Positions 1 to 31,906 of a stretch of DNA of 31,906 nucleotides are shown in pieces. The stretch lies in NCBI GenBank assembly GCA_050249515.1, contig JBFWQJ010000001.1, forward strand, positions 1 through 31,906, in the 5' to 3' direction. Under the pieces are notes generated by a model. That model made no database searches. It was not told where the DNA came from and saw nothing but the letters and a program-made list of their open reading frames with translations. Within the stretch, counting starts at the first letter, position 1, and each line of letters opens with the position of its first letter. Source of the DNA: Dehalococcoidia bacterium (GTDB taxonomy: Bacteria; Chloroflexota; Dehalococcoidia; UBA2979). The translations under genes and the position numbers were made by a program.

Positions 1-489
1 GCCGCGGCGGACTCGGACGTGGAGAACACCTACATCGTGCTGACGGCGCGGGCGCTCAACCCCTCGCTGTTCATCGTGGCGCGCGCGGGCTCGGACTCGG
101 CGGAGCGGCGGCTGATCTCCGCGGGCGCGGACCGCGTGATCTCGCCCTACCGCATCGGCGGGCGGCGCATGGCGCTGAGCGCGGTGCAGCCCATGCTGAT
201 GGAGTTCATGGACACGCTGGCCCGAGGCGGCACGGACGGCGACCACATGCTGGCGGAGATCGTGGCGGACGACGAGGCGGAGGGCCTCGCCGGGCGCACG
301 ATCCAGGAGGTGTTCGCCGACAGCAGCGGCGTGCAGGTGATGGGCATCGAGCGCGCCGGGGGCCGGCTGCAGATCGGCCCGCGCGGCGACACGCGCATCG
401 CTGCGGGCGACCGGCTCATGGTCTACGGCGAGAGCAGCGCGATCAGCCGTCTCTCCGCGCCGGGCCGAGGCGCCTCGGCCTCGGTGTAG
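1..489 (+). CDS. TrkA-N/TrkA-C (RCK) domain potassium channel family protein, 5'-truncated by the window edge
   Basis: Frame open from base 1 (AAADSDVENTYIVLTARALNP...ARA...GADRVISPY...) is typical RCK-N. The C-terminal VMGIER...GPRGDTRIAAGDRLMVYG is RCK-C-like. Confidence 0.8.
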   Translation, partial: AAADSDVENTYIVLTARALNPSLFIVARAGSDSAERRLISAGADRVISPYRIGGRRMALSAVQPMLMEFMDTLARGGTDGDHMLAEIVADDEAEGLAGRTIQEVFADSSGVQVMGIERAGGRLQIGPRGDTRIAAGDRLMVYGESSAISRLSAPGRGASASV

Positions 490-504
490 CGGCGGCCCGG
501 GCGC

Positions 505-1404
505 CTAGATCCACGCGCCGTCCTGCGCCTGCCAGAAGAACTGCACCAGCACGCCGCCCGTGTGGCGCGGGTGGATGAACGCCTCCCGCCAGGGGATGCC
601 GTCCGTCGCGTCCGCGCGCTCACCGAAGATCGGGATGTTGTGGTGCGCGCACGCGCTCACCGCGCGCTCCCAGTCGTGCACCTCGAACGTCGCGTGGTGC
701 ATGCCGGGCCCGCGCCGTTCGAGGAAGCGCTGGATGAACGAGTCCCCGCTGGCCGGCGCGATGTTCTCGATGCGCATCTGGCCCACGCGATGCTCCAGGA
801 CGCGCGTCCGGAAGCCGGTCTCCGACCCGTCGTCGGCGGAGCGGTGGATCGTGCGCATGCCGAAGAGGCGCTCGTACCAGTCGCCCAGCTCCTCGCGCGA
901 GGAGTACGCGTGGGAGAGGTGGTTGAGCGCCTTGATGCCCAGCGTGTTCGGGTCGTCATCCTCGGCCGGGGGCATCGTGTGCCACGGCTCGCCCTCGTAG
1001 AGCTGGAACAGGAAGCCGTGGCCGCCGCCGCGCGGGTGGATGTAGATGACGTCCGGCTCCTCGCCCGGCGCCACGGGGCCGCCGGCCCACGGCTGGGCGC
1101 CCTCGGCACGGATGGCGGCGGCCGCCTGGCGGATGTCGCGCACGCGGACCGTCAGGTGGTGCAGGCCCGCCCCCGTAGGCCCCTCCAGGAAGCGGTGCAG
1201 CGACGACGTCGGACTGTTCGGTGCGAGCACTTCCCATCCGAGGTCGGACTCGCCCGGCATCGCCATGTGCACGCCGAAGTAGCCGTCCTCGCTCTCGAAG
1301 CGCTCACCCGCGCGGAAGCCGAAGAGCTTCTCGAGGACATCGATCTGCGGGCCCAGCTCGGAGACGGCCTGGCTGACGTGGTCGAATCGGACGATCTCGA
1401 TCAA
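505..1404 (-). CDS. Tandem VOC/glyoxalase-fold protein (methylmalonyl-CoA epimerase-like, two domains)
   Basis: Two repeats of DHV/NHL...E...LHHL/MHHA...FIHP..GG.L.Q. TTG start with AGGAG RBS and TAAGAT -10 upstream on the minus strand. Confidence 0.8.
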   Translation of the reverse strand: MIEIVRFDHVSQAVSELGPQIDVLEKLFGFRAGERFESEDGYFGVHMAMPGESDLGWEVLAPNSPTSSLHRFLEGPTGAGLHHLTVRVRDIRQAAAAIRAEGAQPWAGGPVAPGEEPDVIYIHPRGGGHGFLFQLYEGEPWHTMPPAEDDDPNTLGIKALNHLSHAYSSREELGDWYERLFGMRTIHRSADDGSETGFRTRVLEHRVGQMRIENIAPASGDSFIQRFLERRGPGMHHATFEVHDWERAVSACAHHNIPIFGERADATDGIPWREAFIHPRHTGGVLVQFFWQAQDGAWI

Positions 1405-1517
1405 GGGACACTCCTGCCGCCGCGCGCCGCTGCCCAGCCATCTTAGCGGAGGCGTCCGCTGAGCCCACGCTCATCGGCCTCGCGATCGCGAGGCCGGTGC
1501 CGCGCTAGCATGGGCGA

Positions 1518-2465
1518 ATGTCCGCCACCCATCGCCGGGCCGTGGTGATCGCGAACCCCGCCGCTCGGCGCGCCCTGTCTCCCGGCGCCCTGGAGTCCGC
1601 CGCCGCCGCCGTCCGCGCGCGCGGCTGGGACGTGACGATCGAGGCCCCCGATGGCCGCGCCGACGCGATCGCACGCGCCGAGGCGCACGCGCGAAGTGGA
1701 GTGGACGCGCTCCTCGCATGTGGCGGCGATGGCAGCCTCGGCGTCGTCGTGCGCGGCGTGACCGCCGCGGGCGCCGACACGCCGACCGCTGTGGGCGTGA
1801 TCCCCGCCGGCACCGCGAACGTGTGGGCAGCGGAGACGGGCGTCCCGCGCGAGACGGAGCGCGCGCTCGCGCTGATCGAGGACGGCGTCCGGCGACGCGT
1901 GGACCTCGGCTGGGCGCGCATCGGCGCGGGTGAGCGCGTCCCGTTCCTCCTCGTCTGCGGCGCGGGGCTGGACGCCGCCGTGGTGCGGGCGGTGGAGGCG
2001 CGCCCGGCGTGGAAGCGCCGCGCCGGCCGCCTCGCCTTCGCGTTGCCCGCGCTCACCGCGCTCACCGCGTGGCCCGCGACCGAGGCGCTCGTGACGATCG
2101 ACGGCGAGGAGCTCCGGCCAGAGCACCTGCTGCTCGCGCTCGCCGGGAACGCGCACCGCTACGGCGGCGTCGCGGCGCTCTCGGCGCGCAGCGCGCTCGA
2201 CGACGGCCTCCTCGACGTGGCGCTGTTCGAGGGCGCGCCGGGCCTCCGGGCGCGCCTCGCCCTCGTCGCGCAGGCGCTGCGCGGGCGGCTGGACGAGCGC
2301 ACCGCACGCGGCGTGACGCACCGCCGCGCCGCGCGCGTCACGATCGCGCCCGCGCGCCCGATGCCGGTCGAGGTGGATGGCGACTACCTCGGCGAGTGCA
2401 GCGCCACCGCGCCGCTGGAGCTGGAGGTGGCACCCGGCGCGATCACGGTGATCGCGGGGCGCTAG
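1518..2465 (+). CDS. Diacylglycerol/lipid kinase family protein (YegS/BmrU-like)
   Basis: Motifs IANPAA, CGGDGS, IPAGTANVWA, GAGLDA and VEVDGD. TAGCAT -10 sits 6 nt before ATG (leaderless). Confidence 0.87.
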   Translation: MSATHRRAVVIANPAARRALSPGALESAAAAVRARGWDVTIEAPDGRADAIARAEAHARSGVDALLACGGDGSLGVVVRGVTAAGADTPTAVGVIPAGTANVWAAETGVPRETERALALIEDGVRRRVDLGWARIGAGERVPFLLVCGAGLDAAVVRAVEARPAWKRRAGRLAFALPALTALTAWPATEALVTIDGEELRPEHLLLALAGNAHRYGGVAALSARSALDDGLLDVALFEGAPGLRARLALVAQALRGRLDERTARGVTHRRAARVTIAPARPMPVEVDGDYLGECSATAPLELEVAPGAITVIAGR

Positions 2466-3649
2466 CCCTCCCCGGAGGTGATGGGCGAGAGCGCGCCGTC
2501 CACCAGGCGCAGGCGGCGCGCGCCCGGCAGTTCCTCGCGGCTGGGGCGGTCCTCGTCCGGGGTGGTGATCAGCACCTGGTCGACACCGTAGGCGACGTGC
2601 AGGATGCGCTCGCGGCGGCGCGCGTCCAACTCGGACAGGATGTCGTCCAGCAGCAGCACAGGGGGGTCGCCCGTGCGTCGCGTGGACAGCGCGACCTCTG
2701 CCAGCCGCAGCGCCAGCGCCGCGCTCCGCTGCTGCCCTCGCGAGGCGCTCAGCCCCGCCGGGTGCCCCGCGATGAGGAACGCGAGGTCGTCGCGGTGCGG
2801 GCCGATGCGCGAGACGCCGCGGCGCACATCCTCGACACGCCCCGCCTCCAGCGCCGCGCGCAGTCGCTCCTGCAGGTCGTGCTCGCGGAGCGCCGCCTCC
2901 ACCTCCGCCGGCACACCGGGGAGGTAGCGGATCTCGAGCCGCTCCTCCGTCGTCGCCGCCAGCTCCGCGTAGCGGTCCGCGGCGTCGCGGGCGAGCGCAC
3001 GGACGGACTCCGCGCGCCGCGCGAGGATCAGCGCGCCCGCGGCGGACAGCTCGTCGTCCCAGAAGTCGAGCTGGTCGAGCCCGCGCCCGCCGCGCTCCTG
3101 CAGCCGCCGCAGCAGGCTGTTGCGCTGCTCCAGCACGCGCGCGTAGCGCTGCAGTGCCCGCAGGTACGCCGGGTCGAGCTGCGAGATCGTGAGGTCCAGG
3201 TAGCGGCGCCGGTTCGCCGGCGGGCCGTCGATGATCGCGAGGTCGTCCGCGGCGAACATGACGACGCGCAGCTGGCCGATCAGGTCGGTCGCGCGCCTGG
3301 CGACGCCGTTCACGCGGAAGCGCTTGCCCGCGCGCGTGGGCGGCACCCCCGCGACGGTCACCTGCGCGATGACGGCGACTTCCAGCGCGCGGCGCCCCGC
3401 GGCGGTCTCCACGTCCGCCTCCAGCCGCGCGGCGGGCAGCGGGCCTTCCACGACGGCCTGCCACGCGATGAGGTCGAGGTCCGGGCCGCTGCGCACGCCC
3501 TTCGTCGTCGCGATCATCGCGATCGACTCGAGCAGGTTCGTCTTCCCCGCCGCGTTCGCGCCGGCGATCACGTAGATCCCGGGCGCCAGGTCGATGGCGA
3601 GGTGGCGGAACGAGCGGACATCCGTGAGGGCGAGGTGCGCCAGGTGCAT
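2462..3649 (-). CDS. recF: DNA replication/repair protein RecF
   Basis: N-terminal L..VRSF, Walker A GANAAGKTN, GPPANRRRYLD, IGPHRDDL, SRGQQRS..LAL.LAE and LLLDDILSELD. Confidence 0.95.
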   Translation of the reverse strand: MHLAHLALTDVRSFRHLAIDLAPGIYVIAGANAAGKTNLLESIAMIATTKGVRSGPDLDLIAWQAVVEGPLPAARLEADVETAAGRRALEVAVIAQVTVAGVPPTRAGKRFRVNGVARRATDLIGQLRVVMFAADDLAIIDGPPANRRRYLDLTISQLDPAYLRALQRYARVLEQRNSLLRRLQERGGRGLDQLDFWDDELSAAGALILARRAESVRALARDAADRYAELAATTEERLEIRYLPGVPAEVEAALREHDLQERLRAALEAGRVEDVRRGVSRIGPHRDDLAFLIAGHPAGLSASRGQQRSAALALRLAEVALSTRRTGDPPVLLLDDILSELDARRRERILHVAYGVDQVLITTPDEDRPSREELPGARRLRLVDGALSPITSGEG

Positions 3650-3686
3650 GTGGGCGGATTATCGCATGCGCGCGGGGCGGGCCCGG

Positions 3687-5129
3687 CTACGCCTCGTCCA
3701 GCGTCGCGCGCTCGGCGGCGGTGCGCTCGGGCGCGGCGCGGAGCTCGATGACGAAGCACGCACCGGTGCCATCCGCCGGGGTCTCCACCCAGATGCGACC
3801 GCCCTGCGCCTCGATTAGCCGGCGCGCGATCGCCAGGCCCAGGCCGGAGCCGGGCACGGACTCCCCGCCCGGGCCGCGCACCCGGTAGTACGCCTCGAAG
3901 ATGCGCTCCCGGTCCTCCCGCGCGATGCCGGCGCCGTGGTCGCGCACCTCGATGCGCACGCGCCCCTCCGGCACGCGCATCGCGTTGATCACGATCTCGC
4001 TGTTCGGCGGCGCGTGCCGGTTCGCGTTCGAGAGGATCGCGAGCACCACCTGCTCCAGCCGGTTCGGGTCGGCGACCACGTAGAGCGGCGTGGCGGGGAC
4101 GTCGCCGGTCACGGTCTGCTCGCGCAGCATGAGCGCGGGGCGCATCAGCGACTCCGCGTTGTCCAGCGCCTGCACCGCGTCCACCTCCGCCAGCCGCACC
4201 TCGAACTCCTGCCCGCCCGACCGGCCGAGGTCGATCAGGTCGGTGACGAGGCGGTTGAGGCGCTCCACGCCGTAGGTGAGCGAGGCGACCAGCTCATCGG
4301 CGCCGCTGTCCATGCTCTCGCTGTCCATGCGCAGCAGGTCAGCGAAGGCCTGGATCGACATCAGCGGGGTGCGGATCTCATGCGAGAGTGAGCCCATGAA
4401 CTCGCGGCGGCGCTGGTCCTGGCCCTCCAGGTCGCGCTCGCGCTGGTAGGAGGCCTCGTACAGCGCGGCGTGGTCCAGCGCAGCGCCCACCTGGCCCGCG
4501 ATCGTGGCCAGCACCACGTCGTCGCGCAGCGCCCCGGGCTTGCGGCTGACGAGGAGCAGCAGGCCGATGAGGTCGCCGTTGCTGGTGATCGGGACGCGCG
4601 CCACCCACGGCCGTTTGCCCAGCGCGGGGACGACCGGCGCCACCCACGGGTGCACCTCGCCGCGGTCGCGGCGGATCGAGGGGCGTGGGCCGCTGGTGTA
4701 GCGCACCAGCGGCGCGGTCTTCGCCCAGCCGTCCGGGTAGCCGATGGACGCGAGGACGCGCTGCGCGTCCCCCTGCTCGTCCGCCAGCGCAATCACGCCC
4801 GCCTCCGCGAGCCGGTGGCGCACCAGCGCGGCGAGCGCGCCTCGCGCGGCGTCGCCGATGTTGCGCGGCTCCGCGACGACGTCCAGCAGCACGATCTGCG
4901 CGGCGTGGCGCTGGCGCTCGTCCGTGACGGAGTTGATGTACCAGGCGGCCGGCGCGAGGACGAGCGCGAGGATGCCGAGGTCGGCGGCGAGCAGCAGCGG
5001 CTCGAAGCGCTGGAGGACCGCGAAGCTGATGGCGAGGTGCACGCCGACGAGCAGGCCGCCGCCGAGGAGCGCGAGCACCCAGAGCAGCACGCCGCTGCGG
5101 CGAGCGCGGGAGATCGAGGTCGTCGTCAT
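3687..5129 (-). CDS. Membrane sensor histidine kinase (2 TM, GAF-like, HisKA, HATPase_c); start could extend to TTG at 5216
   Basis: H-box LSHEIRTPL, N-box LEQVVLAILSNA, G1 DHGAGI, G2 GSGLGLAI and two hydrophobic N-terminal segments. Confidence 0.9.
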   Translation of the reverse strand: MTTTSISRARRSGVLLWVLALLGGGLLVGVHLAISFAVLQRFEPLLLAADLGILALVLAPAAWYINSVTDERQRHAAQIVLLDVVAEPRNIGDAARGALAALVRHRLAEAGVIALADEQGDAQRVLASIGYPDGWAKTAPLVRYTSGPRPSIRRDRGEVHPWVAPVVPALGKRPWVARVPITSNGDLIGLLLLVSRKPGALRDDVVLATIAGQVGAALDHAALYEASYQRERDLEGQDQRRREFMGSLSHEIRTPLMSIQAFADLLRMDSESMDSGADELVASLTYGVERLNRLVTDLIDLGRSGGQEFEVRLAEVDAVQALDNAESLMRPALMLREQTVTGDVPATPLYVVADPNRLEQVVLAILSNANRHAPPNSEIVINAMRVPEGRVRIEVRDHGAGIAREDRERIFEAYYRVRGPGGESVPGSGLGLAIARRLIEAQGGRIWVETPADGTGACFVIELRAAPERTAAERATLDEA

Positions 5130-5271
5130 CGACGGGCCGCCGGCGGGCGTCCGGCGGGGCCGGTGGGCGCGCCGTGCCGTGGCACGCGCGAGTCCCGGGT
5201 GGGATCGGTCACTCAAACGCCTCCCGCAGGCCCCCGCCGCGGGTAGCTACGGACTGACTGTACCGGAAGGA

Positions 5272-6474
5272 CTAGCCGAAGGCGATCGTGATCGAGCGCT
5301 CGGCCTCGGACGCCTCCTGGACGACCGCGTTCTGGCCGAGGCCCGTGCCCAGCCCTTCCGCGATCTCGTCGGAGTCGACGTCGGCGGCGAGCTCCAGGCG
5401 GAGGCGGGCCTCGCCCTGAGAGTAGGCCTCAACCGTGGCCGAGCGGACGGCCGGGATGCGCTGGAGCGCGTCCTGGAGCCGCATCAGGCCCTGGAAGCCG
5501 GACACCGGGGCCGCGCGGAGCTGCACGGCGCCGTCCGCCGGAGTGAACGTGGCCAGCGTGCCGGCGACGTCGTCCGCGTCGTCGCGCTCCCAGAGGTCCG
5601 CGGCGGCGCTGCCGAGGGCAGTGGCGCCCAGCCCGGCCCCACCGATCGAGGAGGGCGCGGGGCGCTCCGGCTCGGCGGCGGGTTCGGACTCGATGACCTC
5701 GGGCTCCGGCGCGCGGAACGGCGCATGGGCCGCCGCGGGCTGGCTGCCGCCGCGCATGGGCGGGACGGCGGAGGGCGGGGGCGGCGAGGCCGGACGCGGG
5801 CGTTCCGGGACGACGCTCAGCCCACCGGGGCGACGCTCGTCCTCCACCGGGCGGGAGAAGGCGGGGCGCGCCGGCGGAGCCGGCGGCGTGCTGGGACGCG
5901 GCGGCGCGGGCGGTGGAGGCGGCTCGGCGGCGGCCGGCGGAGCCGGCGGCGGCGCGGACTGCACCGGCGGGGCCGCCGGCGTGGCGGGCGCCGCGGGCGC
6001 GCTGACGCGCTGGCTGCTGATGATCGACTCGATGCGGGCGAGGCGCGCCTGGACGTCGCGCATGCCGACGACCAGCTCGTCCACGGAGCGGCGGATCGTC
6101 TCCACCTCGATGGCGCTGGCGGCGCCGGCCGGGGCGGACCGTTCGCGGTTGAGCAGTTCGGTGGCGCGCTCCATGGAGTCCTGCATGATGCGCTCGGCGC
6201 GCTGACGCGCATCTGCCAGCAGCATCTCCGCCTCCACCGTGCGCGACCCCGGGGACGAGGTAGACGCGCGGGGCGCGGACTGGGCAGGCGCAGGCTGGGC
6301 GGGCGGCGGCGCGGGCGAGGGGGCCGGGGCGCGGGGCGGCTGGGCGGCGGCGCGAATCGCCTCGCCGGCCTCGGCGCGGTCGCCGTCGGCGCCCAGGGCG
6401 GCGATCAGCGAACCCAGGGCGCGCAGGATCGCGCCCGAGCCGTTGCCGCCCTGGTTCGACGGGTCGAGGGTCAC
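5272..6474 (-). CDS. Hypothetical Pro/Ala-rich protein with coiled-coil segments and a small C-terminal alpha/beta domain
   Basis: GTG start overlaps the response-regulator stop (GTGA). Heptad-like EAEMLLADARQRAERIMQDSMERATELL and VETIRRSVDELVVGMRDVQARLARIE segments. Globular-looking last ~75 aa. Confidence 0.75.
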   Translation of the reverse strand: MTLDPSNQGGNGSGAILRALGSLIAALGADGDRAEAGEAIRAAAQPPRAPAPSPAPPPAQPAPAQSAPRASTSSPGSRTVEAEMLLADARQRAERIMQDSMERATELLNRERSAPAGAASAIEVETIRRSVDELVVGMRDVQARLARIESIISSQRVSAPAAPATPAAPPVQSAPPPAPPAAAEPPPPPAPPRPSTPPAPPARPAFSRPVEDERRPGGLSVVPERPRPASPPPPSAVPPMRGGSQPAAAHAPFRAPEPEVIESEPAAEPERPAPSSIGGAGLGATALGSAAADLWERDDADDVAGTLATFTPADGAVQLRAAPVSGFQGLMRLQDALQRIPAVRSATVEAYSQGEARLRLELAADVDSDEIAEGLGTGLGQNAVVQEASEAERSITIAFG

Positions 6475-7193
6475 CGTACTGCCTTCCGGCCGGCATCAGC
6501 GCGCTGCCGGCGGACGAACTTGTACCCGACGCCGCGCTCGTTCGCGATCATCGGTTCGTTCTGCGGGTCGTCACCGAGCTTCCGTCGCAGGTGCTGAATG
6601 TGCACCTTCAGGTAGTCGGTTTCGTCCATATACTCCCGCCCCCACACCTTCGCGAGAAGGGTACGGAAGGTTAAGACCCGGTTCTCATTCCGCGTGAGGT
6701 GGTAGAGCAGCCCGTACTCGATCGGGGTGAGTTTGACCTCTTCCCCGTTCACGCGCACCTGCCGGCTGGCGTAGTCGATGAACAGCGGGGCCGCGTCGAA
6801 CGGCGGGCCCTCGCGCGTGGGCTCCTGCGACTCGGAGCGGCGCAGCACCGCCCGGACGCGCGCCAGCAGTTCGATGTGGGAGAAGGGCTTGGTGACGTAA
6901 TCGTCCGCCCCGAGCTCGAGGCCGCGGACCTTGTCCACCTCCTCGTGCCGCGCGGAGAGCATGACGATCGGGACGTCCGAGAAGTGGCGCACGCGCTCGC
7001 AGACCTCGAACCCGTCGATGTCGGGGAGGCCGATGTCGAGCAGCACCAGGTCGGGCGCCTCGCGTTCGACGAGATCGACGCCCTGCTCTCCCGTGGAGGC
7101 AGTCACCACCTCGGCCTCCGGCCAGCGGAGCCCGAACGTGAGGCGCACGATCTCGGCGATATCGGGTTCGTCGTCGATGACCAGCACTCGCAT
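6471..7193 (-). CDS. OmpR/PhoB-family response regulator
   Basis: VLVIDDEP, DLVLLDIGLPDIDG, GADDYVTKPFS, winged helix LTPIEY.LL...LKVHIQHLRRKL...ERGVGY. TACACT -10 lies 7 nt before ATG at 7193. Confidence 0.93.
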   Translation of the reverse strand: MRVLVIDDEPDIAEIVRLTFGLRWPEAEVVTASTGEQGVDLVEREAPDLVLLDIGLPDIDGFEVCERVRHFSDVPIVMLSARHEEVDKVRGLELGADDYVTKPFSHIELLARVRAVLRRSESQEPTREGPPFDAAPLFIDYASRQVRVNGEEVKLTPIEYGLLYHLTRNENRVLTFRTLLAKVWGREYMDETDYLKVHIQHLRRKLGDDPQNEPMIANERGVGYKFVRRQRADAGRKAVR

Positions 7194-7344
7194 GGCGAAG
7201 AGTGTACCCGGCACGACCATCAAGCGTTGCGATTATGACAAGTGGTTTCCCCTGACATCCACCGGGGAACTCCCTGACCTCGCGCGGCTGTTCCCGGTGG
7301 TATCGTCCGGCGGCCGAGGACGGCGCGATGACGAGGAGACGGCG

Positions 7345-8388
7345 ATGGCGGACACGCTGCGAATTGGACTGATCGGCGCGGGCGGGAACATGCGCGCCCG
7401 GCACATGCCCGGCTTCCAGGCGATCGAGGGCGTGGAGGTCGTCGCGGTCTGCAACCGCACCGCGGAGAGCGGCCACCGCTTCGCCGACTCGTTCGGCATC
7501 GGGCGGGTGGAGACGGACCCGGAGGCGCTGTTCAGCGACCCGAACATCGACGCGATCTGCATCGGCACGTGGCCGTACCGCCACCGCGAGTACGTGGTCC
7601 GCGCGCTGGAGGCCGGCAAGCACGTCCTGACCGAGGCGCGCATGGCGATGAACACCGCCGAGGCCCGCGAGATGCTGGAGGTGTCGCGCGCGCACCCCAA
7701 CCTCGTCGCACAGATCGTGCCGGGGCCGCCGGACCTGAAGTCATGGCGCACGGTGCGCCGCATGGTGGCGGACGGCACGCTGGGCGAGATCCGCGAGGTG
7801 CACGTCTCCGTCCTCAACGGCTCAGCGATCGACCCGAGCGCCCCGCTGCACTGGCGCGAGCGCACCGACCTGTCCGGCGTGAACGTGATGTCCTACGGCA
7901 TCTACACAGAGGTGATCGCGCGCTGGTTCGGCCCGACGAAGCGCATCCTGGCGGACGGCGCGGTGTTCATGAAGCGCCGCGTGGACGCCGAGACCGGTCA
8001 GGAGCGCGAGATCGACGTCCCGGACAGCCTCGGCGTCTTCGCGACGATGGAGAACGGCGCGCGGGTGACGTACCGCTTCAGCACGGTCGCGCCGCACCCG
8101 GGGCCGGGGAGCAGCGGCATCTCGGTCTACGGCAGCAACGGCACGCTGCACTGGGAGATCGGCGACAGGATGCAGTTCGCCCCCGTCGGCGGCACGCTCG
8201 CCCCGCTTGCCCCGGACGCCGGCACGGACATCGAGTGGCGCGTCGAGGCCGACTTCGTCGACTCGATCCGCGAGGGCGCGCCCGTGATCCTGACCAACTT
8301 CGAGGACGGCGTGAACTACATGCGCGTCATCGAGGCCACCCAGCGCTCCCGCCTCGAAGGCCGCGCGGTCGATCTGAGCGAGGTGTAA
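7345..8388 (+). CDS. Gfo/Idh/MocA family NAD(P)-dependent oxidoreductase
   Basis: RIGLIGAGG Rossmann start, IDAICIGTWPY.H, GKHVLTEARMA. GAGGAG RBS before ATG at 7345. Confidence 0.9.
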   Translation: MADTLRIGLIGAGGNMRARHMPGFQAIEGVEVVAVCNRTAESGHRFADSFGIGRVETDPEALFSDPNIDAICIGTWPYRHREYVVRALEAGKHVLTEARMAMNTAEAREMLEVSRAHPNLVAQIVPGPPDLKSWRTVRRMVADGTLGEIREVHVSVLNGSAIDPSAPLHWRERTDLSGVNVMSYGIYTEVIARWFGPTKRILADGAVFMKRRVDAETGQEREIDVPDSLGVFATMENGARVTYRFSTVAPHPGPGSSGISVYGSNGTLHWEIGDRMQFAPVGGTLAPLAPDAGTDIEWRVEADFVDSIREGAPVILTNFEDGVNYMRVIEATQRSRLEGRAVDLSEV

Positions 8389-8438
8389 CGCCGGCGGGCT
8401 TGCGGTGTGGCCGCGGATCGGATGAGATAGAGGGCGAC

Positions 8439-8528
8439 TGAGGGGGAGTAGTCCCTCGCGCGCCCGTCGACATGCTCCCTCGCTGAGGGCGGCGGCGCGG
8501 TCCCTCCGGGGACGGACGAGACTCTCGG
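8439..8528 (+). promoter_or_regulatory. yybP-ykoY manganese riboswitch aptamer
   Basis: GGGGAGTAG (8443-8451), CGTCGACAT loop (8465-8473) and closing GGACGAGACTC (8514-8524). GTCC/GGAC pairing, P4 hairpin GTCCC-TCCG-GGGAC. Directly upstream of a TMEM165/GDT1 gene, a known context for this riboswitch. Confidence 0.87.
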
Positions 8529-8630
8529 CCCCAACCACGCCGTGCTGCGTGGCGGGCCGAGGCATGCGTCCCCCCTCTGCCGGACGCCCTCGACGCGCAT
8601 CGCAGCACTCCGGACGCATCGGAGTGACCC

Positions 8631-9203
8631 GTGTCCTCGTTCCTGCTCTCAAGCCTGCTCATCTTCGTCGCCGAGCTCGGCGACAAGTCGCAACTGGTCG
8701 CGCTGTGGTTCTCCACGCGCTACCGCTGGTGGATCGTGCTGAGCGGCGTGACCGCCGCCACGCTGCTGGTGCACCTCGGCTCCGTCGCGCTCGGGCGCGC
8801 CATCGACGGCGTCGTGCCGGACGAGGTGCTGCGCATCGTCGTCGGACTGTCGTTCTTCGGCTTCGCGTGGTGGAGCATCCGCGGCGACACGCTGGACGAC
8901 GACAGCACGCGGGAGCGCCGCCTGCCCGGTCTGGGCGCGTTCGGGATCGTGGCGCTCGCCTTCTTCATCTCGGAGCTGGGCGACAAGACACAGCTCGCCA
9001 CGGTGTCGCTGGCCGGACAGGACCCGGGCTTCGTGGGCGTCTGGCTCGGCTCGACGTTCGGGATGGTCGCCGCGGACGCCGTCGCGGTCGCGGCGGGCAT
9101 CGCGCTCGGCAAGCGGCTGCCGCAGCGGCGCATCGGTCAGTTCGCCGCGCTGCTCTTCGTGGCGTTCGGGGCGATCACCATCGGCAGCGTGTTCGTGGGC
9201 TAG
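8631..9203 (+). CDS. TMEM165/GDT1 (UPF0016) family Mn2+/Ca2+ exporter
   Basis: Two E-x-G-D-K-[ST] motifs (AELGDKSQ, SELGDKTQ) in about 6 TM helices. GTG start with GGAG RBS. Confidence 0.92.
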   Translation: MSSFLLSSLLIFVAELGDKSQLVALWFSTRYRWWIVLSGVTAATLLVHLGSVALGRAIDGVVPDEVLRIVVGLSFFGFAWWSIRGDTLDDDSTRERRLPGLGAFGIVALAFFISELGDKTQLATVSLAGQDPGFVGVWLGSTFGMVAADAVAVAAGIALGKRLPQRRIGQFAALLFVAFGAITIGSVFVG

Positions 9204-9216
9204 CGCCGCCGCGTCG

Positions 9217-10014
9217 CTACCGGCCCACCCACTTCGGCTGGCGCTTCTCCGAGAACGCGCGAGGGCCCTCGACGCGGTCGGCGCTGAGCTCGTGGCGGCG
9301 GAGCCAGGCGTAGTCGCCGCGCGACTCGCCGCGGAAGGCGTCCTGCAGCGTGCGGTCGAGGCCGCGCAGCGCGCCCTCCTTCGTGCCGCGCACGGCGAGG
9401 GGCGCGCCGACGAGCACCTCGCGCGCCCAGCGCTCGGCGGCGGCGAGGAGGTCGTCGTGCGGCACGACCTCGTTCACGAGGCCGACGCGATACGCCTCCT
9501 GCGCGTCGATCGGCTGGCCGGTGAGCATCATGCCCATCGCGATCTTCTGCGGGATCTGCCGCGGCAGGCGGTGGATGCCGCCGGCGCTCGCGTACAGCCC
9601 CACGCGCACCTCCGGCAGCCCGAACCGCGCGCGCTCCGAGGCGATGACGATGTCCGAGGCGAGCGCGAGCTCGAAGCCGCCGCCCATCGCCCAGCCGTTG
9701 ACGGCGGCGATGATCGGCTTGAACAGGTCGTAGCGGTCGGTCAGCCCGCCGAAGCCTCGGTCGAACTCGCTGATGTGCCGGTTCGTCCCGTTGGCGGTCG
9801 CCTTCAGGTCGTTGCCGGCGCAGAAGGCGCGGTCGCCGGCGCCGGTCAGCACGGCGACCCAGGCGTCATCGTCCGCGGCGAAGTCGTCCCAGACGCGCGC
9901 GAGCTCGCCCGAGGCGTCGTAGTGCAGCGCGTTCATCACCTCCGGCCGGTTGAGCGTGACGAAGCGGACGTGGTCGCGCTGCTCCACGGTGACGTACTGG
10001 TACTCGGCGGACAT
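9217..10014 (-). CDS. Enoyl-CoA hydratase/isomerase (crotonase) family protein
   Basis: TLNRPEVMNAL, AFCAGNDL, KPIIAAVNG.AMGGGFELALASD, FGLPEVRVG. AGGAGG RBS. Confidence 0.92.
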   Translation of the reverse strand: MSAEYQYVTVEQRDHVRFVTLNRPEVMNALHYDASGELARVWDDFAADDDAWVAVLTGAGDRAFCAGNDLKATANGTNRHISEFDRGFGGLTDRYDLFKPIIAAVNGWAMGGGFELALASDIVIASERARFGLPEVRVGLYASAGGIHRLPRQIPQKIAMGMMLTGQPIDAQEAYRVGLVNEVVPHDDLLAAAERWAREVLVGAPLAVRGTKEGALRGLDRTLQDAFRGESRGDYAWLRRHELSADRVEGPRAFSEKRQPKWVGR

Positions 10015-10122
10015 CGGCAGCCTCCTGCGTGCGCCGCCATCTTAGCGGCGTCCCGCGCCCAGCCGCCTGCCCACGGGCAGCCGCCGAGGGGCCGCCTGCT
10101 ACGATCCCGGCGAGGTGCCCCC

Positions 10123-10536
10123 ATGAGCAACGGCGTCTTCGTGCGATTCGACCAGCGAGGCGACCCGTGGGCGCCGCGCACGCTGGTGCTCCGGTTCATC
10201 GTGAACCTCGCGGGGCTGTTCCTCGCCGACCAGCTGGTGCCGGGGATCCGCATCGCGGACTGGCAGACGCTGATCGCCGGGACCGCGATCTTCGCGATCG
10301 TGAACCTGCTGCTGCGGCCGCTGGCGACGCTCGTGTCGTGCTGCCTGATCGTCTTCACGTTCGGGCTGTTCGTGCTGGTCATCAACGCCGTGCTGCTGCT
10401 GGTGACCGCGTGGGCCTCGAGGCAACTCGGCCTCGGCTTCACGATCGACGACTTCTGGTCGGCGTTCCTCGGCGCGCTCGTGATCTCGATCGTGTCGCTC
10501 TTCGCGACGGTCGCGGTGCGTCCCGGGCGCCTCTAG
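10123..10536 (+). CDS. YvlD-like 4-TM phage-holin-family membrane protein
   Basis: RFIVN..GLFLA..LVPGI...IFAIVN.LLRP...FTFGLF.LVINA.LL...F.I.DFWSAFLGALVIS pattern. TACGAT -10 and GAGGTG RBS. Confidence 0.85.
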   Translation: MSNGVFVRFDQRGDPWAPRTLVLRFIVNLAGLFLADQLVPGIRIADWQTLIAGTAIFAIVNLLLRPLATLVSCCLIVFTFGLFVLVINAVLLLVTAWASRQLGLGFTIDDFWSAFLGALVISIVSLFATVAVRPGRL

Positions 10537-10545
10537 CGACCTGCG

Positions 10546-10593
10546 CTATCGCTCGTCGCCGGGGCGCAGACCGGCAGCGCCGATGGGGGCGCG
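10546..10593 (-). repeat. Displaced duplicate of the last 15 codons plus stop of the FDH alpha gene (left junction)
   Basis: 41/48 identity to 11021-11068. Minus-strand translation RAPIGAAGLRPGDER* versus RAPIGASGLRPGDER*. Confidence 0.9.
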
Positions 10594-10605
10594 AACACCG
10601 GCGGC

Positions 10606-10621
10606 GTTTGTGAACACAAAC
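10606..10621. promoter_or_regulatory. Perfect AT-rich palindrome GTTTGTG-AA-CACAAAC, candidate protein-binding site
   Basis: 7-bp arms are exact reverse complements in an otherwise very GC-rich region. It lies 28 bp upstream of TTGACG. Confidence 0.55.
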
Positions 10622-10649
10622 TCGACGTCGCACGAGCGCCAAGGGGTTA

Positions 10650-10696
10650 TTGACGCCGTCCGCTCCCCCTCTAGCCTCGGCACCCGATGCTAGAGT
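10650..10696 (+). promoter_or_regulatory. Tandem sigma70-type promoter candidates for the cassette ORF
   Basis: TTGACG(10650)-16 nt-TAGCCT(10672), and extended -10 TGc-TAGAGT(10691) placed 7 nt before ATG 10704. Confidence 0.55.
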
Positions 10697-10703
10697 CCGG
10701 CAC

Positions 10704-10958
10704 ATGAAGCACCTATGGCTCGCGGTCGTCTGTGCTCTGGCCCTGTCGTGTACGCCCACACCTCCCGATGGGGGTTCGGACGGCGGCATCGTGACCGGCA
10801 AGACTTCGGCGTCGTGCGCGGGCTTCCCGCCACTCGCGAGCGTCATCATCTCGTGGCGTGAACGCGGTAGGGAGTCCAAGTCGAAGTGCGTGTCGAACAC
10901 ATCGGCGTGCGCGCTGCAAGCCGAGAGGTTGAAGCCACTTCCGCAGGCATGTCGGTAG
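10704..10958 (+). CDS. Orphan 84-aa secreted/lipoprotein-like Cys-rich protein
   Basis: MKHLWLAVVCALALSC-TPTPP signal peptide ending in a lipobox-like ALSC, then four more Cys (38, 62, 69, 83). By hand count 65/84 codons end in G/C, above the local GC content (coding-like bias). Leaderless promoter geometry. Confidence 0.62.
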   Translation: MKHLWLAVVCALALSCTPTPPDGGSDGGIVTGKTSASCAGFPPLASVIISWRERGRESKSKCVSNTSACALQAERLKPLPQACR

Positions 10959-10998
10959 CGGTCACCTACTGAACCGAGCTACTCCCCCTCGACGGCTC

Positions 10999-11018
10999 AG
11001 GGCGACCGACCGCGCCCT
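10999..11018. terminator. Short hairpin between the convergent cassette ORF and FDH alpha gene
   Basis: AGGGCG-N8-CGCCCT begins 2 nt past the FDH stop. No U-tract, so terminator function is uncertain. Confidence 0.3.
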
Positions 11019-11020
11019 CG

Positions 11021-13915
11021 CTACCGCTCGTCGCCCGGGCGCAGCCCGGACGCGCCGATGGGCGCACGGCCCTTGCGCTGCTGCCGCGGCCCGCGGCCGG
11101 CGCGCGAGGGCGTGCCGGGGCGCTCCACGCGCACGGCGCACGCCTTGAACTCCGGGATCCCGGACGGCAGGTCCAGCGCGTCATTCGTGAGGAAGTTCGC
11201 CGCCATCCCCTGCAGCTGCACGAACGGGACGAAGAGTTCGCCGCGCCGCATGCGCGGATCGACGTGCAACTCCGCGATGATCTCGCCGCGCCGGGACGCC
11301 AGTTGCACCTCGTCGCCGTCGGAGAAGCCGAGGCTCGCCGCGTCGTCCGGGTGCATGTCGACGGCGAGCACGGGGACGGTGCCGAGGAGGCCGGGCACCC
11401 GCCGCGTGATCACGCCGGTGTGCCAGTGGTACAGCGAGCGGCCGGTGATCAGCGTGTACGGGAAGCGCTTGCTCGGCAGCTCCGCGGCGACCGGGCCCTG
11501 CTCCACCGCGACGAACTTCCCGAGCCCGCGCGCGAACTCCGTCTCGAACAGCCTCGAGGTGCCGGGGTGGGTCGCGTTTGGGACGGGCCACTGCAGGCCG
11601 CCCTCGCGCTCCAGCCGCTCGTGAGAGAGCCCGGCGATGATCGGCATCAGGCTCGCCATCTCCTCGAACACGGCGTCGCTGTCCGCGTAGTCGAAGCCGC
11701 GCACGGGGCGCTCCAGGAGACGCAGCACGCGACGCGCGATCTCCGCGGTGATCGCCCAGTCCTCGCGCGCCTCGCCGGGCATCGGCAGGAACGGGCGCAC
11801 CATCTGCACGCGACGCTCCGAGTTGGTGAACGTGCCGGTCTTCTCCGCGAACGACGCGGCCGGCAGCACCACATCCGCCAGCTCCGCCGTCTCGTGCATG
11901 AAGATGTCCTGCACGACGAGGAAGTCGAGGCGCGCGAAGGCGTCGCGCGTGTGCGCGAGGTAGGGGTCGCTGATCAGCGGGTTCTCGCCGACGACGTACA
12001 TCGTCCGGAGGTGGCCCTCGATCATCTCCTCGATCATGTGCGTCGACTGGAGGCCGGGCGCCTGCGAGAGGTCGACGCCCCACGCCGCCTCGTACTTCGC
12101 GTGCGCGGGGCCGGTGTAGGGCTCGTAGCCGGCGAAGGTGTTGGGCAGGCAGCCGGAGTCGGAGCAGCCCTGCACGTTGTTCTGGCCGCGCAGCGGGGAG
12201 ATGCCGTTCCCCGGCCCGCCCACCTGCCCGGTGAGCAGCGCGAGGTTGATGAGCGAGCGCGCGTTGTCTGAGCCGTTGGTGTGCTGGGTGATCCCCATCC
12301 CCCAGATCATGCAAGAGCCGCGCTCCTCGCCGTCCAGGCCCGGGCGAGGCTTCGCGTAGAGCCGCGCGGCGCGACGGATCAGGTCCGCCGGGACGTTGCA
12401 GATGCGCTCGGCGTCCTCGGGCGTGACCTGCTCCACCACCCGCCGCCACGCCTCGAAGCCCTCCGTGCGCGCCTCCACGAAGTCGGGCGACCAGAGGCCC
12501 TCCTGCAGGATGACGTGCGCCATCGCGTTGAACAGCGCGACGTCCGTGCCGGGGCGCGGCTGCAGGTGGATCTCGGCCAGGTCGCACAGGTCGATGCGGA
12601 TCGGGTTGACGACGATGAGCGTCGCGTCACGGTCCTCGACGGCGCGCCGGAGCCGCGAGGCGATCACGGGGTGGTTCTGCGCGGTGTCGCTGCCGACGAC
12701 CAGCAGCGTGCCGGCGATGTCGTAGTCCGCGTACGAGTTGCTGGTCGCGCCCGACCCCACCATCTCCTGCAGCGCGACGACCGAGGGCGCATGGCACATC
12801 CGCGAGCAGTGGTCGATGTTGTTCGTGCCCATCACGGCGCGCACGAACTTCTGCATCACCCAGCCGTCCTCGTTCGTCGCCTTCGCGGACGCGATCCCGG
12901 CGAACGATCCGATCGAGTCGGCAAAGCGCCGCGCGACGAGGTCGAGCGCCTCGTCCCAGGTGGCGCGCTCCAGCGGGGCGCCCTTGCCGCCGCGGCGGAT
13001 CATCGGGTGGAGCAGGCGCTCCTCGGACTGCGCGAACTCCAGGCCGAACCGCCCCTTCACGCAGGTCATCCCCTGCGACGAGCCGTTGCCCGGCATGCCG
13101 TCCACCCACGCGATGCGCCCGTCCTCCACGCGCACGGACAGCCCGCAGCCCACGCCGCAGTACGGGCACGTGGTCTCCGTCACCGCGACGCGCGAGGGCG
13201 CCGGGACGACGGGGAGCGCGATCATGCCGGGGCGGTCGTTCTCCATGCGGTGCGAGGCGCTGGCGGGCGCGGCCTTCGGCATGAGCGCGCCGGTCGGGCA
13301 CTGCGAGACGCACTGGCCGCAGGAGGTGCAGATCGAGTCCTCCCACGCCGCATCGAACGCGACGCCGATGTGCGCCGTCGCGCCCCGCCCGTTGATCCCG
13401 ATCGCGCCGATGTGCTGCGTGCGCTGGCACGCGTCCACGCAGCGGCCGCAGAGGATGCAGTCCGCCATGTCCAGGCTGAAGAAGAGGTTGCTCTCATCCC
13501 TCGGCGCGCCGATGCCGGCGGCGCGCGGTCGCGGCACGTACGAGGAGACGTCGAGCCCGTGCGCGAGGGCGTGCTGCCGGGCGGTGCCGTGGCCGACGCC
13601 GTCGTCCGACATCCCGATCGTCAGGTCCAGCACGCCGCGACGGATGCGCTGCGCCCGCTCGCCGTCCGTGCGGATCGCCGTGCCCTCCGCGATCGGCGTG
13701 TGGCACGCGGCCACGAGGCGCGGCGAACCCTCGACCTCTACGAGACACGTCCGGCAGGCGCCCAGCGGGCCGCGCGCGTCCGGCTTGCACAGGTGCGGCA
13801 GGTCCGCCGCGGCCGCCTCGATCGCGTCGAGGATCATCGCGCCGCGCGCCACCCGCACCGCGCGGCCATCCACGGTGACGTCGAGGTACGGTGGGGAGGC
13901 AGGCACGCTAGTCAT
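11021..13915 (-). CDS. fdhF: Formate dehydrogenase alpha subunit (Mo/W-bisPGD, Cys-ligated) with N-terminal Fe-S domains
   Basis: 2Fe-2S motif HLC...GACRTC...C, CILCGRCVDAC, CTSCGQCVSQCP, CPYCGVGC...CVKG, active-site NIDHCSRMCHAPS, LRGQNNVQG, EKTGTFTNSERRVQ, TGRSLYHWHTG. Confidence 0.95.
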   Translation of the reverse strand: MTSVPASPPYLDVTVDGRAVRVARGAMILDAIEAAAADLPHLCKPDARGPLGACRTCLVEVEGSPRLVAACHTPIAEGTAIRTDGERAQRIRRGVLDLTIGMSDDGVGHGTARQHALAHGLDVSSYVPRPRAAGIGAPRDESNLFFSLDMADCILCGRCVDACQRTQHIGAIGINGRGATAHIGVAFDAAWEDSICTSCGQCVSQCPTGALMPKAAPASASHRMENDRPGMIALPVVPAPSRVAVTETTCPYCGVGCGLSVRVEDGRIAWVDGMPGNGSSQGMTCVKGRFGLEFAQSEERLLHPMIRRGGKGAPLERATWDEALDLVARRFADSIGSFAGIASAKATNEDGWVMQKFVRAVMGTNNIDHCSRMCHAPSVVALQEMVGSGATSNSYADYDIAGTLLVVGSDTAQNHPVIASRLRRAVEDRDATLIVVNPIRIDLCDLAEIHLQPRPGTDVALFNAMAHVILQEGLWSPDFVEARTEGFEAWRRVVEQVTPEDAERICNVPADLIRRAARLYAKPRPGLDGEERGSCMIWGMGITQHTNGSDNARSLINLALLTGQVGGPGNGISPLRGQNNVQGCSDSGCLPNTFAGYEPYTGPAHAKYEAAWGVDLSQAPGLQSTHMIEEMIEGHLRTMYVVGENPLISDPYLAHTRDAFARLDFLVVQDIFMHETAELADVVLPAASFAEKTGTFTNSERRVQMVRPFLPMPGEAREDWAITAEIARRVLRLLERPVRGFDYADSDAVFEEMASLMPIIAGLSHERLEREGGLQWPVPNATHPGTSRLFETEFARGLGKFVAVEQGPVAAELPSKRFPYTLITGRSLYHWHTGVITRRVPGLLGTVPVLAVDMHPDDAASLGFSDGDEVQLASRRGEIIAELHVDPRMRRGELFVPFVQLQGMAANFLTNDALDLPSGIPEFKACAVRVERPGTPSRAGRGPRQQRKGRAPIGASGLRPGDER

Positions 13916-14084
13916 CGATCGTCCTCACTGCTTCCAGCGCTGCGACCAGCCGCGCGTGCCGCTCCTGCACCCCGGCGCGCCGCGTGAAGTGCGCGGCGAT
14001 GTAGACCTCCTCGGCCGCGTCGGTCGCGGCGGCGATCAGCTCGCGCCAGGCATCCAGGGGCACCGTCACGGTCGCCGGCGTCAT
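13908..14084 (-). CDS. 58-aa hypothetical protein inside the FDH operon
   Basis: MTPATVTVPLDAWRELIAAATDAAEEVYIAAHFTRRAGVQERHARLVAALEAVRTIDD*. Its ATG overlaps the NuoF-like stop (ATGA) and its stop overlaps the FDH alpha start. Host-like codon use. Confidence 0.68.
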   Translation of the reverse strand: MTPATVTVPLDAWRELIAAATDAAEEVYIAAHFTRRAGVQERHARLVAALEAVRTIDD

Positions 14085-15571
14085 CGTGCGCTCCGTTCCG
14101 TGACGGCGGTCAGTTCGAAGGCGTCGGGGAACGCGGTCAGCGCGGACGTGACCGGGCGTCCCGCCATGCCGCCCAGCGCGCACAGCGAGGCCTCCGTCAT
14201 CACCTCGATCAGCGCGTCGATGCGCTCGCGGTGCGCGACCGGGTCTGCCAGCAGTTGCACCAGGCGCTGCGTTCCCTCGCGGCAGGGTGTGCACTCGCCG
14301 CAGGACTCGCGCGCGTTGTACGCCCCGAGGCTGCGCGTGATCCGTGCGATGTCCGCGCCGGGACCGAGCACCACCGTGCCGCCCGCGCCCAGCCCGCGCA
14401 TCTCGAGCGGCGTGTCGAACTCCTCGGGCAGCACGAAGCGGCCCGACGGCCCGCCCAGCAGCAGCGCCTGCACGCGCGCCGGCATCACGCCGGCCATCGC
14501 CAGCACGCCGGCCCACGTCATGTTGCCGTCCACGGGCACCTCGTACAGCCCGGGACGGGGGACGTCGCCGGACAGCGGCACGAGCTTGGTCGGCGGCGGC
14601 GGGCTGTCGAAGATCGTGGTGACGGCGCAGAGCGTCTCCGCGTTGTTGATCAGCGTCGGCCGGCCGAACAGCCCGATGTCCGTGGCGAACGGCGGCTTGT
14701 AGCGCGGCACGGGCCGCTCGCCCTCGATCGAGTTGAGGATCACCGACTCCTCGCCGCACACGTAGCCGCCCGCCCCGGAGCGGACGTGGATCGCGACGCC
14801 CGTCCCGCCCAGCGCCCGGCCACCGACGATCCCCGCCGCCTCCGCGTCCGCCAGCGCACGCTCGAAGGCGTCGCGGCCGTTCCGCGCCTGCCCGTTGATG
14901 TAGACGTAGGCCTCGCGGATGCCGGTGGCGCGACAGGCGATCAGGATGCCCTCGATCAGGCGGTGCGGGTCGCCCTCCAGCAGGTGACGGTCCTTGAAGA
15001 CGCCGGGCTCGCCCTCCTCGGCGTTGACCACCAGCACCTTCTCGTCGTGCTCGTGCGCGGCGAGCAGCCCCCACTTCGTGGCCACGGGGAAGTGCGCGCC
15101 GCCGCGCCCGGTCAGCCCCACGCCGCGCAGCACGTCGATGATCCGCGCGGGCGGCAGCGTGGCGGCGAGCGCGGCGGCGGCGTAGGCGCCCTGCGCCAGC
15201 ACGTCCGCCAGCGACCCGTCGTTCCGGCCGAGGCGCGCGGTCAGGCCGGCCTCGCCGCTGCCGGCGTACGCCTCGTCGCACGCGCCGCGCACGCAGGCGG
15301 CCAGCTCCTCAGGGACGCCGCGGTCGAGGCGCGCGAAGCGATGGCGGTGGCCCGGCCGCACCACGGTCGCCGCGGGCGCGGCCCAGCACGCGCCGTCGCA
15401 GGCCGCGTCCACCACGGGCACGCCGAGCGAGCCGGGGTCGATCGCGGCGGCATCCACGGCGTCGCCGCACGTCCCGCGATGCCGCAGCACACGCACCTCG
15501 TGCGGCTCGACGTGCGCCGTGACCTCGGCACGCAGGCGCAGCAGGGCGGGGGTGGGCATGGGGCCGCTCAC
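14081..15571 (-). CDS. NuoF-family NAD(H)/FMN-binding subunit (FdsB/HoxF-like) with N-terminal thioredoxin-like Fe-S region
   Basis: GRGGAHFP, NAEEGEPGVFKDR, GAGGYVCGEES, ESCGECTPCREG...SLCALG. N-terminal GTCG...CDGAC. GTG start overlaps the NuoE-like stop. Confidence 0.92.
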   Translation of the reverse strand: MSGPMPTPALLRLRAEVTAHVEPHEVRVLRHRGTCGDAVDAAAIDPGSLGVPVVDAACDGACWAAPAATVVRPGHRHRFARLDRGVPEELAACVRGACDEAYAGSGEAGLTARLGRNDGSLADVLAQGAYAAAALAATLPPARIIDVLRGVGLTGRGGAHFPVATKWGLLAAHEHDEKVLVVNAEEGEPGVFKDRHLLEGDPHRLIEGILIACRATGIREAYVYINGQARNGRDAFERALADAEAAGIVGGRALGGTGVAIHVRSGAGGYVCGEESVILNSIEGERPVPRYKPPFATDIGLFGRPTLINNAETLCAVTTIFDSPPPPTKLVPLSGDVPRPGLYEVPVDGNMTWAGVLAMAGVMPARVQALLLGGPSGRFVLPEEFDTPLEMRGLGAGGTVVLGPGADIARITRSLGAYNARESCGECTPCREGTQRLVQLLADPVAHRERIDALIEVMTEASLCALGGMAGRPVTSALTAFPDAFELTAVTERSAR

Positions 15572-16041
15572 GACGTCGCCTCCCCGGCGAGCGCGATCAG
15601 GCGCGCCGCCGTCAGGCGGCCGTGCAGGCGCTCCGCGGCGTCCACGGCGACGGGGGCGAGCGCGCACAGGAACTGGCAGTCGGCGGTGCGCACCCGCCCG
15701 GGCAGCGCACCCCCCGCCGCCTCGATCAGCGCGGCCGCGCCGGCGAGGTCGCACGAGACGCCGGTGCAGACGTGCCACGCCCCCGGCACCGGCCGCTCCA
15801 GCAGCAGCTCCGAGTAGCCCGTGGCGGTGGCGAAGACCTCCGAGACGGGGACGCGGACGTGCGCCGCGACCTGCTCGATCGCCGCGCGCGGGAGCCAGCC
15901 GAGGACGTGCTGCGCGGCCAGCAGCGCCGGGAGCAGCTGCGTGCGGCTGCGCGGCAGCGCCTCCACGGAGCGCGCGGCCGTCTGCAGGCGCTCGAGGTCG
16001 CCGGGCGCGTCCGGGTCGTACGGGGATGCCGCCGGTATCAT
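15568..16041 (-). CDS. NuoE-family [2Fe-2S] subunit (FdsG-like)
   Basis: LLPALLAAQ..LGWLP..AI..VA..V.VP.SEV..TATGY, CTGVSC...CQFLC..AP. TAGAAT -10 is 7 nt before ATG. Confidence 0.9.
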   Translation of the reverse strand: MIPAASPYDPDAPGDLERLQTAARSVEALPRSRTQLLPALLAAQHVLGWLPRAAIEQVAAHVRVPVSEVFATATGYSELLLERPVPGAWHVCTGVSCDLAGAAALIEAAGGALPGRVRTADCQFLCALAPVAVDAAERLHGRLTAARLIALAGEATS

Positions 16042-16089
16042 GCTCGTGATTCTAGCCCTGTCCGTCCCACGGAGACCGCGGCGCCGCGA

Positions 16090-16914
16090 TCAGCGCGCCG
16101 CGACCACCTCTACCGGGTCGCCCAGGCGCACCTGCCCGCCTTCGCGCGGCAGCATGTGCACCGCGAACGAGGGGCGCTCGTGGCCGAACGCGCTGACCAG
16201 CGTCGTCATCACCTCGCGGTCGCGCACGCCCTCGCTCGGGCTCGCGTGGGTCGCCAGGCAGCGCACCGCCGGGCGCAACACGTCGAACGTCACCCCGCCA
16301 ATGCGCACCGCTTGGTCCACCCAGTCGAACTCGCCCCACGCCTCGAGGCCCTCGACGACGATGTTGGAGCGGAAGCGCTGCTCGTCCAGCGCCGGGTCGT
16401 CCAGCGCGTCCGCGAGCGCGCGCAGGCTCCCGCGGCCGTGCAGCGTGACGTTGCCGGTGGCGTTGTCCTGGTAGCGCGGCGTCACGCCGTCACCGATCAG
16501 CCGCAGCGGGAGCCGCCCCGGCCGGTCCAGATCGGGTTGCTCGCGCTGCTCGCGCGCCCACGCCCCCACCGCCTCCGCGATCCGCAGCCGCCCCGTGGCG
16601 TCCAGCGTGTCCTCCACCAGCAGCGCGCCTTCGAGGCTGATCGAGACGCGCCGGATCGCCTCGTCGTAGCGGAGGGTGAGCCGCGCGAGTGCGGGCGTGT
16701 TCACCAGCGCAAGCATGTGCGCCTTCGGCCACCAGTCCGCGCCGGCAGCCTGCTGCGGCGCCTCGGACGGTGCGTCGCCCAGGAGGAACGCGAGCACGCG
16801 GTCGCCTTCCACCCGCCCATCCGCGCGCACGGTGATCGCCTCGCAGGACTCGGGCGTGAACCCCTTCAGCGGGTGGCGGTAGAGCGCGGCGACGCGCGGA
16901 GCCTCGGTGGCCAT
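16090..16914 (-). CDS. MOSC domain protein (Moco sulfurase C-terminal family)
   Basis: LYRHPLKG, GDRVLA, RFRSNIVVEG.EAWGEFDW, VRCLATH, G.VRLGD.V. TAGACT -10 is 6 nt before ATG. Confidence 0.88.
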   Translation of the reverse strand: MATEAPRVAALYRHPLKGFTPESCEAITVRADGRVEGDRVLAFLLGDAPSEAPQQAAGADWWPKAHMLALVNTPALARLTLRYDEAIRRVSISLEGALLVEDTLDATGRLRIAEAVGAWAREQREQPDLDRPGRLPLRLIGDGVTPRYQDNATGNVTLHGRGSLRALADALDDPALDEQRFRSNIVVEGLEAWGEFDWVDQAVRIGGVTFDVLRPAVRCLATHASPSEGVRDREVMTTLVSAFGHERPSFAVHMLPREGGQVRLGDPVEVVAAR

Positions 16915-16974
16915 GCGCGAAGTCTACCCCCGGAGCGCGGCGCGTATACCCGCCCCGTCGCGTACCCTCGTGGC

Positions 16975-17739
16975 ATGACGAGCGAGCGGCAGGACTCCCC
17001 GGAGCGCATCTTCGAGGCGGGCGCGGACCGCGCCGGCTACGTGCGCGAGATGTTCGGCGAGATCTCCGGGCGCTACGACCTGATGAACCGCGTCATGACC
17101 GTGGGCCAGGACCTGCGCTGGCGTCGCCGGGCGGCGCGCTCGGCCGTCCGTGCGGGCGATACCGTCGCCGACCTCGGCAGCGGCACCGGCGACCTCGCGT
17201 TCGCATGCCTGGAGGCGGGCGCTGCGCGCGTCGTCGGCCTCGACGTCGCGGGGCCGATGCTGGTGCGCGCACGCGCGAAGGGCCAGCGCCTGTCGCCGCA
17301 CGCCGGCTTCGCGCTGGGCGACGCCACGAAGCTGCCGCTTCCAGACGGCTCCGTGGACGTCTGGTGCTCCGCGTTCATGGTGCGCAACGTCCCCGACCTG
17401 GACGCCGCGCTGCGCGAGGCGTTCCGCGTGCTGCGGCCGGGCGGGCGCCTTGCCGTCCTCGAGATCCCGAAGATGGAGCCGGGGCTGCTGCGCCCGTTCG
17501 CGCGCTTCCACTTCACGCAGGTGGTGCCGCGCCTGGGCCGGCTGCTCACGGGACATCGGAGCGCCTACACCTACCTGCCGCTCTCCGTGGACCACTTCCT
17601 CACCCCGCGCGAGTTCACCGCGCACCTCGTCGGCCTCGGGTTCGAGGTGACGGAGGTGCGGATGCTGATGTTCGGCACGGTGGCGATGCACGTGGCGCGG
17701 AAGCCGCTCCCGGGCGAGCCGCGCTCGCGGATGCGCTAG
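16975..17739 (+). CDS. ubiE: UbiE/MenG family quinone methyltransferase
   Basis: VREMF.EI..RYDLMNRVMT.GQD..WRR, DLGSGTGDLA, GDATKLP, RNVPD...ALRE.FRVL.PGG, YTYLP.SV..F. Confidence 0.9.
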   Translation: MTSERQDSPERIFEAGADRAGYVREMFGEISGRYDLMNRVMTVGQDLRWRRRAARSAVRAGDTVADLGSGTGDLAFACLEAGAARVVGLDVAGPMLVRARAKGQRLSPHAGFALGDATKLPLPDGSVDVWCSAFMVRNVPDLDAALREAFRVLRPGGRLAVLEIPKMEPGLLRPFARFHFTQVVPRLGRLLTGHRSAYTYLPLSVDHFLTPREFTAHLVGLGFEVTEVRMLMFGTVAMHVARKPLPGEPRSRMR

Positions 17740-17766
17740 GACCCATCGCGACTTCGGGCGCGTCGA

Positions 17767-17864
17767 GGCGGCAAGAGCCGCCGTTCCGTGAGTGAGGGGC
17801 GGCCCACCCCTGCCCCTCCCGGCGCGGGAGGGGTTGAGACTCGAAGGGGCTGCGCCCCTTCGAG
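17767..17864. repeat. Cluster of perfect GC hairpins (REP-like) between convergent genes
   Basis: GGCGGC-AAGA-GCCGCC (17767-17782), CCCCTCCC-GGCGC-GGGAGGGG (17813-17833), CTCGAAGGGGC-TGC-GCCCCTTCGAG (17840-17864). Confidence 0.55.
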
Positions 17865-17995
17865 CATCCCGGACTCCGCGACTCGACGCCGAGCGGGCGT
17901 GCATGGCCGGCCACGCACCGCATCCCGCCTCGCGCCCAGTGATCGAGACATCGCGGTGCGGGTGCCGGCGGTACCGGGGGCGTGCGTGGTGCGGG

Positions 17996-18478
17996 CTAGG
18001 ACAGCCGGACGTCGCCGAGGGGCGTGCGGGGCACGTCCTGGTGCGCGTTGACCATGTGCCGCGCGAGCGGGCCGAGGTCCGCGAAGACCTCCTGCATCTC
18101 CTGCTCGCCCACGCCCGCCTCGCGGAACGCGGTGCCCATGTGGCGGAGCCAGCGGCCGGCCGCGCGCTCGTCGATGAGGAACGGGAAGTGGCGCATCCGC
18201 AGACGCGGATGACCGTACAGCTCGCTGTAGCGCGGCTCGCCGCCCAGCCACTGCTCCAGGAACAGCTCCTGCTTCACCCGCCCCGCCTGCAGGTCCTCGG
18301 GGAACAGCGGGCGCAGGTCGGGGTCGGCCTCCACGAGGTCGTAGAAGCGCTCGACGACGCGCTCGATCGTCGGGCGGCCGCCGATGCGTTCCAGGAGGCC
18401 GGGCTGCCGCTGCACGGGGGCCCGCCCCGCGACGGGACGCGGGGCCTCGGGGGTGCCGGGGGCGGTCGATTCTTCCAC
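17996..18478 (-). CDS. Group II truncated haemoglobin (trHbO/GlbO-like)
   Basis: IGG..TI..VVERFY..V..DP.LRPLFP...Q..FL.QWLGG...YS..YGHPRLRMRH.PF.ID...A..WL..M. GTG start 6 nt after TACACT -10. Confidence 0.92.
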   Translation of the reverse strand: MEESTAPGTPEAPRPVAGRAPVQRQPGLLERIGGRPTIERVVERFYDLVEADPDLRPLFPEDLQAGRVKQELFLEQWLGGEPRYSELYGHPRLRMRHFPFLIDERAAGRWLRHMGTAFREAGVGEQEMQEVFADLGPLARHMVNAHQDVPRTPLGDVRLS

Positions 18479-18555
18479 GGTGCCAGTGTACCGGACTGGT
18501 ATCATCGCCTTCTGGTGCGGAAACCCCAACCCCGACCCGGTAGGCAGGCACGACC

Positions 18556-19605
18556 ATGACCAACGACACGCCTCAGGAGCTCGCGCCGAACATGCGCTGC
18601 CCGGAGACCGGGGAGTTCCCCACCGGGCCGGAGGTAGGCGAGCGCCTGCCGAACTTCACGCTGATGGACCAGCGCGGCCGCCCGGTCAACATCGAGGTGG
18701 AGCGCGCAGGGCAGCGTGCCCTCGTCGTCTTCCACCGCTCCGCCCGGTGGTGACCGTACTGCCGCACGCAGCTCGTGCAGCTGCAGCAGAACCTCGAGAC
18801 GTTCGCCGCCGCCGGGATCAAGGTCTTCGCGATCTCGTATGACCCCGTGGACGTGCTGGCGAAGTTCGCGGACGAGTTCGGCATCACCTACCCGCTGCTC
18901 TACGACCAGGGCTCCGTGGTGATGAAGCGCTTCGGCATCCTCAACACGATGATCCGCGAGGACGAGGACTACTACGGCATCCCCTACCCCGGCATCTACG
19001 CCGTGGGCGAGGACGGGCTGGTCACCGAGAAGTCGTTCTTCCGCTACTACCGCGTGCGCCCGTCCGCCCAGTCCGTGCTGAAGGACCTCTTCGACGTGGA
19101 CTTCGACACGGGCGGAGACCCGTTCGTCGAAGCGGCGGGGGAGGGCGCCCGCGTCTCAGCGGTGCTGGCGGCAGAGGGGCTGGTGTTCATGCAGCGTGAC
19201 CCGCTGTACGTCCGCCTGGCCCTCGACCCCGGCCTGCACATCTACCGCGGCCCGGTGCCGGAGGGGTTCATCGCGACCGAGGTCACGGTGACGGGCCCGG
19301 AGGGGCTGGAGGTGGACGCGCCGGTGTTCCCGGACGCCCACCCGTTCCGCGTCGCCGGCATCCCGCACGAGTTCCAGGTGATGGAAGGCAACGTGGAGAT
19401 CGAGGTGCCGATCTCGTGGACGAAGCCGGACAACACCCCGGACGCGGCGAAGGTGGTGCCGGTGGACATCACCGTGCGGTACCAGGCGTGCGACGAGCAG
19501 CAGTGCTTCATCCCTCGGACGGTGGAGCTGCACATGGACCTGCCGGTGGGCACGCTGTACCGCGCCCGCCCGGCCGCGCCGCCCCCGGACGCACCGGCGA
19601 GATAG
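18556..19605 (+). CDS. Predicted selenoprotein: AhpC/TSA (Prx-like) redoxin with UxxC, fused to a DsbD N-terminal-like domain; TGA at 18751-18753 read as Sec
   Basis: Track ORFs 18556-18753 and 18775-19605 are in the same frame. Read-through gives LVVFHRSARW-U-PYC-RTQL at the CxxC position of the Trx fold. C-terminal YQACDEQQCFIP resembles the nDsbD active-site loop. Confidence 0.88.
18754..18786 (+). promoter_or_regulatory. Candidate SECIS hairpin immediately 3' of the UGA
   Basis: GCACG(18764-68)/CGTGC(18774-78) stem with loop CAGCT starting 16 nt after UGA. Lower CTGC(18759-62)/GCAG(18783-86) pairing. Confidence 0.5.
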
Positions 19606-19656
19606 CGATGCGGGCGTAACAGCCCGCAAGCACCGCACCCGGTACCATGCGGAACC

Positions 19657-20526
19657 ATGAGCGCGAATGGTTCCCCGTCCGCACGCCTGCTCGTGCAGTG
19701 CCCCGACCGCCCCGGCATCGTGGCGGCGGTGTCGCAGTTCCTGTTCCAGCACGGCGCGAACATCATGTCCGCCGACCAGTACTCCACCGCCGGCGGCGCG
19801 GGCCGCTTCTTCATGCGCGTGGAGTTCCAGACCGAGGGCCTCGACTGCTCGGTGGAGGCGCTGAACGAGGCGTTCCGCACCGAGATCAACGGGCGCTTCG
19901 ACATGGACTGGCGGCTGGAGGCGGTCCACCGCCCGCGCGTCGCGATCCTCGCGTCCCGCACGGACCACTGCCTGCTGGAACTCCTGTGGCGCTGGCGCGG
20001 CGGCGAGCTCCCCGTCGACATCCCGGTCGTCATCTCGAACCACGAGACGCTCCGCAAGGACGTAGAGGTTTTCGGCATCCCGTTCCACGTCTTCCCGGTC
20101 ACGGCGGAGACGAAGCAGCAGCAGGAGCAGGCGATCCGCGCGCTGCTGCGCGAGCAGGACATCCAGCTGGTGGTGATGGCGCGCTACATGCAGATCCTGA
20201 GCCGCGACTTCATTGAGGAGTACCCGGCCCGGATCATCAACATCCACCACTCCTTCCTCCCGGCGTTCGCCGGCGCGGACCCGTACGGGCGCGCGTTCGA
20301 GCGGGGCGTGAAGATCATCGGCGCCACCGCGCACTACGCCACGGAGGACCTGGACGAGGGGCCGATCATCGAGCAGGACGTGGTGCGCGTCTCCCACCGC
20401 GACACCCGCGAGAGCCTGATGCGCCTGGGCCGCGAGGTGGAGCGGTCCGTCCTCGCCCGCGCCGTCCAGTGGCACATCGAGGACCGCGTGTTCGTGCACG
20501 GCAACCGCACCGTGGTGTTCCACTAG
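19657..20526 (+). CDS. purU: Formyltetrahydrofolate deformylase
   Basis: ACT domain [78 protein letters not shown]. Confidence 0.97.
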
Positions 20527-20554
20527 CCGCCGCGCACCGTCGCGAAGGAGCCCG

Positions 20555-21829
20555 GTGCTCACCCGACCGTTCATCGTCCTGTGGATCTCGATGCTCGTCG
20601 CAATGGCGGGCATCTCCATGGTGTCGCCGCTGCTGCCGGTGTACGTGCAGGACGACCTGGGCGGGCCGCCGATCGCGGTGGCGCTCTCCTTCTCTGGGCT
20701 GGCGATCGCGCAGATCATCGGCGCGCCGTTCGTGGGGCGGCTGGGCGACCTGTTCGGGCCCAAGCGGTTCATCGTCCTCGGCTTCGCCGTCTACGCGGTG
20801 GGGGCGATGGGCTACCTGTTCGCGCCCACGTGGGAGCTGGTGGTCGGCTTCCGCATCCTCTCGGGCGTGGGCGCCGCCGCCGTCTTCCCCATGTCGCTCG
20901 CGTACATCGGCCGGATGTCGCCGCCGGGCGCCGAGGGGCGCTACATGGGCTGGTTCGCGGTGGCGCAGACCGGCGGGTTCGGCATCGGGCCGCTGTTCGG
21001 TGGCGGCCTGCGCGACGCCTTCGGCTCCGACGCCGCCTTCGCGACAATGGCGCTGCTGCTGGGCGGCGCGGCGATCCTCACGCTGATCGGCCTGCCCGGC
21101 GAGGGCGACCTGCGCCGGGCCGAGGCCCCCGGCGACCTCGCGGCGAACGCCCCGGCGGCGGCGGACCAGGCGGTGCCCTATCGCGCGCTGCTGCGCCGCC
21201 CCGCGGTGGTGGGCGCGACGCTGCTGGTGCTGCTCATCGGTGCCTCGTGGGGCTCGGCTTCCGCATGGCTGGCCGTGTTCGTGATCGACGATCAGGGTCT
21301 CGGGACGAACAGCGCGCTCTTCGCCGGATTGCTGCTCTCCGGCCGGCAGCTGATCAGCGCCGCGCTCCAGCCGTTCACGGGCCCGCTGGCCGACCGGACG
21401 AGCCGCGTGCTGCTCGTCGCCGTCGGGCTGCTCGTCTCGGGCGTCGCCGTCGCCGCCGTGCCGGTGGTGCCGAGGACGCTCGTGGACACCTCGATCCTCG
21501 GCGCGGCCATGACCATGGCGCCGTGGGTGCTGCTGGCGCTGCTGGTCGCCGGCGTCGCGGAGTCGCTGGCCATGCCGGCCCAGCAGGCGATCTTCGTGCA
21601 GATCGGGCGGCGAGGCGGCATGGGGTCGCTGATGGGCCTGAACGCCATGGGCAACGCCATCGGCTTCCTCGGCGGGTCGCTGCTGGGGGCGGCGGTGAAG
21701 GGCGCGTGGGGCATTGAGGCGGTGTTCACGTTTGCGGGCGTGGTGAGCGTGGTGGGCACGGGGATCTTCGTGTTCCTGATGACGCGCGGCGCGGACGAGC
21801 TGACGCCCGTCCCGGCCCCCTCGCGCTGA
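20555..21829 (+). CDS. MFS transporter (drug:H+ antiporter-like)
   Basis: About 12 hydrophobic segments, motif A GRLGDLFGPKR and the second-half GPLADRTSR. Confidence 0.88.
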   Translation: MLTRPFIVLWISMLVAMAGISMVSPLLPVYVQDDLGGPPIAVALSFSGLAIAQIIGAPFVGRLGDLFGPKRFIVLGFAVYAVGAMGYLFAPTWELVVGFRILSGVGAAAVFPMSLAYIGRMSPPGAEGRYMGWFAVAQTGGFGIGPLFGGGLRDAFGSDAAFATMALLLGGAAILTLIGLPGEGDLRRAEAPGDLAANAPAAADQAVPYRALLRRPAVVGATLLVLLIGASWGSASAWLAVFVIDDQGLGTNSALFAGLLLSGRQLISAALQPFTGPLADRTSRVLLVAVGLLVSGVAVAAVPVVPRTLVDTSILGAAMTMAPWVLLALLVAGVAESLAMPAQQAIFVQIGRRGGMGSLMGLNAMGNAIGFLGGSLLGAAVKGAWGIEAVFTFAGVVSVVGTGIFVFLMTRGADELTPVPAPSR

Positions 21830-21856
21830 CCGGCCGAAATTGCTAAGATGGTCGCA

Positions 21857-21952
21857 ATGATTCCCTTCGCCGCGACGTCTGCGCGCGGACCCCTCGACCT
21901 ACCACGTACGGAACACGACATGACCTGCACTCACACCGGTGATGCCCGGTGA
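21857..21952 (+). CDS. Putative leaderless 31-aa uORF / leader peptide coupled to the helicase gene
   Basis: TAAGAT(21844-49)-7 nt-ATG. Reads MIPFAATSARGPLDLPRTEHDMTCTHTGDAR*, and its TGA overlaps the helicase GTG (GTGA, 21949-21952). Confidence 0.42.
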   Translation: MIPFAATSARGPLDLPRTEHDMTCTHTGDAR

Positions 21953-24462
21953 CGCCCCTTGGTGGCTTCCTCAAGAAGATCCTCGGCGCCTCCAGCACTC
22001 CCGAACCGCCCCCTGCCTCCACCCCCGCCCGCGGGCGCACTCGCGCCGCCGAGCCGGATGACGGCCCCCCGGCCGCCGAGGACGGCGAGCGCACCGGACG
22101 CCGGCGCGGCACGCGCGGCGGACGGGGACGCGGCGGCGCCGCCCCGGCAGCGCCCGAGGCGACCGAGACGGCTGCCGCACCCTCGACCTCAACCTCGACC
22201 TCCAGCCGCGGACGCGGCAGCCGGGGACGCGGGACGAACGGCGCGAACGGCGCCGGTGGCTCCAACGGCACGAGCGGCGCCGCCGCGGAGCCCCGCTCCT
22301 ACTCCTGGAACGCCCGCAGCGGCGACCCCGAGACCGACGAGCAGGCGCGCCAGCGCCGCGAGCAGGCCAGCCGCCAGCGGCGCACCGGCCGCTCCTCCTT
22401 CCGCCCCTACCGCGAGCACCTGGACCAACCCCTCCCCGAGGACATCGCCTTCCGCTCCGCCGCCGAGGGCGGCGACCGCACGATCCTCCCCGCCCGCCGC
22501 CGCCGCGGCACCGGCCTCCGCGACACGGAGCGCGTGCTGGTCGGCGGCGCCCGCAGCCTGAGCGGCTGGTCGCGCCCCTACGGCGACACGGTGAAGCCCT
22601 ACACGGCACCGCCCCCGGAGACCGACGACGAGCCGGTGGACGACGACGCTGAGCTCGAGGCCCTCGCGGGCGACGGGCTCGCGGCGGGTGACGGCGAGGC
22701 TGCCCCCCGCCGCCGCCGCCGCGGCCGCCGCGGCGGTCGGGGCCGCCGACGCCCCGGCACGGCGGTGACGCCCGGCGAGACGGACGAGGACGCCCCGAGC
22801 GCGGACCTCGACGACCTCGCGGACGACGACCTCGACGACGCCGACGACCTGGAAGCGGTCGCCGAGATCGAGGACCTGGACGACGACGTGGAGGAAGAGG
22901 CGGCCGTGGAGCTGCCGCGCTCCGTTGCGATCGCCGCCGTCCTCTCCGGCGAAGCGGAAGACGAACTGGACGACGACCTCGACGTCGAGGACGACGACGA
23001 GCCCGAGGACGCGCTGACCGAGGCCGACGAAGACGACGAGGACGACGCACCGGCGGCGTCCGCCGACGTCGACGACGCGCCCGCGCTCGTGGCCCTGCAC
23101 GAGCCGTCGGCGGACGACACCAGCGACCAGGACGAGTCGGACGCCGCGGGCACGCCCGAGGCCACCGCCGACCTCGACGCGCCGGTCGCGGCGGATAGCG
23201 ACACCGCTGAAGCCGAGACGATCGACGAGGACGAGGACGTCCCGCCTGCGCCGGAGGAGACGCCCGTCGCGCCGAAGGCGCCCGCACGGCGCGCCCGCCG
23301 CCCGCGCGCGGCCGTCGCCGACCTCGACGCCGCGGATCTGCCGCAGGCGTTCGCCGATCTCGGTGTCGGCGAACGCACCCTGCAGACGCTGGGGCGCTGG
23401 GGCTTCACGCAGCCGACGCCGATCCAGCAGCGCGCGATCCCGGCGCTCATCGACGGCAAGGACGTCGTGGGCGTGGCGCAGACCGGCAGCGGCAAGACCG
23501 TCGCCTTCGGCGTCCCGATGGTGGAGTCGCTGGACCCCGACCTCGCGGAGGTCCAGGGCCTCGTGCTCGTGCCCACGCGCGAACTGGCCTCGCAGGTGCT
23601 GGACGTGCTGAAGGACCTGGCCGCCGGCTACGGGCTGGAGGCGGTCGGCATCCTCGGCGGGCACTCGCTCGCGGGGGACTTCAAGGCGCTGGAGCGCCGC
23701 CCCGCGATCGTGGTGGGCACGCCCGGCCGCGTCATCGACCACCTGCAGCGCGGCACGCTGTCACTGCGCTACGTGCGCTACGCGGTGCTGGACGAGGCCG
23801 ACCAGATGCTGGACATCGGCTTCCTGCCGGACATCCGGCGCATCCTGAGCCGGACGCCGAAGCGTCGGCAGACGGCACTGTTCTCGGCGACCATGCCCAG
23901 CACGATCCGCCGGCTGGTGTGGCAGTTCATGGAGAGCCCGGAGACGGTCACCGTGGACCCGGAGCTGAGCACCGTGGACACGATCGACCAGGTCTACTTC
24001 GAGGTGGCGACGCGCGATAAGGCGTCCGGCCTCCGGGAGCTGGTGGAGAGCGAGCTCAAGGGCCGCACCCTCGTCTTCTGCAAGATGAAGCGCGGGGTGG
24101 ACCGGCTGGAGGCGGACCTGGCGCGGCAGGGCGTGCGCGTGGGCGCCCTGCACGGCGACATGGACCAGCGCCGCCGCGAGCGCGTGGTGCAGGAGTTCCG
24201 GGACGGCGCACTGGACATCCTGATCGCCACCAACGTGGCCGCGCGCGGCCTGGACATCCCCGAGATCACCCATGTGGTGAACTACGACGTCCCCCAGAAC
24301 CCGGAGGAGTACGTCCACCGCATCGGCCGGACCGGCCGCGCGGGCCGTAACGGCAAGGCGATCACATTCGTTTCCGAGTGGGACATGCGCGAGTGGGATG
24401 CGATCGTGGAGGCCTTCGGTGAACACCTCCGGCGCGAGGAGCTGTCGATCTACTCACGGTAG
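21949..24462 (+). CDS. DEAD-box RNA helicase with ~460-aa low-complexity N-terminal extension
   Basis: Q motif GFTQPTPIQ, AQTGSGKT, PTRELA, TPGRVID, DEAD, SAT, ARGLDI and HRIGRTGRAG. The core starts at about nt 23338. Confidence 0.93.
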   Translation: MTPLGGFLKKILGASSTPEPPPASTPARGRTRAAEPDDGPPAAEDGERTGRRRGTRGGRGRGGAAPAAPEATETAAAPSTSTSTSSRGRGSRGRGTNGANGAGGSNGTSGAAAEPRSYSWNARSGDPETDEQARQRREQASRQRRTGRSSFRPYREHLDQPLPEDIAFRSAAEGGDRTILPARRRRGTGLRDTERVLVGGARSLSGWSRPYGDTVKPYTAPPPETDDEPVDDDAELEALAGDGLAAGDGEAAPRRRRRGRRGGRGRRRPGTAVTPGETDEDAPSADLDDLADDDLDDADDLEAVAEIEDLDDDVEEEAAVELPRSVAIAAVLSGEAEDELDDDLDVEDDDEPEDALTEADEDDEDDAPAASADVDDAPALVALHEPSADDTSDQDESDAAGTPEATADLDAPVAADSDTAEAETIDEDEDVPPAPEETPVAPKAPARRARRPRAAVADLDAADLPQAFADLGVGERTLQTLGRWGFTQPTPIQQRAIPALIDGKDVVGVAQTGSGKTVAFGVPMVESLDPDLAEVQGLVLVPTRELASQVLDVLKDLAAGYGLEAVGILGGHSLAGDFKALERRPAIVVGTPGRVIDHLQRGTLSLRYVRYAVLDEADQMLDIGFLPDIRRILSRTPKRRQTALFSATMPSTIRRLVWQFMESPETVTVDPELSTVDTIDQVYFEVATRDKASGLRELVESELKGRTLVFCKMKRGVDRLEADLARQGVRVGALHGDMDQRRRERVVQEFRDGALDILIATNVAARGLDIPEITHVVNYDVPQNPEEYVHRIGRTGRAGRNGKAITFVSEWDMREWDAIVEAFGEHLRREELSIYSR

Positions 24463-24552
24463 GGCGAGCGCCACCGGGCGTACCTCGTGCATACTGGGTG
24501 CGTCCCGGCCCGGCGGCCCCGCCGAAGGCGCGACACACAGCGAACCGGTGTG

Positions 24553-25407
24553 ATGACACCCGATCCCGCACGCACCGCCTTCGAGCGCTGGTACGGCGCG
24601 GCCCTCGCCGGGCAGGACCTGCTCGGCGCCGTGCACGGCATCTGCGCCCCCGACTGCGTGATCCACATGCAGAACGGCGAGGACGGCGACCGCGCCGCCA
24701 CCGAGACGCAGACGTCACAGGCGCGCGCCCTCTACCCCGACCTCGCGATCGAGATCGACGACGTGATCACCACCGGGCACCGGATGCTCGTGCAGGTCAG
24801 CGTCACCGGCACCCCCTCGCTCGTGTTCCGCATCGCGCGCGGCCGCAAGGTCTTCGGCGCGATCGGCGCCGTGGTCGCCGACGTGAACGACCGCGCCGAG
24901 ATCATCGAGCTCTGGGCCTACCTCAACCCCGGGGCGATGCTCACCTTCCCCCCGGCCTCGCGCCCCCCGCTGCCCCCGGAGCCGGACGACGCGCCGGGCA
25001 CCGAGGAGGACGCCGCCGCGGTACTTGCCCAGTGGAAGCGCGCGCGCACGGGCTCGGAGTTCCTGGACGCGGTGCTCGCCACCGCCACCCGCGATTGCCT
25101 CGTCCACGCGACGAACACCGAGGTGGGCACGACCGCGCTGCTGGAGTCCCAGATGCACGTCGTCCAGGCGGCGTTCCCCGACCTCACCGTCGAGTTCTCC
25201 GAGGGCTTCACGGTCGGCGATCGGCTGGTGGCGCAGTTCACCTTCGACGGCACGCAGCGCGGCTGGCTCGGCATCGCGCCGCCCAGCGGCAGCCGCGTGC
25301 AGTCGACCGGCGCGATCGTGGCGCGTGTCCCGGCGGAGCGACGCGTGCAGGAGATGTGGGTCTACCTGGCGCCCGGCATCGGGCTCTTCTTCCCCCGGAA
25401 GCGCTAG
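24553..25407 (+). CDS. Tandem SnoaL-like (NTF2-fold) ester cyclase family protein
   Basis: Two repeats of ...PDL.(I/V)E.....GDR/GHR.....(F/V)T.TG/DGT...G....I..V...(I/V).E.W.YL.PG. Confidence 0.75.
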   Translation: MTPDPARTAFERWYGAALAGQDLLGAVHGICAPDCVIHMQNGEDGDRAATETQTSQARALYPDLAIEIDDVITTGHRMLVQVSVTGTPSLVFRIARGRKVFGAIGAVVADVNDRAEIIELWAYLNPGAMLTFPPASRPPLPPEPDDAPGTEEDAAAVLAQWKRARTGSEFLDAVLATATRDCLVHATNTEVGTTALLESQMHVVQAAFPDLTVEFSEGFTVGDRLVAQFTFDGTQRGWLGIAPPSGSRVQSTGAIVARVPAERRVQEMWVYLAPGIGLFFPRKR

Positions 25408-25428
25408 CGTCGGGGCGCTGCGCTGACG

Positions 25429-27168
25429 CTACGGCGTCACCGTCTCCCCGCTCGGCTCCGGGAGCGCCTCGACGGGCGTCGAGGGCGTCGCGTCCGCCTC
25501 CGAGCGGCGGCGCAGGCGGCTGCCGAGCGCGCCCGCGCGGTCGCGCATCTCGCCCATCGCCACCTCGAGGGCCTCGGCGATGCCGTGCAGCACCACCTGG
25601 TGTCCGGGCGGGCTGGGCGGCAGGCCGATCGAGCGGATGCGCTGGTCGCGGCGCTCACGGCGGGCGTTGCCGCGCCCGCGCATCGCCTCCGTCAGCGCGC
25701 GACGCAGGGCCGGGCGGAGGAGGCGGATCGCCCCCTCCGGGTCGGCGTGCGCGCCGCCCGCGGGCTCCGCGACGACGGTGTCGATCGCGCCGAGCGCGAG
25801 CAGGTCCGCGGCCGCGACGCCGAGCGCCTCCGCCACCTCGGGCGCACGCGCCCGGTCGCGGAAGAGGATCGCCGCGGCGCCCTCCGGCGACGTGACGGAG
25901 TACATCGCGTTCTGCTGCATGAGGATGCGATCGGCGACGGTCAGCGCCAGCGCCCCGCCCGATCCGCCCTCGCCGATGACGACGGAGACGGCGGGCGTGG
26001 TGAGCGACGCCATGGTCGTGAGGCAGTCCGAGATCGAGACGGCGAGGCCGGCCGCCTCGTCGGCGATGCCGTCGTGCGCGCCGGGGGTGTCCACGAAGGT
26101 GACCAGCGGCAGCTTCAGCCGCTCCGCCAGTTGCATCAGCCGCCGCGCCTTGCGGTAGCCCGCCGGGGCGACGCGGCCGTCGTGCCGGGTGCCCTCCAGC
26201 GCCAGGTCGCCACGCTCCTGCCCGATCACCACCACGTTCGTGTCGCCGAGGCGCGCAAGGCCGCCGATCAGGGCGGGGTCATCGATACCGCTGCGGTCGC
26301 CGTGCAGCGGGAAGTAGTCCGACGTCAGGCCGCGGATGTACGCGAGCGCGCGCGGGCGCTCCGGGTGCCGGGCGCGCTGCACCACCACCCAGCCGCGCTC
26401 CAGCCCTCGCGGCTGCACGACGGGCGGCAGCAGGTCGAGGTCCGCGGCGGGCGTCTGCCGCACCAGCGAGACGAGCGTGATCAGCGAGTCGCGGATCGAC
26501 TCGCGCGCGCAGACGGCGTCCACGTGGCCCAGCGCCAGCAGGTCCTCCGCGTACAGCGACTCGCGCTCCTCGTCGGCGTCGTGCACGGCGCGCACGCGCG
26601 GCCCCGCGAAGCCGATGAGCGCCCCGCGCTCCGCGAGGACGACGTCCGCCTGCGTTGCGTAGGAAGCGAAGACGCCGCCGGTCGTCGGGTGCGCCAGCAC
26701 GGAGATCATCGGGATGCCGGCCTCGTGCAGGCGGGCGGCGGCGGCGGCGGTCTTCGACATCTGGAGCAGGGCGACCATGCCCTCCTGCATGCGGGCGCCG
26801 CCCGAGCAGGTCACGGCCACGAACGGCACCTTCGCGCCGGCCGCGCGGTCCATCGCGCCGGCGATGCGCTCGCCGACGGCGAAGCCCATCGAGCCGCCGA
26901 TGAAGCGGAAGTCGCTGATCGCGGCGACCACCCGCATCCCGCCGATCGTGGCGATGCCGGTGACCACGGCCTCCTGCCCCCCGCTCGCGCGACGCGCCTC
27001 CTCCAGGCGCTCCGGGTACGTCTTCGCGTCCTCGAAGTGCAGAGGGTCGGGCGTGGGGACGCCCGTGAACGCCTCGTCGAACGAGCCCTCATCGAAGAGC
27101 AGCTCGATCCACTCGCGCGCGGAGAGCGCCGGGGGTGGTTCGTTCGAGGTGGCCGGCGAGTTCGTCAT
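25429..27168 (-). CDS. accD: Fused acetyl-CoA carboxylase carboxyltransferase beta/alpha (AccD-AccA)
   Basis: AccD part: FIGGSMG..VGE, SGGARMQEG..AL.QM.K, PTTGGV.ASY, GFAGPRV. AccA part: ARHPERP, GDR...DD.A, GYRKA.RLM.LAE, VDTPGA, SPEGAAAIL. TACAAT -10 is 6 nt before ATG. Confidence 0.92.
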   Translation of the reverse strand: MTNSPATSNEPPPALSAREWIELLFDEGSFDEAFTGVPTPDPLHFEDAKTYPERLEEARRASGGQEAVVTGIATIGGMRVVAAISDFRFIGGSMGFAVGERIAGAMDRAAGAKVPFVAVTCSGGARMQEGMVALLQMSKTAAAAARLHEAGIPMISVLAHPTTGGVFASYATQADVVLAERGALIGFAGPRVRAVHDADEERESLYAEDLLALGHVDAVCARESIRDSLITLVSLVRQTPAADLDLLPPVVQPRGLERGWVVVQRARHPERPRALAYIRGLTSDYFPLHGDRSGIDDPALIGGLARLGDTNVVVIGQERGDLALEGTRHDGRVAPAGYRKARRLMQLAERLKLPLVTFVDTPGAHDGIADEAAGLAVSISDCLTTMASLTTPAVSVVIGEGGSGGALALTVADRILMQQNAMYSVTSPEGAAAILFRDRARAPEVAEALGVAAADLLALGAIDTVVAEPAGGAHADPEGAIRLLRPALRRALTEAMRGRGNARRERRDQRIRSIGLPPSPPGHQVVLHGIAEALEVAMGEMRDRAGALGSRLRRRSEADATPSTPVEALPEPSGETVTP

Positions 27169-27271
27169 GCGGCCATTGTAGGCAGCCGCCGCCACGCACC
27201 TGTTACGGAGTTGTACCGATTTCGCGCGGGACGGCCGGTCCCGCACCTCGGCATACCTGTGTCCGCGGGGG

Positions 27272-28165
27272 CTATTCCTCGTTCGCGGTGCGCGCCGGCG
27301 GGGCGGGGAGCAGGAAGTCGCGCATCAGCGCCAGCGTACGGTCGAACTGGTCGTGGTGGAGCCAGTGCGCCGCGTCCGGCAGCGTCTCCGTGCGCGCGTC
27401 GCGGAAGAACGACTCCACCGGCTCGCCGTGGAAGAGGCCGCGCCCCAGCGCCGACTCCGCGCCGATGAGGTGCAGCACGGGGCACTCGATGCGGTCCCAG
27501 ACGCCCATGATCTCGCTGTGACGGATCTCCGTGGGCGGCCGGTTCAGCGCCATCGGGTCGTACTTCCACACGTAGCCGCCATCGATCGGGCGCGCCGCCC
27601 ACCGCGCCAGGTGCTCCGCCATGGGGCGCGTGAGGCGCTTGTTCGCCTCCATCACCCGCTCGATGCACGCCTCGAACGTCGGGTAGACGCGCGGCTCGCG
27701 GCGCTCGTTGCCGCGTGCGCGGTCGACCCACTTGTGCAGCCATTCGCCGTCGATCGTCTTCGCGGACGGCTCGTGCATCATCGCCCCCGCACCCTCCACC
27801 GCGACGATGCGCTCGAAGCGGTCGGGGTACGTCCCCGCGGCGATCAGCGTGGCGGCCCCGCCGAGCGAGTGCGCGACCACGGTGGCGCGCCCGCCGACGA
27901 GGTCGATCAGCGAGAGGATGTCCGGCACGAAGTCCAGCAGCCCGTACGAGGAGCCCTTCGCCCACTCCGAGTCACCGTGGCCGCGCAGGTCGGGCGCGAT
28001 CACCCGGTAGTCGTCCGCGAACGCCTCCGCGTAGCGGTCCCAGGAACGGGAGTGGTCGCGGAAGCCGTGCACGAAGATCAGCGGCGGCTTCTCCGCGGTG
28101 CCCCACACCCAGTAGGACAGGCGCAGGCGCTGCGACTGGTAGAAGTGCTGCCACGGCTCGGTCAC
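27272..28165 (-). CDS. Alpha/beta fold hydrolase
   Basis: IFVHGFRDH..SW, APDLRGHGDS, nucleophile VAHSLGG, C-terminal AAHWLHHD. Confidence 0.9.
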   Translation of the reverse strand: MTEPWQHFYQSQRLRLSYWVWGTAEKPPLIFVHGFRDHSRSWDRYAEAFADDYRVIAPDLRGHGDSEWAKGSSYGLLDFVPDILSLIDLVGGRATVVAHSLGGAATLIAAGTYPDRFERIVAVEGAGAMMHEPSAKTIDGEWLHKWVDRARGNERREPRVYPTFEACIERVMEANKRLTRPMAEHLARWAARPIDGGYVWKYDPMALNRPPTEIRHSEIMGVWDRIECPVLHLIGAESALGRGLFHGEPVESFFRDARTETLPDAAHWLHHDQFDRTLALMRDFLLPAPPARTANEE

Positions 28166-28268
28166 GCTCGACCCCCATCGTTCGCGCCTCGCGGGCGGCG
28201 AGGACGCAGGGCGCGAGGGTACACGGCGCGCGCCCTGCGCCCCATGAGCATGCTGATGCCGCGCTGCG

Positions 28269-29162
28269 CTACGAGCGCACGTCCGGGAGGATCGAGGCGA
28301 TCTGCTCCATGGCGTTGGTGAGCAGCTTGATGTCGCCGGACTGGAGTGCCACCACGGCGTGGTGCACCCCGGCGTCGCGGTAGCCGCTCAGCACCGTGCG
28401 CATCGCGTCCGGGTCGTCGCCCCAGATCGTGGTGGTGTGCGCGGAGTCGCCGCCGGACTCGCCGCGCACGCCCGCCTGGAGCAGCACGTTCATCGTCAGG
28501 GCCGAGGCGTCCCGGCCCGCCTCGGCGGCGACCTCGCGCACTTCCGCGGCCAGCTCGGCGTAGGTCTCGGGCTTCATCCCGTTCGGCAGCCAGCCGTCGC
28601 CGTGCAGCGCCGCGCGCTTCCGCGCGCCCTCCGAGGCGCCACCCACCCAGATCGGGAGCGGCGACTGCAGGGGCCCCGGGTAGAACCCGACGTCCTTGAT
28701 GTCGAAGCGCGCGCTCTTGAACGTCGGCTGCCCCGTCCACAGCTCGCGCATCAGCCGGATCGCTTCCGTCGTGCGCGCGCCGCGCTCCTTCATCGGCACG
28801 CCGAGGGCCTCGAACTCCGGCGCGAGGGCGCCGACGCCCACGCCCGCAATCACGCGCCCGCCGGACAGGTGGTCCAGCGTCGCGTAGTACTTCGCCATCT
28901 CGATCGGGTCGTGGTACGGCAGCACGAGCACCCCCGTGCCGAGCGCCACGCGCGAGGTGGTGGCGGAGAGGTGTGAGAGCACGGAGAGCGGGTGCCAGTA
29001 GGGCCGGGTGCCCAGCCGCTCCGTCACGAATCCCGCGTGGAACAGGTGGTCCATCACCCACACGGAGTCGAAACCGAGGCGTTCCGCGAGCGGGCCCATG
29101 GCCAGCATCTCGCGGGCGTCCTCCACGCCCCACATGTTCGGCACCGTCACGCCGACCTTCAT
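28269..29162 (-). CDS. Luciferase-like (LLM) probable F420-dependent oxidoreductase
   Basis: AERLGFDSVWVMDH, TSRVALGTGVLVLPYHDP..MAK..ATLDHLSGGR...GVGVG, PIWVGG.S..A.KRAA..GDGW.P. Confidence 0.9.
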   Translation of the reverse strand: MKVGVTVPNMWGVEDAREMLAMGPLAERLGFDSVWVMDHLFHAGFVTERLGTRPYWHPLSVLSHLSATTSRVALGTGVLVLPYHDPIEMAKYYATLDHLSGGRVIAGVGVGALAPEFEALGVPMKERGARTTEAIRLMRELWTGQPTFKSARFDIKDVGFYPGPLQSPLPIWVGGASEGARKRAALHGDGWLPNGMKPETYAELAAEVREVAAEAGRDASALTMNVLLQAGVRGESGGDSAHTTTIWGDDPDAMRTVLSGYRDAGVHHAVVALQSGDIKLLTNAMEQIASILPDVRS

Positions 29163-29278
29163 CGCATCCCCCTCGTCCCCGCCGCCGTGGCGCGCTCTGT
29201 GATCTCGTTCACCCGGTCGCGGGCATCGTACCCTGCCCGCCCTTGCCCTCGCGGGCGGGCGTCCCTACCGTCCGAGCC

Positions 29279-30919
29279 ATGAGTGACGACGACGCCCGCG
29301 ACGCCCAGACCGACACCCAGACCGACGCACTGCCCGCCTACGTCCGAGGCCTGCTGGAGCCTCGCGCCTACCCGACCCCACCGGCCGAGGTGACGCTGGT
29401 CCAGACCCACATCTCGTACGTCTTCCTCGCCGGCGACGTCGTCTACAAGACGAAGAAGCCGGTCGACTTCGGGTTCATCGAACAACTGTCGGTGGAGACG
29501 CGCCACAAGTATTGCGATGCCGAGGTGCGCCTGAACCGCCGCCTCGCCCCGGACGTCTACCTCGGCGTGGTCCCGGTCGTCCAGCGCGCGGACGGGACGT
29601 TCGCCGTGGAGCCGGCGGACGGCGCCGGGGAGGTGGTGGAGTGGGCGGTGAAGATGCGCCGCCTGCCCGAGGACGCGACGCTCGACCGGCTGCTGACGGA
29701 GCGCCGCGAGCCGGTCGACATCCTGGAGCGGCTGGTGGGCGCCGTCGTCCCGTTCCACGAGCAGGCCGAGGTCGTCGCGAACGACCCCGGCTTCGCCGGC
29801 GCCGTGGCGGAGCGCGCGTGGTGGACACGCGAGTTCAGCGAGGCGGAGGGCTTCATCGGCTCCACTTGGACGCCGGAGGACGCCGCCGCGACGAAGGCGT
29901 TCGTGGACGCGACGATCGAGCGCGAGTCCGCGCTCTTCGACGAGCGGCTCGCCGAGGGGCGGATCATCGACGGCCACGGCGACATGCAGGCGAAGCACGT
30001 GTACGTGCTGGGGCCGGAGCCGAAAGACCTGGTCGTCGTCGACTGCGTGGAGTTCACGGACTGGTTCCAGCTCCGCTACGCGGACGTGAACAACGACGTC
30101 GCGTTCCTCGCCATGGACCTCGAGGCGCGCGGGCGGCCGGAGATGGGCGACGAGTTCGCCGGGCGCTACCTGGCCGCCACCGCGGACGAGACGCTGGGCG
30201 TGCTGCAGCCCCTGCACCGCACCTTCCGCGCCTTCGTGCGCGGCAAGGTGGAGTCGATTGGCGCACACGCGATGGAGATCCCCGCCGAGGTGCGCGCGGG
30301 CCTCGCCGCCTCCGCCGCCGCGTACTTCCGACTGGCGGCCGACTACCGGACGCGCGTCGCCGCGCCGTCGCTCGTGGTGATGTGCGGCGCCTCCGGCACC
30401 GGCAAGTCGCTGGTCGGCGCGACGCTCGCGACGCGCATCGGCGCGGCCTACGTCTCCTCGGACGCCGTCCGCAAGCAGCTCGCCGGCATCCCGATCCACG
30501 CGAGCGGGGCCGAGGCCTTCCGCGAGGGCATGTACGCCCCGGAGATGACCGCCCGCGTCTACGAGGAGATGGAGAAGCGCGCCGCGCACCACCTCGCCCT
30601 CGGGCGGCCGGTCGTCCTCGACGCGACGCACGCGCAGGCCGCGCAGCGCCGCGCCGCGCTGGAGGTCGCCCGCACCGCCGGCGTCCCGGCCGTGATCGTG
30701 GAACTGCGCCTCACGGACGACGCCGCGCTCGCGCGCATCGTGAACCGCGAGCGTGACCCGCACCGCACCTCGGACGCCACGGCGGAGGTGTACCGGCGGC
30801 AGGTGGAGGCGTTCGAGCCGGTCTCCGCGGCGGAGGGCCCCCGGCTCGCCCTCGACGCCTCGCAGCCGCCCGCGTCGCTGGCGTGGGAGATCGCGGACGC
30901 GCTGCCGAAGCGCGGGTAG
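29279..30919 (+). CDS. Bifunctional APH-like kinase / AAA_33 P-loop protein (Rv2004c-like)
   Basis: QTHISYVFL.G..VYK.KKPV.FGF, DGHGDM, DCVEF...R..DV..DVAFLAMDL, then P-loop CGASGTGKS...SSDAVRK. TACCGT -10 is 7 nt before ATG. Confidence 0.9.
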   Translation: MSDDDARDAQTDTQTDALPAYVRGLLEPRAYPTPPAEVTLVQTHISYVFLAGDVVYKTKKPVDFGFIEQLSVETRHKYCDAEVRLNRRLAPDVYLGVVPVVQRADGTFAVEPADGAGEVVEWAVKMRRLPEDATLDRLLTERREPVDILERLVGAVVPFHEQAEVVANDPGFAGAVAERAWWTREFSEAEGFIGSTWTPEDAAATKAFVDATIERESALFDERLAEGRIIDGHGDMQAKHVYVLGPEPKDLVVVDCVEFTDWFQLRYADVNNDVAFLAMDLEARGRPEMGDEFAGRYLAATADETLGVLQPLHRTFRAFVRGKVESIGAHAMEIPAEVRAGLAASAAAYFRLAADYRTRVAAPSLVVMCGASGTGKSLVGATLATRIGAAYVSSDAVRKQLAGIPIHASGAEAFREGMYAPEMTARVYEEMEKRAAHHLALGRPVVLDATHAQAAQRRAALEVARTAGVPAVIVELRLTDDAALARIVNRERDPHRTSDATAEVYRRQVEAFEPVSAAEGPRLALDASQPPASLAWEIADALPKRG

Positions 30920-31066
30920 ACCAGACCCCGGCAAACCGCGCGGCGGGCCGAAACGTCCCGCCGGTCGGGGGACTTGCGCCGTGTCCAGCGCGGCGCGGAC
31001 GGCGCATGCTGTCCACGAATGGTCCGGCGCGCGGTCTGCGCGTCCGAGGCCGGACGGAGGTGTGCC

Positions 31067-31300
31067 GTGGAGATGCTGAAGTGGATGTGGCGGGGGCTCC
31101 TGACCCGCATCGGGATCATGACGCAGCAGATCCCCCCGCCCCCGCACCGGCGTGACCCCGAGGTCTCGAAGCACTTCCAGGTCGAGCCGGTCGAGGAGCA
31201 GGACCTGCCGCCGACGGAGGCTGCGGGCGACGACCCGAAGCAGCAGCCGCAGGCCCACCCCCATCCCGCGGAGCGCCGCGGCTCGATGCAGAACGGCTGA
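31067..31300 (+). CDS. Small hypothetical protein (77 aa)
   Basis: Strong GGAGGTG RBS before GTG 31067. MEMLKWMWRGLLTRIGIMTQQIPPPP... followed by a polar tail. Host-like codon use. Confidence 0.6.
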   Translation: MEMLKWMWRGLLTRIGIMTQQIPPPPHRRDPEVSKHFQVEPVEEQDLPPTEAAGDDPKQQPQAHPHPAERRGSMQNG

Positions 31301-31361
31301 TCGGGCCCCCTCGCCGGCCCCGGGGGTGGACGGCGTCCGGGCGGGGTAGCACCATCGCGAG

Positions 31362-31906
31362 GTGAGCAACCCACCGCGCCCACAAGACGGTGCCGCATCC
31401 GCCTGGCGCTGGGCCATCCCCGCGCTACTCCTGCTCGTCCCCGCGTTCGGCTGGCCGCTCTTCGTCCTCGGCACGTTCGCCCTCGACGCCGGCGCGGTGA
31501 CCGAGGTCGTGCGGGAGCCGGCGATCTGGCAGCGGCTGGGCGTGAGCACCGGGCAGGCACTGCTGTCCACGGCGCTGTCACTCGCCCTCGGCCTGCCGGT
31601 CGCGTGGATGCTCTCGCAGTTCCGCTTCCCCGGGCACGCGGCCGTGCGTCTGCTGGTCCTGCTGCCGGTGGTGCTGCCGACGATCGTCGTCGCGCTGGCG
31701 GTGCAGCAGCTCCTGGGCCCGGCCGGCTGGCTGAACGCCGCGCTCGACCGGCTCGACCGCGTCCCGGTGCAGGCCGTCGGGACGCTCTGGGCGATCCTCG
31801 CGGCGCACGCGATCTTCGGCGTCGCGATCGTCGCGTGGGTCGTCACCGGCGCGTGGGCGCGTCTCGACCGCCGCCAGGTCGAGGCAGCCCGGATGCTGGG
31901 CGCGAC
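31362..31906 (+). CDS. ABC transporter permease, ThiP/FbpB type, 3'-truncated by the window edge
   Basis: Open frame from GTG 31362 to the window end (absent from the ORF track): LGLPVAWMLSQFRFPG...LLPVVLPTIVVA...ILAAHA...EAARMLGA (EAA loop). Confidence 0.85.
   Translation, partial: MSNPPRPQDGAASAWRWAIPALLLLVPAFGWPLFVLGTFALDAGAVTEVVREPAIWQRLGVSTGQALLSTALSLALGLPVAWMLSQFRFPGHAAVRLLVLLPVVLPTIVVALAVQQLLGPAGWLNAALDRLDRVPVQAVGTLWAILAAHAIFGVAIVAWVVTGAWARLDRRQVEAARMLGA

Follow-up and report, generated by a model that had tools for sequence, protein, structure and literature searches.

We analyzed a window of 31,906 nucleotides (the whole stretch of DNA considered here, equal to the 31.9-kb contig C1) from a Dehalococcoidia bacterium. 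The genome, G000 below, is a 357-contig metagenome-assembled genome (MAG) from a mixed community and is 90.7% complete. The features of the locus, in order along the window, are as follows.

10123 to 10536, plus strand: gene for a Phage_holin_4_2-family membrane protein, 137 aa (Pfam PF04020, E 4e-23)
10537 to 10545: 9-nt spacer CGACCTGCG between the holin-family stop and the left repeat copy, resembling the short spacers of G002 and G005
10546 to 10593, minus strand: left repeat copy, an orphan 16-codon stub of the formate dehydrogenase (FDH) alpha 3' end (RAPIGAAGLRPGDER, then stop), with no FDH body attached
10594 to 11020: insert, 427 nt, GC 0.65 versus 0.73 for the window
10605 to 10620: perfect 7-2-7 palindrome GTTTGTG AA CACAAAC at the insert's left edge
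10688 to 10696, plus strand: extended -10-like box TGCTAGAGT, 7 nt 5' of an ATG, a leaderless-type start
10704 to 10958, plus strand: orphan open reading frame (ORF) of 84 aa, with a lipoprotein-type signal (MKHLWLAVVCALALS, cleavage before C) and four Cys in the mature part
10985 to 11020: right end of the insert, starting CCCCTCGACGGCTCAGGGCGACC, abutting the working FDH stop
11021 to 11068, minus strand: right repeat copy, the working FDH alpha 3' end (RAPIGASGLRPGDER, then stop)
11021 to 13915, minus strand: FDH alpha subunit gene, 964 aa, with domains Fer2_4, Fer4, Molybdop_Fe4S4, Molybdopterin, and Molydop_binding

The holin-family gene is convergent with FDH alpha and stops at 10534-10536; comparison of translations showed that its last ~8 codons are unlike those of all relatives. 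FDH alpha is 94% identical to the NCBI formate dehydrogenase subunit alpha of a Chloroflexota MAG. An earlier note on this DNA had described direct repeats encoding a shared FDH C-terminus, and we observed the same: 10546-10593 and 11021-11068 are identical at 41 of 48 positions, and both copies, read on the minus strand, translate as RAPIGA[A/S]GLRPGDER followed by a stop. Self-BLAST of the 2.95-Mb assembly recovered the pair with E = 4.7e-8, and in the extended form 10544-10593 and 11019-11068 it is a 50-nt direct repeat, 86% identical, with the copies 475 nt apart. The seven mismatches lie at repeat positions 4, 16, 25, 30, 31, 43, and 46. Six of them fall on the third base of a codon, as had been claimed, and position 30 alone accounts for the Ala/Ser change. 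The p value of 0.007 first attached to this bias is a binomial figure that takes every change as position-neutral. Under a fairer null, in which the functional copy accepts only synonymous changes and the stub drifts freely, simulation gave p of ~0.027 against in-situ decay; when changes were polarized against relatives, 3 of ~4 stub-specific changes fell at third positions (p ~0.11).

The right copy matches the FDH tails of G001, L086, and L088-90 in every amino acid. Mismatch counts per 48 positions were 7 for left versus right, 6 for left versus G001, and 7 for right versus G001. The left-right divergence of 14.6% falls in the range seen between species for the same FDH (11-16%), so both ends were probably functional while they diverged, as had been proposed. 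The left stub thus appears to behave as the orthologous FDH end of another lineage and, with the 9-nt spacer beside it, has the look of the resident configuration, in keeping with the idea that it is the original end; the corresponding spacer measures 16 nt in G002 and reads CGACCTG in G005. The stub itself is not a gene. Each copy contains the exact 11-mer GCGCCGATGGG (10577-87 and 11052-62), which had been put forward as a crossover site. This word is not unique, however: a second exact block, CGCTCGTCGCC (10550-10560 and 11025-11035), is equally long, and no longer exact word is common to the two copies.

The arrangement was reproduced outside the MAG. An independently assembled Logan contig from landfill run X1, 1412 nt long, covers 10367-11778 without a single difference; runs X2 and X3, further landfill samples from that study, reproduce the right junction exactly, and wastewater run X4, from another study, contains 10704-10854 exactly. 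Run X4 also contains a 95%-identical strain, whose contig ends at 11019. All runs in which the insert was detected contain parts of the FDH locus as well. A joint skipping the 475 nt was absent among the listed Logan contigs, assembled contigs being a form in which rare variants are dropped.

Comparison with relatives revealed the empty sites that the earlier note had asked for. Empty or near-empty holin-FDH sites occur in G002, G003, L087, and L091, and short spacers in G001, L086, and L088-90; within the genus the stops either overlap (0 nt) or stand 16, 72-77, or 167 nt apart. Both the stub and the insert are absent from G001, G002, G003, L086, L087, and L088-91, which supports reading the locus as an insertion relative to same-genus genomes. 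Other cargo, which the note had also suggested looking for, was found at the same spot in other genera, namely a MazF/RHH pair in G024 and a PAS protein in G016. The holin-FDH spacer is a variable, recombination-prone spot among relatives. No FDH-tail duplicate was detected at the other occupied spacers (G024, G016, G013, G019, and G001); FDH alpha was not found in G004-G007 and is not adjacent to the holin-family gene in L093-L097. Across informative sites, ~50% belong to group A within 10400-11400 versus ~85-90% in the outer flanks. This pattern suggests mosaic ancestry around the junction, a signal that is not tied to the insertion event itself, the closest relatives being ~88-89% identical in DNA.

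The 427-nt insert shows no similarity above shuffles to either flank (FDH and the holin side), which led us to reject a degenerate tandem duplication of these flanks as its source. It has no similar sequence elsewhere in its own assembly, where it is single-copy, and is absent from the relatives compared. A tblastx match to window positions 1657-2043 was discarded as an out-of-frame, Arg-rich artefact containing a stop, and Rfam gave no match over 10400-11200. The 84-aa ORF is the sole reading frame with coding-like features in the insert, and MKHLWLAVVCALALS-C fits the lipobox pattern both by inspection and in a regex scan. Its GC3 is 0.78 versus 0.97 in neighbouring genes. We consider that it is probably a real gene. 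It has no Pfam family and no called gene on record, and homologues were found neither in a search of 5.8 billion proteins nor in GTDB contigs, 401 class genomes, or the ESM Atlas. One metagenome match, L092, was set aside as a 19-residue, low-complexity alignment outside any ORF. Exact look-up of the six possible insert ORFs returned 0 on record, and DNA words taken from the palindrome and from the beginning of the ORF gave 0 matches in genome, viral, and metagenome contigs. A scan for terminator-like hairpins placed the palindrome over the T-rich tail of one on the minus strand (10637-10620).

A strict sigma-70 scan found no -35/-10 pair upstream of the ORF. The 30-nt module around its start (10684-10714) precedes the lipoprotein ORFs of both the FDH site and a second locus, G001:C6, and also precedes unrelated genes in other genomes of the family. 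It has the look of a leaderless promoter typical of the family. We had considered the module as a mark of mobile lipoprotein cassettes and rejected this, since it also stands before a P-loop protein and other ORFs.

At the right end of the insert, positions 10985 to 11020 are colinear with a motif, CCCTTCGACGG(G)CTCAGG, which in G013 and at two G061 loci occurs downstream of FDH, 20-50 nt from its stop (20-35 nt at the G061 loci). When the 36 nt beside the FDH stop were aligned with the FDH-downstream DNA of G013, 31 of 37 positions were identical, a score reached by 0 of 300 and 0 of 200 shuffles. Because the motif thus sits just downstream of FDH in two other genera as well, the FDH-side junction looks like native chromosome, a reading of moderate strength given how short the match is (37 nt). 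The holin stop, short spacer, and FDH stop on the other side are arranged as in G002, G003, and G005, so both outer junctions look chromosomal. The motif may also be a dispersed REP-like element; its own genome holds only ~3 near-copies, and loose genome-wide searches with it returned many chance-level matches. Family-wide BLAST with the 81-nt right end likewise gave mostly chance-level matches and added nothing to the syntenic comparison.

The earlier note had read the repeats as an attL/attR-like signature, with no integrase at the locus, and had suggested a minimal trans-mobilised cassette, an island remnant, or homology-facilitated capture. The observation on the integrase stands, as neither the insert nor contig C1 encodes a recombinase. 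Elsewhere in the assembly (90.7% complete), PF00589 matches lie on C166, C284, C40, and C308, and serine recombinases (PF00239) had 0 matches in the whole assembly. The FDH-tail pattern matches each FDH gene of G001 and G002 once, and G000 is the only genome in which it matches twice. It was not found away from FDH genes in 99 family genomes and had 0 matches in viral contigs, so the proposed search for integrase-bearing elements that carry it as an att site yielded none there; among GTDB representatives it had one match, in a Chloroflexi MAG. These comparisons do not support the att and trans-mobilised-cassette interpretation: there is no recombinase on C1, no attP-like tail in the 99 family genomes or viral contigs, no other copy of the insert in any of the collections searched, and no unique core, and the insert's FDH-side end resembles native FDH-downstream DNA, which is not expected of an attP arm.

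Several other repeat-bounded layouts exist in the genus. In G000:C76, the beginning of a duplicated purM start (its first ~8 nt) is joined to a PurF tail stub of 45 nt, and the joint shows GACGC microhomology and 3-4 nt of filler; two different intergenic contents are stacked in tandem, and G002 and G003 lack the repeat. We examined C76 as a second mini-island and rejected this, since its lipoprotein gene is resident in relatives and its stub is a purM-start/PurF-tail duplication junction. It is instead a second scar of the same kind as the FDH site, in the same genome. G001:C6 carries an 849-bp integrase-less islet between 50-nt repeats of a tRNA-Gly(TCC) 3' end. It is like the FDH site in being a small, lower-GC insert with one lipoprotein gene, 48-50-nt direct repeats of a gene 3' end, and no integrase, but it targets a tRNA gene, as integrases usually do, and its repeats are 98% identical. 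Moreover, an integrase adjoins the same tRNA-Gly in G000 (C308), whereas the FDH tail has no such link. Finally, G000:C40 holds a 4.5-kb segment with a tyrosine integrase between 93-nt repeats. The FDH site, C76, and C6 look alike in that each has one small lipoprotein ORF between 45-50-nt gene-end repeats. Because the repeats and insert ends of the three have no sequence in common, they share no recombination site.

Based on these observations, we consider it moderately probable that two divergent holin-FDH spacer alleles became stacked through a join that was illegitimate or homologous on one side only, with the 48-nt resident FDH stub as its remnant. The locus would then be a strain-level structural variant, formed when two divergent versions of a single chromosomal locus recombined, this locus being the variable spacer that separates the convergent holin-family and FDH alpha genes. 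One allele would be tight, with ~9 nt separating the holin and FDH stops, an arrangement like that of G002, G003, and L087; the other would be long and contain a small leaderless lipoprotein gene as well as the short conserved motif, placed directly after the FDH end. A cell with one allele would have received DNA of the other, which recombined homologously at one end, in FDH or in holin/ECH, while the other end joined illegitimately, linking resident FDH codon -16 (10593) to a point in the long spacer (10594). Such a process would be homology-facilitated illegitimate recombination (HFIR) or, equivalently, an unequal illegitimate crossover. The spacer of the long allele and its intact FDH end (the right copy) would have been kept, and the last 48 nt of the resident FDH stranded beside the holin-family gene (the left copy). 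We infer both the joining mechanism and the identity of the donor allele; no donor allele of the form holin, insert, and FDH without the stub was found. The locus does show the features of an HFIR scar: a truncated resident-gene fragment on one side of unrelated DNA and an intact homologous copy beyond it, an anchor-side junction that looks native (of moderate strength, the right-end match being short) together with a start module typical of the family, and an insertion polymorphism at a site prone to recombination among relatives.

The repeat geometry, in which a gene end is restored by a diverged copy, is equally expected from a site-specific integrase, and it is possible, though unlikely, that the locus is what remains of a site-specific integrative element comparable to e14 or phage 21 in icd. 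Its attP would have carried a replacement FDH 3' end, and an internal deletion would later have removed the integrase and almost all other content, sparing attL, a single cargo gene, and attR. The original end, now displaced, and the diverged end now in use run as direct repeats inwards from the stop codon, the classic geometry, which parallels icd/icdC around e14 (PMC13626634); the insert is lower in GC and without homologues, and the genus has integrase islands (G000:C40 and G000:C308) as well as the integrase-less G001 islet. However, neither the 427 nt nor the rest of the 31.9-kb contig contains an integrase or part of one, no attP-like FDH tail was identified away from FDH in the 99 family genomes or viral contigs (GTDB representatives giving the single Chloroflexi MAG match), and the arm beside the working end resembles the native FDH-downstream DNA of other genera. 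The deletion would also have to have spared both att sites and a complete gene with its promoter. An integrase-less one-gene cassette, moved in trans by a host or helper enzyme into gene 3' ends and carrying or generating a ~48-nt replacement of the target end, appears improbable. If true, the G001 tRNA-Gly islet would be its sister element, and the three loosely similar lipoprotein-ORF layouts, together with the start module common to the FDH-site and G001:C6 ORFs, would fit. Against it stand the lack of a common recombination site, the resolution of C76 into a purM/PurF duplication junction with a resident lipoprotein gene, the occurrence of the module before non-lipoprotein genes, and an insert that is single-copy and was detected only in runs with parts of the FDH locus. 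The single copy number and the lack of a conserved recombination site among the look-alikes also set the insert apart from integron-like cassettes, and we regard the trans-mobilised reading as already, if weakly, refuted.

Local short duplications are frequent, and the codon-position statistic rejects in-situ decay only at p ~0.03 (~0.11 when polarized), so an old partial duplication of the FDH tail by template switching or slippage, with neutral decay of the stub and separate acquisition of the intervening DNA, retains a small probability. At 14.6% divergence, however, such a duplication would date from roughly the time of the split from G001, G002, and G003, yet stub and insert are missing from these three genomes and from L086, L087, and L088-91, and the insert resembles neither flank. 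A metagenome assembly chimera of two strains seems very improbable. The MAG does come from a mixed community in 357 contigs, and the same runs contain related strains, many of their contigs only 90-99% alike; nevertheless, an independent assembler produced the X1 contig across both repeats and the insert without a difference, the right junction is exact in two other samples, and a shared exact word of at most 11 nt is too short to mislead a de Bruijn assembler.

HFIR, the process that allele stacking would represent, is a documented route by which foreign DNA is added beside a homologous anchor (PMC3240628; PMC5361080). Descriptions of it come from three naturally competent species and from conjugation in E. 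coli, and it has been proposed for Vibrio T6SS effector-immunity arrays, Rhs loci, and orphaned 3' gene fragments (PMC3240628; PMC5361080). As in such scars, the FDH site has new DNA beside a homologous anchor and a short resident-gene fragment stranded at the illegitimate joint, lacks a recombinase, an att site, and element-specific ends, and varies among relatives. It differs from them in that the stranded piece is only 48 nt and the working end is a near-synonymous orthologous copy. PMC13626634, citing Hill et al., describes how e14 and phage 21 integrate into E. coli icd, the displaced icdC being a C-terminal pseudogene. In both cases a diverged copy replaces the gene 3' end with the protein nearly unchanged, and the original end is displaced beyond the insert as a direct repeat. 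However, e14 is a 15-kb prophage that has its own integrase and excises, whereas the FDH insert has 427 nt, no recombinase on its contig, no attP that we could find, and a native-looking arm beside the working end.

Taken together, the arrangement looks like an ordinary recombination scar and not a new kind of mobile mini-island, and it opens no new mechanism. Its value lies in annotation, of the stub and the 84-aa ORF, and in an extra datum on variable spacers between convergent genes. It also carries a caution, as a synonymously diverged duplicate of a gene end mimics attL/attR and can stem from allele stacking by illegitimate recombination. For the host lineage, uncultured high-GC Chloroflexota (Dehalococcoidia-like) from landfill and wastewater, the locus shows a small orphan secreted-lipoprotein gene placed behind a core energy-metabolism gene without damage to the latter.

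A direct repeat of 50 nt (10544-10593 and 11019-11068; 86% identical, spacing 475 nt) lies at the 3' end of the formate dehydrogenase (FDH) alpha gene, where the earlier note had described one, and receives an E value of 4.7e-8 in a self-BLAST of the entire 2.95-Mb assembly. Translated on the minus strand, either copy reads RAPIGA[A/S]GLRPGDER and then TAG, so both encode the same C-terminus, as proposed. The FDH alpha gene proper ends in the right copy. The left copy, or stub, is joined to no FDH body and starts 9 nt past the stop codon of a holin-family gene. The 427 nt between them have a GC content of 0.65, and the window as a whole 0.73. The features are as follows.

10123-10536, convergent with FDH: Phage_holin_4_2 gene (domain match)
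10546-10593: stub
10594-11020: insert
Left edge of insert: 7-2-7 palindrome and terminator-like hairpin, predicted from sequence
Within insert: 84-aa ORF with a lipoprotein-type signal, MKHLWLAVVCALALS before C
7 nt upstream of the ATG of the 84-aa ORF: TGCTAGAGT box
11021-13915, minus strand: FDH alpha gene, 964 aa, with Fer2_4, Fer4, Molybdop_Fe4S4, Molybdopterin and Molydop_binding domains

Third codon positions do hold 6 of the 7 mismatches between the copies, but the probability of 0.007 previously attached to this count was too optimistic. In simulations that let the stub drift and restrict the working copy to synonymous changes, 2.7% of runs reached 6 or more third-position differences out of 7; when polarised against relatives, about 4 changes are stub-specific, 3 of them at third positions (p ~0.11). 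The stub differs from the working end at 7 of 48 positions, and the two differ from the FDH tail of G001, a same-genus genome, at 6 and 7. Because the stub is as distant from the working end as either is from this third tail, it looks, by sequence, like the orthologous FDH end of a different lineage and not like a fresh copy. The longest exact word common to both copies is 11 nt; the 11-mer suggested as a crossover core is indeed exact, but it shares this property with a second, CGCTCGTCGCC (10550-10560 / 11025-11035). The holin-family protein ends in VAVRPGRL in the window (10510-10536, including the stop codon) and in VV(R/A)T(E/D)xx(R)(Y/F) in all relatives examined, a difference that points to remodelling of its last ~8 codons beside the stub.

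The window comes from a MAG of an uncultured, Dehalococcoidia-like member of the Chloroflexota. Sites in same-genus relatives are empty or nearly so, which supports the earlier proposal of an insertion. In G003 and at loci L087 and L091 the stop codons of holin and FDH overlap; G002 has a gap of 16 nt between them, G001 and L088-90 one of 72-77 nt, and L086 one of 167 nt. Neither the insert nor a second FDH tail is present in any of these, the nearest available relatives having only ~88-89% DNA identity. Across 99 family genomes, a degenerate FDH-tail pattern had a single match for each FDH gene of G001 and G002, two matches only in the window's own assembly (G000), and no others. In other genera the spacer contains different cargo, a possibility the note had raised: a PemK/MazF toxin with an RHH antitoxin in G024 (L006 2176-2864) and, in G016 (L009 2254-2676), a PAS-domain protein of 140 aa. 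By sequence comparison of window 11021-13915 with L010, L011, L014 and L093-L097, the FDH alpha gene is itself a presence/absence polymorphism at the holin junction. It was not found in four of the seven same-genus genomes (G004-G007; 72-88% complete) and does not adjoin the holin gene in metagenome contigs L093-L097. In both sets, the holin gene converges directly on a NuoF-like gene or a small ORF; NuoE/NuoF-like genes stay beside it without FDH, as does a 59-aa ORF in G005 and G007. The spacer behaves as a general rearrangement hot spot and not as the target of one element.

No similarity was found between the insert and either flank or the rest of the genome; a tblastx match to window 1657-2043 was rejected as an Arg-rich, out-of-frame artefact. 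The insert is single-copy, and among the public runs searched it occurs only in four that also contain parts of the locus. Its 84-aa ORF is without a gene call in the public collection, matches no Pfam family and has no homologue among the protein, genome and metagenome collections searched; its GC3 is 0.78, versus 0.97 for neighbouring genes. The ORF begins within a ~30-nt start module at 10684-10714, CGATGCTAGAGTCC(G/C)GC(A/G)C(A/G)TGAAGC(A/G)CC, consisting of an extended -10-like box, 7 nt and the start codon. This module occurs once in G000, also at L099 1501-1531, L116 4267-4296, L115, L114 and L117, and one or two times per genome in several family members, and the genes behind it are unrelated (some lipoproteins, one P-loop protein). 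It is probably a family-typical strong leaderless promoter/start context, and this lineage-typical character suggests that the ORF is genuine and that a related organism was the source of the insert.

The arrangement is probably not an artefact of assembly, one of the refutations once envisaged, and a chimera is scarcely credible: X1, the likely source run (of a landfill study), yields a Logan contig that covers 10367-11778, both repeats included, with 0 differences, and the right junction is reproduced exactly in two further samples of that study. Wastewater run X4, from a separate study, has 10704-10854, the insert ORF region, exactly on a 151-nt contig; a separate 1007-nt contig, which matches the 3' part of FDH (window 11019-11918) at 95% identity, ends at 11019. 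These contigs reflect either two strains or an insert better conserved than its flank. All of this run evidence consists of assembled contigs, from which rare excised forms could be missing.

Other insertions are found in the genus. In G001 (contig C6, L099), 50-nt direct repeats (1238-1287 / 2087-2136, 98%), equal to the 3' 50 nt of tRNA-Gly(TCC), enclose an 849-bp unit with a palindrome of 17-nt arms close to its left end and one 152-aa lipoprotein ORF bearing the window ORF's 30-nt start module; the unit contains no integrase, and the islet was not found among the other relatives searched. At the same tRNA gene, G003 has a ~2-kb lower-GC insert (contig C61, L143; repeats 1442-1492 / 3468-3542) whose repeat runs ~30 nt past the tRNA into the flank, and G000 has a tyrosine-integrase gene ~100 nt away (C308:977-1738). 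This tRNA-Gly(TCC) looks like an integration hot spot in the genus. A conventional integrated element is present on G000 contig C40 (L120), where 93-nt direct repeats (1244-1336 / 5781-5873, 88%) surround 4.5 kb of GC 0.66 and a 350-aa tyrosine integrase (PF00589, E 1e-32) adjoins the right repeat. On contig C71 (1575-4912, L119), at least 4 repeated segments of 75-250 nt, 77-100% identical, start CCCGGCCTCGTGACCGGCCTCGCCCTCAAGCGCATCGT and are spaced ~800-1600 nt apart, with intervening GC of 0.64-0.71.

We considered whether the repeats could be the ends of an element. The attL/attR interpretation as a mobile cassette is not supported: no recombinase is encoded on the 31.9-kb contig, the 4 tyrosine recombinases of the assembly are all on other contigs, no serine recombinase was found in it, and searches of family genomes, GTDB representatives and viral contigs revealed no FDH-tail copy separate from FDH. 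The single GTDB match is in a Chloroflexi MAG. A minimal cassette mobilised in trans is very unlikely, as no common ends, copies or targets were found. An islet whose integrase has decayed is improbable, albeit with several points in its favour: the repeat geometry equals that of icd/icdC around e14 (PMC13626634), the genus has integrase islands (C40, and the integrase by tRNA-Gly on C308), and the G001 islet likewise lies between repeats without an integrase. An old duplication of the FDH tail in situ fits poorly with a stub that every relative lacks, and we give it very little credence.

We instead lean, at slightly better than even, towards homology-facilitated illegitimate recombination (HFIR), or unequal illegitimate crossing-over, between two holin-FDH spacer alleles. 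Aligned with relatives, each of the two outer junctions has the look of ordinary chromosome. On the left, the succession of holin stop, short spacer and FDH stop is similar to G002 and G005, which supports the earlier view of the left copy as the original end. On the right, the insert's 36 nt abutting the working FDH stop are colinear with FDH-downstream DNA of G013, from another genus (31/37 identical; score reached by 0/300 and 0/200 shuffles), although this is a short match, and relaxed BLAST searches with it across the family give noisy results. In G061, from a further genus, two loci also carry the motif CCCTTCGACGG(G)CTCAGG, at 20-35 nt from their FDH stop; with only ~3 near-copies in G000, its recurrence behind FDH is unlikely to be chance. 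Informative sites within the kilobase surrounding the junction are of mixed ancestry, versus ~85-90% one-group further out.

A second scar is found on G000 contig C76 (L118/L121). There, the final 45 nt of a PurF-like gene together with its TAG (582-626) reappear 878 nt downstream (1460-1504) with 2 mismatches. This tail copy is joined to the initial ~8 nt of a duplicated purM start via GACGC microhomology and a few filler bases, yielding a chimeric mini-ORF of 17 codons. A 93-nt purM-upstream element is duplicated as well (1379-1471 / 3316-3408, 82%); a 245-aa lipoprotein gene (GC3 0.74) lies between the copies and a DUF4386 gene in the second unit, so that two differing intergenic contents are stacked in tandem. 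The repeat is absent from G002 and G003, and the arrangement resembles the product of an illegitimate crossover that stacked two alleles.

At the FDH locus, two spacer alleles would have met in one cell, either of which could be the recipient: one tight, the other long and carrying the lipoprotein gene and the FDH-proximal motif. The exchange would have been homologous at one end, while at the other an illegitimate join would have connected codon -16 of the resident FDH to a point within the long spacer. FDH would come out whole, its end now foreign but nearly synonymous, and the former end would survive as a stranded 48-nt piece beside the holin gene. Experiments have documented HFIR, which has also been put forward to explain orphaned 3' fragments of Rhs and T6SS loci (PMC3240628; PMC5361080), and the locus is a further instance of this known kind of recombination scar.

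Follow-up and report, generated by a model that had tools for sequence, protein, structure and literature searches.

A predicted two-domain selenoprotein from a Dehalococcoidia bacterium that combines a UxxC redoxin domain with an nDsbD-like domain

Results and discussion

A reading frame with a single internal TGA

The window analysed here is a whole contig of 31906 bases from a Dehalococcoidia bacterium. On its forward strand lies a reading frame that runs from an ATG at 18556 to a TAG at 19603-19605 and has as its sole internal stop a TGA at 18751-18753 (codon 66). The features of this locus are as follows:

18556..19605, + strand: complete predicted selenoprotein gene, 349 codons plus TAG stop, a single frame with one internal TGA
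18634..19029, + strand: redoxin (AhpC/TSA-fold) domain, residues 27-158 (PF00578, E 1.3e-25)
18748..18786, + strand: extremely conserved nucleotide block enclosing UGA and hairpin, from codon-pair identity
18751..18753, + strand: UGA codon 66, predicted to be read as Sec (W-U-P-Y-C), from conservation in orthologues and distant relatives
18760..18762, + strand: Cys69, second residue of the UxxC centre, invariant in alignment A2
18768..18784, + strand: SECIS-type hairpin, stem 18768-18773 with 18779-18784, loop 18774-18778 (C-G-U-G-C)
19003..19605, + strand: the assembly's own gene call P0015, 200 aa, starting from a GTG at Val150
19192..19524, + strand: nDsbD-like immunoglobulin-fold domain, residues 213-323 (PF11412, over cut-off)
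19489..19506, + strand: Cys312-D-E-Q-Q-Cys317, putative second redox centre, an invariant Cys pair

The frame is closed on its 5' side by a TAG at 18541-18543, 12 nt before the ATG, which rules out an N-terminal extension; the 349-aa product therefore begins MTNDTPQE. Orthologues cover the whole length of this product, and its full-length AlphaFold2 model has a pLDDT of 90.9 and a pTM of 0.86. The assembly's gene call P0015 matches it with 100% identity over 57% coverage, and the active-site half of the gene is absent from the call. Most database relatives are similarly shortened, as the initial annotation had anticipated: 98 among the best 120 database clusters and about 90 of the 147 representatives at 50% identity are N-truncated, and for several UniProt/AlphaFold DB entries that bear the name 'Peroxiredoxin' the alignment starts only at about residue 75. 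No adjacent conserved partner gene was found. The conservation of the neighbours (a globin and purU) looks like ordinary synteny among related genomes.

Evidence for selenocysteine at codon 66

The initial annotation had placed the TGA exactly at the first redox position of a W-U-P-Y-C motif, with coding-like sequence on both sides and a hairpin following at SECIS distance, and each of these points holds. Codon 66 stands in the context R-W-U-P-Y-C-R, flanked by the Pfam AhpC-TSA and DsbD_N domains. Of 20 orthologue loci from related genomes, 19 have TGA at this codon and the remaining one has TGT (Cys). TGA is also present in all nine of the distant, truncated metagenomic relatives checked, 28 independent assemblies sharing it. 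U66 is aligned with Cys in L036 and P0017-P0043, and full-length Cys homologues exist. In a few homologues an hmmalign classification places Ser or Trp at this position with Cys69 retained, which suggests that Cys69 is the residue common to all, as it is in peroxiredoxins. Cys opposite the UGA is seen in one orthologue and many homologues. The possibility of a sequencing error for TGC or TGT had also been raised; landfill and wastewater contigs from two unrelated studies that cover codon 66 have no listed difference from TGA there.

Synonymous sites next to codon 66 are extremely conserved. Among 79 conserved columns with 4- or 6-fold degenerate codons, a codon-pair identity of at least 0.8 is seen only in codons 67-76, and contigs of other organisms match only the 18748-18786 core. 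The hairpin within this core begins 14 nt after the UGA and has a stem of 6-7 bp, with an invariant G-U (G25 and U26) in the loop. Published constraints on bacterial SECIS elements (PMC13188914) specify an apical loop of 3-9 nt, an upper stem of 4-16 bp, a G in the first two loop positions, a UGA-to-loop distance of 16-37 nt and an MFE of at most -7.5 kcal/mol. The hairpin lies within all four, having the loop C-G-U-G-C (or G-U-G), 6-7 bp, a spacing of 20-21 nt and an MFE of -9.0 kcal/mol. A search of Rfam gave no relevant match. When sequences are folded one at a time, the hairpin is no more stable than shuffled versions (window z 0.08 to -1.0), and thermodynamic stability by itself does not single it out. 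Across 28 sequences, all 168 cells keep their pairing, and four of the six pairs show compensatory changes. In 500 shuffles the observed value was reached by none on four of five measures and by two on the fifth, and slid controls, like the shuffled ones, fall far below the observed covariation. RNAalifold on the 19 close orthologues found no covariation because the stem is invariant among them; the addition of nine distant relatives resolved it. Recurrence of the TGA at the same codon (19/20 and 9/9) together with hairpin covariation is more than chance would produce.

The machinery for selenocysteine insertion, whose presence the initial annotation had proposed as a check, is encoded in the genome: selA (540 bits), selB (305 bits), selD (240 bits, its match cut by a contig end) and a tRNA-Sec with anticodon TCA, all exceeding curated cut-offs. 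More widely, selA was found in 19 of the 21 genomes that carry the TGA form and was not found in the genome of the sole Cys-form orthologue (a single contig, 94% complete).

These observations bear on two ways in which the TGA might be read otherwise. If translation truly ended at the TGA, 18556-19605 would be a pseudogene, an assembly error or a pair of small genes of 65 aa and 276 aa, which is how gene callers treat it (P0015 and about 100 truncated database entries) and which sits well with a single-sequence hairpin that is not unusually stable. We regard this as highly improbable, given a TGA at one codon in 28 independent assemblies with Cys in homologues, frame and sequence conserved across it, its retention in contigs of two unrelated studies, its co-occurrence with selA and the covarying hairpin downstream; moreover, as modelled, neither fragment would make up a complete thioredoxin fold. 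That all UGA codons are read as a standard amino acid under an altered genetic code has nothing beyond the open frame in its favour, and is exceedingly improbable: six of the 20 orthologues have TGA as their terminal stop codon, the long genes of the window with Pfam matches across most of the protein are uninterrupted under table 11 (TGA as stop), tRNA-Sec and SelA/B/D are present, and the aligned residue in homologues is Cys. We therefore consider 18556-19605 to be almost certainly a genuine selenoprotein gene, with predicted selenium incorporation at codon 66.

A BCP/AhpE-like redoxin domain with a ResA/TlpA-type active site

The product can be assigned with great confidence to two folded domains, a redoxin and an nDsbD-like domain, and U/C66, C69, C312 and C317 are all invariant in alignment A2. 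The N-terminal domain is recovered by the AhpC-TSA model at 90.2 bits (cut-off 26), and its top Foldseek matches are BcpB, AhpE, Bcp4 and ResA. The NCBIfam selenoprotein models remain below their cut-offs (SelL_rel_redox 38.4 against 120; WAxxUGC_long 23.5 against 300). BCP/PrxQ and AhpE are its best matches in both sequence and structure, and C69 occupies the position of their peroxidatic Cys. They differ in that their Pro, Thr and Arg are R61, U66 and P145 here. In the alignment with AhpE, which includes an R116A mutant chain, Pro38 corresponds to R61, Thr42 to U66, Cys45 to C69 and Arg116 to P145; thus, only the Cys position of the strict peroxiredoxin pattern (P-x-x-x-T/S-x-x-C plus Arg) is kept. 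Cys69 also aligns with the second Cys of the ResA CxxC, the W-C-x-x-C motif of ResA aligning with W-U-P-Y-C, and the U-x-x-C lies at a thioredoxin-fold active site. ResA, TlpA and CcmG share with this domain the redoxin fold and a W-C-x-x-C that matches W-U-P-Y-C residue for residue, and one of them, CcmG, naturally accepts electrons from nDsbD (1Z5Y); in contrast, they are membrane-anchored or secreted, contain only Cys and consist of a single domain, and the overall sequence similarity of the N-terminal domain to BCP/AhpE is greater. The N-terminal domain is thus a BCP/AhpE-like scaffold whose active site has been converted to the ResA/TlpA-type W-U-x-x-C.

Alternatively, the same selenoprotein might be a peroxidase, with the nDsbD-like domain as its built-in reductant. 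In a GPx-like version U66 would reduce hydroperoxides and C69 would resolve; in a Prx-like version C69 would be peroxidatic and U66 would resolve. The closest structures and sequences (BcpB, AhpE and PrxQ, with identities of 24-28% and a TM by target that reaches 0.88) are in keeping with this, as are the alignment of C69 with the peroxidatic Cys, the S-x-x-C of some homologues, which recalls the T/S-x-x-C of peroxiredoxins, and the automatic UniProt name of relatives, 'thioredoxin-dependent peroxiredoxin'. Against it, invariant Arg61, Sec/Cys66 and Pro145 stand where peroxiredoxins have their catalytic Pro, Thr and Arg, and the motif matches the ResA/TlpA W-C-x-x-C. The Caulobacter ScsB to PrxL/TlpA-PprX pathway (Cho et al. 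2012, PMC3322552) lends something to either side: there the alpha domain of a DsbD-family protein keeps Prx-like and thioredoxin-like proteins reduced, and the DsbD-family protein feeds a periplasmic peroxiredoxin pathway, but PrxL, the Prx-like protein that is without the conserved peroxiredoxin residues, had no detectable peroxidase activity. That pathway consists of separate, periplasmic, Cys-only proteins, whereas here the partners are fused, one centre has Sec and there is no export signal. On this evidence a peroxidase is an unlikely, though not a negligible, alternative, and we lean slightly towards a reductase.

An nDsbD-like domain, probably in the cytoplasm

The C-terminal domain is matched by DsbD_N (PF11412) with E 1.1e-7 and 32.4-34.8 bits against a cut-off of 25. 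Its model has a pLDDT of 91.9, and its top 17 PDB matches are all nDsbD or the N-terminal domain of ScsB, with identities of 12-18% and TM of 0.44-0.66. C312, C317, Q310 and P320 do not vary among 34 family members, nor among 38 C-terminal domains that include distant secreted forms. Hence, the nDsbD-like domain with a CDEQQC loop that was proposed from the sequence is confirmed by both profile and fold. It shares with the DsbD/ScsB alpha domain the PF11412 signature, the Ig-like beta-sandwich and a Cys pair in Y-Q-x-C...C-x-P-P/x. However, it has neither a signal peptide nor the DsbD membrane tether, and whereas nDsbD is periplasmic and forms the N-terminal domain of a DsbD/ScsB membrane protein, here it lies C-terminal to a redoxin. 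The Cys pair is separated by four residues (C312-x4-C317), compared with C103-x5-C109 in E. coli nDsbD.

As the initial annotation had stated, no signal peptide, hydrophobic segment or membrane segment was found in the 349-aa product, whose N-terminus is fixed by the upstream TAG, and hydrophobic or twin-arginine leaders are likewise missing from all 20 orthologues and from the Cys forms of the same clade. In other lineages, signal peptides occur in many relatives, among them Sec forms, and a cytoplasmic location would thus be a feature of certain clades and not of the whole family. To our knowledge, every nDsbD-type domain that has been characterised works outside the cytoplasm; taken with these relatives, a cytoplasmic role would be without precedent.

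An extracytoplasmic protein, exported by an unrecognised route and recharged by a CcdA-type protein as the soluble gamma-alpha module of a split DsbD, would fit the classical signal peptides of relatives with the same two domains. It would also fit the presence of a DsbD_TM/CcdA-type gene on another contig (C196), the location of the genome's only DsbD_N domain in the 18556-19605 gene and an earlier proposal of free-standing alpha domains working with CcdA (PMC3322552). The fixed N-terminus, the lack of leaders throughout the orthologues (0/20) and the Cys forms of the clade, and the fact that the CcdA gene is unlinked to the 18556-19605 gene make this reading distinctly unlikely. The absence of a recognisable export signal, which is the only basis for the placement, suggests that the protein is probably cytoplasmic.

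A candidate two-step relay within one chain

The best overall explanation, which we consider rather likely, is a single 349-residue selenoprotein with two redox centres, most likely cytoplasmic, in which the centres would act as a relay. SelB with Sec-tRNA(Sec) would bind the hairpin 14 nt past the UGA, so that Sec is inserted at codon 66 in place of termination. The exposed U66 selenolate may then attack an oxidised substrate, for example a disulfide or a sulfenate, and C69 would resolve the adduct to yield a selenenylsulfide. The C312/C317 pair would exchange with the U66-C69 centre, as nDsbD does with thioredoxin-fold partners, and this built-in two-step relay would finally be recharged by the cytoplasmic thioredoxin system.

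The model for such exchange is nDsbD itself, for which mixed disulfides with three thioredoxin-fold partners, cDsbD, CcmG and DsbC, are established; redoxin-fold proteins such as CcmG also receive electrons from it. The solved mixed-disulfide complexes with these partners (1VRS, 1Z5Y and 1JZD) are among the top 17 fold matches of the C-terminal domain. By analogy with Cys109 of nDsbD, a mixed bond in the present protein would be expected to join U66 to C317. A prediction of the interface between the two domains of a natural Cys homologue (P0018) gave no answer (score 0.00). The self-contained relay suggested by the initial annotation, which itself called the function of the fusion an inference, is a working model that we favour by a little. 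A more tentative proposal, for which we would claim clearly less than an even chance, is that a DsbD-alpha-type domain and a Sec redoxin, joined in one polypeptide, work in the cytoplasm as dedicated partners.

Relationship to known selenoproteins and implications

Prx-like UxxC selenoproteins are, as the initial annotation acknowledged, a predicted PF00578 family of the literature. The UxxC/UxxU proteins of this family (the GOS 'Prx-like 1' of Zhang and Gladyshev) share with the present protein the AhpC/TSA fold, Sec in the first position, Cys homologues and a SECIS element immediately downstream of the UGA. The 2008 GOS 'Prx-like 1' list contains reads with W-U-P-Y/F-C, one of which, by eye, has the same N-terminal region, and another of which, also by eye, reaches the start of the same C-terminal domain. 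The fused nDsbD-like domain goes unmentioned in these reports, 'DsbD' occurring 0 times in PMC2398784 and PMC1794560, and in PMC13188914 the term occurs only for the TsoB rhodanese fusion. A separate observation concerns Unknown_3, which has three Cys, with a CxxC motif among them. Since the family was already predicted and its architecture is already present in the 2008 GOS reads, the protein is a member of a known selenoprotein class; within it, the fused DsbD-type domain and the apparently cytoplasmic location are unusual.

Current understanding is not overturned by this gene, but several consequences follow from it. A simple rule, namely a TGA in W-U-x-x-C followed by a conserved hairpin with G-U in its loop, would repair hundreds of database entries. 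If the proposed partnership of the two domains is correct, the wider family, which is both secreted and non-secreted, mostly Sec-containing and almost all mis-annotated, would represent a free-standing 'gamma-alpha' module of the DsbD relay and either a precursor or a derivative of DsbD. It would also offer a natural system with selenenylsulfide-disulfide exchange within a single chain. Dehalococcoidia-type Chloroflexota have already been noted as rich in selenoproteins (PMC13326102). The gene described here is a well-supported addition to their selenoproteome, with a SECIS element that has real covariation support, and, as judged from sequence, it points to a putative partnership between a Sec redoxin and a domain of the nDsbD type in what appears to be an intracellular setting.

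Gene structure and domain architecture

The initial annotation had proposed a hidden UxxC selenoprotein fused to an nDsbD-like domain, and its description of the frame, the TGA, the domains and the CDEQQC loop proved accurate in the light of the reading frame and Pfam searches. The features concerned are:

18556-19605, + strand: selenoprotein gene, one reading frame interrupted once by a stop codon
18751-18753, + strand: in-frame TGA, codon 66, in the context F-H-R-S-A-R-W-U-P-Y-C-R-T-Q-L
18768-18773 with 18779-18784, + strand: hairpin from the fold of the conserved block, 6-bp stem, loop C-G-U-G-C

The N-terminus of the protein is fixed by an in-frame TAG (18541-18543) 12 nt 5' of the ATG, and is devoid of a hydrophobic leader. 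Pfam recognizes an AhpC/TSA domain (residues 27-158, E 1.3e-25) and a DsbD_N domain (residues 213-323, 32.4 bits versus a cut-off of 25), with the C-D-E-Q-Q-C loop at residues 312-317. None of the curated NCBIfam selenoprotein models covers the gene.

Conservation of the UGA codon and the decoding machinery

In six-frame searches of 60 related genomes, a full-length orthologue turned up in 22 of the 37 that belong to the same family (the window's own genome counted), whereas the 24 taken from the class's other families yielded none. An in-frame TGA is present in 21 of these 22 orthologues; it lies exactly at W-U-P-[Y/F]-C in 19 of the 20 loci read, the remaining one (L036) having TGT. Cys at the UGA position is found both in L036 and in full-length metagenomic homologues of 330-347 aa (e.g. 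P0017-P0043). selA is present in 19 of the 21 TGA-form genomes, the two lacking it being only 75-80% complete, and was not found in the Cys-form genome (single contig, 94% complete). Most database relatives are calls of 255-280 aa that start with M-Q-L-Q-Q or M-T-Q-L-V-E-L-Q just 3' of the UGA. When DNA was fetched for nine distant short-called representatives, all nine carried TGA at the equivalent codon and, ahead of it, the N-terminal part absent from the calls. Three AlphaFold DB entries (A0A2W1ADZ9, A0A2E9GTI7 and A0A359LPD6), named 'Peroxiredoxin' or 'Alkyl hydroperoxide reductase...' in UniProt, align only from query residue 75 onward, and probably represent the UGA truncation carried into public protein databases.

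Reads with TGC or TGT, which the initial annotation had named as a sign of sequencing error, find no counterpart in the contigs of two runs, one of landfill (probably the source sample) and an unrelated one of wastewater: both cover 18751-18753 and list no difference there. The conserved TGA, the Cys homologues and these independent contigs exclude, for practical purposes, a sequencing error, a pseudogene or two separate genes. An altered genetic code is likewise excluded, because six orthologues terminate with their own TGA. The decoding machinery presupposed by a selenoprotein is all present in the genome (357 contigs, 2.95 Mb, 90.7% complete), which encodes SelA (540 bits), SelB (305 bits) and SelD (240 bits, the match being cut by a contig end), each above its curated cut-off, and a tRNA-Sec with anticodon TCA. 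Comparative evidence thus solidly supports the gene as a predicted selenoprotein.

The SECIS hairpin

Among the 19 Sec orthologues, which share only 44-82% protein identity, synonymous sites are nearly frozen in codons 67-76. Across 79 conserved 4- or 6-fold degenerate codon columns, codon-pair identity is at least 0.8 in five, all within codons 67-76, the mean of the other 73 being 0.47; the top-scoring 10-codon window begins at codon 67. In variants of the hairpin whose loop is closed by a C:G pair, the stem extends to 7 bp and the loop is reduced to G-U-G or G-U-U. No covariation is seen within close orthologues, as the stem never varies among them. With nine distant Sec forms added, pairing still holds in 168 of 168 cells, and four of the six pairs display two-sided changes (G-C to C-G, G-C to A-U, C-G to U-A and C-G to G-U; seven cells affected). 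The observed value was reached by none of 500 shuffles on four of five measures and by two of 500 on 'further pair types', and pairing falls to 2-52% when the 3' partner is shifted by 1-3 columns. Loop residues G25-U26 are invariant. The hairpin is lost in the Cys orthologue, and all Cys forms in the family alignment have other peptides at this position (e.g. T-H-L-A-S-F-Q and T-Q-V-I-E-M-Q), none able to spell the stem. A hairpin at SECIS distance, as initially claimed, is therefore upheld by covariation and by agreement with all four constraints of the bacterial SECIS model (PMC13188914).

Window hairpin and bacterial SECIS model (PMC13188914)
Apical loop: model 3-9 nt; window hairpin 3-5 nt
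Upper stem: model 4-16 bp; window hairpin 6-7 bp
G in first two loop positions: model, required; window hairpin, present, then U
UGA-to-loop spacing: model 16-37 nt; window hairpin 20-21 nt
MFE: model -7.5 kcal/mol or lower; window hairpin -9.0 kcal/mol

In this GC-rich context the single-sequence folding energy is no better than that of shuffles (z 0.08 to -1.0), and the window's own sequence also allows a longer, imperfect alternative stem-loop.

Contigs of other organisms from landfill, estuary and groundwater metagenomes match solely the 38-nt W-U-x-x-C and hairpin core (18748-18786), where depth is ~219 versus a background of ~6-10; the loose ends that flank it translate as F-F-R-S-A-D and F-N-R-S-A-D, a motif characteristic of the secreted relatives.

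Cellular location and family breadth

A signal peptide is absent from all 20 orthologues and from the Cys forms of the clade. Many homologues of other lineages combine the same two domains with a classical signal peptide, Sec forms such as L044, L045 and L053 among them; the Sec forms L046, L048, L049 and L051 lack one. Hence, the initial suggestion of a cytoplasmic protein, made from its lack of a signal peptide, is supported for the window protein and its signal-less orthologues but does not extend to many relatives. With no export signal of any kind, the window protein is probably cytoplasmic, a state predicted to belong to certain clades and not to the whole family.

The genome has no DsbD_N domain other than that of the window gene, and a CcdA-type DsbD_TM gene lies on a separate contig. 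This sole DsbD_TM/CcdA-type match (contig C196, 4187-4885, + strand; L042/L043) has permuted HMM segments, positions 125-192 preceding 7-101 along the DNA, and could be two adjacent genes or one rearranged gene. A stop-free paralogue (contig C238, 45-704, - strand; 44% identity to residues 10-231) may belong to a ~300-aa W-C-x-x-C subfamily (P0110, P0112); P0110, the only member read, has a shorter C-terminal domain that has lost the Y-Q-A-C...C pair. The metagenomic P0125 (616 aa) is a tandem duplication of the entire redoxin and DsbD_N module, its call beginning immediately 3' of the first copy's UGA site and the second copy having W-S-S-Y-C. In P0133, P0145, P0170 and P0209, all of which bear signal peptides, position 66 or 69 is occupied by Trp, Ser or another residue (motifs W-x-x-C, S-x-x-C and C-x-x-S), so some members of the wider family dispense with the first redox position.

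Genomic neighbourhood

A bacterial-like (truncated) globin gene (17996-18529, - strand; PF01152, E 4e-28) is divergent from the selenoprotein gene, the start codons being ~26 nt apart. Of 19 other loci, 8 have this globin gene beside the orthologue, some of them at ~45% identity; purU on the downstream side shows comparable conservation, and the arrangement may therefore simply reflect synteny. Further away, a formate-dehydrogenase-type molybdopterin oxidoreductase of 964 aa with 2Fe-2S and 4Fe-4S domains (11021-13915, - strand) adjoins a NuoF-like subunit (14081-15778, - strand). The organism decodes Sec, yet the frame of the oxidoreductase contains no TGA, and the enzyme is presumably of the Cys type.

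Relationship to known selenoproteins

Prx-like UxxC selenoproteins have been in catalogues since 2005-2008, and Dehalococcoidia are listed among the most selenoprotein-rich bacteria (PMC13326102). The organism is assigned to this group by the source names of its nearest homologues. The GOS 'Prx-like 1' list already holds W-U-P-Y/F-C reads; as judged by eye, one has the same N-terminal region as the window protein and another a signal peptide and the start of the same C-terminal domain. The AhpC/TSA and DsbD_N architecture of the Cys forms is likewise present in automatic annotation. With class, reads and architecture on record, the gene joins an already known selenoprotein kind. In the literature searched, neither a selenoprotein fused to an nDsbD-type domain nor an nDsbD-type domain lacking export is mentioned.

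Protein fold and possible mechanism

An AlphaFold2 model from 34 family sequences (mean pLDDT 90.9, pTM 0.86) superposes across both domains on a full-length homologue from AlphaFold DB that was predicted independently (TM 0.83 by query). The nearest solved relatives of the N-domain are BcpB, AhpE, Bcp4, PrxQ and ResA. Profile alignment with AhpE pairs its Pro38 with R61, Thr42 with U66, peroxidatic Cys45 with C69 and Arg116 with P145; the alignment also contains the R116A mutant chain, which confirms the identity of Arg116. As R61 and P145 are invariant across the family, only one of the four catalytic residues of peroxiredoxins is retained. That the protein is a peroxidase, the main functional rival, is suggested by the ancestry of the scaffold and by the rare S-x-x-C and W-x-x-C variants retaining Cys69 alone, and we regard it as unlikely. 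The W-C-x-x-C motif of ResA aligns with W-U-P-Y-C, and the N-domain matches the 'Prx-like thiol:disulfide oxidoreductase', the selenoprotein class combining PF00578 with UxxC (PMC1794560, PMC9312934, PMC13188914). A Prx-like protein without peroxidase activity is held reduced by a DsbD-family alpha domain (PMC3322552).

The C-domain modelled alone (38 sequences, pLDDT 91.9) has as its best 17 PDB matches only nDsbD of Neisseria and E. coli or the N-terminal domain of ScsB (TM 0.44-0.66, identity 12-18%), including the mixed-disulfide complexes 1VRS, 1Z5Y and 1JZD. nDsbD makes such mixed disulfides with cDsbD, CcmG and DsbC. No variation is seen at Q310, C312, C317 or P320, distant secreted relatives included.

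At the level of sequence, these comparisons show that UGA is recoded by way of a SECIS, that the protein has two redox-type domains and that four of its redox residues do not vary. From what is established for nDsbD and for thioredoxin-fold CxxC proteins we infer a mechanism in which the U66 selenolate would be the attacking nucleophile, the adduct would be resolved by C69 to a selenenylsulfide, and the C312/C317 pair would exchange with the U66/C69 centre. By analogy, the redoxin could act upstream of the alpha-like domain, as cDsbD does, or downstream of it in the manner of CcmG.
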